Shown here one piece after another: positions 1 to 64,000 of a stretch of 64,000 bases of DNA. The position numbers were made by a program, and so were the translations under genes. Under the pieces are notes generated by a model. It had not been told where the DNA came from, did not search any database, and saw nothing but the letters and a program-made list of their open reading frames with translations. Position 1 is the stretch's first letter. Every line of letters begins with the position of its first letter. Source of the DNA: an uncultured bacterium. GTDB lineage: Bacteria > Actinomycetota > Acidimicrobiia > Spongiisociales > UBA5794. The stretch lies in the NCBI GenBank assembly GCA_963801165.1, contig CAWDDT010000010.1, positions 224,001 through 288,000 on the forward strand, given 5' to 3'.

Positions 1-1732
1 CGGGCACGCGCCGGCTCAAGTCGCCGTGGGTGCCATGGGCGACGATCCTGCCATCGTCTATGAAGATGACCTCGTCGGCCAGGGCGATGCTCGACGTCCG
101 GTAGGCAACGATGATCACCGTAGAGGGCATCTCGGAGTCACGGAGACGCTCGAGGATCCTGGCCTCGACCGACGGATCGACGGCCGAGGTGGCGTCATCG
201 AGGATCAACAGCCGTGGCTTGCGGACCAGTGCCCGTGCCAGCGCGATCCGCTGCCGCTGTCCACCGGAGAGGCTGGTGCCGCGCTCACCTAGGACCGTGT
301 CGTAGCCTTCGGGTAGCTCGAGGATGAATTCGTGGGCGCCGGCGAGCCGGGCGGCGTGGGTGACTTCGTCATCGTCGGCGACCACTCCGAAGGCGATGTT
401 GCCCGTGACGGTGTCATCGAAGAGAAAGGCTTCCTGGGACACGTAAGCGATCTCTCCCGGTAATGCCGAGCGGGCGAAGCTGCGCAGGTCCCGGCCGTCG
501 ATGGTGATCGCTCCAGATGCCGGGTCCCAGAGACGAGCGAGGAGTGCGGTCAGTGTTGACTTGCCCGATGCCGTCGGGCCGACGACGGCAACGACGCGCT
601 CGGGTTTGATGGCGAGGCTGAGATCGGAGATCACAGGCTCTCCACCGTCATAGCTGAAGCTGATCTCCGCACCGGCTATGTGGGCTCCGCTCTCGCCGGT
701 GTCGGGCAGCAGATCGCCGTACGGGACCAGATCGCGCACGTCGTACACGTTCTGCACTCGCTCCCAGCCTGCTCGCGACGAGGCGATCGACCACAGCACG
801 AACCCGATGATGCGGATCGGGATGAAAAGCAGCGAGAGCAGATACGTAATGGTGACGATGTCCCCGGGCGTTACGTCACCGCTGTTGATCCTGATGGCGC
901 CGGCCACGAGCATCACCACGGTCACCGCCGACAGTAGACCCTCGACTCCGACGCGGTAGGTAGCCATCATCTGCAGCGTGTAAGTCAGCTTGTCGCGCAA
1001 CTGCTCGGACGCTTTCCGGAAGCGTGCCGTCTCGGTGTCGATCCGACCCAGCGCCTTGATCGTGAGGGCGCCGTCGAGACTCTCGTGAGCGATCGACGAC
1101 ACCTCGCCGCGAAGATCCTGCACGTCCCGGAACGCGTTGAACATCCGCCACGCCCCGTGCATATTGACGGCGACGATCGCGCCCAGACAAACGAACGCCG
1201 TTACCGCCAACCAGAGATCCATGACCAGGATCAAGACCACCGTTCCGACGAGAAGCAGGGACGACCCGATGCCGTAGGGGAGCGGGGCGAGGATGAAAGT
1301 GCCCTGGCGCACGTCGGTGTCGCTCACGGCGAGGAGCGTGCCCGTCGACTGGCGCTGATACCAGGAGAGCTCGAGCTTGAGCAGATGGTCGATCAGGTCG
1401 TGGCGGGCATCTGCCTGAACCCGGAACTGTAGATAGCCGGCAGCGGTGCGGCGCAGCACGATCGCCGCGGCCTTCCACACGGCGACTGCAATGACCGCCC
1501 ACATTGCCGGCCAGAGAAGATCGGCGTAGGAAGCGCCACCCTCGAGCACCGGGATGATGAGCTCGTCGGTCACACGTCCTACGACGATGGCCGAAGCGAC
1601 GATGGCCGAGACAAACAGCGCCGCACCGAGCACTGCGAGCGAGAAGGACCCTGTGCGGGCACCGGCGAACCTGATTGCGATCGCCCCACCCTCGCGCAGC
1701 ATCGACCTCAGAGATGTCTTCTGGGTGGTCAC
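1..1732 (-). CDS. ABC exporter, fused permease/ATP-binding subunit (3' end runs off window)
   Basis: Manual minus-strand translation: N-terminal TM helices, Walker A VGPTASGKST, signature LSGGQRQR, Walker B LILDD; GTG start at 1732 (alternative ATG 1702); absent from ORF track because stop lies outside window. Confidence 0.9.
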   Translation of the reverse strand, partial: MTTQKTSLRSMLREGGAIAIRFAGARTGSFSLAVLGAALFVSAIVASAIVVGRVTDELIIPVLEGGASYADLLWPAMWAVIAVAVWKAAAIVLRRTAAGYLQFRVQADARHDLIDHLLKLELSWYQRQSTGTLLAVSDTDVRQGTFILAPLPYGIGSSLLLVGTVVLILVMDLWLAVTAFVCLGAIVAVNMHGAWRMFNAFRDVQDLRGEVSSIAHESLDGALTIKALGRIDTETARFRKASEQLRDKLTYTLQMMATYRVGVEGLLSAVTVVMLVAGAIRINSGDVTPGDIVTITYLLSLLFIPIRIIGFVLWSIASSRAGWERVQNVYDVRDLVPYGDLLPDTGESGAHIAGAEISFSYDGGEPVISDLSLAIKPERVVAVVGPTASGKSTLTALLARLWDPASGAITIDGRDLRSFARSALPGEIAYVSQEAFLFDDTVTGNIAFGVVADDDEVTHAARLAGAHEFILELPEGYDTVLGERGTSLSGGQRQRIALARALVRKPRLLILDDATSAVDPSVEARILERLRDSEMPSTVIIVAYRTSSIALADEVIFIDDGRIVAHGTHGDLSRRVP

Positions 1733-1843
1733 CCGCGAACCTCGCCTTCCGGGCCGAAGATCCTACCAACCCCTGGGGACGCGACGAACCGCCCAGACAA
1801 TAGCCCGGACTCGCGAGCAGTCCCTCCCGCAAGGGGAGGGGCG

Positions 1844-2266
1844 CTGCCGCGCCACCACCGGAAGCAACGGTGATCCCCCAGTTTCCCTGAACCCACGGTT
1901 TCTCGCCTCATCGCCTTCGCTCCACCAACTTCAGCGACGCTGACGCCACTTTCCCCGAACGGAGAAGGAATTCATCCTCCCTCTGGGAGGATCGACCGGC
2001 CCGGCGGGCCAGGTCGAGGAGGGCCTTGCGAATCGGTCCAGATTCACAGAAAGGATCCAACCCGGATCGCTCAGACGGCCGATGAAATCGACCTCTTCGC
2101 CACCAAGACGCCCATCCGACGGATTGAGGATTTCGGGGGATCGGTCGTGCGGCGGTCGCGGTTGTCTCTTCCCTCCCGTCGGTCACTGCCGCGCCACCAC
2201 CGGAAGCAACGGTGATCCCCCCATGGTGATCCCCCCATAGTGATCCCCCCATAGTGATCCCCCATT
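1844..2266. repeat. Composite intergenic repeat: 36-bp exact direct repeat (1844-1879, 2186-2221) plus four tandem 14-bp units GTGATCCCCCCAT(A/G) (2212-2266)
   Basis: Read directly from sequence. Confidence 0.9.
1892..2053 (+). repeat. Dispersed REP/MITE-like palindromic element, copy 1
   Basis: Same-orientation similar copy at 62580-62742; shared core TCATCCTCCCTCTGGGAGGATCGACCGGCCC...GGGCCAGGTCGAGGAG.GCCTTGCGAATCGGTCCAGAT. Confidence 0.85.
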
Positions 2267-2395
2267 TCGGGGGGATCGGGCGGCCCTTTGGGCCGTTCGA
2301 GGGGGGAAGGACGAGCGGCGGTCGCTGTGGTGTCTCCCCTCGCCTCGCCTCGCAACACGCCGCACCCGGCACGTTGCTCCATCGATCGTCGATGG

Positions 2396-4018
2396 TTATG
2401 CGCTGTAGTTGCTGGAGGCGCGGAAGGTTTCGTCGATGTGCACGTTGACCAGCGCAGGCAGACCGGACGCCGCGGCGCGCTCGAGTGCGGGCAGGAGTTG
2501 GTCGGGGCGGGTGACCAGTTCGCCGTAGCCGCCGAGCGCGGCAACGACGTCGTGATAGGGGCGTCGTCCCAGGTCGCTGGCGACGAGACGCTCCGGATAG
2601 AACATCTTGTGGAAGGTCTTGATGTTGTTCCACACCCCGTCGTTGCCGACCACGCCGATGACCGGTAGCCCGAGACGCACGAAGGTGTCGAACTCCATCC
2701 CGTTGAATCCGAAGCCACCGTCGCCGAAGACTATACCGACGCGCTTGTCGGGAAACACGGTCTTGGCGGCCAGGGCGAAGCCCGGCCCGGTGCCGAGTGT
2801 GCCGGCAGGACCCGCTTCGAGAACGTGACCGGGCGTGGAGGTGCGCAGCCATTTGGCCGTTGTGGCGACGATGTCACCGCCGTCCACGGCGACGACCGAG
2901 TCGGTTCCGAAGAACCCGGCGACGGTGCGACCAAAGAACTGGGCGCCCACCAGCTCACTGGGAGCGTCTGCCTCCGCGTTGGCGGCGGCCAGCCGCTCGG
3001 CCTCGGCCGCCTGTATCTGCGCCGACCACTCCCGATCGCCATGCGCCACGTCTGGATGTCCGAGGAGTTGTTGTACGAACACACCCGGACCGGCAACGAT
3101 GCCGCGATGCGCCGGCCGGTTCCAGCCGATTCTGGTTGCGTCGGCATCCACCTGCACGACGGTGGCGTCGGCATTGATCTTCCGGCCGAAGCCGGTGCGG
3201 AAGTCCCAGTCGACCCCGAGCGCGAGCACGAGGTCGGCACCGGCGAAAGCCATCGATCGGGTCCGGCTCCCCAGCAGCGGATGGCCAAATGGGAACGAGC
3301 CGCGGGCACCGCTATTGACATAGCTGGGAAAGTTGGCTGTCTCGGCCAGACTCACCAGGGCCTTGGCGGTGTCACCGCGAAAACCGTTGCCCGCAAACAG
3401 CACCGGCCGTTCCGCACCAGCCAGCAAGGCAACGACCGCATCGACTTCCTGAGAAGTGGCGGCGTTTCCCTCGTGTGCCCGGTAGTAGTCGAGGAGTGGC
3501 GTGCTGTCTGCCACCGTTGCTGCCTGGACATCGAGCGGGATGTCGAGGAAGACGGGGCCGCCCCGTCCGGCGAAGGCGTGGCGGGCTGCAATCGAGATGT
3601 AGTCGGCGATGCGTGTTGTCTCCCACACCGTGTCCGCGAATCGGGTGATGGAGGAGAAGAGCCTCGGATGATCCATCTCCTGGAGACCGCCGGTGTGCTC
3701 CTGGTGGATGGGGTGCCGGCCCCCGAGCACCAGCATCGGCGTACAGGAGTAATGGGCGTTCATCACCCCGGTCATCGTGTTGGTGACCCCTGGTCCCGCG
3801 GTGACGGCGGCGACACCGAGTTTCCCGGTGAGCCGGGAGTACGCTTCCGCAGCATGGGCGGCCGTCTCCTCGTGGCGAACGTCGACGACCCGGATGCCCT
3901 CGAGAACACAGCCGTCGAGGATCGGGACGATGTGCCCACCGGTGAGGGTGAAGATCGTGTCGACGCCCTCCGCCTTGAGGGCTCTGGCGAGCAGCTGCCC
4001 ACCGTGAATCTTCTCCAT
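2396..4018 (-). CDS. Thiamine diphosphate-dependent enzyme (acetolactate synthase-like / 2-hydroxyacyl-CoA lyase/oxalyl-CoA decarboxylase family)
   Basis: [18 protein letters not shown], ThDP motif GDGGFG...GND; 540 aa. Confidence 0.9.
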
Positions 4019-4512
4019 TACAACTCCTCGAACAGGCGCGGCTGGATCAGGTAGGCGAGGCTACCCATGGCGTCGGGAGCGTGCTCCCAACGATCCATGT
4101 GCATGTCGATCCCGGCCACTGTTGCGGTCTTCATCTCGACCGAGCCCCCGGTGATGGCCCGGATCAGATACCCCCAGGTGGGTTGGTGACCCACCAGAAG
4201 CAGCCGCTCGGCCGCTTCCGGTGCCCGGGCCGCGATGGCCAGCGCCCCACCGGCTGAGGTTCCGTAGAGCTCATCGAGTTCGACCGTCTCCACGTCCCAG
4301 CCCCCGGCATCGGCTGCGAGCAAGGCCGTCTCCCTGGCCCTGGTCGCCGAGGAGGTGTAAATGATGTCGGGCACCTCGCCGATGCGGCTGAGCACCCGAC
4401 CCATGGTCATGGCGGCCTCGGTACCGCGCCGGTTGAGCGGCCGAGTGTGGTCGGAGTCGGCGCCGGAGTTCCAATCCGACTTGGCGTGGCGCAGGATCAT
4501 CAGTCGCTTCAT
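4018..4512 (-). CDS. sixA: SixA-like phosphohistidine phosphatase
   Basis: LRHAKS, SSATRARET, VGHQP motifs; 164 aa. Confidence 0.85.
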   Translation of the reverse strand: MKRLMILRHAKSDWNSGADSDHTRPLNRRGTEAAMTMGRVLSRIGEVPDIIYTSSATRARETALLAADAGGWDVETVELDELYGTSAGGALAIAARAPEAAERLLLVGHQPTWGYLIRAITGGSVEMKTATVAGIDMHMDRWEHAPDAMGSLAYLIQPRLFEEL

Positions 4513-4701
4513 GGCCGTGAACCATACCGCGATACGGGGCGGGTGCTCGTTGCAGGGTCGAAGCCTCGCCGAATCGGCAGCAGCTACGGATGTCCTGCGG
4601 GTACAAAGAGCGGCGTCTACCGTTGAAGCCGATCTGATTGGCTCTGATGAGATATCGCCCGCCTCTTATGAACCACTTTATGAAGACCTCGGGGACGTAG
4701 C

Positions 4702-5328
4702 TCAGCTCCCGGCCGCCCAGGCGAGCAGCAGCTGTGCGCCGTAGTAGAGGGGCAGGCCGACGAGACGGTTCACGAAGCCGGGGGCATTGAAGCGATCCCT
4801 CGCCACGAAGATGTCCGACAGGTAGAAGCCGACAGCGCCAATCGGGATCCGCCAGTCCGCCGACAGCGTGTTGGTCGAGACGGCGAAAGCGACCATCACG
4901 GAAATGGCGACGATGTAGGCGACCACAGCGGGTCGTAGCTCCTGCGGCACGGTGGGCAGCAACCAGGGCCCGATCGCGGCTCCGGCCAGGGCGACGCCGA
5001 GCAACGGCAGGTATAGCGCCTCACCGAGCCCGCGGTTGATGAAGGCCACCGCATACGCCAGATGGGCTGCCAGAAACACGGCGAGTCCGGCGACGAACGG
5101 ACGCCGCCCGTCGATGGCGAGGAACACGTCGCCTATCAGCGCCAGCAACAACCCGGCCAGCATGATGGTGCCGAAAGTCGAGTCGAGCGCCCCGGCCGAG
5201 ATCCCGACTGCCACGAAGGCCGCCGACGTGGCCAGCTTGGGGTAGCGACGTTGCATCGGCCGGCGAGTCTCGTAGTAGAGCAAAACCCCGAGCAGCAGGA
5301 GACAGATGACGGTGAAGGCCCAAGTCAT
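4702..5328 (-). CDS. Lysoplasmalogenase YhhN family membrane protein
   Basis: Multiple TM helices, GDVFL, FLAAHLAY, FYLSD, YYGAQ motifs. Confidence 0.85.
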   Translation of the reverse strand: MTWAFTVICLLLLGVLLYYETRRPMQRRYPKLATSAAFVAVGISAGALDSTFGTIMLAGLLLALIGDVFLAIDGRRPFVAGLAVFLAAHLAYAVAFINRGLGEALYLPLLGVALAGAAIGPWLLPTVPQELRPAVVAYIVAISVMVAFAVSTNTLSADWRIPIGAVGFYLSDIFVARDRFNAPGFVNRLVGLPLYYGAQLLLAWAAGS

Positions 5329-5375
5329 GGGGCAACGTTAGTTCGATAGAGTACGAGCGGATCAGGAGGTAAACG

Positions 5376-5882
5376 ATGGCATTGACCGATGAACTAGCCG
5401 CAGCATTCAACGACCAGGTGACGATGGAGCTGTCGTCTTCCCATCAGTACCTCGCCCTGGCCGCATGGCTGGAGCGGGAGGGCTTTCCCGGGATGGCGGT
5501 GTGGATGCGCACCCAGGCAGCCGAAGAGAACGACCACGCCATGAGGTTCTACCGATTCCTCATCGATCGTGACAAGGCTGTCGTGCTGCAGGCGATCCCG
5601 GCGCCCAAGACTGAGTTCACCACGGTCGTCGAAGTGTTCCAGGCGGCGATGGCTGCCGAGAAGAGGGTGACGGCTTCCATCAACGACCTGTACGGGATGG
5701 CGACGGATGCCCGTGACTTTGCCTCATATCCGTTGCTCGATTGGTTCGTCAACGAGCAGATCGAGGAAGAGGCTACGGTGCAACAAATCATCGATGACCT
5801 GACGCGCATCGAAGGCAACGGCTACGCACTGCTGATGCTCGATCGCGAGCTGGGAACACGTACACCTGGTGTCACCGAGTAG
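5376..5882 (+). CDS. ftnA: Ferritin
   Basis: Ferroxidase residues E..Y, EENDHA, WFVNEQIEEE; SD GGAGG upstream. Confidence 0.93.
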   Translation: MALTDELAAAFNDQVTMELSSSHQYLALAAWLEREGFPGMAVWMRTQAAEENDHAMRFYRFLIDRDKAVVLQAIPAPKTEFTTVVEVFQAAMAAEKRVTASINDLYGMATDARDFASYPLLDWFVNEQIEEEATVQQIIDDLTRIEGNGYALLMLDRELGTRTPGVTE

Positions 5883-6453
5883 CCGAAGCGCTGGGGATGG
5901 GCAGCCATTCCTCTCCTATCCGGACCCCGACCCGAGCGACGGCGTCGTCATGCTGCGACGCTGGACCATGGACGATGTTGGCTGCATCGAGAAAGCGTCC
6001 TCAGACACGAGGATCCCACAAGGGACGACGGTGCCTGCGGTGTACACGGCGGAGGCTGGGCGGGCGTTCATCGAACGGCAGTGGTCTCGTCAGGCAAAGG
6101 GTGAGGGCCTGTCGCTCGCCATCTCCGTCTCGGGAACCGCGGTTGGTTTGATCTGTCTGATGCACCGAAAGACACCCGGGGTTGCTGAGATCGGCTACTG
6201 GATCGTCCCGGAGGAGCGACGCCGGGGATGGGTGACGCGCGCCATCGGTCTCTTCTCGCGCTGGGCGATCGCAGAAGCCGGGCTGGTGCGGGTAGAGGCG
6301 AGAGTGATGCCGGGCAACGAGCCGTCGCTATGTGCCCTGCGCCGGTGCGGGTTCGTGACCGAGGGGATTCTGCGGCGCCAGTACTTCAGCGGCGGGGAAT
6401 ACCACGACATGGTCAGTCTGTCGCTCATCGCCGAGGATCTGCGCGGACTTTGA
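5869..6453 (+). CDS. GNAT N-acetyltransferase (RimJ/RimL-like)
   Basis: EIGYW..RRRGW, N.PS..L.RCGF..EG motifs; start uncertain. Confidence 0.85.
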   Translation: MSPSSRSAGDGQPFLSYPDPDPSDGVVMLRRWTMDDVGCIEKASSDTRIPQGTTVPAVYTAEAGRAFIERQWSRQAKGEGLSLAISVSGTAVGLICLMHRKTPGVAEIGYWIVPEERRRGWVTRAIGLFSRWAIAEAGLVRVEARVMPGNEPSLCALRRCGFVTEGILRRQYFSGGEYHDMVSLSLIAEDLRGL

Positions 6454-6474
6454 CTGCGCCTCGGACCGGTGCCA

Positions 6475-6981
6475 TCAATACGGCGTGAAGAGCCGTCTCA
6501 CGGCGTCACGGTATGACCGGTAGTAGGCCCCTCCCCAAACCGGTGTTCCCTCGTAACAGTGCACCGCCGGCTCTTCGAGTTCCACCAAACCGGGGAACTC
6601 GGCCGAGGCCCAGTGCTTTGGGGCGTAGGAACCTGCTCGCCCGATCGTGTCTGCGCCGGCCGTCTCGGTGACCGCGATGGCGTGTGCTACAACCATGCCA
6701 CCCAACCCGCGCGGCAACCAACTCTTGTCGGCCAGGGCGACCGCAAACACCGATCCGCTGAAGTCGACAAACTCCTCTGGAGAGATCTGGTCGAACGCTC
6801 TGACGGCGCAGACGGTGTCGACGATAGAGAGCCTCGTAGGCCGGAAGCGTCGGCGGTGGAAGTACCGGGTAGGCGACCCTTCTCTCGAAGGTCCCTGCCT
6901 GGGGCGGAAGCCCTCGGATTGCAGCTGAGCCGCCACTGTCGTCAGATAGTGGTTGAGCCTCTGCGCGTCCACATCGACCAC
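6475..6981 (-). CDS. Hypothetical protein
   Basis: 168-aa ORF directly downstream of serC, protein-like composition (LPRGLG, TPVWGGAYY). Confidence 0.7.
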   Translation of the reverse strand: MVDVDAQRLNHYLTTVAAQLQSEGFRPRQGPSREGSPTRYFHRRRFRPTRLSIVDTVCAVRAFDQISPEEFVDFSGSVFAVALADKSWLPRGLGGMVVAHAIAVTETAGADTIGRAGSYAPKHWASAEFPGLVELEEPAVHCYEGTPVWGGAYYRSYRDAVRRLFTPY

Positions 6982-6983
6982 TC

Positions 6984-8102
6984 CTACAGTCTCTCGACGA
7001 TGTAGTCGATCGCGTTAGTGAGGGTCTCCAGGTCCGCCGGTTCCACGTTGGGGAACATCGCGATACGCAGCTGGTTCTCGCCGAGGGCCCGGTAGCCGCC
7101 GGTGTCGACGATTCCGTTGTCGCGCAGCACCGCGGACACGACACCCGCGTCGATCTTCTCATCGAAGTTGATGGTCGCCACGTTGGTGCTTCTCATCGCC
7201 GGGTCGGCCACATACGGGTGCGCATAGTCAGACTCCTCCGCCCAGCTGTAAACGATGCGTGACGAGCGGGCGCATCGATCGAGCGCCCATTCGAGTCCGC
7301 CGAACTCGAGCATCGACTCAACCTGGCGCCGGATCAGGAACAGCGTTGCCAGCGCCGGCGTGTTGGTTGTCTGGTCTTTCCGAGAGTTATCCACTGCGTC
7401 CTTCAGCGAGAGGAAACCCGGAATCCATCGGTCGCCGGCCGCCAGGCGCTCGATGCGCTCCACTCCGGCGGGCGAAACGAGGGCGATCCACAGACCGCCA
7501 TCTGCGCCGAATACCTTCTGGGGCGAGAAGTAGTAGACGTCGAACTGCTTCGGATCGACTGCCATGCCGCCGGCGGCCGAGGTGGCGTCGACGGCGACGA
7601 TTCCGGGAGCGGCGGGTCGCGTGATCTCCATCATGACGCCGGTTGTGGTCTCGTTGTGTGTCAGGGCATAGAGGTCGACGTCTGGGTTGGGGACCGGCAG
7701 CGGGTGGGTCCCCAGGGCGGACGTGATGACCTCGGGCGTCTCGAGATGGGGGGCGCCGGCTACCACCTTGGCGAACTTGCCGGAGAAGACACCAAAGTCG
7801 AGATGCTGGCTCTTCTTCTCGATCAGGGCGAACGCCGCGCTCGCCCAGAACGAAGTCGCCCCGCCGACGCCGAGGACCACCTCGTATCCCTCAGGGAGAG
7901 AGAACAGCTCGCGCATTCCGTTGCGAATGGCACCGACGATCGACTTGACCCCGGGTTGCCGGTGGCTCGTTCCCATGAGTTTGGAGCCTGTGACGCCCAG
8001 CTCGAGCAGAGACTCGGTGCGTACTTTCGACGGCCCCGAGCCGAACCTCCCGTCGGAAGGAATGAGCTCGTCGGGCAGATCGATCGAGGGAATGTCGGAC
8101 AT
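6984..8102 (-). CDS. serC: Phosphoserine aminotransferase (actinobacterial type)
   Basis: DGRFGSGPSK, GTSHRQ, HNETTTG, YYFSPQK (PLP Lys), NTPA, NQLRIAMFP. Confidence 0.95.
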   Translation of the reverse strand: MSDIPSIDLPDELIPSDGRFGSGPSKVRTESLLELGVTGSKLMGTSHRQPGVKSIVGAIRNGMRELFSLPEGYEVVLGVGGATSFWASAAFALIEKKSQHLDFGVFSGKFAKVVAGAPHLETPEVITSALGTHPLPVPNPDVDLYALTHNETTTGVMMEITRPAAPGIVAVDATSAAGGMAVDPKQFDVYYFSPQKVFGADGGLWIALVSPAGVERIERLAAGDRWIPGFLSLKDAVDNSRKDQTTNTPALATLFLIRRQVESMLEFGGLEWALDRCARSSRIVYSWAEESDYAHPYVADPAMRSTNVATINFDEKIDAGVVSAVLRDNGIVDTGGYRALGENQLRIAMFPNVEPADLETLTNAIDYIVERL

Positions 8103-8129
8103 TGTTCACCGCCGATTATGGTTCATGAC

Positions 8130-8172
8130 ATCTTGCATAGGGAGAGTAGATCTTGCATAGGGAGAGTAGATC
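8130..8172. repeat. Exact 20-bp tandem duplication ATCTTGCATAGGGAGAGTAG in the serC/aminotransferase divergent promoter
   Basis: Read directly from sequence. Confidence 0.9.
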
Positions 8173-8173
8173 A

Positions 8174-9379
8174 ATGACCGAGACGCGCCCACTTGGGACC
8201 TCGCAACGTGTGGCGAAGGTGGCAGAATCCGCCACGTTGGCGATAACCGCCAAGGCCAAGGCCCTCCGAGCGACAGGCGCTCCCGTAATCGGCTTTGGGG
8301 CGGGAGAGCCCGACTTTGCCACGCCCGATCACATCGTTGCCGCCGCCGTGGCTGCCGCGCTGGATCCGAAGAACCACAAGTACACCCCCGCCGTCGGTTT
8401 GCCTGAACTCCGTGAGGCAGTGGCAGTCAAGACGCGCAGAGACTCCGGGTACGACGTGCAGAGCGGTCAGGTCGTCATCACCAACGGCGGCAAGCAGGCC
8501 GTGTACCTGACCTGCCAGGCTCTGCTCGATCCCGGTGACGAGGTGTTGCTGCCTGCGCCGTACTGGGTGACGTATCCCGAGGCGGTCAAGCTCGCCGATG
8601 GTGTCGTCGTCCCGATCGACTCCGACGACTCGACCGGCTTCAAGGTGACCGTCGATCAGCTCGAGTCGGCGCGCACCGACAAGACGAAGATGCTCATCTT
8701 CTGCTCGCCGTCCAACCCGACGGGCGCCGTCTACACGTGGGACGAGATCGAGGAGATCGGGAATTGGGCGGTCGCCAACGGCATCTGGGTAATGACCGAC
8801 GAGATCTACGAGCACCTGGTCTACGGCGATGCCGAGTTTGTGTCGCTGCCGGTTGCCGTACCCGATCTCGCCGAGCATTGCGTGGTCGTCAACGGGGTAG
8901 CGAAGACGTATGCCATGACAGGATGGCGGGTCGGGTGGATGATCGCCCCGGAGGCGGTGGTCAAGGGTGTCGGCAAGCTGGTGAGCCACATGACGAGCAA
9001 CGTCGGCAACGTCAGCCAGCGCGCCGCTCTGGCGGCGGTTGAGGGGTCGCTCGACGCAGCCCACGTGATGAGGGAGGCGTTCGACCGGCGCCGGGTCACT
9101 ATGCACCGGATGCTCAACGAGATCAACGGGGTGAGCTGTGTGGAACCCCTGGGTGCCTTCTACGCCTTCCCGAACATGCAAGGGCTGCTCGGTCGCGACC
9201 TCGGTGGCAAGACCGCAGATACGACCCTCGATCTCGCCGGGCTGGTCCTCGACGAGGCCCAGGTCGCCTTTGTCCCCGGTGAGGCCTTTGGCCTCGGCGG
9301 ATACGCACGATTCTCGTTTGCGCTCGCCGATGAGGATCTGGTGGAAGGGCTACGACGGATCCAGGAACTCGCCGGCTGA
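8174..9379 (+). CDS. aspC: PLP-dependent aspartate aminotransferase (class I/II)
   Basis: [33 protein letters not shown]. Confidence 0.92.
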
Positions 9380-10570
9380 CAGCTTGTCGATCTCGGCGAT
9401 GACTGTTTGGCCGGCGGCGGATTTCGGATTGATCAGCGACGAGTGGTCAACGCCTTCCAGCTCCCGGTAGACGACGGTGTCACCAGCCTCACCCGCCGCA
9501 GCTGCATACGCCCGGCTCATCTCAACCGGTACTGCGATGTCGTCAGTTCCGTGGATAAGGACCTGACGTACCCCGAGCGGAAGCAAGCTTCGGGGCGAAC
9601 TTGCCGCATACCGCTCGGCGCCATCTTGCGGGGTTCTGCGCAGAAACTCGGCTACGGCGCCGTCGCCGAGATTGCGTGCGTATGCGTCTTCGAGATCGGC
9701 GACCGGAGCGAGAGCGACCACGGCATGAGGATGTACCCGGGCTTCGGGGTCAGGTATTCCATTCGAGAGATGTGGGCGCGCCGCCGCCCACAGTGCCAGA
9801 TGTCCTCCCGCCGAGTGTCCGACGAGGACGACCCTGCCTGGATCCAGGTCGTAGTCCGGAGCCAGCGCCGCCAGGCGGTCGGCGCCGGCTGCAACATCCT
9901 CGAGCGTGGCCGGCCAGCCGCCGCCGGTGCCGACCCTGTGGTACTCCAGATTCCAAGTCGCCCAGCCGTGCGAGCAGAGCTCCACAGCGAGGCTATCCAT
10001 GATGTCCCGTGTCCACCGGTCCCGCCAGAAGCCTCCGTGGATCAGCACGGCCACCGGGTGCGGCCCGTCACCCTCGGGTGTCAGCAACGCACCCACCTGG
10101 TCTTCGGCAGGTCCATAGCGGATGACCTCGGGCCGGACGGACGCTTGGTTGACGAGGTACTCGAGGGCGTAGCGATATCCGTCGATGCCGCGACCTCTGA
10201 TCATGTAGTCGCAGGCGGGTGCGATCACAGAGGTCCTGCGCCAGTTGTCACGCTCTTTGATGTTCGAGATGTGGACCTCGACCGCGGGGAGGGCGATGGC
10301 TGCGATGGCGTCGTGGAGCGCATAGCTGTAATGGGTGAGGGCGCCGGCGTTGATGATGATGCCGTCCTGGGCGCGCCGATCGTCGTGGAGACGGTCGATG
10401 ATCGCTCCCTCGTGGTTCGATTGAAAGCACGTGACGGTTACGCCGAGGTCCAATCCCCATGAAATGACGAGCGTCTCGAGCTCGTTGAGGGTCGTCGCAC
10501 CATAGACGGCCGGCTCGCGCTCGCCGAGCAGGTTGAGGTTGGGGCCGTTGATGACCAGGACGCGCTTCAT
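9350..10570 (-). CDS. aroQ: Type II 3-dehydroquinate dehydratase fused to a C-terminal alpha/beta-hydrolase (esterase-like)
   Basis: N-term [38 protein letters not shown]; C-term HGGFW, GHSAGG, HGTDD, VDH in one open frame. Confidence 0.9.
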
Positions 10571-10734
10571 AGTCGGGAGCGTATTGGATTGTTGCCGTCC
10601 GGTCGAGTCTCTATTCGCCATCGGGTGCGTAGCCGAGGATGTCGCCGGGCTAGCAGTCGAGCACCTGCCATAGGGATCGAGTGACGCGAAACGGATACGT
10701 CTTTGTCGAAAGTGAACAAGAACCAGAGCCGCTA

Positions 10735-11484
10735 TTAGGGAACAAAGCGTTTGGCGAGCGGGCGCGCCTCATGCACCATTGCATCGTCGATACGGTCCTT
10801 GGTGATGATGTAGTGATCTGCCAGCACCCCCCGGAGTGTCGCCAGTACCGTGTCGTTGTCGATGCCGTGGCGTACGTCACTCAGTGCCCCGGCGGTCGCG
10901 GGACGCCATTCGAGCTCGAGCGCCCGGTACACCGGGATGAGCGCCCGCAACAGCAGATCGCGCCGGCTGACGGCGATCACTCCTCCGACATGGGCGGCGT
11001 GCTTGGCGAGACGCTGGCCGACCCCCATCAGCTTGATCCGGCCGTCGTGATGAACGCTGAAGTCGCCCGGGCAATACTCGCCGGGGACCTCGCCCACCGC
11101 GGCCGAGACTCCCAGTTTCTCGAACGCGGCGACCATGACGCTGCTGATGTGGCGGAAATTGTCGTAGACAGTGCTGCGCGGATCGGGGTCGGGGAGTGCG
11201 AGCGAGAAGGCGATGGTGCCCTCGGTGAAAACGGCAGCTCTGCCGCCGGCCAATCGCTCCACGGCGCCGAACCCGGCCTGGCGGGCCGCAGCAACGGCAG
11301 CCGGATACTGAGGAGTGACCGTGTCTCTCTTGCCGAAGGCCACCTCACGGCCGGGCACATACAGCCGCATCGTCGCCGGCATTTCCCCGGCAGCAACCCG
11401 ACTGAGGATCAGGGTGCTCAATGCGGTGTCGAGACCGGGTTCTTCCGACCAGGAGCCGCCGAGGAGGAGCAAGGGTGTCTTCAC
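10735..11484 (-). CDS. Lipoate-protein ligase/octanoyl(lipoyl) transferase family (LipL-like)
   Basis: RLAGGRAA, GEYCPGDF, KLMGVGQR. Confidence 0.85.
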   Translation of the reverse strand: MKTPLLLLGGSWSEEPGLDTALSTLILSRVAAGEMPATMRLYVPGREVAFGKRDTVTPQYPAAVAAARQAGFGAVERLAGGRAAVFTEGTIAFSLALPDPDPRSTVYDNFRHISSVMVAAFEKLGVSAAVGEVPGEYCPGDFSVHHDGRIKLMGVGQRLAKHAAHVGGVIAVSRRDLLLRALIPVYRALELEWRPATAGALSDVRHGIDNDTVLATLRGVLADHYIITKDRIDDAMVHEARPLAKRFVP

Positions 11485-11624
11485 GGGCGCAGGGTAGTGC
11501 CTGGGGCAGCTCGGGTCCTGCTTGGAAGCAATGCGCTGCCCAAACGTCGGTGCGATCGCCCAGATACATGGCTATCACGTAGGCACGGGTAATCTGAGAG
11601 GACATCCCAATCTCCGGAATCCCG

Positions 11625-12308
11625 TTGAAACGCATCATTGTCCTCATGCTCGTGTGCTTGTCCGTCGCCGCTTGCGGCGACGCGGGTCTGCTCGACGGTC
11701 TCGGTGATCGTTCGGTCAATTACGTGCACGGCGGGACGACCACAACGACGACCACCACCGAGGGACCGCTTCCCGAGGCGCCGCAAGGCTCGGTTCATGC
11801 CGTCGACATTGTCTGGTTCAACGACGGGATCGCAGGAGAATCGCCCACGATGGAGCAGGGCGTCGCCGTTTCAACCGTGTGGAGCCGCGGAGACGGTGTG
11901 ACTTCGGTGATCCAGGCGAGCAGGAAGGAGATCGCCGCGGCGTTGCCGGGCGTCCAATTCCCCGAGCTCGTTCCTGACACCGTCGGTTGGGTGACCAGCC
12001 AGCTCGTGTTCGACGTCGCCTCCGGTCTGCTCAGCGCGGACACATCGGCACAATTCGGGCTGTGGCACCAGGAGCCGTACAAAACCGAGGGGGGCCGGAC
12101 CGCAGTGATTTCGGTGCGTCCTGCGACGAGTGCCGACATCGTCGGGTCGATTCAAGCGGAAGAAACGACCACTGGTCTCGATCTGTCATGGGCCGCTGAG
12201 GCCTATCACTACGTCATCGAGTGCCCTTTGGAGCTTCCCGAGGACAACTGCTGGCAAATGGCTGAGTCCGTGATGCCACTCAGCCAGATGCTGCCGGACG
12301 AGGGCTGA
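11625..12308 (+). CDS. Hypothetical lipoprotein
   Basis: Signal peptide with lipobox VAAC, poly-Thr linker. Confidence 0.75.
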   Translation: MKRIIVLMLVCLSVAACGDAGLLDGLGDRSVNYVHGGTTTTTTTTEGPLPEAPQGSVHAVDIVWFNDGIAGESPTMEQGVAVSTVWSRGDGVTSVIQASRKEIAAALPGVQFPELVPDTVGWVTSQLVFDVASGLLSADTSAQFGLWHQEPYKTEGGRTAVISVRPATSADIVGSIQAEETTTGLDLSWAAEAYHYVIECPLELPEDNCWQMAESVMPLSQMLPDEG

Positions 12309-12376
12309 GGCGACCGCCCCGTCCTCGATCGCAGGGACCCGGCTCTAAGGTTGCGTGATCTGAGAAGGGAACGCTC

Positions 12377-14284
12377 ATTCTGCATGGCACGGGATGGTGG
12401 TCGTATGTTCGCTACGACGAGGACCAGGATCGCCCTGAGATAAGCCGGTCTTTGCTGCGCCGGGTGCTGGGCTACGGACGCGCGTACAAGAAGGAGATGG
12501 TCATCGCGCTGGTGACGATCCTGATCATCTCGATCACATCGTTGGCGCCACCGCTTCTGATCAGAGACCTTCTCAACAACGCCATCCCCAATTCAGACCT
12601 GGGGAGGGTGACCGTGCTCGGGATCGGGATGATCCTCGTTCCGTTGATCAACGGCGGTTTCGGGGTTTTGCAGCGGTGGGCATCGGCATCGATCGGGGAA
12701 GGGATCATCTTCGATCTGCGCTGTCAGTTGTTTTCCCATCTGCAGCGCATGTCGCTCGGGTTCTTTACGGCGACCCGCACCGGCGAGTTGATGAGCCGTC
12801 TCAATAATGACGTCGTTGGTGCCCAGCAGGCCGTTACCGGCACGTTCATGTCCCTCGCCTCGAACATCGTGTCGGTGATCTTCACCCTCGTCATCATGTT
12901 TCTGCTCGAGTGGCGGCTGACCGCGATGTCGCTCGTGATCCTCCCCGTGTTTATCGCGGTCTCGCGACGCGTCGGCCGTTCTTTGCGGACGGTCCGGCGC
13001 GAGCAGCTCGAGGAGAACGCCGAGATGAACGCCCAGATGCAGGAGACGCTCGGCGTCTCGGGGGCACTGCTCGTCAAGTTGTTCGGTCGCACCCAATACG
13101 AGGACGAACGTTTCCGTATTCGGGCCCGCCGCGTAGCGGACCTGGGGATCAGACAGGCGACCATCGGCCGGTGGTTCTTCATGGCTCTCGGCGTGATGAG
13201 CGCCCTCGGCACCGCGCTCGTGTTCTGGGTGGGAGCCGTGATGGTTATCAACGGCCGGATCAACACGGGGGACATAGTGGCTCTCTCGCTGTATCTCAAC
13301 AACCTCTACGGTCCCCTTTCCGGGCTCACCAACGCCCGGGTCGAGTTCGCCACGTCACTCGTCTCTTTCGAGCGGGTCTTTGAGGTGCTCGACCTGGACC
13401 TTGACATCATCGAGTCACCCGCCGCCGTCGATCTCGAGTCCGCCCGGGGCGAGATCGAGTTCGACGACGTGTGGTTCTCGTACGGCGGTCACCTCGGGTT
13501 GCAGGCGGTGAAGCGCTATGGCTGGCGGAATGTCACCGATGGTGACGAGGGCCCCCGTCAGGAAGGCCCGGTGAGCTGGGCGCTGCGGGGTGTGTCCTTT
13601 GCGGTGAACCCGGGTGAGCTAGTGGCGCTGGTAGGGCCGAGCGGCGCAGGCAAGACCACCTCCACGTACCTCGTGCCGCGGATCTACGACGCCGACCGGG
13701 GAGCGGTCCGGATCGACGGCTCGGATGTTCGCACGACGACGCTGGAGTCGCTGGCACGAGCCATTGGGGTGGTCACCCAGGAGACCTATCTGTTCCACGA
13801 CACGATCGCTGCCAACCTCCGGTACGCCAAGCCGGACGCGACCGAGGACGAGCTGCTCGAGGCTGCTGAAACGGCGAACATCCGGGAGTTGATCGAAGGT
13901 CTCCCCAGGGGGTTCGACACTGTGGTCGGGGAGAGGGGCTACCGGCTCTCCGGCGGGGAGAAACAACGGATGGCGATCGCCCGGGTGATCTTGAAGGACC
14001 CCCGTATCCTCATCCTGGACGAAGCCACTTCGCACCTCGACGCCCACGCCGAGGCGCTGATACAGGAGGCGCTCGAGAGAGTGATGGAGGGCCGGACCTC
14101 GCTCGTGATCGCTCATCGCCTCTCGACGATTCTGGCCGCCGACCGGATTCTGGTCCTCGATGGGGGGCGCCTCGTCGAAGAGGGCAGTCACGCCGAGCTG
14201 CTTGCCCGCGACGGTCTCTACGCGTCGCTGTACCGCACCCAGTTTGCCGCAGAAGACGTCGCTGCCGACGGGTTGGGGTCATGA
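12377..14284 (+). CDS. ABC exporter, fused permease/ATP-binding subunit (start probably non-canonical at 12377/12380; first canonical start TTG 12452)
   Basis: Six TM helices, GPSGAGKT, LSGGEKQR, ILDEATS, AHRLS. Confidence 0.9.
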   Translation: MLHGTGWWSYVRYDEDQDRPEISRSLLRRVLGYGRAYKKEMVIALVTILIISITSLAPPLLIRDLLNNAIPNSDLGRVTVLGIGMILVPLINGGFGVLQRWASASIGEGIIFDLRCQLFSHLQRMSLGFFTATRTGELMSRLNNDVVGAQQAVTGTFMSLASNIVSVIFTLVIMFLLEWRLTAMSLVILPVFIAVSRRVGRSLRTVRREQLEENAEMNAQMQETLGVSGALLVKLFGRTQYEDERFRIRARRVADLGIRQATIGRWFFMALGVMSALGTALVFWVGAVMVINGRINTGDIVALSLYLNNLYGPLSGLTNARVEFATSLVSFERVFEVLDLDLDIIESPAAVDLESARGEIEFDDVWFSYGGHLGLQAVKRYGWRNVTDGDEGPRQEGPVSWALRGVSFAVNPGELVALVGPSGAGKTTSTYLVPRIYDADRGAVRIDGSDVRTTTLESLARAIGVVTQETYLFHDTIAANLRYAKPDATEDELLEAAETANIRELIEGLPRGFDTVVGERGYRLSGGEKQRMAIARVILKDPRILILDEATSHLDAHAEALIQEALERVMEGRTSLVIAHRLSTILAADRILVLDGGRLVEEGSHAELLARDGLYASLYRTQFAAEDVAADGLGS

Positions 14285-14727
14285 CGAAGCTGCCGCTTGT
14301 GGCCTTGCTGCTGCTCGTTTCCTGCGCCGCGGAAGCCGATACGCCGGAAACCACAGAGCTCGTCACCGCAGCGAGCACAACGGCTACCACCGCAGCGGGG
14401 ACCTCGGAATCAGCCACGCCGGGATGTGCGGACGTGGTCGACGTCACCATGACCGAGCAGGACGGCACATTTACCGTTGCCGCTACAGTCCGATCGAGCG
14501 ACACCGGCTGGGACAAGTATGCAGACGCCTGGCAGATCCGGGGACCGGGTGGCGAGGTCATTGCCGAGAGGGTGCTCACTCACCCGCATGTGGACGAGCA
14601 GCCGTTCACGAGGAGCCTGAGTGGTGTTGTCATCCCGGCGGGTGTCGCTGTTGTGACGGTCGCCGCCCGGGACTCCGTTTCCGGATTCTGCGGCGAAGTG
14701 CACGATGCGGAGGTACCGGGACGGTGA
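14281..14727 (+). CDS. Conserved hypothetical lipoprotein
   Basis: Lipobox LVSC; DTGWDKYADAW and R.L.HPHVDEQPFTRSL motifs; ATGA overlap with upstream gene. Confidence 0.8.
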   Translation: MTKLPLVALLLLVSCAAEADTPETTELVTAASTTATTAAGTSESATPGCADVVDVTMTEQDGTFTVAATVRSSDTGWDKYADAWQIRGPGGEVIAERVLTHPHVDEQPFTRSLSGVVIPAGVAVVTVAARDSVSGFCGEVHDAEVPGR

Positions 14728-15293
14728 CGTATCAGGTCTGGGTCGACGACTCGTGGTTGGACATACCGGCACTGACGATGAGCGGCGAGGCGATCGTCGT
14801 GCCGAATGTGAATGCGATCGTCCGGTCGTCCGACGGAAACGCGATCCTGCTCCAGCGTCGTGACAAGGTGGGGGAACCCGTCCGGGGCAAGCTGGAGATT
14901 CCCGGTGGAAGGTGGCGGGCGGGAGAACCTCCGGAGACGGCAATGCGGCGTGAGGTACAGGAGGAGGCCGGGGTCCGTATCATCGAGTCCATCTCGGTCA
15001 CCGGGCGAGTGGAGGTCGCGACGAATCGTGCCTGTGGATTCGTGCACCCGGTCGCCGTTGTCAACGGGATTGAAGGATCGTATCCCTCTCTTCATGTGCT
15101 CTTCGAATGCGTCGGTGAGGGTGAGCCGGTGGCCCAACCGGGCGAGACCGCCGAGCCGCGCTGGTGGCCGATCGGGGAAGTGCGGGCACTCCTCGAAGAA
15201 GCACCCGATGAGTTCGTGGATCAGACCCGCGTCATGCTGGCGGTCTACTTCAAGACGACGGATGACGGTCCACACGCTCCCAGCGGAAGCTAG
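14724..15293 (+). CDS. NUDIX hydrolase
   Basis: Nudix box PGGRWRAGEPPETAMRREVQEEAG; GTGA overlap start. Confidence 0.85.
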   Translation: MTYQVWVDDSWLDIPALTMSGEAIVVPNVNAIVRSSDGNAILLQRRDKVGEPVRGKLEIPGGRWRAGEPPETAMRREVQEEAGVRIIESISVTGRVEVATNRACGFVHPVAVVNGIEGSYPSLHVLFECVGEGEPVAQPGETAEPRWWPIGEVRALLEEAPDEFVDQTRVMLAVYFKTTDDGPHAPSGS

Positions 15294-15796
15294 AGATCGT
15301 CCTGTTGGTCCTCGGTGGTCGGATCGTGGGAACCGGGGGGCAGCACGAGCACCGGTCTTCCCGACTCGATCATGACCCTTGCGGAAACACTCTCCCACGC
15401 CGACTGATCGAATATCTGTCGTGTGGCGCCGAGCAAGACCACATCGGCGTCGACTTCCTCGGCGAGTTGCGAGATGGCGCGGGCCGGGTCGGCGCCCTCC
15501 CGGAACAAGGTGCGCGACTCGAGTCCGGCGGCTCGTAGCGCCGCGCAGATCGGCTCGGTGAGACGCCGACCGCGCTCTTCGACGTACCGGTGCATGATTG
15601 CCTCGTCGCCGTCACTCTCGGGGACCTCGTCGGTCAGCGGATGCCACCCCTCAGATCGCAGCGTATCGAGGAAACCATGGGGGACTTCGATGACGGTGGT
15701 GACCGTCACTTCTCCGCTCGTGCCGATGAGGTGGCGGGTGAATTCAACAGCAGGCGCCGGGCTGAGCACGCCGGTCGTGGCGATGAGCACATGCAT
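15290..15796 (-). CDS. Universal stress protein (UspA domain)
   Basis: MHVLIATTG, GADPARAI, ADVVLLG, SVSARV..PVLVLP. Confidence 0.82.
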   Translation of the reverse strand: MHVLIATTGVLSPAPAVEFTRHLIGTSGEVTVTTVIEVPHGFLDTLRSEGWHPLTDEVPESDGDEAIMHRYVEERGRRLTEPICAALRAAGLESRTLFREGADPARAISQLAEEVDADVVLLGATRQIFDQSAWESVSARVMIESGRPVLVLPPGSHDPTTEDQQDDL

Positions 15797-15902
15797 CGGG
15801 GAATCATAGGGCTCTGGTGCGCTCGGCATCCAAGCGGCGGCCGACTACACGTCATCCGCTCGAAGTCCCGTCGTTACCCTGTCCAGCGTGGAAGGAGCTG
15901 AT

Positions 15903-16427
15903 ATGGAAGCGACGCCAGACGTAGAGACCATCAACAAGGTGATGTGGCACATCCCGAACCCGCTCTGTCTGCTTGGTTCCCGCGCCGGAGACGAGTGGAA
16001 TGGGATGACCCAGAGCTGGGTATCGCAGGTGGCCATGGATCCGGTATTGGTTGCCGTATCGGTCGACGCCGCGGCGGTGACGAACCGGTTGATCCGGCAG
16101 GGTGGGTCGTTCTCGGTGAATCTCTGGGACAAGGACGACACGAGGGTCTTCGTCAAGTTCTCGAAGCCTGCCAGCAAGGATGGCGACACACTGAACGGTC
16201 GGCCTATCCGTGAGGGGAAGACCGGGGTCCCGATCTTCACCGAGGCGGTCGCTTACATCGAATGTCGCGTGGTCGAGACGATTGAGCTGGGCAGCCATGA
16301 TCTGTTCGTTGGCGAGGTGGTCGATGCCGGCTTCAACGGCGAAGGCGAGACGTCGCCCGCCGCCGCGATGGATGACACCCGGATGAAGTACGGTGGCGTC
16401 CTTCGAGCCGGTCACAAGAAGGGCTGA
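15903..16427 (+). CDS. Flavin reductase family protein
   Basis: NGMTQSWVSQVA, FSVN, GSHDLFVGEV. Confidence 0.88.
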   Translation: MEATPDVETINKVMWHIPNPLCLLGSRAGDEWNGMTQSWVSQVAMDPVLVAVSVDAAAVTNRLIRQGGSFSVNLWDKDDTRVFVKFSKPASKDGDTLNGRPIREGKTGVPIFTEAVAYIECRVVETIELGSHDLFVGEVVDAGFNGEGETSPAAAMDDTRMKYGGVLRAGHKKG

Positions 16428-16457
16428 CGACGGCCAAGTTCGCTGAGGAGGCGGTAG

Positions 16458-17228
16458 ATGGACGTTCGCATCGACGGCAAGGTGGCGTTGATAACCGGGG
16501 CAAGCCGTGGCATTGGCGAGGCCACCGCGGCTGAGATGCTGGCGTCGGGTGCCGCCGGGGTGACGATCACGAGCCGGAAAGAGGACAACATCGCGGCAGC
16601 CGCCGCCCGTCTCGGTGGCGAGCGTGTCCTGGCTCTAGCGGCGCGTGCCGACAAGGAAGAAGACGCGATACGGGCCGTAGCGGCAACGATCGAGCGATTC
16701 GGTCGTCTCGACATCCTGGTCAACAACGCCGGGACCAATCCCGCCGCCGGGAACCTGGATACTGTCGATCTAGGTGCGGTCGCCAAGACGTGGGAGGTCA
16801 ACCAGCTAGGGCCGCTGCTGTGGGCGCGCGCCGCATGGCACGGGGCAATGCAAGAGGGCGGTGGTGCCATCGTGAACGTGGCGTCGGTGGGCGGTTTGCG
16901 GGTGGGTCCCCTGCTCGGTGCCTACAACATCTCAAAAGCAGCGGTTGTACACATGACCCATCAGCTGGCACTCGAGATGGCCCCCGGGGTGAGGGTAAAC
17001 GCGGTAGCGCCCTCGGTGGTGCGGACCCGGTTGGCTGCGGCGCTCTGGGAGGGCGTCGAAGAGCACACCGCCCGCGCGCACCCGCTCGGGAGGATCGGTG
17101 AGCCGGCCGACGTCGCCAACGCCATCACCTTTCTCGCCTCCGACAACGCCTCCTGGATCACGGGTGTTGTCCTCCCCGTCGACGGTGGGGTGACCGGCGC
17201 CGCCGCCGCTCCCGGCCTGGGGGGCTGA
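16458..17228 (+). CDS. Short-chain dehydrogenase/reductase
   Basis: TGASRGIG, NNAG, YNISK. Confidence 0.93.
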   Translation: MDVRIDGKVALITGASRGIGEATAAEMLASGAAGVTITSRKEDNIAAAAARLGGERVLALAARADKEEDAIRAVAATIERFGRLDILVNNAGTNPAAGNLDTVDLGAVAKTWEVNQLGPLLWARAAWHGAMQEGGGAIVNVASVGGLRVGPLLGAYNISKAAVVHMTHQLALEMAPGVRVNAVAPSVVRTRLAAALWEGVEEHTARAHPLGRIGEPADVANAITFLASDNASWITGVVLPVDGGVTGAAAAPGLGG

Positions 17229-17280
17229 TCCGCGGTTGCTGCGACAGGAGAGCCGCCGTGGGGCGCCGATGTCAGCAAGT

Positions 17281-18513
17281 TCAGTCGAATTCGCCTGAAG
17301 CGTGCCGTTTCGCCAACTCTTCGAGCGTGTAGCCGGGGTAGCCGTCTTTCGCCCATGCCACGTACGCCTCGGCGCTGGGAACGTCTCGACCGAGCCCAGA
17401 GGACAGCAGGAAGCGGTGGTGGAGGAAGTCGGTGTATGCCTGAACCGGTTCGAGGTCCGTTACTTCATGGCGGATACGCTGCATAAGTGGCTCGAACACC
17501 TGCACCCGCCACATCATTGCCGACACGTCCTTGGTGGGGGCGCTTCGAAACGGCTCGCGGGCGCGGTGATAGTGCAGGTCGGAAAGGATCTGACGCGCCT
17601 GGTTCTCGGAAGCGTCGATCCGGGTCAGCTGGCGTAGCCGGCTGGAGTGATAGTTGCGTCCGCCGACCTGGATCCGCATCCGAACCCTGTTCCCACCCGA
17701 ATCGTCCGGTATCAGTGTGACATCACCTACCTCGAACCCCAGGTCGTTGAGCCGCTGGATGCGGGCGCGAATCAGGTGACGCTCTGTGGGACCGACGACC
17801 TGGTCATCTTTGAGCTCGTTCCAGAGCGCTTCGTACCGGACGATGACATCGGTGCCAAAGCCCAGGTCTGCGTCGTCGAGGTCGCGTCCCAACGACATGG
17901 CGATGTCGGCCATGCCGCCTGCGACGTTGGTTTCCATGATGTCGAGGTCGTGATAGCGCTGGCCGTCGGACAGATGTTCATGCAACTCGACGGTCTCGGC
18001 ATCGATCATCAGTGCTTCGATGGCGTCGGCGTCGTACCGATACAGCACATTCGACAGCGAGCAGTCACCCCAGTAGCACCCGGCGAGATGCAGCTCGACG
18101 AGCAACCCGGCGAACGCATCGAGCAGCTGTCCTCGCCGTGCGTCGAAGCCACCGTTATGGATGAGCTCACGATACGTGAACGTAAACGGGATGAATTGGG
18201 TGATGACGGCGGATGACCACTCCTCACCCTTGTCCACCCAACCTCGTTCGACTACCCCGACCGGGACCGCGATCGGGCGAAGACGCTCGCGCAATGTTCG
18301 CAGCGAGTCGTGCTCGTGATGCGCAAGGTGCCGGGGCAACTCCTTGATCGCATAGAGCCCCTCCTCATAGGAGACGAACACGATCGGGTGGCGGTGGACA
18401 CCGGTGGGCAGATCGACGACGCGGCCGCCGGTCCATTCGGCCACCGTCTTTCCCCAGGGCAGGTCCAGAAAATCGGGATGGCCGGGGCGGATGGAGAGGG
18501 TCGGTATCGACAT
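17281..18513 (-). CDS. DUF4032-domain protein with N-terminal LPS-kinase-like domain
   Basis: HPDFLDLPW, AIKE, YWGDCSLSN, IDAET, ENQARQIL.D. Confidence 0.8.
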   Translation of the reverse strand: MSIPTLSIRPGHPDFLDLPWGKTVAEWTGGRVVDLPTGVHRHPIVFVSYEEGLYAIKELPRHLAHHEHDSLRTLRERLRPIAVPVGVVERGWVDKGEEWSSAVITQFIPFTFTYRELIHNGGFDARRGQLLDAFAGLLVELHLAGCYWGDCSLSNVLYRYDADAIEALMIDAETVELHEHLSDGQRYHDLDIMETNVAGGMADIAMSLGRDLDDADLGFGTDVIVRYEALWNELKDDQVVGPTERHLIRARIQRLNDLGFEVGDVTLIPDDSGGNRVRMRIQVGGRNYHSSRLRQLTRIDASENQARQILSDLHYHRAREPFRSAPTKDVSAMMWRVQVFEPLMQRIRHEVTDLEPVQAYTDFLHHRFLLSSGLGRDVPSAEAYVAWAKDGYPGYTLEELAKRHASGEFD

Positions 18514-18617
18514 GGCTCACCCTGCCTGAGGAGACGGGATGTTGAGATCGGGACACATTTCGGCGGAAACCGTACCACGGCAGGACGGTGCCGGTTCGAC
18601 ACTGATAGTGTTGCGCC

Positions 18618-19052
18618 ATGTCGCATAAGCTCCAGGTCACCTTCGATGCCGCCGATCCTGCGGCACTTGCAGATTTCTGGGTGGCTGCCCTCGGCTATGT
18701 GCTGCAACCACCGCCCGAGGGTTTCGCATCCTGGCCCGATTGGCTGCGCGAGATGGGGATCCCCGAGGAGAGCTGGAACGATGCCGCTGCCGTGGTAGAT
18801 CCCGACGGGGAGGGACCGCGTCTCTTCTTCCAACGGGTGCCGGAGGGGAAGACGGCCAAGAACCGCGTCCACATCGATGTGGGTGTCTCGGGTGGTCCTT
18901 CAGTTGGCTATGACGAGCGCGTCGCCGTGGTGGACGGGCACGTCGCGACCCTGGTTGGTCTTGGGGCATCGCAGCTCGAGATGTTCTCCGAGCGCGGGGA
19001 GTACTGGGTGGTCATGCAGGACCCGGAGGGCAACGAGTTCTGCGTCCAGTGA
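18618..19052 (+). CDS. VOC/glyoxalase-like protein
   Basis: FWVAALGY, KNRVHID, QDPEGNEFC. Confidence 0.9.
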   Translation: MSHKLQVTFDAADPAALADFWVAALGYVLQPPPEGFASWPDWLREMGIPEESWNDAAAVVDPDGEGPRLFFQRVPEGKTAKNRVHIDVGVSGGPSVGYDERVAVVDGHVATLVGLGASQLEMFSERGEYWVVMQDPEGNEFCVQ

Positions 19053-19055
19053 CGG

Positions 19056-22000
19056 TCACTTCCGGTAGCTGAGGCCCCGGTATCCGGTGACGAATCCGGC
19101 CGCAAGGAGTGCGGCGGAATAGGGCGAGCTGTGTGCCGACTCGCTGTTGATCTTGTTGATGGATGTCTGTTTGCTACGCCATTTGGCTACCTCGATGAGA
19201 CCCGAGGCGAGCAGATCGGGATCGGTGTTCCAGGTCAGCACCGACCGGGCGCCGCGATCGACGAATGCGGCGAGCCTGCCGTCGGTGAGGATGACGTAGG
19301 CGCCCGCATGGCGGCCGGGCGACCCGACCTCATGGTCGGGCCAGGGGACCGCACCGCCGTACGGGTTTGCCGGGTCGGCGGCCGCGAGGACGTCGATGCC
19401 GCGCGATTCGCGATCACGTAACCGGTCGATTGCACCCGGCAGCCCGAATTGTGCTCCGCCGAGACCCTCGACGAAGTACCCACGCCGGACCCGGCCGGTG
19501 TCCTCCATCGCGGCGAGGACCGGGTAGAGACCGGCGAAACCGCCGGGTATGCCCTCGGCGAGGACGGCGGTGCGGGTGACCACCCCGTGACGCTCGAGTA
19601 GCTGCTCGGCGACCGCCTTGGCCCGCAACTCGGGTGAGAGTGGTGCTGTCTCGTCCCACAGGCTGGCCACCAGATACCAACGCCCGGAGGCGGCAGGAGG
19701 GACGGAGAGACGGAGGTTCGGCCTAGGCGTGCTGCGCCGTGTCTTCGCTCCGGTGAAGGCGCGGCATGGGTGCATAGGTGTCGTTGGTGACCTCGCCGGA
19801 CCAGACGAGATCCCAAAGAGCGTCGATGACCGGCTGCATTTCCCCGCCGCCGGCCGCGGCATAGATGTCACCGAAGAAGGAAGCGCCCCGGGAAGAGAGG
19901 TGTGCCCGGACCAGCTCATGGATCGTCTCGGAGGGTCGATCGCCCGTGGGTGGTTCGAACAACAGCCCGGCGTGGTCGCGGTAGTACAGAGCGACCTTGC
20001 CGTCGCTCGTGCCGAGCGGCCCCGCACCGATCCAGACGAGCTCGCCGGACGCCAACATGAGGTCGAGCTCACCGGGGTTGTAATCCATCCGGGCTGCCAG
20101 CACGTCCTCTTCGAGGATCGAGGCGGGTACCGGTCGACCTTGTAGTGATCGGATCGCCTCGGGGAGCCGGACCGGGGCCGGGCCGTGGGTGCCGATGCGG
20201 TGCCACGCCGGGAGGAACGAACCGAGCCGGTCGGTGTCGACGGCTTCGATCTCCTTGCGCAGCGCGGCGAGTGAGCGGCGCCGGAGCCTGCGCAGCACGT
20301 CGAGGTCGACCCATTCGGTGCCGACGCCACCCGGCTGATACGCCCCCGCCGCCACCCGGTTGTCGCGTTCGAGACGACGAAGCACTTCGACGACGGCCGC
20401 CTCGGGGAGACCCAGGTCGGTTGCGATCTGATGCGACGTGAATGGGGCGTGGGTCCGGGCGTACCGGCCGACCACGTCGCCGAGCGGGTCGGTGACGGGC
20501 TCGAGCAGCGCTTCGGGGATCCCGGGAGGCGGTTGTACGCCCAGCGCGTCCCGGAGTCGGGCGACGTCCTCGACGGCGGCCCACCGTTGCTCTCGGCGGA
20601 CACGGACGGCGACGATGCGTCGGGTCGCGGTCAGCTCGTCGATCCACTCGCCAACGGCCTTCGTGTCGGTGGATCGGGCTTGCAGCTCTTCGGTCGACAA
20701 CGGGCCGAGGGTACGCAGGACGTCGGTGACGGCGTCGGGCCCCCGCACGTGACGATCCTCTGCGAGGTGCTGTAGCTCGAGCTCCACCTCACTGATCACC
20801 GCCGGGTCGAGCAGATCCCGGAATTGCGGGTCGCCGAGAAGCTCCTGGAGAAGATGCCGGTCGAGGGTCAGTGCGGCGGCACGCTTCTCTGCGAGCGGTG
20901 CGTCGTACTCGTACATGTAAGAGGCGATGAAGTCGAACATGAGCGACGTGGCGAAAGGGCTCGGGCCTTCGAGGTCGACCTCGCTGACCCGGGTCGTGCG
21001 GCGGGCGATGTCGGTGAGCAGCCGCCGCAGCCCCGGTAGATCGAAGTAGTCCTGGAGCACCTCCCGGTATGTCTCGAGAACGATGGGGAATGCAGGGAAC
21101 CGTCTGGCGACGTCCATCAGGTCGGACGCCTTGCGCCGCTGCAGCCAAAGGGGCGTGCGGCTGCCCGGTCTCCGTCTTGGCAGCAGCAGGGCACGCGCCG
21201 CCGCTTCCCGGAACCGGGAGGCAAACAGAGCGCTGTGCCCCGTTTCCTCGAGCACCAACTCGTCGATGTCCTCAGGCGCGATCACGAGCTCGGTTGTGGC
21301 GGGCCGGTCGTCGAGGTCGGGGAAGCGGAGGATGATGCCGTCGTCGGACCAGACGACATCTGCCTCGACCCCGTGGGTCTCGCGGTAGCGGCGCCGGGCG
21401 GCCAGCGCCCACGGGGCATGCACCCGGGCTCCGAACGGCGTGAGCACAACCATGCGCCAGTCGCCGATCTCGTCGCGGAACCGTTCGATGACGATGCTCT
21501 TGTCGGTGGGAAGAACGCCGGTGGCGGTGCGCTCTTCCTCCAGGAATGAGGCGAGGTTGTTCGCTGCCCACGGATCCAGCCGGTACTCGTCACGGAGCGT
21601 GGTGGCCGCGTCCTCGGGCTTCATCCGGCCGAGTTTGCGGATGAAGCCACCGACGGCCTCGCCGAGCTCGGCTGGACGGCCGGGACCGTCGCCGTGCCAG
21701 AAGGGGAGCTTGGCTCCGGGCTGGCCCGGTGCGGGCGCAACCACCACGCGGTCACGCGTCACCTCGGAGATCTTCCAGGACGAGGAGCCGAGCACGAAGG
21801 TGTCGCCGACACGGCTCTCGTACACCATCTCCTCGTCGAGCTCACCTATCCGGCCGCCGTCGGGGAGAACCACCGTGTACAGGCCCCGGTCCGGGATGGT
21901 TCCCGCGTTGGTGACGGCGAGCAGTTTGGCATTGCCGCGCGGTGCCAGCGTGTTGGCCACCCGATCCCACACGATCCTGGGTCGCAGCTCTGCAAATTCG

Positions 22001-23436
22001 TCCGACGGGTACCGGCCGGCGAGCATGTCGAGAACCGCCTCGAAGGAGGCACGGGTGAGGTGCCGGTAGGGAAGGGTGCGCCTCACGAGGTCAAACACCG
22101 TGTCGACCTCCAGCTCCTCGACGGCAACCATGGCCACGATCTGCTGAGCGAGCACATCGAGTGGGTTCTGCGGGATCACCGTGTGCTCGATCTCGCCCCG
22201 GTACATCCGCTCGACAACGACGGCCGTCTCGAGCAGGTCGCCGCGGTGCTTGGGAAAGACCCGCGCTCGGGAGGGTGCACCAACCTGATGGCCGGCGCGG
22301 CCCGCCCGTTGTAGGCCCCGGGCGACTGATGCGGGCGATTCCACCATGACGACCAGATCGACTGCGGCCATGTCTATGCCCAGCTCGAGTGTCGAGGTGG
22401 CGACCACACCGCGCAGTTCCCCGCTCTTGAGCCTGCTCTCGATCTCGACCCTCTGTTCCCGGGACACCGACCCGTGGTGTGACTGCACCAGCTCTTCGCC
22501 GGCGAGCCGGTTGAGCTCTGCCGCCAGACGCTCGGCGAGCCCGCGGCTGTTCACAAACAGAAGGGTCGAAGTGTGCTCGAGAACGAGATCGAGGAGCTTC
22601 GGGTACACGGCAGGCCAGATCGACTTGCGTTCGGGGTGCTCACCGACGGGATCGGGGGGACCGGTCTCCTCGGGTCGGGTCATATCCTCGACCGGGACGA
22701 CGATCTCGACCTCGAGCTGCTTCTCCCAGGGAGCGTCGACAACCGTCACCGGCCGGGCCCGCCAGTCCGATTCCGGTGTTTCCCGTACCCCGCCGCCGAG
22801 GAACTCGGCTATGGCTGCCAGCGGGCGTTGTGTCGCCGACAACCCGATACGCTGCGGCGGGCTCTCGGTGAGAGCGGAGAGCCGCTCGAGGGTCAGCGCC
22901 AGGTGGCTGCCTCGTTTGGTGGCGGCGACCGAGTGGATCTCGTCGACGATGACATACTCGACCGACGCCAGCATCTCGCGTGCTTGCGAGGTGAGCATCA
23001 GGTAGAGGGACTCGGGCGTGGTGATCAGGATGTCGGGTGGGTGGCGGAGCATGGCGGTACGCGCGGCAGGTGGTGTGTCGCCGGTTCGCATCGCAGTCGT
23101 TATCCGGGGCGGTTCGACGCCGAGTTGTGCGGCGGCGAGATGAATGCCGGCGAGCGGGGCACGCAGGTTGCGCTCGATGTCGTAGGCGAGTGCCTTCATC
23201 GGTGAGACGTACAGCACCCGGCACCGTTCTCGCTCCGGTGGGATGGGCTCGACGGTCAGCCGGTCGATCGCCCACAGGAAGGCGGCCAGCGTCTTGCCCG
23301 ACCCGGTGGGGGCGTGGATCAAAGTGTGCTCGCCCCGTGCGATTGCTTCCCAGCCCTCGCTCTGGGCCCGGGTAGGCGCGGCAAATGAGGCCTCGAACCA
23401 GGCCCGGGTCGCAGGTGAGAACCGATGCAGCGCCAT
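19056..23436 (-). pseudogene. lhr: Lhr DEAD/H helicase with C-terminal extension, interrupted by a +1 frameshift near 19763 (pseudogene or sequence error)
   Basis: APTGSGKT, DEIH, SAT, TSTLELGID, QRAGRAGH in 19723..23436; C-terminal Lhr motifs (SGRW, LLERHGVV, RRGYFVEGLGGAQF, AADPANPYG) in the frame ending at 19056. Confidence 0.88.
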
Positions 23437-23444
23437 CAGATGTC

Positions 23445-23466
23445 AGGGTACCCGGTGCTTGCGACA
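23445..23466 (-). promoter_or_regulatory. RecA-NDp/PafBC-type DNA-damage promoter motif, leaderless lhr
   Basis: TGTCGC-N10-TACCCT then 8 nt to ATG; resembles mycobacterial TGTCGG-N10-TAnnnT. Confidence 0.7.
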
Positions 23467-23488
23467 TGAACCGCCGAGCTGTCTGGAA

Positions 23489-23596
23489 GCAGCTGGAGAG
23501 AATGACAAAACCGACTTAGGCACAGGGCGCGGGTAAGACGGTCCAGTAACTGGGGAAAATGACAAAATCGACTTACGCGCACAGTCGCGCGTAAGA
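23489..23596. repeat. Two imperfect ~57-bp direct repeats with internal palindromes
   Basis: AATGACAAAA(C/T)CGACTTA..GCACAG..GCG.GTAAGA at ~23501 and ~23558. Confidence 0.75.
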
Positions 23597-23738
23597 ACCG
23601 GGGTTCCGTCTCTCGGGCAGGGGATCTGGCCAAGCCGATGGCCATATGATGGCTTGCTCGATAGCCGATAGCCTGATGAAGCCCGACCTGTCGGCTATCG
23701 CGTCGACGGAATGAGGTACCTCGATCAGGTGTTGGGAG

Positions 23739-24023
23739 TCAGCGTGTGGAATCGGCCTTACGACGCTCGCTCAAGCGGTGTCTTCTCGCACCGGGGCGTG
23801 AGTCGTACGTTGTGGAACCCGGGCCTCGGTGCGTGGGGGCGTCGATAGGGTTCCCGTCGGTGTCGACGATTTCCTCGTACTCGCCACTGAGGGAGACGGC
23901 TTCGTTCTCATCATCCATTGTTTGCACATCATCCGTGCAGGGTGGGGAGGCAACTCTGATCAGCGCCATGGCGAACAGAAGACCGGCGGTGTATACGCCG
24001 GCGATGATATGCCACACGTGCAT
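23739..24023 (-). CDS. Small hypothetical membrane protein
   Basis: GGAGG SD upstream of ATG, N-terminal hydrophobic helix then acidic tail. Confidence 0.5.
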   Translation of the reverse strand: MHVWHIIAGVYTAGLLFAMALIRVASPPCTDDVQTMDDENEAVSLSGEYEEIVDTDGNPIDAPTHRGPGSTTYDSRPGARRHRLSERRKADSTR

Positions 24024-24243
24024 GGAGCCTCCATCGTGCCCATCGGCCCCTTTGCCCCAAATCTGTAGTGCAAGAGTGTGCTTTCTTGCATTGCTCCCTG
24101 TGCGTACCAATGATCGCCAGTGCTTCATGGTTCGGATACGGGTCTGTTGTCCTTGTCGGTAGGGCCTCTATGCCTCACCGGAGGTCGTCGGATTCCGGGG
24201 TGTCTTCGGCTTGAATCAAAGCTGAAGCTCTGGAGGATCATCC

Positions 24244-24873
24244 ATGGATATTGCGGTCAATCTCGTCGAGAACTATCTGCGGCTCACCGGCTACATGACG
24301 TTGAGTGAGTTCGAGGTGCAGCGGCGTGACAAGGACGGTCGGTTCAAGTCGGTGACCGACATCGACATCATGGGGATCCGGTTTCCCGGTGACGTCTACC
24401 TGGGCGACCCGCGCGGGGCCGCCGACTACGAGATGCTGCTCATCGACGATCCGGTGCTCGAGCACGAGGACAACACGATCGATGTGATCGTCGGTGAGGT
24501 TAAGCAGGGCCAGGCTGAGTTCAACCCCGGCATCAAGGACCATGGGGTACTCCACTCGATGTTGCGCCGGGTCGAGTGGGTCTACGACGTCGGTGTCAAC
24601 GATGTTATCGACGGGCTGCAGCGGGAGGGCCTGCACCGGACGCCCAGCAAGGGCGGTGCGATCGTGCGCACCCGCCTGGTCGCATTCGGGCGTAGCTCGC
24701 ACTCGAACCTCAACACGATCTCGATCAGCCACATCGTGACGACGATGCTCGAGTTCTTCGAGAAGCACGAGGATGCATTCCGGCCCATCCAGTTCCGAGA
24801 ACCGGCGCCCGCCCTGCTCAGCCTGCTGTTGAAATCGGGGTTCGACGTCAACAAGACGAGGGGGGCGAACTGA
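24244..24873 (+). CDS. Hypothetical protein with PD-(D/E)xK nuclease-like motifs
   Basis: SD GGAGG; E..YL..GY, DID, GEVK arrangement. Confidence 0.7.
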   Translation: MDIAVNLVENYLRLTGYMTLSEFEVQRRDKDGRFKSVTDIDIMGIRFPGDVYLGDPRGAADYEMLLIDDPVLEHEDNTIDVIVGEVKQGQAEFNPGIKDHGVLHSMLRRVEWVYDVGVNDVIDGLQREGLHRTPSKGGAIVRTRLVAFGRSSHSNLNTISISHIVTTMLEFFEKHEDAFRPIQFREPAPALLSLLLKSGFDVNKTRGAN

Positions 24874-24947
24874 AGGCGTGAACCTCGGAGTGCGGTTTCG
24901 ATTCTTGGTGAGGGTGCCCGCTGCGGGTCCCCGCGAGGGAGAGGGAG

Positions 24948-26171
24948 ATGCAGGAGATCAGCGAGGACCGCCGAATGAAACCAAACAGACCCCACAGCAA
25001 ACGGTCATCTGTGTGGCGACGCTCTTTCACGACGGTTTCACTTGTGAGCGGAGCACTCGTCGTGGGGGTACTGGCGCTCCTCATCCTCGGCGCGTTCGTC
25101 CCCGGCATCCCCGTCGTGGGTCTCTTCGGATCGATCGTCTCAGGCGTCGTCGGCTGGATGGCTCTCATCTTGGTGGTGGCACTCGGCGTGGCCGTGTGGC
25201 TGCTCGTCCGGAGGCGGAATGCCTGGCGTATCGCGGTGACCGGTGTCATAGCCCTCGCTGTGATCGGCAGCGTCACGATGACGATCCGCCTCGTGACGGT
25301 TGGCACCCAATACGGTGTCTCCGTCAATCCTCTGGCGGGTTCTCCCACGACCACACTCCCCGACGAAACTGCGCAGTACTCCGAGTACGACGGTGAGCCA
25401 CTGACCGTTGCCATCTGGAGACCCAAAGGGCAGGTTGCTTCGGGTGACGCCCCCGTAGCGCTGTTCGCCCACGGCGGCGGCTGGAGCGAAGGCACCAACA
25501 TCGACGACAACTCCGGTGTCAAGCAGGATCTGGCCGATCGCGGCTGGCTGGTGGTCAGCGTCGAGTACACATTGTCGTCACCCACCCATCCCACATGGGA
25601 CCTGGCCGAGGCACAGATCGGGTGTGCGATGATCTGGGCATCCGAGAACGCTGGCAGCTACGGCGCCGACGCATCCCGCCTGGTCGTTCTCGGCGATTCC
25701 GCAGGCGGCAACCTCGCCATCAACGCGAGCAGCCGGGCGAACGCGGGCGCTCTCACCCCGTCGTGCGACGGAGACATCCCCAGGGTGTCGGCTGTCGCTA
25801 CCGTCTACCCGGGCGTCGACCCGTACGGTCTCTACGCGCGAACCATCCCGCTGGGTGGAGAACCGGGCAGGAACCCCATCACCCAGTACATCGGCGGCAC
25901 TCCAGACGAGTTCCCCGAGCGCTACAAGGCTGTCGCTTCTTCGACGTACATCAGCTCGATGATGCCCCCGACACTCGTCATCCAGGGTACAAACGACCAC
26001 CTCGTCGATCCCGGGAGGGTCTACGACTTTGTGGACCAGGCGAGAGATGCCGGAGCCGACATCGAGCTTGTCCTCATCCCCTACGCGGATCACGTCTTCG
26101 ACGCCTCCCCCATCGGGGCGCAGCTCTACAAAGGGATCACCCTCAACTGGCTAGAGGACCACGGCTTCTGA
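24948..26171 (+). CDS. Membrane-anchored alpha/beta hydrolase (esterase/lipase, HSL-like)
   Basis: N-terminal TM helices, HGGGW, GDSAGG, GTNDHLV, ADHVFD. Confidence 0.88.
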   Translation: MQEISEDRRMKPNRPHSKRSSVWRRSFTTVSLVSGALVVGVLALLILGAFVPGIPVVGLFGSIVSGVVGWMALILVVALGVAVWLLVRRRNAWRIAVTGVIALAVIGSVTMTIRLVTVGTQYGVSVNPLAGSPTTTLPDETAQYSEYDGEPLTVAIWRPKGQVASGDAPVALFAHGGGWSEGTNIDDNSGVKQDLADRGWLVVSVEYTLSSPTHPTWDLAEAQIGCAMIWASENAGSYGADASRLVVLGDSAGGNLAINASSRANAGALTPSCDGDIPRVSAVATVYPGVDPYGLYARTIPLGGEPGRNPITQYIGGTPDEFPERYKAVASSTYISSMMPPTLVIQGTNDHLVDPGRVYDFVDQARDAGADIELVLIPYADHVFDASPIGAQLYKGITLNWLEDHGF

Positions 26172-26263
26172 GACCTAACGTGGTCGGGGGTTGCGCCCGT
26201 TCTACGCCCGGTCCACAGGGGGCCGGCGAGTTCGAGCGCGGGTCGCACGACTGACGACTCGTG

Positions 26264-27025
26264 TCAGTAGGTGCGGACGACCTTGATGGCGGCCTCGGCC
26301 TTCTCACCCTCGGTCTTTAGCGAGCTAGCGGCAGAGTCCATACGATGAACCGCGATCCGGCACCATTCCCCCGCGATGCCTTTGATGATGTCGGTGGCGT
26401 CCTCGGGGCCGTAGACCCAGCGGGAGTAGCTCGGTCCCATCAGCTCCAACCGAATGCCGCCCTCTGGGAACTCCTCGCCGGCCTCGGCAAATGCATACGG
26501 GAGCATGCGATGAGCCAGCCAGGCGACGTGACGGATGCGTGATGTGTCGGCGGTCGGGTCGTCTTCTTCATCGTAGGTGAGCCGCCCCTCCATTGCGTCT
26601 TTGATGTCCAGACCGTGCGCCCAGGTCTCCATCAGACGCAATGTGGCATAGGCGCGGGCGCTCATGTCGCCGCTGAACCAGGGGACCCGGTCGCCGCCGT
26701 CCATACGCGAGAGCGCATCGACGACGTCGGCGCGGCTGTTGCGCCACCATTCGATCACCTGCTGGTAGCGCATCTTGCGACCCTCTTTGACCCCCCGCGC
26801 GGTCCACTCGTCAATGTCGTCCTTGTTCACACGAGAAACGACCTTTTTCCCGTCGGCAAGCACCTCGGCGGCGAAGCGTTCGGAGTAGGCGAGGTGGCTC
26901 ACCGTGTCCTTGATGCTCCAGCCGGGCGCAGAAGTCGGCAGATTCCACTGCCGCTCGTTGATCCGTTGCAGGAACTGGTCGAGGGATTGTTGCTCAGCTA
27001 CGAGGTCAGAGAGTATCTCACGCAT
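26264..27025 (-). CDS. Mycothiol-dependent maleylpyruvate isomerase/DinB-like metal-binding protein (TIGR03084-like)
   Basis: PGWSIKDTVSHL, RLMETWAHGLD. Confidence 0.8.
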   Translation of the reverse strand: MREILSDLVAEQQSLDQFLQRINERQWNLPTSAPGWSIKDTVSHLAYSERFAAEVLADGKKVVSRVNKDDIDEWTARGVKEGRKMRYQQVIEWWRNSRADVVDALSRMDGGDRVPWFSGDMSARAYATLRLMETWAHGLDIKDAMEGRLTYDEEDDPTADTSRIRHVAWLAHRMLPYAFAEAGEEFPEGGIRLELMGPSYSRWVYGPEDATDIIKGIAGEWCRIAVHRMDSAASSLKTEGEKAEAAIKVVRTY

Positions 27026-27049
27026 CAGGACCGCATTTTACTGCGCCCC

Positions 27050-28117
27050 CTATGCGGGTGAATCCTCCGCGGCGGCATTGAGCTGATCGACCATCAATCG
27101 GAGCTTTCCGAGGTGACGTCGATCGAAGTGGAGACGGATCCTCGGCAGGTCGACGTGGTCGTCGGTGCGGATCTCGGCGGGGGTTGCGGCGATCTTTTCG
27201 ATCCTGCCTTTTACGAGGATGTCGCCGAACTCGTCGTTGAGACGCTCGATCAAGGCGACCGACGGCTCATGCTTGAGACGGAGGACCAGCTTTCCGTCCA
27301 CATAGCGTTGCGAGTGGTAGTTGTTGTAGAAGCGTCTGATCTCGTCGGCGGCCTCTTCAGCGTTGTTGGTGTAGGTGAACAGGCTCAGGTCGTCCGGGGC
27401 GATCATGCCCTGATCTCGCAGCGTCTCGACGAAGTCGAACCACTCTTTCCAGTACCCGGTTCCCTCGGCCTCCATCAACACGATCGGATGCATGTCCGAC
27501 TTCCCGGTTTGGGTGAGCGTCAGCAGCTCGAACGTCTCGTCCTGGGTGCCAAACCCACCTGGAAACACGGCAAACGCGTCGGATTCCTTGACGAAGACGA
27601 GTTTTCTGGTGAAGAAGTACTTGAAGTTGATGAGCCGGCTCTCGTGTACGTACGGGTTGGCGTCGGCTTCGAAGGGGAGCCGGATATTGACCCCGAATCC
27701 GTAGTCACTGCCGGCGCCGCGATTGCCGGCCTCCATGATCCCGGGGCCGGCTCCGGTGATGACCATCCACTGGTAGCCGTCCGCCATCAGGTTGGCGAAC
27801 TCTCCCGCCAGCTGGTAGTTGGGGCTACCGGGAGCGGTACGAGCCGAGCCGTAGACGGTCACCTTCGGTGTCTCCGTGTAACGGGAGAACACCATGAATG
27901 AGTAGCGCAGCTCCTTGAGCGCGCTATTGACGATCTTGAGATCTCCGCGGTCGGTGTCGTCGCGGTGCATCTTGATGATCGAGACGATCATCTCGCGAAT
28001 GAGATCATCGTCGTGGTCGTGGCCGGCGTGGCCGGCGACCGCGTCGCTGACGAGGGCGGCCAGCTGATCGTCCAGTTCTTTGTTACCCAGGTGATAGTTC
28101 CGCATCAGGCTCCGCAT
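27050..28117 (-). CDS. LOG family nucleotide monophosphate nucleosidase (long form)
   Basis: GSART, TGAGPGIMEAGN, YFFTRK, PGGFGTQDE. Confidence 0.9.
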   Translation of the reverse strand: MRSLMRNYHLGNKELDDQLAALVSDAVAGHAGHDHDDDLIREMIVSIIKMHRDDTDRGDLKIVNSALKELRYSFMVFSRYTETPKVTVYGSARTAPGSPNYQLAGEFANLMADGYQWMVITGAGPGIMEAGNRGAGSDYGFGVNIRLPFEADANPYVHESRLINFKYFFTRKLVFVKESDAFAVFPGGFGTQDETFELLTLTQTGKSDMHPIVLMEAEGTGYWKEWFDFVETLRDQGMIAPDDLSLFTYTNNAEEAADEIRRFYNNYHSQRYVDGKLVLRLKHEPSVALIERLNDEFGDILVKGRIEKIAATPAEIRTDDHVDLPRIRLHFDRRHLGKLRLMVDQLNAAAEDSPA

Positions 28118-28168
28118 GGCCCGGCACCGACGTGTACCGGACTGTCGACGCTACTACCGTCCGTGTCT

Positions 28169-28807
28169 ATGCGCCATGTGATCTGGGACTGGAATGGCAC
28201 GCTTGTCGACGACCTCCACGTCGTCGTAGATGCCGTCAACGTATCTCTCGCCGGGTTCGGTGCGGGCCCGATCGACGCCGACGACTATCGGGACCACTAC
28301 ACCCGTCCGGTACGTGTCTTTTACGACCGATTGCTGAACCGCGCCGTCACCGATGACGAGTGGCGCCGCATCGACACGACGTTTCACACCAACTACTCGA
28401 ACGGGCTACACCGGGTAGCTCTGACCGAAGATGCCGAAGCGGCGATCCGGGCGGTGAAAGCGGCGGGGGCCACCCAGTCGATCCTCTCGATGTGGTGGCA
28501 AGAGGACCTGGTTCCCGAGGTGAGACGGCACGGGCTGGACGACATCATGGTTCGTATCGACGGCAATACGCTCGAAGGGGGCGAAACGAAAGCAGCGCTG
28601 CTCGAGATGCATCTCAGCCATCTGCCCGCCCGCAGCGAACCGGTGCTGATCGGCGACGCCACCGACGATGCCCATGCGGCGGCCTCCGCAGGGATTCCGG
28701 CCGTCATCTACGACGGCGGGAGCCACCATCGTGAGTTGCTCGAGTCGCTCGGCGTCCCGGTTGTCGGCACCCTGACGGAAGCGGTGATGGTGGGTCTGGC
28801 GCTATGA
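28169..28807 (+). CDS. HAD-family phosphatase
   Basis: WDWNGTL, K, IGDATDD. Confidence 0.88.
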   Translation: MRHVIWDWNGTLVDDLHVVVDAVNVSLAGFGAGPIDADDYRDHYTRPVRVFYDRLLNRAVTDDEWRRIDTTFHTNYSNGLHRVALTEDAEAAIRAVKAAGATQSILSMWWQEDLVPEVRRHGLDDIMVRIDGNTLEGGETKAALLEMHLSHLPARSEPVLIGDATDDAHAAASAGIPAVIYDGGSHHRELLESLGVPVVGTLTEAVMVGLAL

Positions 28808-28844
28808 CGACGTTACGATCGTTCAGCTGCGCCGGGGGTAACCC

Positions 28845-29504
28845 GTGATCCTCGCGGACAAGTGCTTGATCCTCCACATGCCCAAGACAGGCGGTGTGTT
28901 CATCCGCATGCTTCTCGAGAAGCACTACGGGGACGCCGTGCAGCTCGCAACGGGGAAGGGGTTCGACGATCCGAGCGCTCCGTGGGCCCAGCACCATTCG
29001 ATCGACGACGTCCCGGCGGAGTTCCGCAGCCTCCCCGCGTTTGGGTTCGTCCGGAACCCGTGGGATTGGTATGTCTCGTGGTTCCACTTCTTCATGTCCT
29101 ATCCGCACCGGCCCCCGCACTTTGTCACCGTCTCGCACGACAAGACCCTCGACTTCGCCGGCTTCATGACCAGCCTGTACAGCTATCCCGAGGACTCGCC
29201 CGAGTACCTGTACAACAGCTTCTCCGCCGAGTATTACCGGATCTTCGGTTGCAACGAGGCCGTACCCCGTAACCCGGTCATCGAGATGGGGCGCTACGAG
29301 ACAGTGCACGACGATCTGCACGCGTTCTTGGCCCGCGTCGGAGTCGATCGGGAATGCCTCGACGATATCGAGGGGTTCCGCCGGATGAACCCGAGCCCGC
29401 ACCGCCATTACTCGACCTATTACACCGACGAGGTTGTCGACCAGGTCTACCGCCACAACCGCGCCGTGATCGACGAGTTCGGGTATAGGTTCGATCCGGC
29501 GTAG
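28845..29504 (+). CDS. Sulfotransferase family 2-like protein
   Basis: 5'-PSB HMPKTGG, 3'-PB FVRNPWDWYVSW, GRYE, FGY.F C-terminus. Confidence 0.8.
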   Translation: MILADKCLILHMPKTGGVFIRMLLEKHYGDAVQLATGKGFDDPSAPWAQHHSIDDVPAEFRSLPAFGFVRNPWDWYVSWFHFFMSYPHRPPHFVTVSHDKTLDFAGFMTSLYSYPEDSPEYLYNSFSAEYYRIFGCNEAVPRNPVIEMGRYETVHDDLHAFLARVGVDRECLDDIEGFRRMNPSPHRHYSTYYTDEVVDQVYRHNRAVIDEFGYRFDPA

Positions 29505-29534
29505 ACCACGCCGGCATTCCGCCGGGGTCTACGC
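29499..29534. terminator. Hairpin between convergent sulfotransferase and yajQ
   Basis: GCGTAGACC...GGTCTACGC 9-bp inverted repeat. Confidence 0.55.
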
Positions 29535-29571
29535 AAGAAACGCATGCGGGCGATGTCACCGGCCCGCGGTG

Positions 29572-30057
29572 CTAATCGCGGTAGTTGATGTACTGGAGGG
29601 GGAGGCGGAAGTCCAGGTCGCGGAGCAGTTGGATGACCTCCTGGAGGTCGTCCCGCTTCTTGCCCTGCACCCGCAACTGGTCGGCCTGGACCTGGACCTG
29701 CACCTTCAACTTCGAGTCGCGAATGAGTTTCGACAACTCCTTGGCGGCGTCCTGTGGAATGCCCTGGCTCAGGGTGAAGAGTGTCTGTGATCTGCCACCC
29801 GCGGCCGGTTTGATCTCTCCACCTGCGATGGATTTGAGCGACACCTTGCGTTTGACGAGACGGCCCTTGAGGACGTCGATAGCGGCCTCCAACCTGCTGT
29901 CGGCGTTGGATTCGAGCGAGATGCCCTCGTCGGTCAGCCCGACCTTGGTGTCGGTGCCCTTGAAGTCGTAGCGGTTGGTGATCTCGCGTACCGCCTGGTC
30001 GACCGCGTTGCGGACTTCCTGCATGTCTACCTGGGAAACGATGTCGAATGAAGGCAT
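29572..30057 (-). CDS. yajQ: YajQ family nucleotide/c-di-GMP-binding protein
   Basis: MPSFDIVS, RYDFKG, GKKRDDLQ, NYRD. Confidence 0.95.
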   Translation of the reverse strand: MPSFDIVSQVDMQEVRNAVDQAVREITNRYDFKGTDTKVGLTDEGISLESNADSRLEAAIDVLKGRLVKRKVSLKSIAGGEIKPAAGGRSQTLFTLSQGIPQDAAKELSKLIRDSKLKVQVQVQADQLRVQGKKRDDLQEVIQLLRDLDFRLPLQYINYRD

Positions 30058-30086
30058 GACGTGACCTTAGTGCTCCGTACCGCCGC

Positions 30087-31076
30087 TCACCGGTACGGAT
30101 TCTCGCCCGGGCCGCGCCGGGCCACCGCCGACCAGACGGTCTCGTAGTGGTCACGATCGAAGCGGTCGACGTGGGGGAGCACGAACTCTTCCCAGGTGCG
30201 GCGCAGCGGATCCGGGGCCGTCGCGTAGACCCGTAGGCCCGCCGGGATCCGGTCGAGCACGGTCCGCAGGCTCATCGGGGTCTCTACGCGTGTCTGGGAA
30301 TCCGTGGAGCTGAATGAGGCGTTCACCTCGACGGCCAGCTTGGCGATGGGCTCCGAGAACACCGGCTTCAGGCCGCTATGGCGGCGATGGAGCATGCTCA
30401 CCAACTCCTCCTCGGCGGGGAAGTCCTTCTCCCAGATGATCCAGCGATCGGCGAAGGCCTTGTTCAGCGTCTGGGTGCCTGCGTAGTCGCGGAGATCGGT
30501 CGGGTTGAGCGTCCCGAACACACGGACGTCGTGGCGAAGCCGCACCATCTCGCCAGTCGGTAGCTCCAGGGCTTGATGACGGTCGAGCAGACCGTGCAAA
30601 GCGAACAGGGTCTCGGCACCGGCAGCGTTTAGCTCCGACAGGTTGATCAAGGCCGGACCGCGCAGCGCTCTTGTTATGTCGCCATCTTCCCACCGGCTTT
30701 CGGTTCCGCCCTTGCCGTCGCCGTAGAGCTTCACCGATCCGATCAACGTGATGTCACGAACCTCACCCGTCAAGGGGATCCGGTAATGCGGCATACCGAG
30801 TGTCGCGGCGAACTGCTCGAGATCATGATCCTTGCCGGTCCCCATGTGGCCACGCAAGGCGAGGTGCAGCGGAGAGTCCTTGAAGTGGTTGCGCCGCACC
30901 TCCTCCACCTGGGCGAGGCGATACAGCATCCCGAGATCCACGTAATACGGATCCGGATCGGGGATGTGCTCGATCCGCAGGTCGTGGTCCGGCATGTCGG
31001 CCGGGATCTCGGTTTTCTCTAGCTCGATGGGCGGGCCTTCCCCTGCAGGATCGTCGAAAGTCACCATCTCAGGCAT
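30087..31076 (-). CDS. MoxR/CbbQ-NirQ-like AAA+ ATPase with atypical Walker motifs
   Basis: LRGHMGTGKD, W.DG, INLSELN, TLNP, YAGT..LNKAFADRW, SLR. Confidence 0.85.
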   Translation of the reverse strand: MPEMVTFDDPAGEGPPIELEKTEIPADMPDHDLRIEHIPDPDPYYVDLGMLYRLAQVEEVRRNHFKDSPLHLALRGHMGTGKDHDLEQFAATLGMPHYRIPLTGEVRDITLIGSVKLYGDGKGGTESRWEDGDITRALRGPALINLSELNAAGAETLFALHGLLDRHQALELPTGEMVRLRHDVRVFGTLNPTDLRDYAGTQTLNKAFADRWIIWEKDFPAEEELVSMLHRRHSGLKPVFSEPIAKLAVEVNASFSSTDSQTRVETPMSLRTVLDRIPAGLRVYATAPDPLRRTWEEFVLPHVDRFDRDHYETVWSAVARRGPGENPYR

Positions 31077-33291
31077 TGGTGATGCTCCTTTGTTTGCTCA
31101 GATATTCGGAAGAGGAATGTGCCCACCACGTCTCGCCGCCGGCGGCAGCGATGGTGCGGAGCAAGCTCGAGCGGACACCGTCGATCATCGCTCTGGTGAG
31201 CTCCGCCGGCCACTCTACGACCTGGTGGCGTTGGTACGCCGCGGTCACAGTGTCGTCTCCGATGCCGATGCCCAGCACCGTGGTGCCGTTCCTCTCGGCG
31301 GCGTCCACGGATTCGGCAAGGGCTCGGACCGTGCCCCGCGTCATACCGTCGGCGAGGACGACGAGGATGCGGGTCGATACGTGCCGGGCGGCGAGCCGCT
31401 GCGTCGCATAGGTCACGTTGAACTCGTCGACGTTGGCTGCTTTGTCGAACATCGACACCGGCGGAGTGTTTTCCGGGTCTCTGCGTGCCGCATGCCCTGC
31501 TTCGCGGGGCGCAGCCGCCATGTAGAAGAGACCGGCCATCACGTCTTCGTGCTGGCGCCACCGGTTGTCGAACGGTTTGACCAGATAGTGGTTGACGGTG
31601 CGGGAGAGCCGGTCGGCCGAGCCACCATGGCTGCGACGCAACCCACCGATGGCGCTGTGTCTCCGGCTGGTGAAGGTTCGCTCGGTGTCGTCGCCGGTGG
31701 CGGGGAAGGAGCGGTTGAACACGGCGACTTCGAAGTCGATCTGGAGCTCATGGCAAAGCGCGGCGAGTGACCACGCACCGAGAGTCGCGGCGGCCAGGGC
31801 CCACGGGGCTTTGCGCGCGGTACCCACCCGGAGCGGTTGCAGCATCGACGCCGACCCGTCGACGAGCAGGCTGACGGCATAGCTGCGTCGTGTCGGCAGA
31901 TCGCGCCGCTCGAACATACGCTCGTACAAACCTGCACCGAGCAGCAGCGCCGAATACGGCGAGAGATCACCTGCGTCGAAACCGGAGCGGAGCCCCCGCC
32001 GCTGGTTGGCCAGGAACAGCGGATACAGCTCCCCGGCTACCCGGCGTTGCTCCACACCCCATTGTTTGGCTGCGGCGTCGAGACGCTCCCTGCCTTCTTT
32101 GGCGAATTTGCGGAAGTGGTCGGGAAACGGGCCGACCACGAGCTTGCCGGTCTGTCCCGTTGGCAAATAGATGGAAGGGGCCTGCGAGACACGGACGAGC
32201 TGCTCGGTGGCGGGATCTCCGGCCTGGTCGGCGTCGCCCGCCTTGCCGTGTTCGGCGGAGACGGATTGGGCGGCCGCCCACGATTGCTCGTATGACTCGA
32301 TGTCTCGCAGTGGTGGCGTGACGATTCGTACCGCGTCAACCGAATCACTGATCGCAGCGCTGTCGTCCTCGCCTTTGCCGGTTCGGACGTGCTTGGCGTC
32401 CGCCTTGGTGACGATGTGGGCGAGGCCGTGGATGCGTGCCACCTCGAGAAGCTGTAGCGCCAGCCCACCAACGGTCCACGGGTCGTCGGCGGCGGCGACG
32501 TCGTCTATGAAAGGCTGGGCGTCGTCGAGAGCCATCGCCACGTGTGCCGGTAGCTGTCGTTGCAGCTTGTCTTTTGTGGTGTAGCCCCCGACGAGAAGGA
32601 AGCAAGCGAGCGCGTACTGTCCGAGGGGACGAGCCTGTTCCATACCCCCCGGCGTAGCAGCCAGATAGAGGTCGGACAGCACCGAGCGCACGCCGCCGAA
32701 CCCGTCGAGGAGGACACGTTCCTGTCGGGCATCTTCGAGCGAGAAGAACAAGGCCTCGGCAGCTGGACCTCCGATCTCGCTTATCGCATCAAGCAGACTC
32801 ACCGGCTGTTCGTCGAGGGCCGGGACCGATCCGGGGATGGGGCTCTCTGCCTTGTCGAGATCGTCGTCGTCCTCGAACAGCATGGGTGCCCGCTTCGGGA
32901 GAGGCATGGGTAGACCCTCGGGTTCCTCGGTCGTGGTCCTGTTCTCCCGGTGGGCGAGCCAGGCTCGGGGGATCGGACGCTTCTCGTCGAAGTCGGAGGC
33001 CAGAAGGTGGACCACCTCGTGTAGCGCCGACGTGAGTGCCACCTCGGCCGGCGTCACCGGGGCGCTGCGGGCATAGGCTGCCTGGAATACGCCGGGGTCG
33101 ATGACGATCTCGTCCTCGCTGCCGGAAGCCTGCGAGCCGAGCCGGACAATCAGGTCCTCCTTGCCGGCGATGGTCCTGGCGAACCGGGTTATGGCCGGGG
33201 CGACCCGCTGATAGCGCGCCACGACGGCCTCGATCACCCTCTCTTCGGGGGGAAGCACCTCATTCAGGACTGACTGATCTCGACCGCGCAT
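31069..33291 (-). CDS. CobT/NorD-like protein: N-terminal HExxH domain plus C-terminal VWA (MIDAS)
   Basis: ALHEVVH, LEDARQE, LVDGSASM, VLADG, GIGIG; overlaps the ATPase start. Confidence 0.82.
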   Translation of the reverse strand: MRGRDQSVLNEVLPPEERVIEAVVARYQRVAPAITRFARTIAGKEDLIVRLGSQASGSEDEIVIDPGVFQAAYARSAPVTPAEVALTSALHEVVHLLASDFDEKRPIPRAWLAHRENRTTTEEPEGLPMPLPKRAPMLFEDDDDLDKAESPIPGSVPALDEQPVSLLDAISEIGGPAAEALFFSLEDARQERVLLDGFGGVRSVLSDLYLAATPGGMEQARPLGQYALACFLLVGGYTTKDKLQRQLPAHVAMALDDAQPFIDDVAAADDPWTVGGLALQLLEVARIHGLAHIVTKADAKHVRTGKGEDDSAAISDSVDAVRIVTPPLRDIESYEQSWAAAQSVSAEHGKAGDADQAGDPATEQLVRVSQAPSIYLPTGQTGKLVVGPFPDHFRKFAKEGRERLDAAAKQWGVEQRRVAGELYPLFLANQRRGLRSGFDAGDLSPYSALLLGAGLYERMFERRDLPTRRSYAVSLLVDGSASMLQPLRVGTARKAPWALAAATLGAWSLAALCHELQIDFEVAVFNRSFPATGDDTERTFTSRRHSAIGGLRRSHGGSADRLSRTVNHYLVKPFDNRWRQHEDVMAGLFYMAAAPREAGHAARRDPENTPPVSMFDKAANVDEFNVTYATQRLAARHVSTRILVVLADGMTRGTVRALAESVDAAERNGTTVLGIGIGDDTVTAAYQRHQVVEWPAELTRAMIDGVRSSLLRTIAAAGGETWWAHSSSEYLSKQRSITNA

Positions 33292-33346
33292 GACTAATGA
33301 TTTTCTCACACGCGTCAAGTCCGGAGGCGCGGTCTATCGTGGCTGG

Positions 33347-33766
33347 ATGGACGATCTGTCGATACCCGGGGGCCCGACCATCCCGGCGGGCGAGTTGACG
33401 TGGCGTTTCGACACGTCGGGAGGCCCCGGAGGCCAGCATTCCAACAAGAGCTCCACACGTGTCGAGCTGCTGTTCGACGTTACGACGTCCGTGGCACTCG
33501 ACGATGCGATGAAGACTCGGATTCTGCGGCAGAAGGGCGTCGAGCTGGGGGTGATCAGGATTCGGGTGTCCGAGTCGCGCTCGCAGTGGAAGAACCGTCA
33601 GCTCGCCCGGCAGCGTCTCGCCGAGTTCCTCTCCCGGGCGCTGGCGCCACCACCGCGGCGGCGGAAGCTCACCGTGCCGGGTCGGGCGGCGCGGGAACGT
33701 CGCCTGGCAAAGAAGCGGGATCGATCCGAGACCAAGCGCCTCCGCAGACCACCCGAGCCGGAGTGA
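33347..33766 (+). CDS. arfB: Alternative ribosome-rescue peptidyl-tRNA hydrolase ArfB
   Basis: SGGPGGQH.NK, RSQWKNR, basic C-terminal tail. Confidence 0.92.
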   Translation: MDDLSIPGGPTIPAGELTWRFDTSGGPGGQHSNKSSTRVELLFDVTTSVALDDAMKTRILRQKGVELGVIRIRVSESRSQWKNRQLARQRLAEFLSRALAPPPRRRKLTVPGRAARERRLAKKRDRSETKRLRRPPEPE

Positions 33767-33769
33767 GTG

Positions 33770-34075
33770 CTACTCGACCTGGTCGCGCAGCCGCTCGAGC
33801 CGCTGGTCCCAGAGGTCACCCACCGATTCGACCCAGTCCACCACCGTCCCGAGCGGGTCGGGACGGAACGAGTAGACAACTTCACGGCCGGTCCTGTGCC
33901 GCTCGACGAGACATACCGCGTCGAGTGCCGCAAGGTGTTTGACCACGGCCTGTCGCGACACGGGAAGATCGGCGGCGAGATCGGTTGCAGTAGCGGGACC
34001 GCCGCGAATCAGCCTGGTTAGCACCTCGAGTCTGGTGGGATCGGCGAGGGCCGCAAAGACCTCGTGTGTGCCCAT
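33770..34075 (-). CDS. ArsR/SmtB family transcriptional regulator
   Basis: FAALADPTR, SRQAVVKHL, WDQRLERL; start overlaps the SRPBCC stop. Confidence 0.9.
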   Translation of the reverse strand: MGTHEVFAALADPTRLEVLTRLIRGGPATATDLAADLPVSRQAVVKHLAALDAVCLVERHRTGREVVYSFRPDPLGTVVDWVESVGDLWDQRLERLRDQVE

Positions 34076-34521
34076 CAAGCTGCCGCACAGCTCGCGGTGG
34101 GTGCCCACGAGCCGCCCGCCGGGTACCACGGTTGCGGCCCGCCCAGATACCGCTGCGTGGGCATCTCGGTGACCTGCCACGGCAGCAGCGTCTCCCTCAC
34201 GGTGATCCGGGTGTTCGTGCCGTCGGGTTCGATCTCGATCTCGACGAGCGCGGGCATCCCGTCGTTGGTTCGCCAGCTCCATTGGAGACGGCGCTCCGGG
34301 ATGATCTCCTCCACCACACCGAAGGTGTCGGGCGTTCCTTCCCCGGTCATGTGGATGGCCCCGCCCTGGCGTGGCTCGATGGTGACGTCGGCACCCATCC
34401 ATGCCGTGAGCAGATCGCCCCGTGTCAGGTGCTCCCACACCGTCTCGGGCCCGGCGGCGAGCTCGATCGAGCGCTCAACCGCAACGTTGCCCGACAGGTC
34501 CTCGTATCTCTCTTCAGCCAT
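34075..34521 (-). CDS. SRPBCC/AHSA1 (START-like) domain protein
   Basis: [27 protein letters not shown]. Confidence 0.85.
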
Positions 34522-34525
34522 GCCC

Positions 34526-34577
34526 GCAACCTAGCAGTTGCACGTCCGTTATGCTGGCGTGCAACCATTGGGTTGCA
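34526..34577. promoter_or_regulatory. Two palindromic operators GCAACC-N4-(G/A)GTTGC (34526-34541, 34560-34577), likely ArsR sites
   Basis: GCAACCTAGCAGTTGC and TGCAACCATTGGGTTGCA; the first overlaps the -10 (TAGGTT) of the SRPBCC gene. Confidence 0.7.
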
Positions 34578-34589
34578 AAAGGAGTTGTG

Positions 34590-35201
34590 ATGGTCATACC
34601 AACGGTGATCGAGCAGACCCCGCATGGGGACCGGGCCTCTGACATCTACTCCCGTCTCTTGAGCAACAGGATCGTCTTCCTCGGCAAACCGATCGACTTC
34701 GACGTTGCCGAGCTGATCGTCGCCCAGTTCCTGCATCTGGCGAGTGAGGACGGGGAGAAGCCGATATCGCTGTACATCAACTCGCCCGGAGGGGAGACGT
34801 CCTCGATGATGGCGATATACGACACGATGCAGCACATCGAGCCCGAGGTGACGACCACCTGTATCGGGCTGGCTGCATCGGCGGCTGCGGTGATTCTCGC
34901 CGCCGGGGCCGAAGGCAAGCGGTTCGTGCTGCCACACGCCCGGGTTCTCATCCATCAGCCCCACCTGAGCGGTGGTCTCGAAGGGCCGGCCAGCGAGATC
35001 GAAATCCACGCCCGCGAGATCATCCGCGAGAAGCACGAGATGATCGGCATCCTGGCAACGCACACCGGGCAGACCGAGGAAACCATCGACCGCGACAGCG
35101 ACCGCGACCGGTGGCTCACCGCAGACCAAGCCGTCGCCTACGGCCTCGCCGATGCAGTGATGTTCCCGGCGCGCGTGCCAAAGCGACTCCAGAGCAGCTG
35201 A
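34590..35201 (+). CDS. clpP: ATP-dependent Clp protease proteolytic subunit
   Basis: [26 protein letters not shown]. Confidence 0.93.
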
Positions 35202-35352
35202 GGAGCTGCCCTGGTCCGGTCGGTGCGGGTAGAAGAGTCGTGGAGAATTCCAGTTCAGGCTCGATACCTGCTCGACAATTCAGAGATGCCGATTCATTGC
35301 GACCCTTCACGGCTATTCATGAAGACCCTTCTAGACCTCTATCATTCCTCGA

Positions 35353-36603
35353 ATGCACTATGACTTGACAACACTGCCCAACGGGCTGCGGGTGATCACC
35401 CAGGACATGCCGTCGATCCGTTCGGTTGCCATCGGCGCGTGGGTCGACACAGGCAGCCGCGATGAAGAGCCGATCGAGGCCGGTACCAGTCACTTTCTCG
35501 AGCACCTGCTGTTCAAGGGGTCGGAGCGTCTGTCGGCGCGCGCCATCTCGGAGGCATTCGATGCCGTCGGCGCCCGAAACAACGCCTTCACCAGCAAGGA
35601 ATACACTTGTTATTGGGCCCGGCTCCGCAGCGCCGATCTGCCTCTGGCGGTCGACATAATCGCCGAAATGCTGCGGCGTCCGGCCTTCCGGCAGAACGAG
35701 ATCGACTCGGAACGCAACGTCGTGTTGGAAGAGATCAACATGAACGAGGATGATCCGACCGACGTCGCCCACGAGGAGTTCGTGACTGCGCTGTGGGAGG
35801 ATCACCCGTTGGCGCCACCCATCCTGGGGACAAAAGAGTCCATAACCGACATGACCCGGGAGACCATCTACAACTACTGGCACCGTCGCTACACGCCACG
35901 GTCAACGGTCGTTGCGGCCGTTGGCGATCTGGATCATGAGAAGGTGGTAGACCTGATTGCGGCACACATGGGTGATTGGGATGGTCCGGCCGTCGGTCGT
36001 ACCGAGGTCACCCCCGTCATCGTGCCCAAGGTGAGGGTGCGACACAGAGACACCGAGCAGTCCCACATTGTCTTTGGCTCGCAGGGTCTGACCCGCAGCG
36101 ACGACCGCCGGTTTGCGGTCACCATCGCCAACCACGTTCTGGGCGGCGGCATGTCCTCGCGTCTGTTTCGTGAGATCCGTGAGGACCGGGGTCTCGCCTA
36201 TGCAGTGCATGCGTTCCGGATGCCGTTTCTCGAGACCGGCTCGTCAGCGATCTATGTCGGGACCACCCCGACCCAGACAGGTGAGGTGCTCAAGCTGATC
36301 AGAGCCGAGCTGGACAAGATCATGGCCGACGGGATCACCGACGACGAGATGGAACGAGCCAAGGGCAACGTTGAAGGCAGCCTGGCGCTGTCGCTCGAGG
36401 ACACCAACGGGCGGATGACCCAGCTCGGCCGTCACGAGATCACCGGCGTGCCGCACCTGAGCGTCGATGAGATCGTCGCCAAGATCGACGCTCTGACTCA
36501 CGAGGACATCATTTCCGTGGCCCGGGAGGTATACGACGGTCCGTACGTGCTCGGGTTGGTCGGACCGTTCGAGGAGGGTGACTTCGCGGAGACGGTGCGA
36601 TGA
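35353..36603 (+). CDS. M16 family zinc peptidase (PepR-like)
   Basis: HFLEH, NAFTSKE, SSRLFREIREDRGLAY. Confidence 0.93.
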   Translation: MHYDLTTLPNGLRVITQDMPSIRSVAIGAWVDTGSRDEEPIEAGTSHFLEHLLFKGSERLSARAISEAFDAVGARNNAFTSKEYTCYWARLRSADLPLAVDIIAEMLRRPAFRQNEIDSERNVVLEEINMNEDDPTDVAHEEFVTALWEDHPLAPPILGTKESITDMTRETIYNYWHRRYTPRSTVVAAVGDLDHEKVVDLIAAHMGDWDGPAVGRTEVTPVIVPKVRVRHRDTEQSHIVFGSQGLTRSDDRRFAVTIANHVLGGGMSSRLFREIREDRGLAYAVHAFRMPFLETGSSAIYVGTTPTQTGEVLKLIRAELDKIMADGITDDEMERAKGNVEGSLALSLEDTNGRMTQLGRHEITGVPHLSVDEIVAKIDALTHEDIISVAREVYDGPYVLGLVGPFEEGDFAETVR

Positions 36604-37367
36604 CCCGCGTCGGCGTATCGGGCGCCGCCGGCCGGATGGGGAAGCTCGTTGCCGAGACCGTTGCCTATGCGTCGGGTCACGATCTGGTCGCTCTCTACGA
36701 CCCGCACGCCCCGGCCGGCACGACCATCGGCGATGTTGCCGTGTCGACTACACCCGAGGTGATGCTCGATGCCGAGGTAGTAGTGGAGTTCACGAACCCC
36801 GACGTCGTGCTGGAGAATCTCAGGAACTGGCACACCATGGGCCGCCATGCCGTGGTCGGTACCTCGGGATTCAACGAGGCGCGCATCGGCGTGGTGGAGG
36901 GATTCTGGACCGGCGGAGCGGGGAATTGCTTGATCGTCTCCAACTTCTCGATCGGCGCCGTGGTCATGATGCGGGTCTCGGAGATTGCGGCCCCGCATTT
37001 CGACGCCGCAGAGGTCATCGAGATGCATCACGACCGGAAGGCGGACGCACCGTCGGGCACGGCCATCGCCACCGCGCGCCGCATCGCCGCGGCCGGTGGC
37101 CCGCAGAAGCGCGAGGTGGTCAGCAAGGAGTTGATCCCGGGTGCCCGCGGCGCCGCCGTCGACGCGGTGCCGATCCACTCGGTACGTCTTCCCGGTCTGG
37201 TCGCACATCAGGCAGTCATGTTCGGTGGGATGGGCGAGACGCTGACCATCCGCCACGACACCACGGACCGCCAGGCCTTTCTCCCCGGCATCATCCTCGC
37301 CATCGGGAAAGTCGCTTCGCTCCCGATGCCGGTCACCGTGGGTCTCGAGCCGCTGCTGGGTCTGTAA
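36600..37367 (+). CDS. dapB: 4-hydroxy-tetrahydrodipicolinate reductase
   Basis: GAAGRMG, EMHHDRKADAPSGTA. Confidence 0.95.
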   Translation: MTRVGVSGAAGRMGKLVAETVAYASGHDLVALYDPHAPAGTTIGDVAVSTTPEVMLDAEVVVEFTNPDVVLENLRNWHTMGRHAVVGTSGFNEARIGVVEGFWTGGAGNCLIVSNFSIGAVVMMRVSEIAAPHFDAAEVIEMHHDRKADAPSGTAIATARRIAAAGGPQKREVVSKELIPGARGAAVDAVPIHSVRLPGLVAHQAVMFGGMGETLTIRHDTTDRQAFLPGIILAIGKVASLPMPVTVGLEPLLGL

Positions 37368-37487
37368 CCCGCTGTACAGCCGGAACCGGCGCCCGGGCGC
37401 ACTAAACATCTGAGCCGCTCCTGTCGATACAAGACCGACGGTTTGACACCGACGCGGTGGCACCGACGCTGTGACAGGAGTACTCAA

Positions 37488-38495
37488 ATGAAGCTTCGTT
37501 CTGTGCTGGCTTTCGCCGCATTTGCCCTGGCCGTGGGTGGGTGTGGAGCCGGTCCCGCTCAATCGGCCGACGGCCCGATATACGCTCGGGCTCTGGCCTA
37601 CAGCCTCACCGGCGACACCGTGCTCACCTACCACACCGATATCGAGACCAACGCGACGACGGAGTTCGACGGCATGGGATCGGTCGGTGCCTCCATGCCG
37701 GGCTCCATGGACATGCGGATGAAGATGTCGTTGGACTCGACGTATCAGATCGGTGACGGTCCCGAACCGGGTTCGTACCGGGTGGCGATGACGACCGACA
37801 ACGTCGCTCTCGAGTCCGGATCGATCGAGATGGCAGGCGAGAAGGTCGATCTCTCCGATGTACCGCAAAGCGACCTGGAGGCGGCGCTCGACGCCCAGAT
37901 GCCCGAATTCGTCTACGTCATTGACGACAAGGGCGAGGTTGTCTCGGTGGAGGTCGGTGGCGTCTCGATCGACGTCGACGGTCTTCTCGGCGGGATATCG
38001 GCAAACGGCTTCAGCAGCGGGCAGATGTTCGGCCCGGAGCTCCCGGCCGGCGAGGTTGCGATCGGCGACACCTGGACGACGACGTCCGAGCAGAGTCTTG
38101 GCGGCGTTGTCGTTGCCACCGTGGAGATCCACGAGATCCTCCGCAGCGAGGAGCACAACGGTCATCAGACGTGGGTCATCAGAACCACGGCCACAACCGA
38201 TGGCTACACCGTCACCTGGGACGACATCACCGCGATGCTGGACGCCATGGGCGGTATGAACCAGGTCGAGGGCATGCAGGACATGCCTGAGTCATTCCAG
38301 ATGGCCATGCACGCTGCTCCGTCTACTGCGACCATGGTCACCTGGCTCGATCCGGGGCTCGGTCGTGCCATCGCAGTCGACAACACCAGCGACGTCGTCA
38401 TGACCATTGAGATGGGTGGTTTCCCAGGGATGTCCGGGTCGTTCTCGATGCACATCGACGGCCACAACCACGTGGCCATGGAGCTGGTCGAGTAG
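37488..38495 (+). CDS. Hypothetical lipoprotein
   Basis: Lipobox VGGC, SD AGGAG; beta-rich, PELPAGEVAIGDTW. Confidence 0.75.
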   Translation: MKLRSVLAFAAFALAVGGCGAGPAQSADGPIYARALAYSLTGDTVLTYHTDIETNATTEFDGMGSVGASMPGSMDMRMKMSLDSTYQIGDGPEPGSYRVAMTTDNVALESGSIEMAGEKVDLSDVPQSDLEAALDAQMPEFVYVIDDKGEVVSVEVGGVSIDVDGLLGGISANGFSSGQMFGPELPAGEVAIGDTWTTTSEQSLGGVVVATVEIHEILRSEEHNGHQTWVIRTTATTDGYTVTWDDITAMLDAMGGMNQVEGMQDMPESFQMAMHAAPSTATMVTWLDPGLGRAIAVDNTSDVVMTIEMGGFPGMSGSFSMHIDGHNHVAMELVE

Positions 38496-39341
38496 TCAGA
38501 ACAACGCGTTGGCGAGTTGGCGACGGTAGTCGGTCGTCAACGGGTGGCCGTCACCGAGAACTCCGAAGATGTCGAGCATCGCCTTGCGGGCGTCTTCCCT
38601 GCTCTCTCCACGCGCCTTGACAACTGCCAGCAGATGGTCGAGCGCAGGCTCGTACTCCGCACGAGCGGCCAGGGCCATTGCCAGTTCGATACGGACCATG
38701 TCGTTGCCGGGATCCGCATCCAATCTACCGGCGAGCTCGTTGACGTCGCTGCCGCGTGAAGAGGCGAGGCGCGTCGCGGCTTGGAGGCGTTCAACCTCGT
38801 CGGTTGCTGCGAGCTTGCCGAGCACGATCAAGGCGTCGTCGTTGCGCCCCGATGCGATGAGCAGGGCGGCTAGGCCCGTACCCGCCTCTTGATGATCTGA
38901 TTGCTCGTCGAGGGCGGCCCGAAACAACCGCTCGGCGGTTTCGAGGTCGCCGGCGATGGCCGCATCGCGTGCCTGGTCGACGACCAGGTCGAGCTCCGAT
39001 GGCAGCAAGCTACCCAGCCAGTCACGGATGGCAGTCTCGGGGATGGCACCACTGAACTGGCCGACCGGCACACCACCGCGGAATCCGATCACGGTAGGGA
39101 TGCCCTGCACACCGAACTGCGCGGCCAGCTCCTGGTTCTGGTCGACGTCGACCTTGGCGAGAACGAAGCTCCCGTCTGACTCGTCGGTGATCCGTTCGAG
39201 CATCGGGCCGAGCGTGCGACACGGTTGGCACCATTCTGCCCAGAAGTCGACAACGACGGGCACGTCGTGGCTCTTTTGCAACACAGCCTGTTGGAACGTG
39301 GCTGTTGTCACCTCAGTTATGTAGGGGCTCGTGGATTCCAT
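38496..39341 (-). CDS. cnoX: Thioredoxin-TPR chaperedoxin (YbbN/CnoX)
   Basis: VDFWAEWCQPC, TPR region, YRRQLANALF C-terminus. Confidence 0.9.
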   Translation of the reverse strand: MESTSPYITEVTTATFQQAVLQKSHDVPVVVDFWAEWCQPCRTLGPMLERITDESDGSFVLAKVDVDQNQELAAQFGVQGIPTVIGFRGGVPVGQFSGAIPETAIRDWLGSLLPSELDLVVDQARDAAIAGDLETAERLFRAALDEQSDHQEAGTGLAALLIASGRNDDALIVLGKLAATDEVERLQAATRLASSRGSDVNELAGRLDADPGNDMVRIELAMALAARAEYEPALDHLLAVVKARGESREDARKAMLDIFGVLGDGHPLTTDYRRQLANALF

Positions 39342-39387
39342 ACCTGAAGAATAGTTGGCCCCCGGGCGCATTTTGCCGGACGATCGG

Positions 39388-39456
39388 GTTGCCGCCCGGT
39401 TCGGAAAGAAGTTGCCGGCCGGCTTGGAAAGAAGTTGCCGGCCCGCTCGGAAAGAA
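39388..39456. repeat. Three tandem 23-bp repeats GTTGCCG.CC.G.T.GGAAAGAA
   Basis: Units 39388-39410, 39411-39433, 39434-39456. Confidence 0.88.
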
Positions 39457-39491
39457 ATGGCGTATGCCGCGGTACTGCTACCGTTTGGTCC

Positions 39492-40388
39492 ATGGATACA
39501 CGTCCCTCCGCCCCATTCGGAACCGTCCTCACTGCGGTGCTCACTCCGTTCGACGAAGACGGTGCCGTGGACTACGGCGTGTTCTGGAAGCTCATCCGCC
39601 ACCTCGCCGATAACGGCAGCGAGGGTGTTGTCGTGACCGGGACGACAGGGGAGTCGCCGACTCTGTCCAAGCCGGAGAAAATCGCCCTGTACAAAGCGGC
39701 TGTTGAGGCCGCAGGCGCCAGGATGAAGGTGATCGCCGGTACCGGGACCTACAACACCGCCGAATCGGTCGCACTGACCGAGCAGGCCGCGTCGGTAGGT
39801 GTCCACGGGATCATGGCGGTCACGCCGTATTACTCGAAGCCGCCACAGGCAGGTCTCGTCAAGCATTTCACGGCGATCGCCGACGCAAGCGATTTGCCTC
39901 TGATGGTTTACAACATCCCGGGTCGCACCGCTCGCCTCATCGAGGTGGATACGCTTGTCGAGCTGGCACAGCACGACAAGATCGTGGCCACCAAGGATGC
40001 GGTTGGCGACCTCGACTTCACCAGACGCGCCATTGCAGCTCTACCGGAAGGGTTTGCGGTTTACTCAGGCGACGACGGCCGTACCAAGGACATCGTCGAG
40101 GCCAACGGCGTCGGCGTCGTCTCGGTAGCCTCTCACTTCGTAGGGAACCAGATCAAGAAGCTGATCGCCGCCGTCACCGAGCAGGACTACGACGAGGCAA
40201 AGCGCATCCAGGAGAAGCTCGACCCCATCTTCGAGGCTCTGTTCGTCGAGCCGAGCCCGATGCCACTCAAGGCCGGCATGACAGCTCTGTGGGGCAACGT
40301 CGGCCAGCCCCGCCTGCCGCTCGTTCCCGCATCGGAGGAAACGACCGAAAAGGTGAGAGCGGCTTACGAGATCGCTCAGGACGTATGA
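39492..40388 (+). CDS. dapA: 4-hydroxy-tetrahydrodipicolinate synthase
   Basis: GTTGES, TPYYSKP, YNIPGRT, KDA. Confidence 0.95.
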   Translation: MDTRPSAPFGTVLTAVLTPFDEDGAVDYGVFWKLIRHLADNGSEGVVVTGTTGESPTLSKPEKIALYKAAVEAAGARMKVIAGTGTYNTAESVALTEQAASVGVHGIMAVTPYYSKPPQAGLVKHFTAIADASDLPLMVYNIPGRTARLIEVDTLVELAQHDKIVATKDAVGDLDFTRRAIAALPEGFAVYSGDDGRTKDIVEANGVGVVSVASHFVGNQIKKLIAAVTEQDYDEAKRIQEKLDPIFEALFVEPSPMPLKAGMTALWGNVGQPRLPLVPASEETTEKVRAAYEIAQDV

Positions 40389-40407
40389 CAAGACCGGGGC
40401 CGTGTCG

Positions 40408-42036
40408 ATGACGGTGAGAGTTGGCTTCCTCGGTGGTCTTGGCGAGATTGGTCGTAACTGTGCGACGCTAGAGGTCGACGGGAAGATCGCGCTGATCGAC
40501 TGCGGGATCATGTTCCCCGAACAGGACATGCTCGGGGTTGACCTGGTTCTGCCGGACTTCACCTCGGTGCTCGAGCGACCCGACGACATTGCCTGTGTCA
40601 TCCTTACCCACGGCCACGAGGATCACGTTGGCTCGCTTGCGTACCTGCTCAGGGAGGCCAACGTCCCTGTGTACGGCACCCGGCTGACGGTGGCGTTGGC
40701 GAGAAACCGTGTCGAGGAGGCAGGGGTCGAGCCCGACATGCACACTGTGCCGCTAAACGAGTGGGTTGAGCACGGGCCCTTCAAGTTCACCTTTGTGCGG
40801 GTGGCCCATAGCGTTCCCGACGCAACCGCAGTGGTGCTCGACACACCGGAGGGGATCATCATCCACACCGGCGATTACAAGCTGGATCCGACTCCGATCG
40901 ACAGGGAGCCGACCGACCTGATGACGTTCGCCGGCTTTGGACGGCAAGGCGTGCGGCTGCTGCTGGCCGATTCGACCAACGCAGAGCGCCCCGGCTTCAT
41001 TGCATCCGAGTCTTCGGTGGGTGCGGAGATCCGGAATCTGGTTGCCCACGCCGATGGTCGCGTGATCCTGGCCTGCTTCGCTTCCCACCTTCACCGGGTC
41101 CAGCAGATAATCAACGCTGCCGTGGCCGACGGTCGCAAGTTCTCCTTCCTCGGTCGTTCCATGGTCCGCAACACCGAGATCGCTCGCGACCTCGGGATCC
41201 TCGACTACCCGGAGGAGAGCCGGGTCGACAGCGCCGACATCGCGGAGCTCGCTCCCAAGGAGGTCGCCGTCATCTGCACCGGGAGCCAGGGTGAGCCTTT
41301 CGCCGCTCTATCGCTGATGGCGTCGGGTCAGCACCGGAGCGTCAAGCTCGAACCGGGAGATACGGTGATCATCTCCGCGAACGCCATTCCAGGGAACGAG
41401 ACGAACGTGTCGCGGGTAATCAACCACCTTGTCGCTTCCGGGGCAACTGTGTTTCATGGATCCGACACGCACGTGCACGTGTCGGGTCACGCAGCCCAGG
41501 ACGAGATCAAGACGCTCATCAACGTGGTGCGCCCCGGGGCGTTCATCCCGGTTCACGGCGAGCGCCGTCACCTCCACGCCAACGCCAGGATCGCCCGCGA
41601 GATGGGAATCCCCCAAGTCGAGGTCTGCGTAGACGGAGACGTGGCGGTGCTTGAGGGCGGGGCTCTGCGAATAGAGCGGGGCGCGGTCCCGGCGGGGTAT
41701 GTGTATCTCGACGGTGTCGATATCGGGGACGTAGAGGACGTCCTGCGTGATCGGCGCCATCTTGCCGACGACGGCGTCGTCATCGTCACCGTGGGGGTCG
41801 ACATGGGCTCGGGGGAGATCGTGATCGGCCCGGAGGTCGATAGCCACGGCGTCCGGGATGATGCGGAAGGACTCCACAAGGACGTGGTCGAAGCGGTAGT
41901 CGCGGCCGTTGCGAACCTCGAATGGCCCTCCGACCTGGACACGGTCCGCCGGCGGGTGCGGAACACGACGAGCCGGTCGGTCAAGAAACAGATCAACAGC
42001 CGACCGGTGGTCATCCCGGTCATCATCGAGGTTTGA
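40408..42036 (+). CDS. rnj: Ribonuclease J
   Basis: GGLGEIGRN, THGHEDH, TGSQGEP, HVSGHA. Confidence 0.95.
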   Translation: MTVRVGFLGGLGEIGRNCATLEVDGKIALIDCGIMFPEQDMLGVDLVLPDFTSVLERPDDIACVILTHGHEDHVGSLAYLLREANVPVYGTRLTVALARNRVEEAGVEPDMHTVPLNEWVEHGPFKFTFVRVAHSVPDATAVVLDTPEGIIIHTGDYKLDPTPIDREPTDLMTFAGFGRQGVRLLLADSTNAERPGFIASESSVGAEIRNLVAHADGRVILACFASHLHRVQQIINAAVADGRKFSFLGRSMVRNTEIARDLGILDYPEESRVDSADIAELAPKEVAVICTGSQGEPFAALSLMASGQHRSVKLEPGDTVIISANAIPGNETNVSRVINHLVASGATVFHGSDTHVHVSGHAAQDEIKTLINVVRPGAFIPVHGERRHLHANARIAREMGIPQVEVCVDGDVAVLEGGALRIERGAVPAGYVYLDGVDIGDVEDVLRDRRHLADDGVVIVTVGVDMGSGEIVIGPEVDSHGVRDDAEGLHKDVVEAVVAAVANLEWPSDLDTVRRRVRNTTSRSVKKQINSRPVVIPVIIEV

Positions 42037-42042
42037 TCGGCG

Positions 42043-42906
42043 CTACTTCTTGGCGCGTCTGCGACCCTTGCGACCCTTGGGCTCCGACTCTGGACGCATG
42101 TCGCCTATAGCGCTCAGTACGGAGCGTCCGCCGCCGCCTTCGAGCCGGGGCAGCTTGGCGGAGTGGCGGTCGTAGAAGGAGCGGTCGGCGCCGACCAGCA
42201 GGGCGCTGACGTGTTGGTCGTCGGCATCGTGCTTCTCGGCGAGAGGGTAGGTGTCATTCCAATGCGAGGTGTCGGCATCGGACGGAGCGGAAGCGGAGGC
42301 CGCAGCTTCAGCCTCCTCCGCCTGGCGGAGACGCGCCGCCAGCGACGTGTCCTCGTTGGCGGTCTTCGGCTTCTCGGCCTGACGGAGGCGAGCCGCTAGA
42401 GACGTGTCTTCTCGCGAATGGTCGGTCTCGTAGGAACGGGTCTCTTCTTGCGCCTGGTCGCTCTCGTAGGAATACATCGGTGGCGGCGGGGGCTTCATCG
42501 GCGATCCGGCGGTGGAGGGGCGATTCTGGGCGCCGTCGGCGATCTTGGCCAGCTCCTCCATACGGTCCACGGCGTCGGTGAGCCTTTGCACGAGCTCGTC
42601 ACGTTCGGACTTGAGGGACTCGATGGTGGCGAGCATCTCCTCACGCTCGGTCTGCAGCTGGCGCTGCTTGCCGATCAACTTTCGTACCTGTCCGATGATC
42701 TCCTCGGCGTTGTCGCCGAGCGCGGCGAGGGGATTGGGTGCGGAACGGGCGGCGCCTCTGGCCTCGGCAACGATGGCTTCGGCCTGGCGTCGGGCGCGGG
42801 CGATGATCTCGGCTGCCTCGTGCTCGGCCCGTGCGATCGGGTCCCGAGATCCGGCGTCGGTCTCATCGTTGTGGTGGTTTGGCACCGGTTGGAGTGAAAC
42901 ACTCAC
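42043..42906 (-). CDS. Hypothetical coiled-coil protein with internal repeat
   Basis: AEHEAAEIIARARRQAEAI heptads; EDTSLAARLRQAE twice. Confidence 0.7.
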   Translation of the reverse strand: MSVSLQPVPNHHNDETDAGSRDPIARAEHEAAEIIARARRQAEAIVAEARGAARSAPNPLAALGDNAEEIIGQVRKLIGKQRQLQTEREEMLATIESLKSERDELVQRLTDAVDRMEELAKIADGAQNRPSTAGSPMKPPPPPMYSYESDQAQEETRSYETDHSREDTSLAARLRQAEKPKTANEDTSLAARLRQAEEAEAAASASAPSDADTSHWNDTYPLAEKHDADDQHVSALLVGADRSFYDRHSAKLPRLEGGGGRSVLSAIGDMRPESEPKGRKGRRRAKK

Positions 42907-43070
42907 GATTGGTGGCTCCCTTCAAGCCCTTGTCCGCGGGCAGCAGCTCGTCTGCCAAGTTCTATCGGCAGGAGGCTCTCACATCTGAACCGCTTCTCGC
43001 GCGGAGCGCGCGGAGTAGCGCGCTGTGGGTTGTTTGTTGTAGCGCCACCTTCTTGTATGCTGAGACACCC

Positions 43071-45317
43071 ATGGCAACACGGACCAAGCGACGTGGGGCT
43101 ACCGGGCGGAGAACGACAAAGAGCAAGCAATCGAAAAAGCGGCAGCGCCTCTCCATCCTCCTCGCGCTGAAGGGGATGAAAGAGCGGATGCGGCAGCGGC
43201 TGGGGCGCCACACGGACGATGTCTGGGGGGTGCTCTTGATCATCCTCGCAGCCTTGCTGCTGCTGTCGTTCTTCGAGCTGGCGGGCCCGCTCGGGGCAGG
43301 GTCGGCGAAGGCGCTCCATTTTGTTTTCGGGCTATGGGCGTATTTCGTACCGTTCGTGCTTGCGGTCATCGGGATCGCGATGATCTCGTCGATGCCCCGT
43401 ACCGACTATGGCCGGATAACGCTGGGCATGGTCTCGCTGTTCGTTGCCTCGATGGCACTGTTCCACCTCCTGACCGGTACCATTTCGCTTGCCTCGTCCG
43501 TCGACAAGGTCGTCGAACGCGGTGGGGTGGTGGGTTCGCTCATTGCCTTCCCGTTGCGCCGTCTCGTCGGGTTCTGGGGTTCGTTTGTCGTGCTGCTCGC
43601 CGCCGTGGCCATCTCGTCGTTGATCCTGACCAGGGCCACGATCCGCGATGTGGGGCTGAGCATTGCAGCGATGCTCCGCAAGACGCGCCACCTCGTGCAC
43701 GAGCTGCGCAAGTCGAACACCGAGGACCGAACGCAGGCACCATCAGTCGAGCTCACCGTGCCTACGGTCCAACAGCAGCAGGCGCCGCCCAGGAAGGTCG
43801 ATCAGAAGGGCCCGCCCAATCCCAAGCCGAAGCAGAAGCCGCAGAAGCGTCCGATCCCACAGCCGCGCGGCAAGGGCGGGTACCGGCTGCCGCCTCTCGA
43901 GATGCTCGAGGTCGGCGCCGCCAACGGTCACAACCGCAGGGCCCTCGAGCAAGCCGGATACGAGCTACAGCAGACGCTCACCCAGCATGGGGTGGACGCA
44001 AGACTCACCCGTATCGTGCCCGGCCCCACCGTCACCAGGTACGAGGTCGAGCTCGAACCCGGCGTCAAGGTGGCCCGGGTCACCGGTCTGGCCACCGACA
44101 TCGCATACGCCATGGCCTCCGCCGACGTTCGCATCCTTGCCCCGATCCCCGGACGCAGTGCGATCGGTATCGAGGTACCTAACGCCCACCGGGACCTTGT
44201 GACCCTCGGAGAGATCCTCAACAGCGACATTGCCGGGCATACCAACAACCCGCTCGCAGTCGGTCTCGGCAAGGACGTCTCCGGGCGCAGCCGGATGCTG
44301 CACATCGACGAGCTGCCACACGTCTTGATTGCGGGCGCCACAGGAGCCGGCAAGTCGTCGTGCATCAACTCGATCGTCATGTCTTTGTTGATGCGAGCCA
44401 CCCCCGAGGAAGTGCGGATGATCCTCGTCGACCCCAAGCGCGTCGAACTCGGTCAGTACAACGGGGTCCCGCATCTGCTGACACGGGTGATCACGAACCC
44501 CAAGAAGGCGGCGGACGCTCTTCAGTGGGCCGTGGCCGAGATGGACAGGCGTTACGACTTGCTCGCCGACGCCGGAGTGCGAGACATCACGAGCTACCGC
44601 GAGCAATATGAGGCCGGTGGTCTCGACGAGGAGCTGTTCGACAGGTTCCCCTACATCGTCATCGTCGTTGACGAGTTGAACGACCTGATGATGGTCGCCG
44701 GGCGTGCTGTCGAAGACTCAATCGTGAGGATCGCCCAGATGGCTCGTGCCGTCGGTATCCACCTCGTGCTGGCTACACAGCGACCGTCCGTGAACGTGAT
44801 CACAGGCGTGATCAAGGCGAATGTGCCTTCCCGACTTGCCTTTGCGGTCGCCTCGCAAACCGACTCGCGCGTCATCCTCGATTCGTCGGGAGCGGACAAG
44901 CTCGTTGGTCTTGGCGACATGCTGGTCGTCACTGCCCGCGACCCCAAGCCGGAGCGCATCCAGGGTGCATTTGTGACCGAAGCGGAGATCCACTCCGTGG
45001 TCGCCTGGGTCCGTGATCAGAGCGTCGCCGAGTACCGCGAGGAAGAGGTCTTCGAGGTGGCGCAAGCCGCGGCTGCAATCGAGGAGGAGTTCGACGGAGA
45101 GGATCCCGAGCTGATGCGTCAGGCCATCGAGCTCGTGGTGAGATCGCAGCTGGGGTCGACGTCGATGCTCCAGCGCAAGCTGCGGATCGGGTTTGCCAGG
45201 GCGGGAAGGGTCATGGACATCCTGGAGAACAAAGGCGTCGTCGGGCCGTCGGAAGGCTCCAAGGCGCGTGAGGTGCTCATCACCGTCGAGGAGCTAGACC
45301 AGATGCTGGTTGGTTGA
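43071..45317 (+). CDS. ftsK: DNA translocase FtsK
   Basis: N-terminal TMs, AGATGAGKS, VVDELNDLM, gamma domain STSMLQRKLRIGFARAGR. Confidence 0.96.
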   Translation: MATRTKRRGATGRRTTKSKQSKKRQRLSILLALKGMKERMRQRLGRHTDDVWGVLLIILAALLLLSFFELAGPLGAGSAKALHFVFGLWAYFVPFVLAVIGIAMISSMPRTDYGRITLGMVSLFVASMALFHLLTGTISLASSVDKVVERGGVVGSLIAFPLRRLVGFWGSFVVLLAAVAISSLILTRATIRDVGLSIAAMLRKTRHLVHELRKSNTEDRTQAPSVELTVPTVQQQQAPPRKVDQKGPPNPKPKQKPQKRPIPQPRGKGGYRLPPLEMLEVGAANGHNRRALEQAGYELQQTLTQHGVDARLTRIVPGPTVTRYEVELEPGVKVARVTGLATDIAYAMASADVRILAPIPGRSAIGIEVPNAHRDLVTLGEILNSDIAGHTNNPLAVGLGKDVSGRSRMLHIDELPHVLIAGATGAGKSSCINSIVMSLLMRATPEEVRMILVDPKRVELGQYNGVPHLLTRVITNPKKAADALQWAVAEMDRRYDLLADAGVRDITSYREQYEAGGLDEELFDRFPYIVIVVDELNDLMMVAGRAVEDSIVRIAQMARAVGIHLVLATQRPSVNVITGVIKANVPSRLAFAVASQTDSRVILDSSGADKLVGLGDMLVVTARDPKPERIQGAFVTEAEIHSVVAWVRDQSVAEYREEEVFEVAQAAAAIEEEFDGEDPELMRQAIELVVRSQLGSTSMLQRKLRIGFARAGRVMDILENKGVVGPSEGSKAREVLITVEELDQMLVG

Positions 45318-45364
45318 TCGAGCACGCGGCCCAAACCGGGTGACCAGGCGGTAGGTTGATATCG

Positions 45365-47155
45365 GTGGAAGCTACCTGCGTCCGGTTCGATGATCTCTCT
45401 CCGGGGGGTTCCGGGTCATTTGGGCTCGCCGGTGAGATCGACGAGTTCACCGCTCGCAGGGAGGAGGACGTTGTCCCGGTGCTGGCAGCCGCCGAGGCCG
45501 CGGCCGAAGCCGGATACTGGGTCGCCGGATACGTCGGTTACGAGGCTGCCCCAGCGCTGAATCCGCTCCTGACGGTTCGCCCTCGCGGCTTGCACGACCC
45601 GATGCGCGAACTCCCACTGGCGCATTTCCGTGCGTTCTCCAGCCGGATCGAGTTGCCCGAGATCGACAGCCTGCACTACCCGGCCGGAACCTACAGCGTG
45701 TCCGGATGGACCCCCGATTCCACTCGTCGTGATTACCGGGACAGTCTTGCGGTGACGGGCCGGGCGATCATGTCGGGCGAGATCGAGCGGGGGAAGTACA
45801 CCTTTCGTCTCCACGCCGCGTTTGACGGGGACCAGGTGGCGCTTTACCGCGATCTACTCCAGTCGCAACGGGGACCACACGGTGCCTTTGTCGACACCGG
45901 TCGCTTCGGTCTGATCAGCGTGTCGCCGGAACGGTTCTTCAAGGTCGCAGACGGGGTGCTGTCGGTGCGTCCGGTGCTGTCGTCGGTGCGACGCGGGCGC
46001 TGGTTGGAGGAGGACGCCCAATGCGAGGCGCTGCTGCCGTCCAATGGATCGCTGGGATACGCGGACCGGGTACTGCTGGCGGAGACCGAGACGGAGCTGG
46101 CGCAACTCGGCACGCTGTTGCCGCGGGGTGAGAGCCCGATCGTCTCGCGCGATCGCATGGAGCTGCTGTGGCACCTCACCGCACGTGTGGGTGTGCGACT
46201 CGATCCCGCGGTGGATCTGAAGCGCATATTCGAGGTGTTGTTCCCGCCGCTCTCGGTGACCGGGGTGCCCAAGCCCGAGGCGATGGAGGTGATCGCGACA
46301 ACCGAGGACACCGCCCGCGGCGTCTACTGCGGCGCGATCGGGTTTCTCGCGCCTCGCGGCAGCGGCGGAACCCAAGCCAGCTTCAGCGTCGCGGTCCGCA
46401 CCGTTGTAGTCGACAACGAGGAGGGCGTGGCGGAATATGGTGTAGGCACTGCGATAACGAACGCGTCGGATGTGGCCACGGCGTACGAGGAGGCCCGGCT
46501 CAAGGCGCGCGTCCTGGTCGACCGCCGTCCCGATTTCCAGCTGATCGAGCGCTTCCGCGAAGACGATGGCGCTATCGCGAGGTTGAATCCCAAGCTCAGC
46601 ATTCTGGAGGAGTCGATCCACTACTTCGGATACGAGCTGAATCGGGACGACGCCGTTGCCGCCCTCCAGAAAGCTGCTGCCAACGGTGGGTCGCAGGAGC
46701 TGGAGCTGAGGGTGAGTCGCAGCGGTGCAATGGAGATCGTCACCCGGCCGGCTACATCCTGGTCCGGCTCGTTGCAGGAAGCGCCGGTGATCTCCGGGTG
46801 CGTCTGCGCTGATCGGGTATCCGTAGACAACGTGTTCCTCTTCCACAAGACGAGCGATTCCCGGCTTCGCGACGTGGTCACACGTCCGCATCGGGATGTC
46901 GATGTTGTCATCCTGGTAAATGACGAAGGGGAATTGGCCGGATCGCTGGACGGGAATGTGGTCGTCGACCTCGACGGGGTGTGGCTGACGCCGCCGCGCC
47001 GGTGCGCCAACTCCATATACGCCCTGAGCAGCGAGCTGTTGGCGAGTGGCATCATCGAGGAACGGGTGATCACCGAGGAGGACCTGGCGCGTGCCGATCA
47101 CGTGGTCCTGCTGGACGATATCGCCGGTTGGAGACTTGTGCGGCTGAAAGACTGA
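45365..47155 (+). CDS. PabB-PabC fusion homologue (chorismate-binding domain + class IV aminotransferase-like domain), divergent
   Basis: GYVGYEAA, SPERFF, SVTGVPK, RGVYCGAIG, AVRT, FLFHKT; GTG start inferred from leaderless -10 (ORF track start 45356). Confidence 0.8.
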   Translation: MEATCVRFDDLSPGGSGSFGLAGEIDEFTARREEDVVPVLAAAEAAAEAGYWVAGYVGYEAAPALNPLLTVRPRGLHDPMRELPLAHFRAFSSRIELPEIDSLHYPAGTYSVSGWTPDSTRRDYRDSLAVTGRAIMSGEIERGKYTFRLHAAFDGDQVALYRDLLQSQRGPHGAFVDTGRFGLISVSPERFFKVADGVLSVRPVLSSVRRGRWLEEDAQCEALLPSNGSLGYADRVLLAETETELAQLGTLLPRGESPIVSRDRMELLWHLTARVGVRLDPAVDLKRIFEVLFPPLSVTGVPKPEAMEVIATTEDTARGVYCGAIGFLAPRGSGGTQASFSVAVRTVVVDNEEGVAEYGVGTAITNASDVATAYEEARLKARVLVDRRPDFQLIERFREDDGAIARLNPKLSILEESIHYFGYELNRDDAVAALQKAAANGGSQELELRVSRSGAMEIVTRPATSWSGSLQEAPVISGCVCADRVSVDNVFLFHKTSDSRLRDVVTRPHRDVDVVILVNDEGELAGSLDGNVVVDLDGVWLTPPRRCANSIYALSSELLASGIIEERVITEEDLARADHVVLLDDIAGWRLVRLKD

Positions 47156-47190
47156 TCCTCGCATGGTTGTCCGCGGTTAGCCTGCCGTCC

Positions 47191-47928
47191 GTGACCATCG
47201 CACAAGTACTCCTGCTGCTGTTCGGCGGATTGGCGGCCGGCTTCATCAATACGCTCGCCGGTGGTGGTTCGGCGATCACGATTCCGATCATGACCGAGAT
47301 CGTCGGCGTCAGCGTCGCCAACGGCACTAACCGGATCGCCATATTGCTTGCCAATGCGTCTGCGCTCACCCGCTTTCAGCGGGGAGACGCGGTCCCGTGG
47401 AAACGTCTCACCCGGCTCATCGCACCGACGGTGATCGGCGCCGCCGCAGGTGCCTGGGTAGCGACTCAGACCTCCGGTGACCTGTTCAAGAAGATCTTCG
47501 CCTTCGTTCTCGTCCTGGTGGCAGGGTCCGTGCTGGCCCGGCCGTCGCGCTGGGTCGACGGACGGGAGCGGGAGATAGCCGAACCGTGGCGAAGCCTTCT
47601 GTTTGCCGGAGTCGGCTTCTACGGCGGGTTCGTCCAGGCCGGGGTGGGCTTCTTGCTTCTCGGGGCGCTGGTGCTCGGATCGGGTATGGATCTGGTGAGA
47701 GGGAACGCGGCGAAGGTGGCGCTCATCCTGTGCTACACCCCGGTGGCATTGATCTTCTTTGCTTCGGCGTCCCAGGTTGACCTGAAGGTGGGCCTCGTGC
47801 TGTCGGTCGGGCAGATGACCGGGGCGTGGATTGCAGCGCGGTTGGCTGTGTTGAAGGGTGCCGCCTGGATACGGTGGGTGCTGGTTGCCGTCGCCGTGAT
47901 CGCGGCGATCCGAATGCTCTTGACTTGA
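47191..47928 (+). CDS. Sulfite exporter TauE/SafE family protein
   Basis: AGFINTLAGGG, ANGTNR, GFYGGFVQAGVG. Confidence 0.88.
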   Translation: MTIAQVLLLLFGGLAAGFINTLAGGGSAITIPIMTEIVGVSVANGTNRIAILLANASALTRFQRGDAVPWKRLTRLIAPTVIGAAAGAWVATQTSGDLFKKIFAFVLVLVAGSVLARPSRWVDGREREIAEPWRSLLFAGVGFYGGFVQAGVGFLLLGALVLGSGMDLVRGNAAKVALILCYTPVALIFFASASQVDLKVGLVLSVGQMTGAWIAARLAVLKGAAWIRWVLVAVAVIAAIRMLLT

Positions 47929-47985
47929 GCGCCGATTGCGCTAACACTAAGAGGAGTGCTTCGACCTCTCTCCGGAAGGAAGAGC

Positions 47986-48339
47986 ATGGTAGGTGATATG
48001 GGTTCCATCCTCAGGGAACTGGAACATGTGCAAGACCGGCTGTCATCCCTGACGACAGATACATACGAGGAGATGTATAGCCTCCTCATCCGGCAGGACG
48101 AGCTGCGAACCGAAGCGGCTCGGCTCGCCGACGACATCGATGCGACCTGCTCGACCCAAGAGCTCTTGATCCGGTTAGCCAGCCTTAGGCGCCGACGCGA
48201 CCTTCTCGACCGGCAACATGGTACGGCTACCAGAGGTTTGCACCGGCCAGCGCACGGACCGCGGCACTCCTCTCAGGTTGATCAGCGTATCGAGAGGGTC
48301 TGTGTGTTGCTGGCCGATCGTGGAATTCGCGTTCACTGA
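47986..48339 (+). CDS. Small hypothetical helical protein
   Basis: SD-like GGAAGGAAG; amphipathic helices; paralogous remnant immediately downstream. Confidence 0.55.
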   Translation: MVGDMGSILRELEHVQDRLSSLTTDTYEEMYSLLIRQDELRTEAARLADDIDATCSTQELLIRLASLRRRRDLLDRQHGTATRGLHRPAHGPRHSSQVDQRIERVCVLLADRGIRVH

Positions 48340-48707
48340 CGCGACCTCCGCGGTCGGATTGCTCGTTCGGCGACTGTCGGAGGTGCAAGACCTCCTCAGC
48401 GCCCTACCCAACGACGCCTTCGTTGAGCGTTCGGCTCTTGTTGCCGAGCGAGAAGAGCTCCAGCTGCTTGCCGCGCAGCACGCGTCGGGGGCAGATCGGG
48501 AGCGCTCCATCGAGGACTGCGGTGCTAGCTCGAGGCATCGCGGAGTGAGTGGGTCCGGCACCGACCCTTTTTCGTCGCGACCAGCGCGCCCTGCTGTCCG
48601 CATCAGCCACCTGACCGACAGCATGCATGAACGTGAAGCGGCGACCGGGCGGATCTGAGCTTCGTCTCGAGCGCGGTCTGGTGCGACGGGGAGCGCATCG
48701 CGTGTAG
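48340..48707 (+). pseudogene. Degenerate tandem paralogue of the upstream small gene
   Basis: RRLSEVQDLLSALPNDAFVERSALVAEREELQLLAA aligns to RELEHVQDRLSSLTTDTYEEMYSLLIRQDELRTEAA; no clear start, similarity breaks across frames. Confidence 0.5.
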
Positions 48708-48757
48708 CGTCTTGCTCTCATGCGCAGTCCCACGGTCGAGAGAACAGAAACCGTCAG

Positions 48758-49609
48758 ATGACATTCGCACTGGCGGCGACGTGTGCGCTGCTTCTCGGGG
48801 TTGTCGACTACCTGGCCGGGGTTACGCTGCGGCACGACGGCAGACATGAGGCGGCGCTGTCGTACACGGCTTTGGCGTCGGCCGTCGGACTCCTGGTGGT
48901 GCTGGCAATCTTGCCGTTGGTTCTGCCCGAGCACGTTGCTCGAGCAGACATCATGTGGGCGATCGCTGCGGGATTGTCGATTGGGATCGCACTGCCCCTG
49001 CTCATGCTGGCGATGGCGAGAGGGCCAATTGCGATCGTAGCGCCGGTGATCGGTCTGATGTCACTGGCGGTGCCGGCGATCGCCGGGCCGATGCTGGGCG
49101 ACATGCTCACGCGGTGGGATGTGATCGGTGTGCTCCTCGCCCTCCCGGCCGCCGCCCTCGTGGCGACGGTTTCCGAATCCGACCGATCGGGCGGTGCGGT
49201 ACCTTCCACGGTGGCGCTGGCGACCCTGGTCGGAGGCTTGCTCGGTGCCGCAGCTGTGTTCTTCGGCCGCACTGGAGAGGAGAGCGGGATTGGCCCCGCG
49301 GTTGTGGCCCAGGTGACGGCGACGGTTCTTCTTGTCGTTTCCGGCGTCGTCAGCGGGCGGTTGGTCCGATTGCGTCGCTCTGGAGTGACTCCTGCCGTCG
49401 CGATGGGCGTCCTCAATGTCCTGGCCGTACTTTCGAGCGTGCTTGCCTTTCAGCGGGGACCGGTTTCTGTGGTCGCCGCCATCATCGGCATGGCACCCGG
49501 TGTGACGGTGGTTCTCGCCTGGTTGGTGGTCCATGAGCGCATCGGTCGCCGGCAGCTGATCGGGTTCGGGCTGGGGGCGGTCGCCGTCGTCCTGTTTGCG
49601 ATCGGATGA
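48758..49609 (+). CDS. DMT/EamA family transporter
   Basis: About ten TM helices, two EamA repeats (GPIAIVAP / GPVSVVAA..HERIG). Confidence 0.85.
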   Translation: MTFALAATCALLLGVVDYLAGVTLRHDGRHEAALSYTALASAVGLLVVLAILPLVLPEHVARADIMWAIAAGLSIGIALPLLMLAMARGPIAIVAPVIGLMSLAVPAIAGPMLGDMLTRWDVIGVLLALPAAALVATVSESDRSGGAVPSTVALATLVGGLLGAAAVFFGRTGEESGIGPAVVAQVTATVLLVVSGVVSGRLVRLRRSGVTPAVAMGVLNVLAVLSSVLAFQRGPVSVVAAIIGMAPGVTVVLAWLVVHERIGRRQLIGFGLGAVAVVLFAIG

Positions 49610-49613
49610 GAGC

Positions 49614-50870
49614 TCAGGTGACGACAGTGCGGGCGTTGTCGTAGCGGAGGTGCGCTCCGTGTGCCACCAAATCGCAAATCCTGCCGACTGCGATTTCTAG
49701 CTCGGTGAATGTCGTGTACAGCGGGACGAGGCCAAACCGGATGTTGTCCGGATCGCGAAAGTCCGGGATGACCCTGCCGTGCTCGATCATGGCGCGGGTG
49801 ATCCGCCAGCCATCGTCGTGACGTACGGCAATGTGCGAGCCACGACGGCTGGCATCGCGGGGGCTCGTGAGCGTGAAACCGAGGTCGGTGAGACGGGCAT
49901 CGACCAATTCTACGAAGTACTCGGTCAGGGCAACGGATTTCGCCCGGATGGTGTCGATCCCGGCTTCGAGCACAATGGGAAGGGCGGGCTCCAGAGCGGA
50001 TAGCGACAGGATCGGCGCAGTCCCGGTGAGTAGGCGCCGGATGCCGGATTCGGGAGCAAACTCGAGGTCGAACGCAAATGGCTCCCGGTGCGCCCACCAG
50101 CCGGGAATGGGGTTGGTGAGGTCGTTGACGAGCGACGGGTGGGCGAACAGGAAAGCGGGCGAGCCGGGTCCGCCATTGAGGTACTTGTAGGTGCAGCCGA
50201 CGGCCAGGTCGACGTGATCGTCGAGGAGCCGCAGCGGTACTGCGCCGACCGAGTGGCTGACATCCCACAGCACCAGCGCTCCGGCCGCGTGTACGGCGCG
50301 GGTCACCCGTTCCATGTCGTACATGTACCCCGACTTGAACGACACGTGGGACAGCGAGACGAGGGCGACGTCGTCATCCAGCGCCGCCTCGATTTCGGTG
50401 ACCGGACCATGGATGCCGTCGGTAGACCGAATAACCGTCACCCGGCGTCCGAGGATGTCCGCCACCGACTGGAGCAGGTAGTTGTCACTGGGGAAGTTGA
50501 GATCGTCCGTGAGGATGGTGGTGCGCCCCGGGCGAGCTTGCAGGGCGGCGAAAGCGAGTTTGAACAGTGAGGTCGAGGTGGAGTCGGAGAGGATCACGTT
50601 GCCGGCACCCGCACCTGCGATTTCAGCGATGGCGTCTCCGACGCGCTCCGATTGCTCCCACCATCGTCCCGGCCACGAGCGTATGAGATCCTCTCCCCAC
50701 TCCTCGCGGATGACCCTCTCGAGGTGAGCAGGGGTGGTCGCGGGCAGCCTGCCGAGCGAGTTGCCGTCGAGGTAGATCACGTCCGGATCGGCGACCACAA
50801 AGCGTTGACGATGCTCGGCCAGCGGGTCGGCGGCGTCACGGGATGCGGCTGTCTCTTTCGGGCTGATGAT
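49614..50870 (-). CDS. kynU: Kynureninase (start probably non-canonical ATC at 50870/50867; first canonical GTG 50798)
   Basis: IYLDGNSLG, DSTS, FPSD.Y, WDVSHSVG, GCTYKYLNGGPG, GWW, DFRDP. Confidence 0.92.
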   Translation of the reverse strand: MISPKETAASRDAADPLAEHRQRFVVADPDVIYLDGNSLGRLPATTPAHLERVIREEWGEDLIRSWPGRWWEQSERVGDAIAEIAGAGAGNVILSDSTSTSLFKLAFAALQARPGRTTILTDDLNFPSDNYLLQSVADILGRRVTVIRSTDGIHGPVTEIEAALDDDVALVSLSHVSFKSGYMYDMERVTRAVHAAGALVLWDVSHSVGAVPLRLLDDHVDLAVGCTYKYLNGGPGSPAFLFAHPSLVNDLTNPIPGWWAHREPFAFDLEFAPESGIRRLLTGTAPILSLSALEPALPIVLEAGIDTIRAKSVALTEYFVELVDARLTDLGFTLTSPRDASRRGSHIAVRHDDGWRITRAMIEHGRVIPDFRDPDNIRFGLVPLYTTFTELEIAVGRICDLVAHGAHLRYDNARTVVT

Positions 50871-51023
50871 GTCTCCCGCGTTCGGCGCTGGTTGGGCGGT
50901 CGCGTTGGCCGCTGCTTTCGCCGAAGAGGCTACCCGGCGCCCCTAGTCGGCGCGAAACGTCCCTTGTTCGTAGACTGTCCCACCCCGACTACTTACAATC
51001 CGCAAAACGCTACGGAGGATCAC

Positions 51024-51548
51024 ATGAGCGACCAGGGCGGCGTGCACGACGAGAACCCTTTCGCAACGCCGAACGACCAGCGCGACCCGGCGCGACGCTT
51101 CCGCGGCCGTATGGCGGCACCCGTAACCGTTATCACTGCCGGTGCCGGCGAGCGTCGCACCGGTCTGACCGTCTCGTCTCTCGTGGTTGCCGAAGGCGAG
51201 CCTTCCCGGGTGTACTTCCTCCTCGGTTCGACGACCGACCTCTTCTATGTGTTGGAGAAGACGGGGAAGTTCGTGGTCCACGTGCTCGAGTCGGGCGATC
51301 AGGCCATCGCCGATGTGTTCGCCGGGTTGCGGCCGAGCCCTGGGGGGAAGTTCACCGACCTCGACATCGAGCAAACCGAGTGGGGGCCGGTGCTCAACGA
51401 GGTCAGGACCCGGGCGTTCTGCACGTTCGAAGGGGGTGACGAGGAGACCTTCTTCATTGTCGCCGAAGGGCGCGTCGACAAGATCGAGATTTCCGACATC
51501 ACCGAGCCGCTCGTCTACTTCCGTGGCAGATACCGGAAGCTGGGCTGA
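51024..51548 (+). CDS. Flavin reductase family protein
   Basis: SD GGAGG; RRFRGR...VTVIT, GLTVSS, PLVYFRG.Y. Confidence 0.85.
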   Translation: MSDQGGVHDENPFATPNDQRDPARRFRGRMAAPVTVITAGAGERRTGLTVSSLVVAEGEPSRVYFLLGSTTDLFYVLEKTGKFVVHVLESGDQAIADVFAGLRPSPGGKFTDLDIEQTEWGPVLNEVRTRAFCTFEGGDEETFFIVAEGRVDKIEISDITEPLVYFRGRYRKLG

Positions 51549-51594
51549 CCTGAGCGTCCAAAACCAACCCGGACCGGTGGATAGACTCGGTGCG

Positions 51595-52914
51595 ATGTCC
51601 AACGCCCCGAAGATCTGGCTGACCACGCTCGGCTGTGCGAAGAACCAGGTCGATTCCGACAAGGTGGCCGGAGTGCTTCACGACGCCGGCTATCAGGACG
51701 CCGACGCACCGGAGATCGCCGATGTGGTGATGGTCAACACCTGCGCGTTCATCGAGCCTGCGCGCGCCGAGTCGATCAACACCGTGCTCGCCATGGCCGA
51801 CGTGAAGCGTCCCGACGCCAAACTCGTTGTGCTCGGTTGCATGGCCCAGAGATATGAGCAGGAGTTGGTCGCCGCCCTCCCCGAGGCCGACGCCGTCATC
51901 GGTCTCGACCGGTATGCAGAGATCGTCGGGCGTCTCGACCACCTGACGAGTTGGCAGCCGATTGAGATTCGCCCGGTGCGCCGCAGTCCGATGGACATCT
52001 TGTTCGAGACCCGCAGGCCCACCCCTACGACGCCATATGCGTACGTGAAGGTGGCCGAAGGGTGCGACAAGCTGTGCACGTTCTGTGCGATCCCACAGTT
52101 CCGGGGCAAGCAACGGTCGCGCAGCCCGGAGAACATTTATGAGGAGATCGCCGTGTTGACCGGGGCCGGGGTAGGAGAGGTTGTGCTGGTGGCCCAGGAC
52201 CTTGCTGCCTACGGTCGGGACGCCGGTATCGACGGTGGGCTCGTAGAGCTCGTCAGAAACGCGGCCGCCATCGAGGGCCTGCGGCGTCTGCGCCTCTATT
52301 ACCTGTATCCCCGAGAGATCCGGCCGGAGTTGATCGACGTCATGACTTCGCTGCCCAATGTCGTCGACTATTTCGATCTGTCGCTCCAGCACGTTGCACC
52401 GCATCTGCTGCGCGACATGAAGCGCCCGGGGAGTGGCGAGGCCCATCTCGAGCTGATCGAGGCAATCCGTCGCCGGGCCCCGCACGCCGCGCTCCGCTCC
52501 AGCTTCATCATCGGATTTCCCGGTGAGACGGACGACGATGTGGAAGAGTTGGAAGCCTTTCTGCAGGCCGCCCGGCTCGACTGGGTGGGGCTCTTTCCCT
52601 TCTCACCGGAGGAGGGGACACCGGCGGCGCTGCTACCGGACCAGGTGGACGAGGAAACTGCCATGGAACGTCTCCGCTACGTGCAGCAGGCCCAGGACGA
52701 CATCACGCATTCCAGGAACGCCGCCCGGGTTGGCAGCCGCGTCGAGGTCGTGGTCGATCAGGTCGAGGAAGGTCAGCCGGTTGCTCGCAGTTACCGCCAG
52801 GCGCCCGAGATCGACGGGGTGATCCTGCTCGATCGTGGCGGGCCCGGTGACTGGTTGATGGCGGAGATCGTCGGTGCCTTCGGTACCGATTTGGAGGCGG
52901 TGGTGGTGGGATGA
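51595..52914 (+). CDS. rimO: Ribosomal protein S12 methylthiotransferase
   Basis: LGCAKNQVDS, NTCAFI, CDKLCTFC, APEIDG. Confidence 0.93.
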   Translation: MSNAPKIWLTTLGCAKNQVDSDKVAGVLHDAGYQDADAPEIADVVMVNTCAFIEPARAESINTVLAMADVKRPDAKLVVLGCMAQRYEQELVAALPEADAVIGLDRYAEIVGRLDHLTSWQPIEIRPVRRSPMDILFETRRPTPTTPYAYVKVAEGCDKLCTFCAIPQFRGKQRSRSPENIYEEIAVLTGAGVGEVVLVAQDLAAYGRDAGIDGGLVELVRNAAAIEGLRRLRLYYLYPREIRPELIDVMTSLPNVVDYFDLSLQHVAPHLLRDMKRPGSGEAHLELIEAIRRRAPHAALRSSFIIGFPGETDDDVEELEAFLQAARLDWVGLFPFSPEEGTPAALLPDQVDEETAMERLRYVQQAQDDITHSRNAARVGSRVEVVVDQVEEGQPVARSYRQAPEIDGVILLDRGGPGDWLMAEIVGAFGTDLEAVVVG

Positions 52915-54176
52915 TCGTCGAGGTGATCGCGGTAGGGACCGAGCTGCTCTACGGGCAGACGGTCAACACGAACGCAGCGGAGATCGGGGTACGCCTGGCC
53001 GAAGCGGGTCTGGAGCACCAGCACTCGTCGGTGGTCGGGGATCATCCCGGTCGGATGGAAGATGCGATCACCCTGGCCATGTCACGGGCCGGCGCCGTGA
53101 TCGTGACCGGCGGTCTCGGACCCACCCAGGACGACATCACCCGGGAGGCCATCGCCGCCGCCACCGGGCGCAAGCTCCTTTATAGCGAGGAATACGCCGA
53201 GCGGTTGCGGCGATGGTGGGAGAGCCGCGGCCGGGAGATGCCGGAGTCGAACCTGAAGCAGGCGGAGTATCCCGACGGGGCCGACCTGCTGATCAACCCG
53301 AAGGGGACGGCCCCGGGTTTACGTCTGGTCCACGACGGGGTCCTCATCTACGCCGCGCCCGGTGTTCCCGCCGAGCTCGAGGACCTTCTCGACCGCTACA
53401 TCGTCCCGGATCTGCTGGAGCGCTCCGACTCGCGGGTCGTGTTGAACCGGGTGCTGCGCACGTACGGAGAGTCGGAGTCGATGCTCGGGGAGCGGGTTGC
53501 CGACTTGTACTCAGACGGCAATCCGTCGATGGCATTTCTGGCGTCGGCCGCCGAGATCAAGATTCGGCTGACCGCCAAGGCAGCGACCCGCGACGAGGCC
53601 GAGGCGATGGTGGCCCCAATCGAGGCCGAGATCCGGCAACGGCTGGGCAAGCTCATCTTCGGAACCGACGACGAGACGATCGAGAAGATCCTCTTGCGAT
53701 TGGCAGAGGAAACCGGTTGGTCCCTGGCCACGGCAGAATCTGCGACTGGTGGCATGGTGGCGGCGCGCATCACCTCCGTTCCGGGGGCGTCTGCGTTCTT
53801 CAGGGGCTCTGTTGTGGCATACAGCACGGACGTGAAGCGGGATGTGCTCGGGGTCCCGGCCGGGATGATCGAGGAGCATGGTGTCGTCAGCGTGCCGGTC
53901 GCCATCGCCATGGCGGAGGGTGTGGCCCGGGTACTCGGCGCCGACGTGGCAGTGGCCGTCACCGGATCGGCAGGTCCGGAACCCCAGGGGCGCCCGGTGG
54001 GGACGATGGTGATCGGGGTGCGCACGCCCGAGAAAGCTATGGCGCGTACTGTGTCACTCCCTGGTGACCGGGAGCGGATCCGCACCTATACGGCCACCGG
54101 TGCGTTGCAGCTGGCGCGGCTGGCAATGACGGGGGAGTGGTGGCACGGGGAGCCCCGCTCCGGACGCTGGATCTGA
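52911..54176 (+). CDS. cinA: Competence/damage-inducible protein CinA (NMN deamidase domain)
   Basis: VGTELL.G, GGLGPTQDD.T, AESATGG. Confidence 0.93.
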   Translation: MIVEVIAVGTELLYGQTVNTNAAEIGVRLAEAGLEHQHSSVVGDHPGRMEDAITLAMSRAGAVIVTGGLGPTQDDITREAIAAATGRKLLYSEEYAERLRRWWESRGREMPESNLKQAEYPDGADLLINPKGTAPGLRLVHDGVLIYAAPGVPAELEDLLDRYIVPDLLERSDSRVVLNRVLRTYGESESMLGERVADLYSDGNPSMAFLASAAEIKIRLTAKAATRDEAEAMVAPIEAEIRQRLGKLIFGTDDETIEKILLRLAEETGWSLATAESATGGMVAARITSVPGASAFFRGSVVAYSTDVKRDVLGVPAGMIEEHGVVSVPVAIAMAEGVARVLGADVAVAVTGSAGPEPQGRPVGTMVIGVRTPEKAMARTVSLPGDRERIRTYTATGALQLARLAMTGEWWHGEPRSGRWI

Positions 54177-54724
54177 TGCCGGAGCGGATGTTCCTGGCCG
54201 TAGCGATCGACAACGAAACCAGGTACGAATTGGCGGCGCATCTCGATGAGGCGCTCCAGGGGCGCCGGCTGCCGGGCAAGGTCAGCCCGTTCGACAATTG
54301 GCATTTGACGCTGCGGTTTCTCGGCAACACCACGACGGTGCAGGCCGAGCAGATCCTTGCTCACCTCGACGATCATCTGGCTGTAGAGCCGTTCCGGATG
54401 CGCTTCATCGGGCTCAGCGGCTTTCCCAGGGAGAGCAAGGCATCGGTGCTGTGGCTTGGCTGCGACGGTGACCTCGACTCGCTCGAGCTGGTTGCGGGTG
54501 AATGTGAGGCGGCGGCGGAGCGGGCCGGGTTCGAGCCGGAGGGCCGTCCCTTCCATCCCCACCTGACGTTGAGCCGGATCCGCCCTCCCGTCGACATTAG
54601 GGATCTGGTTGACCAGGTCGAGCCGTCGGGGGTGGCGACGACGGTCTCGGCGGTGACCCTGTACCGGTCGATCCTGGGTAGTGGGCCGGCCCGCTACGAG
54701 GTTGTGGATTCCGTTGAGCTGTGA
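54176..54724 (+). CDS. thpR: RNA 2',3'-cyclic phosphodiesterase
   Basis: Two HxT motifs (HLTLRFLG, PHLTLSR). Confidence 0.92.
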   Translation: MPERMFLAVAIDNETRYELAAHLDEALQGRRLPGKVSPFDNWHLTLRFLGNTTTVQAEQILAHLDDHLAVEPFRMRFIGLSGFPRESKASVLWLGCDGDLDSLELVAGECEAAAERAGFEPEGRPFHPHLTLSRIRPPVDIRDLVDQVEPSGVATTVSAVTLYRSILGSGPARYEVVDSVEL

Positions 54725-54747
54725 TTATGTCGCTAAACACTGGACAC

Positions 54748-54761
54748 CGAACGTCTGTTCG
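54748..54761. promoter_or_regulatory. LexA SOS box upstream of recA
   Basis: CGAACGTCTGTTCG matches GAAC-N4-GTTC. Confidence 0.88.
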
Positions 54762-54802
54762 CCTAGTGTTCTGCGTGCAAAGCGATTACATGCTTGTAGT
54801 TA

Positions 54803-54824
54803 TGTCCCAGGCGGCGTATAGGTT
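54803..54824 (+). promoter_or_regulatory. RecA-NDp/PafBC-type promoter motif upstream of recA
   Basis: TGTCCC-N10-TAGGTT. Confidence 0.6.
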
Positions 54825-54874
54825 GGCTGAAGTGGATGGAATCGACTACTCACAACCAACCGAAGGGAGCTCCA

Positions 54875-55924
54875 GTGGAGTCTGACAAGAATCTCGAAAT
54901 GGCGATGGCTCAGATCGAGCGGCAGTTCGGCAAGGGCGCCATCATGAAGCTGAGCGACGGCGCCGTGAGGAACGTCCGTGCGATCCCTACCGGGGCTCTA
55001 TCGCTAGACCTGGCGCTCGGTATTGGTGGTGTGCCTCGGGGCCGGATCGTTGAGATATTCGGACCGGAGAGCTCGGGGAAAACGACCCTTGCGCTCCATG
55101 TGGTTGCCGAGGCGCAGCGCAACGGTGGAGTGGCGGCGTTCATCGACGCCGAGCACGCACTCGACCCGGTCTACGCCAAGGCGCTCGGGGTCGACGTCGA
55201 CGAGTTGCTGATCTCGCAGCCGGATACAGGGGAGCAGGCGCTCGAGATCACCGACATGCTGATCCGCTCCGGAGCCCTCGACGTGGTTGTGATCGACTCG
55301 GTGGCGGCGCTGGTGCCTCGCGCCGAGTTGGAGGGCGACATGGGCGACACCCACGTCGGTCTCCAGGCCCGGCTCATGTCACAGGCGCTGCGCAAGTTGG
55401 CCGGGACGATCAACCGTTCCGACACGACCGCCGTCTTCATCAACCAGCTGCGCGAGAAGATAGGTGTGATGTTCGGCTCACCTGAGACAACGCCGGGCGG
55501 TCGTGCGCTCAAGTTCTACGCCAGCGTGCGTATCGACGTGCGTCGCATCGAGTCGATCAAGCAGGGAACGGACAATGTGGGTAACCGGGTGCGGGCCAAG
55601 ATCGTCAAGAACAAAGTCGCACCGCCGTTCCGGCTCGCCGAGTTCGACATCATGTTCGGTGAGGGTATCTCTCGGGAAGGCAGCCTTCTCGACGTCGCAG
55701 TCGAGCAGGGTGTGGTCAAGAAGGCGGGTGCCTGGTTCACCTACGACGGAGACCAACTCGGTCAGGGTCGGGAGAAGGCCAAGCAGTTCCTGCGTGACAA
55801 CCCGGAGATCGCCGTGCAGCTGGAGGATCGTGTCCTCCACGCCGTCGGCTTGCTCGGCGATAAGGAGGAGCTCGAGGTCGACGAGGAGACGGGTGAGATC
55901 CTGAACAAGAGCGACGGAGAGTGA
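54875..55924 (+). CDS. recA: Recombinase A
   Basis: [27 protein letters not shown]; SD GAAGGGAG before GTG. Confidence 0.98.
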
Positions 55925-56034
55925 CGCTTTCGAGGGGTATCGGGGTATCCGGATGGCAACTCCGCAAGTAATTCCGATAAATCTGGTTTTCGCGGTTCCG
56001 GTTGGTTGACGCGTGCTGTACGATCAGATTCAGA

Positions 56035-56184
56035 CACACGCAACTACTACATGAAACAACGGAATCCGGAGTGAGAGCCGATGGGATGGACTGCACGGAG
56101 GTGTCGCCAAGCGGCGACTGACTGAGATCACCTACGCGGGTTTGTCTCTTGGGCGGCGTGTGCCGAGTCATTTTGACTCGGCAT
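56035..56184 (+). ncRNA. Candidate structured cis-regulatory leader of rny
   Basis: Nested stems by eye (GTCGCC/GGCGAC, AGGT/ACCT, GGGATGGAC/GTTTGTCTC) plus perfect 10-bp hairpin TGCCGAGTCA/TGACTCGGCA. Confidence 0.4.
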
Positions 56185-56217
56185 CGTGCGTTCCGGGGGC
56201 CGAGAAACGGGGACGGC

Positions 56218-57747
56218 ATGGATTGGCTTATCGCTATGGCGGTGGCTCTGCCTGTTGCCCTGCTTGCCTTTCTGGGAGGACGTGAGCTACAGCGGCGCAG
56301 CACTTCGCGTACGAGTGCCTCGGCCGTAGACGCCCTTCGCGAGGCCCGGCTGGATGCGCAGCGCATCCTGTCTCGGGCCGAGGAGGAATCGCGCGCATTG
56401 GCAGAGAGCTACAGAGAGCGGGAGGAAGCGGCACTAGCGCACAGAGTGGTCGAGGCGGAGGCACTCGAGGAGCGTCTCGCTCAGCGGGAAGCGACTCTGG
56501 AGCAGAGAGCAACGAACCTGGCGCATCGTGAGGAGATGCTCATCGACAAGGAGCGGTCTCTGAGCGAGGCCCGGGGCGAGGCAGAATCGCTGCGCGAGGA
56601 GGCGCGGGGACATCTGGAGCGTATAGCCGGTTTCGACTCCCGCGCCGCCAAGCAAGAGCTTCTCAGGAAGGTCGAGGACGAAGCCAGGCGCGAGGCGATG
56701 GTCCTCGTCCGGGATTTGGAGATGAAGGCACGCGAGGAGGCGGACCGCCGCGGTCGCCGCATCCTGGCAACGGCCGTGCAGCGGCTGGCCGCAGAGGTCG
56801 TGTCGGAGTCGACCGTCTCGGTAGTTCCGCTTCCCTCGGACGACATGAAAGGCCGGATCATCGGCCGAGACGGGCGCAATATCCGCACTTTCGAAGCTGT
56901 TACCGGAGTCAACCTCATCGTCGACGACACGCCAGAGGCGGTGTCGCTCTCCACGTTCGATCCGGTACGTCGCGAGACGGCGCGGCTCACGCTGCAACGG
57001 CTTGTCGAAGACGGCCGGATCCACCCGGCGTCGATCGAGGAGGCCTTCGAGAAGGCCCGCGCCGAGGTAGAGCAGTCCGTTCGGGATGCGGGTGAGTGGG
57101 CGATGCTCGAAGTTGGTGTAACCCGACTGCATCCCGAGCTGGTCACGCTGCTCGGCCGTCTCAAATACCGAACCTCCTACGGCCAGAACGTGCTGAACCA
57201 TCTCGTCGAGGCCGCCAACATCGCCGGTATGCTCGCTTCCGAGCTCGGCGTCGATGATGTCGAGGCACGACGCGCCGCATTCCTCCACGACATCGGCAAG
57301 GCCGTTTCCCACGAGGTGGGCGGATCGCACGCGATGATCGGTGCCGAAATCGCCCGTCGCTTCGGCGAGGACGCAGCCATCGCCCACGCCATCGAGTCGC
57401 ATCACAATGAGGTCGAGCCTCGCACCCTCACCGCCGTTCTCGTGCAGGCGGCGGACGCAGTATCTGCGGCACGTCCCGGTGCCCGCCGGGAGGCTTTGGA
57501 GTCGTACGTGCGGAGGTTGGAACGTCTCGAGGAGATCGCATCCTCGTTCGAGGGCGTCGAGCGAGTGTTCGCCATGCAAGCGGGGCGTGAGGTGCGCATT
57601 GCTGTTGCTCCGAACCTGGTGGATGATCTCGCCGCCGGAGACCTGGCGCGGCGTATCGCGAGGCGTCTCGAGGAGGACCTGAGCTACCCGGGTCAGATCG
57701 AGGTGACCGTAATCCGCGAGTTCCGGGCAACGGACTACGCTCGCTAG
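56218..57747 (+). CDS. rny: Ribonuclease Y
   Basis: N-terminal TM, coiled coil, KH (KGRIIGRDGRNI), HD (LHDIGK), YPGQI. Confidence 0.95.
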   Translation: MDWLIAMAVALPVALLAFLGGRELQRRSTSRTSASAVDALREARLDAQRILSRAEEESRALAESYREREEAALAHRVVEAEALEERLAQREATLEQRATNLAHREEMLIDKERSLSEARGEAESLREEARGHLERIAGFDSRAAKQELLRKVEDEARREAMVLVRDLEMKAREEADRRGRRILATAVQRLAAEVVSESTVSVVPLPSDDMKGRIIGRDGRNIRTFEAVTGVNLIVDDTPEAVSLSTFDPVRRETARLTLQRLVEDGRIHPASIEEAFEKARAEVEQSVRDAGEWAMLEVGVTRLHPELVTLLGRLKYRTSYGQNVLNHLVEAANIAGMLASELGVDDVEARRAAFLHDIGKAVSHEVGGSHAMIGAEIARRFGEDAAIAHAIESHHNEVEPRTLTAVLVQAADAVSAARPGARREALESYVRRLERLEEIASSFEGVERVFAMQAGREVRIAVAPNLVDDLAAGDLARRIARRLEEDLSYPGQIEVTVIREFRATDYAR

Positions 57748-57751
57748 TTCC

Positions 57752-59140
57752 ATGGCTGATATGACCGTCCTAGGGATGCCAAGCGTCCGCACTCCGCGCC
57801 GGCCCACACGGACCGGTCTGACCTATCACGTGCGCACCTTCGGCTGCCAGATGAACGAGCACGACTCGGAGCGGATCAGCGGCCTGCTGGCCGCCGACGG
57901 CATGGTCGAGACGGAGCGCCTCGAGGACGCCGATGTGGTCGTGCTCAACACGTGCACGATTCGCGAGAACGCCGACAACAAGCTCTACGGGTTCCTGGGG
58001 ACGCTGCGCTCCGTCAAGGGCGAGCACCCGGGGATGAAGATCCTCGTTGGCGGCTGTTCGGCGCAGAAGGACGGTGATCTCGTCCGGGAGCGGGCGGGCT
58101 GGGTCGATATCGTGTTTGGCACTCACAACGTCCACCGTGTCGTCGATCTGCTCGATCATGCCGACGAGTGGGGGCCGGTGACCGAGATCTGGGAAGAGAC
58201 GGTTTCCGCCGACGATTTCCCGTCGTACCTGCCGGCCCGGCGCCGGACACCACACTCGGCGTGGGTGACCATCGCAATCGGTTGTGACAACTCCTGCACC
58301 TTCTGCATCGTCCCGACCGTCCGCGGCCGGGAGCTCAGCCGTCGTTTCGGCGACATCATCGGCGAGGTCAGAGCACTCGCCGCTGATGGTGTCAGCGAGG
58401 TCACCCTCCTTGGTCAGAACGTGAACTCGTACGGGCGTGATCTGGCGCTCAACGGTCGTAGGCCGGTGTTCGCCGATCTGTTGCGGCAGGTCGGAGCGAT
58501 CCCGGGGATCAGAAGGGTCCGTTACACGAGCCCGCACCCGAAGGACTTCCGTGAGGACGTCGCGCGCGCCATGGCCGAGACGCCGGCAGTGTGCGAGCAG
58601 CTCCACTTGCCGCTCCAGTCGGGGAGCGACCGGGTGCTGGCTGCGATGCACCGGGGTTACAACGCTGAGCGTTTCCTCGGCCGGTTGGACCTGGCGCGGA
58701 GGATCATTCCCGACCTGGCCGTTTCCACCGACATCATCGTCGGTTTTCCCGGTGAGACCGAGGACGACTTTGCGGCGACGATGGACGTGGTCGCGGCATC
58801 CCGGTTCGACCAGGCGTTCACGTTCCAATACTCTCCGCGCACCGGAACCCCTGCCGCCACCATGAAGGGTCAGATCGACAAGACGGTGGTACAGGAACGG
58901 TTCGATCGGCTGGTTGCTCTCCAGAACCAGATCTCCCTCGAGAAGAACGAGGAGGCAGTGGGCCGGATCGAGGAAGTGCTGGTAGAAGGCCCGTCGCGGA
59001 AGGATGCGAGCGTGGTGACGGCGCGTACCCGGGGCAACAAACCCGTCCATGCACCCGGTGTTCTCGACGCGGGTACATACTGTCACGTCGAAATCACGAG
59101 GGCCGCCCCACACCATTTGATGGGACGGGTGGTTTCCTGA
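57752..59140 (+). CDS. miaB: tRNA-2-methylthio-N6-dimethylallyladenosine synthase
   Basis: FGCQMNEHDSE, CDNSCTFC, TSPHP, TRAM domain. Confidence 0.95.
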   Translation: MADMTVLGMPSVRTPRRPTRTGLTYHVRTFGCQMNEHDSERISGLLAADGMVETERLEDADVVVLNTCTIRENADNKLYGFLGTLRSVKGEHPGMKILVGGCSAQKDGDLVRERAGWVDIVFGTHNVHRVVDLLDHADEWGPVTEIWEETVSADDFPSYLPARRRTPHSAWVTIAIGCDNSCTFCIVPTVRGRELSRRFGDIIGEVRALAADGVSEVTLLGQNVNSYGRDLALNGRRPVFADLLRQVGAIPGIRRVRYTSPHPKDFREDVARAMAETPAVCEQLHLPLQSGSDRVLAAMHRGYNAERFLGRLDLARRIIPDLAVSTDIIVGFPGETEDDFAATMDVVAASRFDQAFTFQYSPRTGTPAATMKGQIDKTVVQERFDRLVALQNQISLEKNEEAVGRIEEVLVEGPSRKDASVVTARTRGNKPVHAPGVLDAGTYCHVEITRAAPHHLMGRVVS

Positions 59141-60057
59141 CTGCGATCGCCGTCCTCGGACCAACAGCCGCCGGGAAATCGGATGTCGCCATCGAGATCG
59201 CTCGCCGCTGCGGTGGCGAGGTGGTGTCGGTCGACTCGATGCAGGTCTATCGCGGAATGGACATCGGGACGGCCAAAGCAAGTGCCGAGATGCAGGCCGA
59301 CGTCGCCCACCACCTGATTGACGTGTGCGAGCCGGAGGACGACCTGACGGTTGCCGAGTTTCAGACGCTGGGGCGGGCGGTGCTGGAGGATCTGGAGGAG
59401 TCGGGCGCTGTGCCGGTCATCTGCGGTGGATCGGGTCTCCACTTTCGTTCGCTGGTCGACCCGCTGCGGTTCCCGCCCAGCGATCCCGAGCGGCGGGCTG
59501 AGCTCGAGCTTCTTGCCGAACATGACGCGAGAGAACGTCTGCTCAGGATCGATCCCGACGCGGCCACATGGGTGGATCTGGCGAATCCGAGGAGGGTGGT
59601 GAGGGCGTTGGAGGTGGCGCTGCTGACCGGCGAGACTCCGTCGTCTCGGGCGGGCTCTGGCGAGTCGGAGGCAATCCGAACCTACCAACCGGAGGTCGAC
59701 TTCGTGGCCATCGGGCTTGATCCGGGCGTTGAGTTGGCGGAGAGGGTAGAGCAGCGGTTCGACGGTATGCTCGCCGCCGGTCTGGTGGATGAGGTCGAGA
59801 AGCTGAGAGACAGACTAGGTCGCCAGGCCGGACAGGCGGTCGGCTACAAGCAACTCATCCCTGTCGTTGACGGAACCGAGGGTCTCGAGTCGGCAAGACA
59901 GGCGGCCATCCAGGCGACGCGCTCGCTGGCCAAGCGACAAAGGACCTTCTTTCGTAGAGATCCGCGCATCGTGTGGTTACCCTGGCAGCCTGATCCGGTG
60001 CAGCGCGCCGGAAGGGCGATCGCAGAGTTGAACGGGCGTCTCCAATGGAATTCGTGA
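59137..60057 (+). CDS. miaA: tRNA dimethylallyltransferase (probable CTG start overlapping the miaB stop)
   Basis: GPTAAGKS upstream of first canonical start 59221, DSMQVYRGMDIGTAK, AKRQRTFF. Confidence 0.92.
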   Translation: MTAIAVLGPTAAGKSDVAIEIARRCGGEVVSVDSMQVYRGMDIGTAKASAEMQADVAHHLIDVCEPEDDLTVAEFQTLGRAVLEDLEESGAVPVICGGSGLHFRSLVDPLRFPPSDPERRAELELLAEHDARERLLRIDPDAATWVDLANPRRVVRALEVALLTGETPSSRAGSGESEAIRTYQPEVDFVAIGLDPGVELAERVEQRFDGMLAAGLVDEVEKLRDRLGRQAGQAVGYKQLIPVVDGTEGLESARQAAIQATRSLAKRQRTFFRRDPRIVWLPWQPDPVQRAGRAIAELNGRLQWNS

Positions 60058-60794
60058 AGATGCAAGGGCTCGGAAACGATTTCGTGGTCGTCGCCGGCCC
60101 CCTACAACTGAACGCCGAGCAGATCAGGACCTGGTGCGATCGGCGGAGGGGCATCGGGGCCGACGGCGTGCTCGAGGTCACTCCGATCGACCCGTGGTCG
60201 GTGCGGATGCGCTATTGGAATGCAGACGGGAGCCTGGCCGAGATATGCGGCAACGGCCTTCGCTGCGTCGCCCGCTACGCCGCAGACCGCGGCTGGGTGG
60301 AAGAGGACTCGTTTGTCGTGGAAACCTCAGTCGGTCCGCGCCCGGTCGAGCTGCAGCCGGACGGCACGGTCCGTGCCTACCTCGGGAAGGCCGAACAGGG
60401 CGATGATGTGGCGGTCAACGACCTCACGATGCACACGGTGAATCTGGGCAATCCCCATGCCATCCAGTGGGTCGCCGACTCGCAGCAGGCACCGGTGACG
60501 ACCGTGGGCCCGGTGATCGAAACGGCCGCGGTCTTCCCCAGAGGTACCAATGCCGAGTTCGCCCACCTGGCCGGGACCGACTTGATCGAGCTGCGTGTTT
60601 GGGAGAGGGGAGTGGGGGAGACCCTGGCCTGCGGGACCGGAGCTGCGGCGACCGCTTACCTGGCTCACCGCCAGGGCAAGGTGGGGTCGGAAGTGACCAT
60701 ACAGCTGCTCGGTGGAGCGCTGACGGTGACCATCGACGACGACGAGGTGTGGATCGAGGGTCCCGCCGTGACCGTATTTGCCGGGACGGTCTGA
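60045..60794 (+). CDS. dapF: Diaminopimelate epimerase
   Basis: GLGNDF, CGNGLRC, GNPH, ERGVGETLACGTG. Confidence 0.95.
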   Translation: MEFVKMQGLGNDFVVVAGPLQLNAEQIRTWCDRRRGIGADGVLEVTPIDPWSVRMRYWNADGSLAEICGNGLRCVARYAADRGWVEEDSFVVETSVGPRPVELQPDGTVRAYLGKAEQGDDVAVNDLTMHTVNLGNPHAIQWVADSQQAPVTTVGPVIETAAVFPRGTNAEFAHLAGTDLIELRVWERGVGETLACGTGAAATAYLAHRQGKVGSEVTIQLLGGALTVTIDDDEVWIEGPAVTVFAGTV

Positions 60795-60801
60795 GCGGCG
60801 G

Positions 60802-61434
60802 CTATTGCACTCGGCGCAACAGCGCCACCACGACACCGAGGATCTCGACGCCGTCGCTGAAAACCATGGGCGGGTAGGCCGGGTTCTCGGCCTTGAGAAC
60901 GACCCGGCCGTCGAGTCGCCGTATGCGCTTGACAGTTGCCTCTTCACCGTCGATGAGGGCGGCGACGATCGTTCCGTCCGCCGCCGTGCTCTGCTTTCGG
61001 ATCACGACGTAGTCGCCGTCGAAGATCCCGGCATCGATCATGGAGTCGCCCTTGATCTCGAGCATGAACACGGGGTCATCGCCGACGAGTTCGACGGGGA
61101 GCGGGTAGATCTCGTCGATGTCCTCCGCGGCCAGGATGGGTGAGCCGGCGGCGATACGGCCAACCTTGGGTACGTCCCGGATGGGAGCACGATGCAGTGA
61201 CCGCACGTCGTCACCGGGGTCGATCACCTCGATGGCGCGGGGTTTGCTCGGGTCGCGCCGGAGATAGCCGGCCTTCACGAGAGTCGAAAGGTGGCTGTGA
61301 ACCGTGGATGGTGAGCTGAGACCGACCGACTCACCGATCTCCCGCACCGACGGTGGATAGCCGCGCTCGGCGACCGTCTGGAGGATGAGATCGAGGATCT
61401 CTCGCTGGCGGGCCGATAGCTTCTTGCGCTCCAT
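60802..61434 (-). CDS. lexA: SOS repressor LexA
   Basis: YPPSVREIG, AAG cleavage site, GDSM, TVKR. Confidence 0.96.
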   Translation of the reverse strand: MERKKLSARQREILDLILQTVAERGYPPSVREIGESVGLSSPSTVHSHLSTLVKAGYLRRDPSKPRAIEVIDPGDDVRSLHRAPIRDVPKVGRIAAGSPILAAEDIDEIYPLPVELVGDDPVFMLEIKGDSMIDAGIFDGDYVVIRKQSTAADGTIVAALIDGEEATVKRIRRLDGRVVLKAENPAYPPMVFSDGVEILGVVVALLRRVQ

Positions 61435-61488
61435 GTCGAGTTGCCTTTCTCGCGACACGCCGACCTTAGCCAGGATTTCGCGAGAAGC

Positions 61489-61556
61489 CAAACATATGTT
61501 CGACTTGACAGTCGAACGCCTGTTCGTTTATCGTGATTTGTACGAACAGATGTTCG
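61489..61556. promoter_or_regulatory. Three LexA boxes (61489-61502, 61513-61526, 61543-61556) around a TTGACA-N18-TATCGT promoter
   Basis: CAAACATATGTTCG, CGAACGCCTGTTCG, CGAACAGATGTTCG. Confidence 0.9.
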
Positions 61557-61606
61557 CCATCCGGATCGGAAGACACCGTCAACGGACCGGGACACGAGAG
61601 AAAACG

Positions 61607-61628
61607 TGTCACACCCAGGCGATACGGT
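61607..61628 (+). promoter_or_regulatory. RecA-NDp/PafBC-type promoter motif upstream of the LysM gene
   Basis: TGTCAC-N10-TACGGT. Confidence 0.6.
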
Positions 61629-61715
61629 CTGTTGAGAGGCCCGGGAGACCGGGCCGCCGGTCAGAGGTTCCGGCTGGGGCCCGGCCGGGGACGGAAAGGA
61701 CGAAGGAGAAACGCG

Positions 61716-62003
61716 ATGCCACGATATTTGACCACTCCATCTCGGTTCCTGGTCATCATCTCCACATTCGTGGTGGCGCTGGTGCTCCTACTTTCCTCCT
61801 CGGTCCGGGCGGCGGGGCCGGAACCGACGACCGTCGACTATCGAGTGCGGTCCGGCGACACGCTGTGGAATATCGCCGCCGTCGTTGCGCCGGACGGCGA
61901 CGTGCGTGACATTGTCGCCGAGATCAAGCACCTGAACGACCTCGACACGAGCCTCATCAAGCCCGGACAGGTGCTGGTGGTACCGGGCGACAGCGAAGTC
62001 TGA
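61716..62003 (+). CDS. LysM-domain membrane protein, YneA/ChiZ-like SOS division inhibitor
   Basis: TM helix + LysM (YRVRSGDTLWNIA...IKPGQVL); divergent from lexA; SD AAGGAG. Confidence 0.85.
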   Translation: MPRYLTTPSRFLVIISTFVVALVLLLSSSVRAAGPEPTTVDYRVRSGDTLWNIAAVVAPDGDVRDIVAEIKHLNDLDTSLIKPGQVLVVPGDSEV

Positions 62004-62064
62004 TCAAGCCTCAGCTACGTCGCGGGTCCGCACAAGGCTGTTGCGCTGGTACTCTCGTCGGGCA

Positions 62065-62517
62065 ATGCACTGCCAGATGTGCGATTCCGAAGATACGAAA
62101 GTCATAGACAGCCGCTCCGCTGAGGAGGGCATGTCGATTCGTCGCCGCCGCGAATGTATCTATTGCGGGCACAGGTTCACCACGTTCGAGCGCCCGGCGT
62201 ACGAGCAGATGGTGCGCAAGCGTGATGGCCGCCTCGAGCCGTTCTCGGCTAACAAGGTGAGAATCGGCATCGAACAGGCGCTTGCGGACAGCCCGGTACC
62301 AGCCGGGCTGGTCGAGGCGCTGGTTCTGGAAACCGAGAGCCTGTTCTCACCGAAGACACCTGTAGTGCCTGCCGCCGACATCGGCGACACGGTGCTCGAG
62401 GGGCTGCGGGCTGCCGACGAGGTCGCCTATCTACGGTTTGCGTCCGTATACAAGGACTTCACAGGGGCCGGCGATTTCGAGCGGGAGATGGCCAGCCTCG
62501 AGGACAGGAACCGCTGA
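62065..62517 (+). CDS. nrdR: Transcriptional repressor NrdR
   Basis: CxxC..VIDSR..RRRREC..C..RFTTFE, AYLRFASVYK. Confidence 0.96.
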   Translation: MHCQMCDSEDTKVIDSRSAEEGMSIRRRRECIYCGHRFTTFERPAYEQMVRKRDGRLEPFSANKVRIGIEQALADSPVPAGLVEALVLETESLFSPKTPVVPAADIGDTVLEGLRAADEVAYLRFASVYKDFTGAGDFEREMASLEDRNR

Positions 62518-62579
62518 GCGGGTGGGCTGATAAAACCGCCGGGCTCCGCGGTTGTCGAGCATCGGCCTTTGGGCCCGGC

Positions 62580-62742
62580 CCCACGGTCTCTCATCCCGTC
62601 ATCGCCTTCGAACCGCCAACGTCGGCGACGCCGACGCCACTTCTCCCGCAGGGAGAAGGATCATCCTCCCTCTGGGAGGATCGACCGGCCCGAAGGGCCA
62701 GGTCGAGGAGCGCCTTGCGAATCGGTCCAGATGCCCAGAAAG
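62580..62742 (+). repeat. Dispersed REP/MITE-like palindromic element, copy 2
   Basis: Similar to 1892-2053; lies between convergent genes. Confidence 0.85.
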
Positions 62743-62820
62743 ATTGCAGCCGAGATCGCGGCTCGACCCAGGGGAGGGGCACAGCCGGCGGCGGTCGGCT
62801 CGAGAAGTCGCGGCTCCCGC

Positions 62821-64000
62821 CTATGGGGCGGGTTCTTCGCCGGTGGCGAGCGCAACCACCTCGTCTATCGAGCTGGCGAGGTCGATCAGATCAGCGTCGG
62901 TCTGACGACGAATCTGCGCAAGGGGCGTCACCAGAGCCGCATCGAGCTGCTCGATGTCATAGCGGATATCACCGATGAGAGCCTCAGCAGCCACCGTGTC
63001 CTGCGTCCGCAAGGCCTCCACGTAATCCACCTGCCAGGTGGCGAACGTCTTGTTCAGCTCCAGCGCCCGGGCACGATGCTCTGATAGGGAAACATCGTCC
63101 GGGAGTTCGGAGAGGATCGAAGCGGACTCCGCCTGAGCCGAGGCGAGCGCCACCCGCAGATCAGCTTGTGTCGCATCGTCGGCGGACGTGGGCAGGTCCG
63201 GGAGAGTGAGGAAATCCTGCATCAGGGTGCGGTACTGGACGAGGTTGGCGATTCGCTGCTGGATCGTCAGCGCGGTGGTCGCCAGCGGTTCGAGACGTTG
63301 CTGGATCGGGGCGAGCTCATCAATCGGCGCCGAAGAGGTGAAAGGGAGCGTGCTGGGGAGCGGTTCCCGACCGGCATGATCCACTCCCGTGGCCTTGGCG
63401 CTTAGCGAGGTGAGTTGTGTGGAGAGGTTGTTGAGCGCAGTGACGGTCGAGGTGGGCTCGGTCGCGACAGCAAGGGAGTCCTGGGTGTCGGGGAGCTCGG
63501 CACGCAAACCGTGTAGGGCCTCCACCATCATCGCCCGGTGGGCGTCGGCACGATTCCTGGTGATGGACGGCAGAAGCACCAGCCCAACTATCACGAGAGC
63601 CAGGACCGCGATGGTCGCCACCACCGACGTCCATCGGAAGCTTCGCGACAAGGACATGGTGCTGTCCATGTCATCGGGTACCCATCCCTCGATCGGACCC
63701 TCAGAAGCGTGAGCCGTCCATAGCTGGCCGACCATCTCGGCCGATCGCTCGCTCGGCGATTGATGCGGCTCGTCCTCCGACTCGGGCTGCTCGTCGCCCG
63801 GCTCGAGCTCCTCGTCCGCTGCGACGGGCTCATGGTCCTCGAGCACGACGTCATCCGGAGCCACGGATAGTTCTGCTGCTTCCGTGACGGGCGATACCGG
63901 CTCGGCTACGAAAGCAGCCTCGGGTGCATCGTCAGTCTCCGGGGCTGACACGGTCTCTTCTTCCTCCGGGGCGATGAGGAACGGCGTGGGTTCGTCCAAG
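62821..64000 (-). CDS. Hypothetical single-TM membrane protein (5' end probably beyond window)
   Basis: Acidic disordered N-region, one TM helix, helical C-domain; frame open to window edge. Confidence 0.7.
   Translation of the reverse strand, partial: LDEPTPFLIAPEEEETVSAPETDDAPEAAFVAEPVSPVTEAAELSVAPDDVVLEDHEPVAADEELEPGDEQPESEDEPHQSPSERSAEMVGQLWTAHASEGPIEGWVPDDMDSTMSLSRSFRWTSVVATIAVLALVIVGLVLLPSITRNRADAHRAMMVEALHGLRAELPDTQDSLAVATEPTSTVTALNNLSTQLTSLSAKATGVDHAGREPLPSTLPFTSSAPIDELAPIQQRLEPLATTALTIQQRIANLVQYRTLMQDFLTLPDLPTSADDATQADLRVALASAQAESASILSELPDDVSLSEHRARALELNKTFATWQVDYVEALRTQDTVAAEALIGDIRYDIEQLDAALVTPLAQIRRQTDADLIDLASSIDEVVALATGEEPAP

Follow-up and report, generated by a model that had tools for sequence, protein, structure and literature searches.

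Is a P-loop ATPase in which the Walker A hydroxyl and the Walker B carboxylate have changed places a decaying protein, a distinct kind of motor or an artefact of sequencing? Walker NTPases as a whole are commonly described as sharing an unchanging core, formed by the Ser/Thr that follows the P-loop lysine (position K+1) and the Walker B Asp, and both residues are replaced, in opposite directions, in an AAA+ protein encoded in the window, that is, the whole stretch of 64,000 nucleotides analysed here. The first-pass annotation of this DNA had described the protein as a MoxR-type ATPase with what looked like a compensatory swap, rather than decay, and suggested that it could define a distinct AAA+ subfamily with altered metal or nucleotide chemistry. 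A search of the open literature revealed, among the papers listed, no description of a reciprocal Walker A/B exchange.

The exchanged active site

The ATPase carries D83 in place of the Mg-binding Ser/Thr after the P-loop lysine and S147 in place of the Walker B Asp, with the catalytic Glu, E148, retained; its motifs therefore depart from the GxxGxGK[ST] and hhhhDE consensus, respectively. Both lie exactly where the first-pass annotation had placed them (Table 1). The assignment of the two positions follows from alignments to midasin, CobS and NorQ, in which D83 occupies the Walker A Ser/Thr position and S147 that of the Walker B Asp. For instance, phmmer alignments to midasin AAA domains set GTGKD opposite G.GKT/S and LINLSELNAA opposite IVLDELNLA. 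The remainder of the P-loop (G76, G79, G81 and K82) is unaltered and thus still looks built for a triphosphate. The sensor-1 TLNP, Arg-finger AFADR and sensor-2 SLR motifs, which had been reported as intact, are indeed so: E148, N150, N191 and R211 do not vary in any of 50 aligned rows, outgroups included, and R271 is kept in all rows checked. Judged from these alignments, the ATPase thus retains its sensor 1 Asn, a trans Arg finger and a sensor 2 Arg. The residues that set the clade apart around the active site are M78, D83, H84, D85, N145 and S147, of which N145, within Walker B, is polar where outgroups show I, L or V. Given the changes at M78, H84, D85 and N145, the re-wiring of the site may exceed a two-residue swap.

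Table 1. Features of the ATPase gene and its partner in the window
Feature	Position	Strand	Basis or remarks
AAA_5 (CobS/NorQ/midasin-like) AAA+ ATPase gene, 329 aa	30087..31076	-	ORF, Pfam, AF2
Walker A GHMGTGKD, residues 76-83	30828..30851	-	K82 aag 30831-30833, D83 gat 30828-30830
Walker B LINLSE, residues 143-148	30633..30650	-	S147 tcg 30636-30638, E148 gag 30633-30635
Sensor 1 Asn, N191 (TLNP)	30504..30506	-	invariant in 50/50 rows; parallels CobS N182
Arg finger candidate, R211 (AFADRW)	30444..30446	-	invariant in 50/50 rows; parallels CobS R206
Sensor 2 Arg, R271 (SLR)	30264..30266	-	kept in clade and second order; parallels CobS R267
VWA-MIDAS partner with N-terminal HExxH domain	31069..33318	-	ORF; 749 aa from TTG at 33318
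Overlap of partner stop and ATPase start, 8 nt, ATGCCTGA	31069..31076	-	sequence
Partner MIDAS DxSxS (D487, S489, S491)	31846..31860	-	invariant in 32/32 rows
Partner further MIDAS Asp, D657	31348-31350	-	invariant in 32/32 rows
Partner HExxH (H100, E101, H104)	33007..33021	-	invariant in 32/32 rows

Fold and family assignment

The protein matches the Pfam AAA_5 profile (PF07728) with 44.4 bits, the cut-off being 22 (E 2.1e-11), over residues 71-211 and profile positions 1-138 of 139, whereas its score with AAA_3 (PF07726, the MoxR model), 16.8 bits, is below the threshold of 27. The initial label of a MoxR-type AAA+ protein thus stands as far as AAA+ is concerned, but not for MoxR proper, a better name being CobS/NorQ/midasin-like AAA_5 ATPase. 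The CobS equivalog model TIGR01650 gives 49.3 bits, far short of the 558.55 required, and a whole-genome search with the same model retrieved only this gene (48.6 bits). No match to PF00158 (Sigma54_activat) was found in the ATPase at E up to 0.01.

The AlphaFold2 model (pLDDT 89.9, pTM 0.87) has a strand at residues 71-75, a helix at 82-93 and a strand at 142-147, the positions expected for the P-loop and the Walker B strand. It further predicts a helix-2-insert hairpin (strands 113-119 and 125-131), a region (residues 113-131) that is almost invariant among the homologues, and a pre-sensor-1 hairpin (169-171 and 177-179), placing the modelled protein in the AAA+ clade with both elements (MoxR/chelatase/midasin class). 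The top Foldseek matches are CbbQ2 (6l1q) and NorQ (9qh4-9qh9), with TMt of 0.82-0.84 and identities of 18-25%; by sequence profile, the nearest solved relatives are midasin, CobS, CbbQ and NorQ.

Conservation, distribution and selection

The exchange is not peculiar to the window. Every one of the 122 aligned homologues has the same K82, D83, S147 and E148, and N145 is shared by 121 of them, so that a check for close homologues with canonical GKT/DE, or for a sequence error, did not overturn the original observation. The GKD and SE motifs are also identical in the 41 genomes (7 + 28 + 6) read directly. The codons vary synonymously at both sites, GAT or GAC for D83 and TCC, TCG, TCT, TCA or AGC for S147, and a contig from an independent run spans the whole ATPase gene with 19 differences, none of those listed falling in the two codons. 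Given this evidence, a sequencing or assembly error, or a mutation of a single strain, can for practical purposes be dismissed.

Within the same order, 284 of 301 genomes carry the gene (210 of the 212 high-quality ones), as do 97 of 98 genera. In a second order, with genomes of ~1 Mb and a GC content of 30-34%, compared to 64% in the window, six of six loci have the same motifs and keep N191, R211 and R271. Identity between the two orders is 55-59% for the ATPase versus 27% for the VWA partner protein described below, and within the order of the window it is 70-78% versus 49-62%. With dN/dS of about 0.05-0.12, at dS near saturation, the ATPase clade is under strong purifying selection. In its own genome, the ATPase query has a single match; five other P-loop AAA loci read in that genome have GKT and DE and belong to different families, and no second, canonical copy of the ATPase that could complement a mixed ring was seen.

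These data bear on the possibility that the protein is a catalytically dead pseudo-ATPase, retained for a structural part as ring or adaptor of the VWA protein. In favour of this explanation, midasin and dynein contain many inactive AAA domains. However, a dead site would offer no reason for the invariance of K82, E148, N191, R211 and R271 over two orders and a shift of ~30 points in GC content, nor does it sit well with an ATPase far better conserved than its partner or with the fact that no second canonical copy was seen in the genome, and we regard it as quite improbable.

Origin of the exchange

The 24 nearest outgroup proteins uniformly combine GK[TS] with DE or EE. An acid (D or E) after the lysine is absent from all 434 fully aligned, related AAA_5 domains taken from other proteins, whereas six of them carry S or T in place of the Walker B Asp, five of these six also being devoid of the following Glu. 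In the phylogeny, the ATPases with exchanged residues form one clade (SH-aLRT 100) on a stem 3.83 long, followed by short inner branches (0.04-0.23). Because the canonical residue stands at K+1 in every one of the 24 nearest relatives, the clade represents a distinct AAA+ subfamily, as had been suggested. The rejection of decay also holds, considering that the exchange is fixed in this one clade, that the gene is under purifying selection and that the other catalytic residues are kept.

On this tree, both substitutions fall on one branch and, as reconstructed from the sequences, constitute a single evolutionary event. Intermediates, i.e., GKD with DE or GKT with SE, were found neither among the 24 outgroup proteins nor among the 434 AAA_5 domains, both of which are samples and not exhaustive sets; of the homologue matches, the best 120 of 1599 and the best 150 of 3195 were inspected. 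A mechanistic compensation between D83 and S147 is therefore what we would infer from this one event plus chemical reasoning.

As to more distant relatives, phage matches to the ATPase comprise 35 records annotated as CobS, 'porphyrin biosynthesis' or ATPase, with identities of only 24-32%. A phage origin of the ATPase was accordingly rejected, these proteins being relatives at that level of identity and not a source. A search of other families of the same class with the partner protein yielded no matches outside the order of the window and f88, and likewise no intermediate.

A conserved VWA-MIDAS partner

The gene directly upstream, on the same strand, encodes a VWA-MIDAS protein whose N-terminal domain carries HExxH, and the two genes are adjacent in all 40 loci checked (6/6, 28/28 and 6/6). 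The true start of the partner is probably M10, encoded by the ATG at 33291, where the orthologues begin and which is almost invariant among the aligned rows. A GGAG precedes the ATG of the ATPase, and the overlap of the two reading frames suggests that their translation may be coupled. In every named record among those listed, the partner is annotated as 'hypothetical protein'.

In fold searches, partner residues 411-720 match the VWA domain of NorD (9qh8_G; Z 17.4 over 218 residues, rmsd 4.4) and the MIDAS domain of Rea1/MDN1 (Z 14.3-14.6); Foldseek gives 2.6e-07 for NorD, and the results of both fold searches are filled by VWA-domain matches. The MIDAS motif reads DGSGS in the second order and DVSPS in an outgroup partner. 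For the N-terminal HExxH domain, a candidate zincin-like metallopeptidase, no Pfam model matches, and one Atlas cluster match, 'Peptidase (Fragment)', is to be taken as a lead only. Downstream of HExxH, E195, R198, Q199 and E200 (LEDARQE) are invariant in 32 of 32 rows; the variants of this region include HEAIH in the second order and HELGH with EDARVE in an outgroup partner. With an adjacent VWA gene bearing a MIDAS, the ATPase and its partner constitute a predicted AAA+/VWA two-component remodeller of the NorQD, CbbQO and CobST type. Neither protein has a PADLOC match at E up to 0.1, and an anti-phage defence system was rejected as an identity for the locus.

The presence of invariant HExxH and MIDAS motifs in the partner, the metal-insertion motors among the relatives (CobST, NorQD) and the clade-specific cluster around the nucleotide site can be combined into an explanation in which D83-H84-D85, N145 and S147 favour Mn, Co, Fe or Ca over Mg2+, or select another nucleotide or another phosphoryl acceptor. 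Through such a change of cofactor, a chelatase-like CobS/CobT pair might link its handling of metal with the turnover of nucleotide. However, this proposal is derived purely from sequence, the side chains at K+2 and K+3 usually face away from the metal, the unaltered P-loop looks ready for a triphosphate, and the genome encodes neither CobN nor any other protein that is an obvious client for the metal, so that we consider it improbable.

A possible catalytic mechanism

Our main reading, to which we assign a probability of roughly 0.55, is that the locus encodes a functional, ring-forming AAA_5 ATPase with a re-wired Mg2+-ATP site, working with the upstream VWA-MIDAS protein. The carboxylate would have moved from the Walker B strand to K+1, where D83 probably binds Mg2+ directly, by analogy with the Glu of sigma-54 activators, and the hydroxyl from K+1 to the Walker B strand, where S147 probably forms a hydrogen bond with D83 or with a Mg-bound water; charge and combined side-chain length would be preserved by the exchange. 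Hydrolysis would then use E148, N191 and R271, together with the R211 finger contributed by the adjacent subunit. The exchange probably began with the replacement of Thr by Asp, resulting in a state resembling that of the sigma-54 activators, which is known to work, followed by the loss of the Walker B Asp, by then redundant. Whereas the sequence features, the fold, the conservation, the pairing of the genes and the structure of the clade are established by the data, we infer how Mg is coordinated, that ATP is hydrolysed, which substitution came first and a finger-in-pore action on the partner.

The closest precedent is PspF, in which Walker A reads GxxxxGKE and, according to the authors (PMC3419264), E43 takes over the function that Thr normally has. 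The Vmax values given there are 39.5 per min for the wild type, 22.3 for E43D at the same Km, 1.37 for E43A and 0.23 for D107A. The activity of E43D signifies that an Asp at K+1 can support hydrolysis in an AAA+ protein. However, the acid at K+1 of PspF acts alongside an essential Walker B Asp, and the precedent therefore covers only half of the exchange.

The exchange can also be read differently. Kozlova et al. built a universal catalytic scheme on the hydrogen bond between the K+1 Ser/Thr and the Walker B Asp, using 3136 catalytic sites, and hold that activated catalysis is lost when either residue is replaced (PMC9599734). If so, the exchanged site might hydrolyse ATP poorly. The protein would then be a nucleotide-binding switch or a very slow ATPase, its ring persisting in the ATP state and so serving the VWA partner as a clamp or timer and not as a fast motor, with the exchange either weakening catalysis (e.g., through the loss of the Walker B proton trap) or slowing the release of Mg-ADP. 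The collapse of PspF activity in D107A points the same way, an inner-sphere carboxylate should grip the metal more tightly, and motors of the MoxR class are slow anyway, NorQD turning over 10-18 times per min per complex (PMC13036017). Against a slow ATPase speak the invariant E148, N191, R211 and R271, which are expected if hydrolysis matters, and the retained half of wild-type activity in E43D; furthermore, in the AAA_5 sample, the pure ATP-binding domains lack the Glu. On balance, we hold a switch or slow ATPase to be unlikely, albeit worth keeping in view, and favour the functional ATPase working with its VWA partner.

Implications

The exchange is frozen across two bacterial orders, and almost all of the genomes searched carry the gene. 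That even genomes of ~1 Mb have kept the AAA+/VWA machine points to a housekeeping function. We tentatively regard the family, at somewhat less than even odds, as a working and apparently indispensable lineage of P-loop motors in which the pair held to be the only universally conserved one for proton handling in Walker NTPases is reciprocally exchanged and which is kept even in such small genomes.

If the protein hydrolyses ATP, catalysis would not depend on a Mg-bound hydroxyl with a buried carboxylate on the Walker B strand behind it; a carboxylate in the inner sphere, with a hydroxyl behind it, would be enough, and the surroundings formed by D83-H84-D85, N145 and S147 may also shift the metal preference. 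With this family, nature would then have put the common mechanism proposed for Walker NTPases to the test: natural and revertant proteins could test the notion of a charge-and-length unit, the proton-relay model and the place of the sigma-54 activators. Beyond the active site, the locus flags a widespread, unnamed AAA+/VWA machine, which would represent an uncharacterised CobS/CobT-like device with a metalloprotease-like partner domain and without a chelatase client.

Comparison with known systems

CobS, the AAA+ motor subunit of the aerobic cobaltochelatase CobNST and paired there with the VWA protein CobT, is matched over its full length by profile (E 9e-53; ATPase residues 33-312 versus CobS 28-314 of 328), and the two proteins share length, the N-terminal extension and the parallel positions of Walker A and B, sensor 1, Arg finger and sensor 2. 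CobS differs in that its K+1 residue is Thr and its Walker B pair is Asp-Glu, unlike D83 and S147 of the ATPase. The CobS motif positions in Table 1 (N182, R206 and R267) are taken from a preprint. The VWA domain of the partner is likewise reminiscent of CobT (PDB profile, 0.044; Atlas CobT_C clusters, 0.98; PHROGs CobT families), and an outgroup partner matches Pfam CobT_C at 2.7e-06; by contrast, the CobT N-terminal models do not match the N-terminal domain of the partner, which has HExxH. A search for CobN (PF02514) gave no match in the genome, which is 98.19% complete, whereas the control search was positive in 5 of 14 reference genomes. A cobaltochelatase CobNST motor was rejected on the grounds that CobN is missing and that the CobS equivalog score is far under its cut-off.

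The NorQ/NorD and CbbQ/CbbO pairs, in which a MoxR-class AAA+ protein joins a VWA partner in a finger-in-pore assembly, provide the best folds for the ATPase (CbbQ2 and NorQ) and, in the case of NorD, for the C-terminal domain of the partner. However, the low identity of NorQ and CbbQ to the ATPase, the exchange of the Walker residues in the latter only and the gene order, with the partner first, set the present pair apart. The AAA domains of midasin are the best sequence matches in the PDB (E 5.5e-28 with a single sequence, 4.4e-178 with a profile), and the midasin MIDAS, besides matching the partner VWA domain in fold, aligns with the DxSxS region of the partner. Midasin, however, is one giant eukaryotic polypeptide with six fused AAA domains, as opposed to a separate protein of 329 aa, and its active domains have GK[ST] with DE or ED, whereas the degenerate ones lose the Glu that the ATPase keeps.

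An acidic residue at K+1 is not new in itself, as sigma-54 activators have GKE. These bacterial enhancer-binding proteins (PspF, NtrC, CbrB) resemble the ATPase in a family-wide acid directly after the P-loop lysine, the Walker A motif of CbrB, GESGTGKE (PMC8871633), being an example. They differ in keeping the Walker B Asp, where the ATPase has Ser, and in having Glu at K+1, where the ATPase has Asp; the lack of a PF00158 match and of a sigma-54 context at this locus further separates the two families.

Motifs and family affiliation of the ATPase

On re-reading the sequence, both Walker motifs agree exactly, in letters and coordinates, with the first-pass annotation (table). The ATPase matches Pfam AAA_5 (E 2.1e-11; 44.4 bits versus a cut-off of 22), whereas its AAA_3 score lies under the Pfam cut-off, so that the 'MoxR-type' label initially given to it is loose and is better replaced by CobS/NorQ/midasin-like AAA_5. 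The NCBIfam CobS model is matched weakly (49.3 bits; cut-off 558.55). In a phmmer search against all PDB chains, midasin AAA domains ranked at the top (E 5.5e-28), followed by NorQ, CobS and CbbQ. These alignments set GTGKD opposite G.GKT/S and LINLSELNAA opposite IVLDELNLA, thus placing D83 at the position of the Mg-binding Ser/Thr that follows the P-loop lysine (K+1), S147 at that of the Walker B Asp and E148 at that of the usual catalytic Glu. A profile of a 50-row alignment including outgroups retrieved midasin (4.4e-178), full-length CobS (9e-53), CbbQ and NorQ from the PDB. The AlphaFold2 model built from this alignment (pLDDT 89.9, pTM 0.87) has a P-loop strand with its helix, a Walker B strand and two hairpins (helix-2 insert and pre-sensor-1), with CbbQ2 (6l1q_A, E 6.6e-16) and NorQ (9qh4-9qh9) as the top Foldseek matches (TMt 0.82-0.84).

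Features of the ATPase locus (positions within the window)
Feature	Position	Strand	Remarks
DinB/MDMPI_N protein	26264..27025	-	after LOG-like gene
Long LOG-like protein	27050..28117	-	Pfam Lysine_decarbox 9e-28 and SLOG cluster4
219-aa ORF	28845..29504	+	between ATPase region and LOG gene, opposite strand
DUF520 (YajQ-like) gene	29572..30057	-	Pfam E 2.2e-60; directly downstream of ATPase
ATPase ORF	30087..31076	-	329 residues
Walker B	30633-30650	-	LINLSE, residues 143-148; read from sequence
R107/T110 segment	30747..30758	-	residues 107-110
Walker A	30828-30851	-	GHMGTGKD, residues 76-83; read from sequence
VWA partner gene	31069..33318	-	upstream of ATPase; ATG at 33291 is the orthologues' start
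Small RF-1 domain protein (ArfB-like peptidyl-tRNA hydrolase)	33290..33766	+	Pfam 1.2e-14; divergent from partner gene

Conservation of the swapped motifs

The swapped motifs are neither a sequencing error nor a product of decay. Among the best 120 of 1599 database matches (77-93% identity), Walker A reads GHMGTGKD in 119 and GHRGTGKD in one; a few of the homologues bear the source taxon name 'Acidimicrobiia bacterium'. The codons of both exchanged residues vary synonymously (GAT/GAC for D83; TCC/TCG/TCT/TCA/AGC for S147), and an artefact has only a negligible probability. The first-pass view that the motifs do not reflect decay is borne out by the fixation of K82, D83, S147 and E148 in 122/122 rows of a homologue alignment (N145 in 121/122), by their presence in two orders and by a low dN/dS. 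The latter is 0.05-0.12 against seven orthologues from the window's own order (Nei-Gojobori), a rough value because dS is near saturation. Within the order, the ATPase (70-78% identity) is better conserved than the partner (49-62%) and the neighbouring LOG-like (54-66%) and DinB-like (47-56%) genes.

In a sample of 401 genomes from the phylum, the ATPase is present in 7/7 genomes of the window's order, including the window's own (70-100% identity); the remaining orders sampled yielded nothing beyond one NorQ-like match at 32%. Within a sample of 301 genomes from the order, five of them unpublished, 284 carry the gene (210 of the 212 high-quality genomes), covering 97 of 98 genera and 12 families; all 28 further loci from the order sample encode GHMGTGKD together with xxNLSE. 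When the class was searched with the partner protein, the pair was detected in a second lineage, a family of another order (58 of 65 genomes; partner ~30% identical), and in none of the other families searched. In all six loci fetched from that family, the ATPase directly follows the partner, is 55-59% identical to that of the window and retains M78, K82, D83, H84, N145, S147, E148, N191, R211, S269 and R271, despite a GC content of 30-34% versus 64% in the window. The genomes of this family are ~1 Mb each, and retention of the pair in them (loci L068-L073, 6/6 read) suggests a housekeeping function.

Relatives and origin of the swap

Among representatives at 50% identity, the swapped family forms one full-length cluster plus fragments, and the next matches are midasins and two bacterial proteins (42% and 39% identity). 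We aligned 24 outgroup proteins, namely, these two, 20 relatives of the 42% one and two genome matches: Walker A carries GK[TS] in 24/24, and Walker B carries DE in 17 and EE in 7. An ATPase-core HMM run over 155 proteins (P0136 to P0290) yielded 1036 domain matches, 434 of which span both motifs. In none of the 434 is the lysine followed by D or E, and six have S or T at the Walker B Asp position, five of these being degenerate because Asn replaces Glu. Intermediates with only one of the two exchanges were not seen among the 24 outgroup proteins and the 434 domains.

In a maximum-likelihood tree of 10 swapped and 20 canonical rows picked from the 50, the swapped proteins all fall on one side of a branch (SH-aLRT 100); their stem is 3.83 changes per column long, and the inner branches beyond it measure 0.04-0.23. 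Since a single branch separates the swapped proteins, both exchanges were fixed on it. The pattern is compatible with coupling of the two exchanges but represents a single event. Further clade-specific fixed residues surround the site (M78, H84, D85 and N145).

A further change that is specific to the clade and looks reciprocal is located after strand 2 of the ATPase (EVRDIT in swapped versus STTDDI in outgroup proteins): R107 stands where 16/20 outgroups have T, and T110 takes the place of D in 14 outgroups and of E in 6. In the aligned rows of the EE-type outgroup branch (L025, L026; P0234, P0273-P0276), the sensor 2 Arg is absent (STGTL) and the Arg-finger motif reads RRW; judging from these motifs, the branch may have a differently modified ATP site within the same wider family. 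The nearest canonical relative, P0146 (381 aa), has a Cys-rich N-terminal stretch (CWNC...C...C), which could be a zinc-ribbon fusion, before a CobS-like core, and matches Pfam CbbQ_C.

The VWA partner and the neighbouring genes

The partner adjoins the ATPase on the same strand in 6/6, 28/28 and 6/6 of the loci compared. In the window, the ATPase start and the partner stop overlap by 8 nt; the ATG shared with the orthologues is probably the true partner start. No Pfam, NCBIfam or PADLOC model matches the partner significantly (best, VWA, E 0.022), and its homologues are named 'hypothetical protein' throughout the records listed. Across 32 aligned rows, invariant residues include an HExxH motif (H100/E101/H104), E195, R198, Q199 and E200, as well as the MIDAS DxSxS (D487/S489/S491) and D657. 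The parts of the AlphaFold2 model (pLDDT 70, pTM 0.49) predicted with confidence are the helical core of the N-domain and the VWA domain (478-725). With residues 411-720, the top VIA-align matches were the VWA domain of NorD in complex with NorQ (Z 17.4; 218 residues aligned; rmsd 4.4) and the MIDAS domains of Rea1 and MDN1 (Z 14.3-14.6); Foldseek concurs (NorD, 2.6e-07). Weaker leads point to CobT (PDB profile, 0.044; Atlas CobT_C clusters, 0.98; PHROGs CobT families). A role as cobaltochelatase motor was ruled out, because CobN was not found in the window's genome (98% complete). The canonical outgroup ATPase at locus L025 has a like-built partner in the same layout (HELGH, EDARVE, DVSPS, TDG; Pfam CobT_C 2.7e-06), indicating that the two-component machine is older than the swap.

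The LOG-like and DinB/MDMPI_N genes lie behind the pair in 5/6 relatives, the LOG start being ~45 nt or less from the ATPase stop in three of the five, and a DinB-like gene is nearby in 6/6 second-order loci; a functional link to the pair may exist. In 20/28 further loci, a DUF520 gene in either orientation is found no more than 1.5 kb from the ATPase and is thus a frequent neighbour of unclear operon membership. The RF-1 domain gene neighbourhood is not conserved among six relatives checked. The 219-aa ORF has no Pfam match and a homologue in 1/28 loci.

Proposed catalytic mechanism and comparison with known systems

As summarised by Kozlova et al. (2022; PMC9599734), the Ser/Thr at K+1 coordinates Mg2+ directly through its hydroxyl, which also forms a hydrogen bond with the Walker B Asp. 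According to these authors, no proton-handling residues other than these two are strictly conserved; the exceptions named in the main text are K+1 Gly in nucleotide monophosphate kinases and Glu for the Walker B Asp. An acid at K+1 can work in AAA+ proteins, as reported for sigma-54 activators with Walker A GxxxxGKE (PMC3419264), and the same GKE-type motif is given for CbrB (PMC8871633). In PspF, Vmax is 39.5 per min for the wild type, 22.3 for E43D (Km unchanged), 1.37 for E43A and 0.23 for D107A, which lacks the Walker B Asp (PMC3419264).

We favour an active motor with a re-wired site (probability of roughly 0.55), in which D83 would bind Mg2+ directly and S147 would supply a second-shell hydrogen bond, with E148, N191, R211 and R271 in their usual roles. 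The site would thereby still contain a single carboxylate and a single hydroxyl, and the side chains would add up to the same length. A dead scaffold is unlikely, given that these catalytic residues are kept. Altered metal or nucleotide chemistry is only slightly less doubtful. A slow switch in place of a motor is the least improbable of these alternatives, albeit still a minor one. The active motor could have evolved with activity retained via GKD with DE, an arrangement known from sigma-54 activators; along the alternative path, via GKT with SE, activity would probably have been lost. By analogy with NorQD, as described in PMC13036017, and CobST (bioRxiv 10.64898/2026.10.09.757910), a finger of the VWA partner would be inserted into the central pore of a spiral-shaped hexamer, where sequential ATP hydrolysis would rotate it.

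Neither the fold and family nor the pairing of an AAA+ with a VWA protein is new in kind, and the acid at K+1 has precedent. A reciprocal exchange in which the Walker B Asp is lost, and which is fixed in a gene nearly universal in two orders, was not found described in the non-subscription literature searched.
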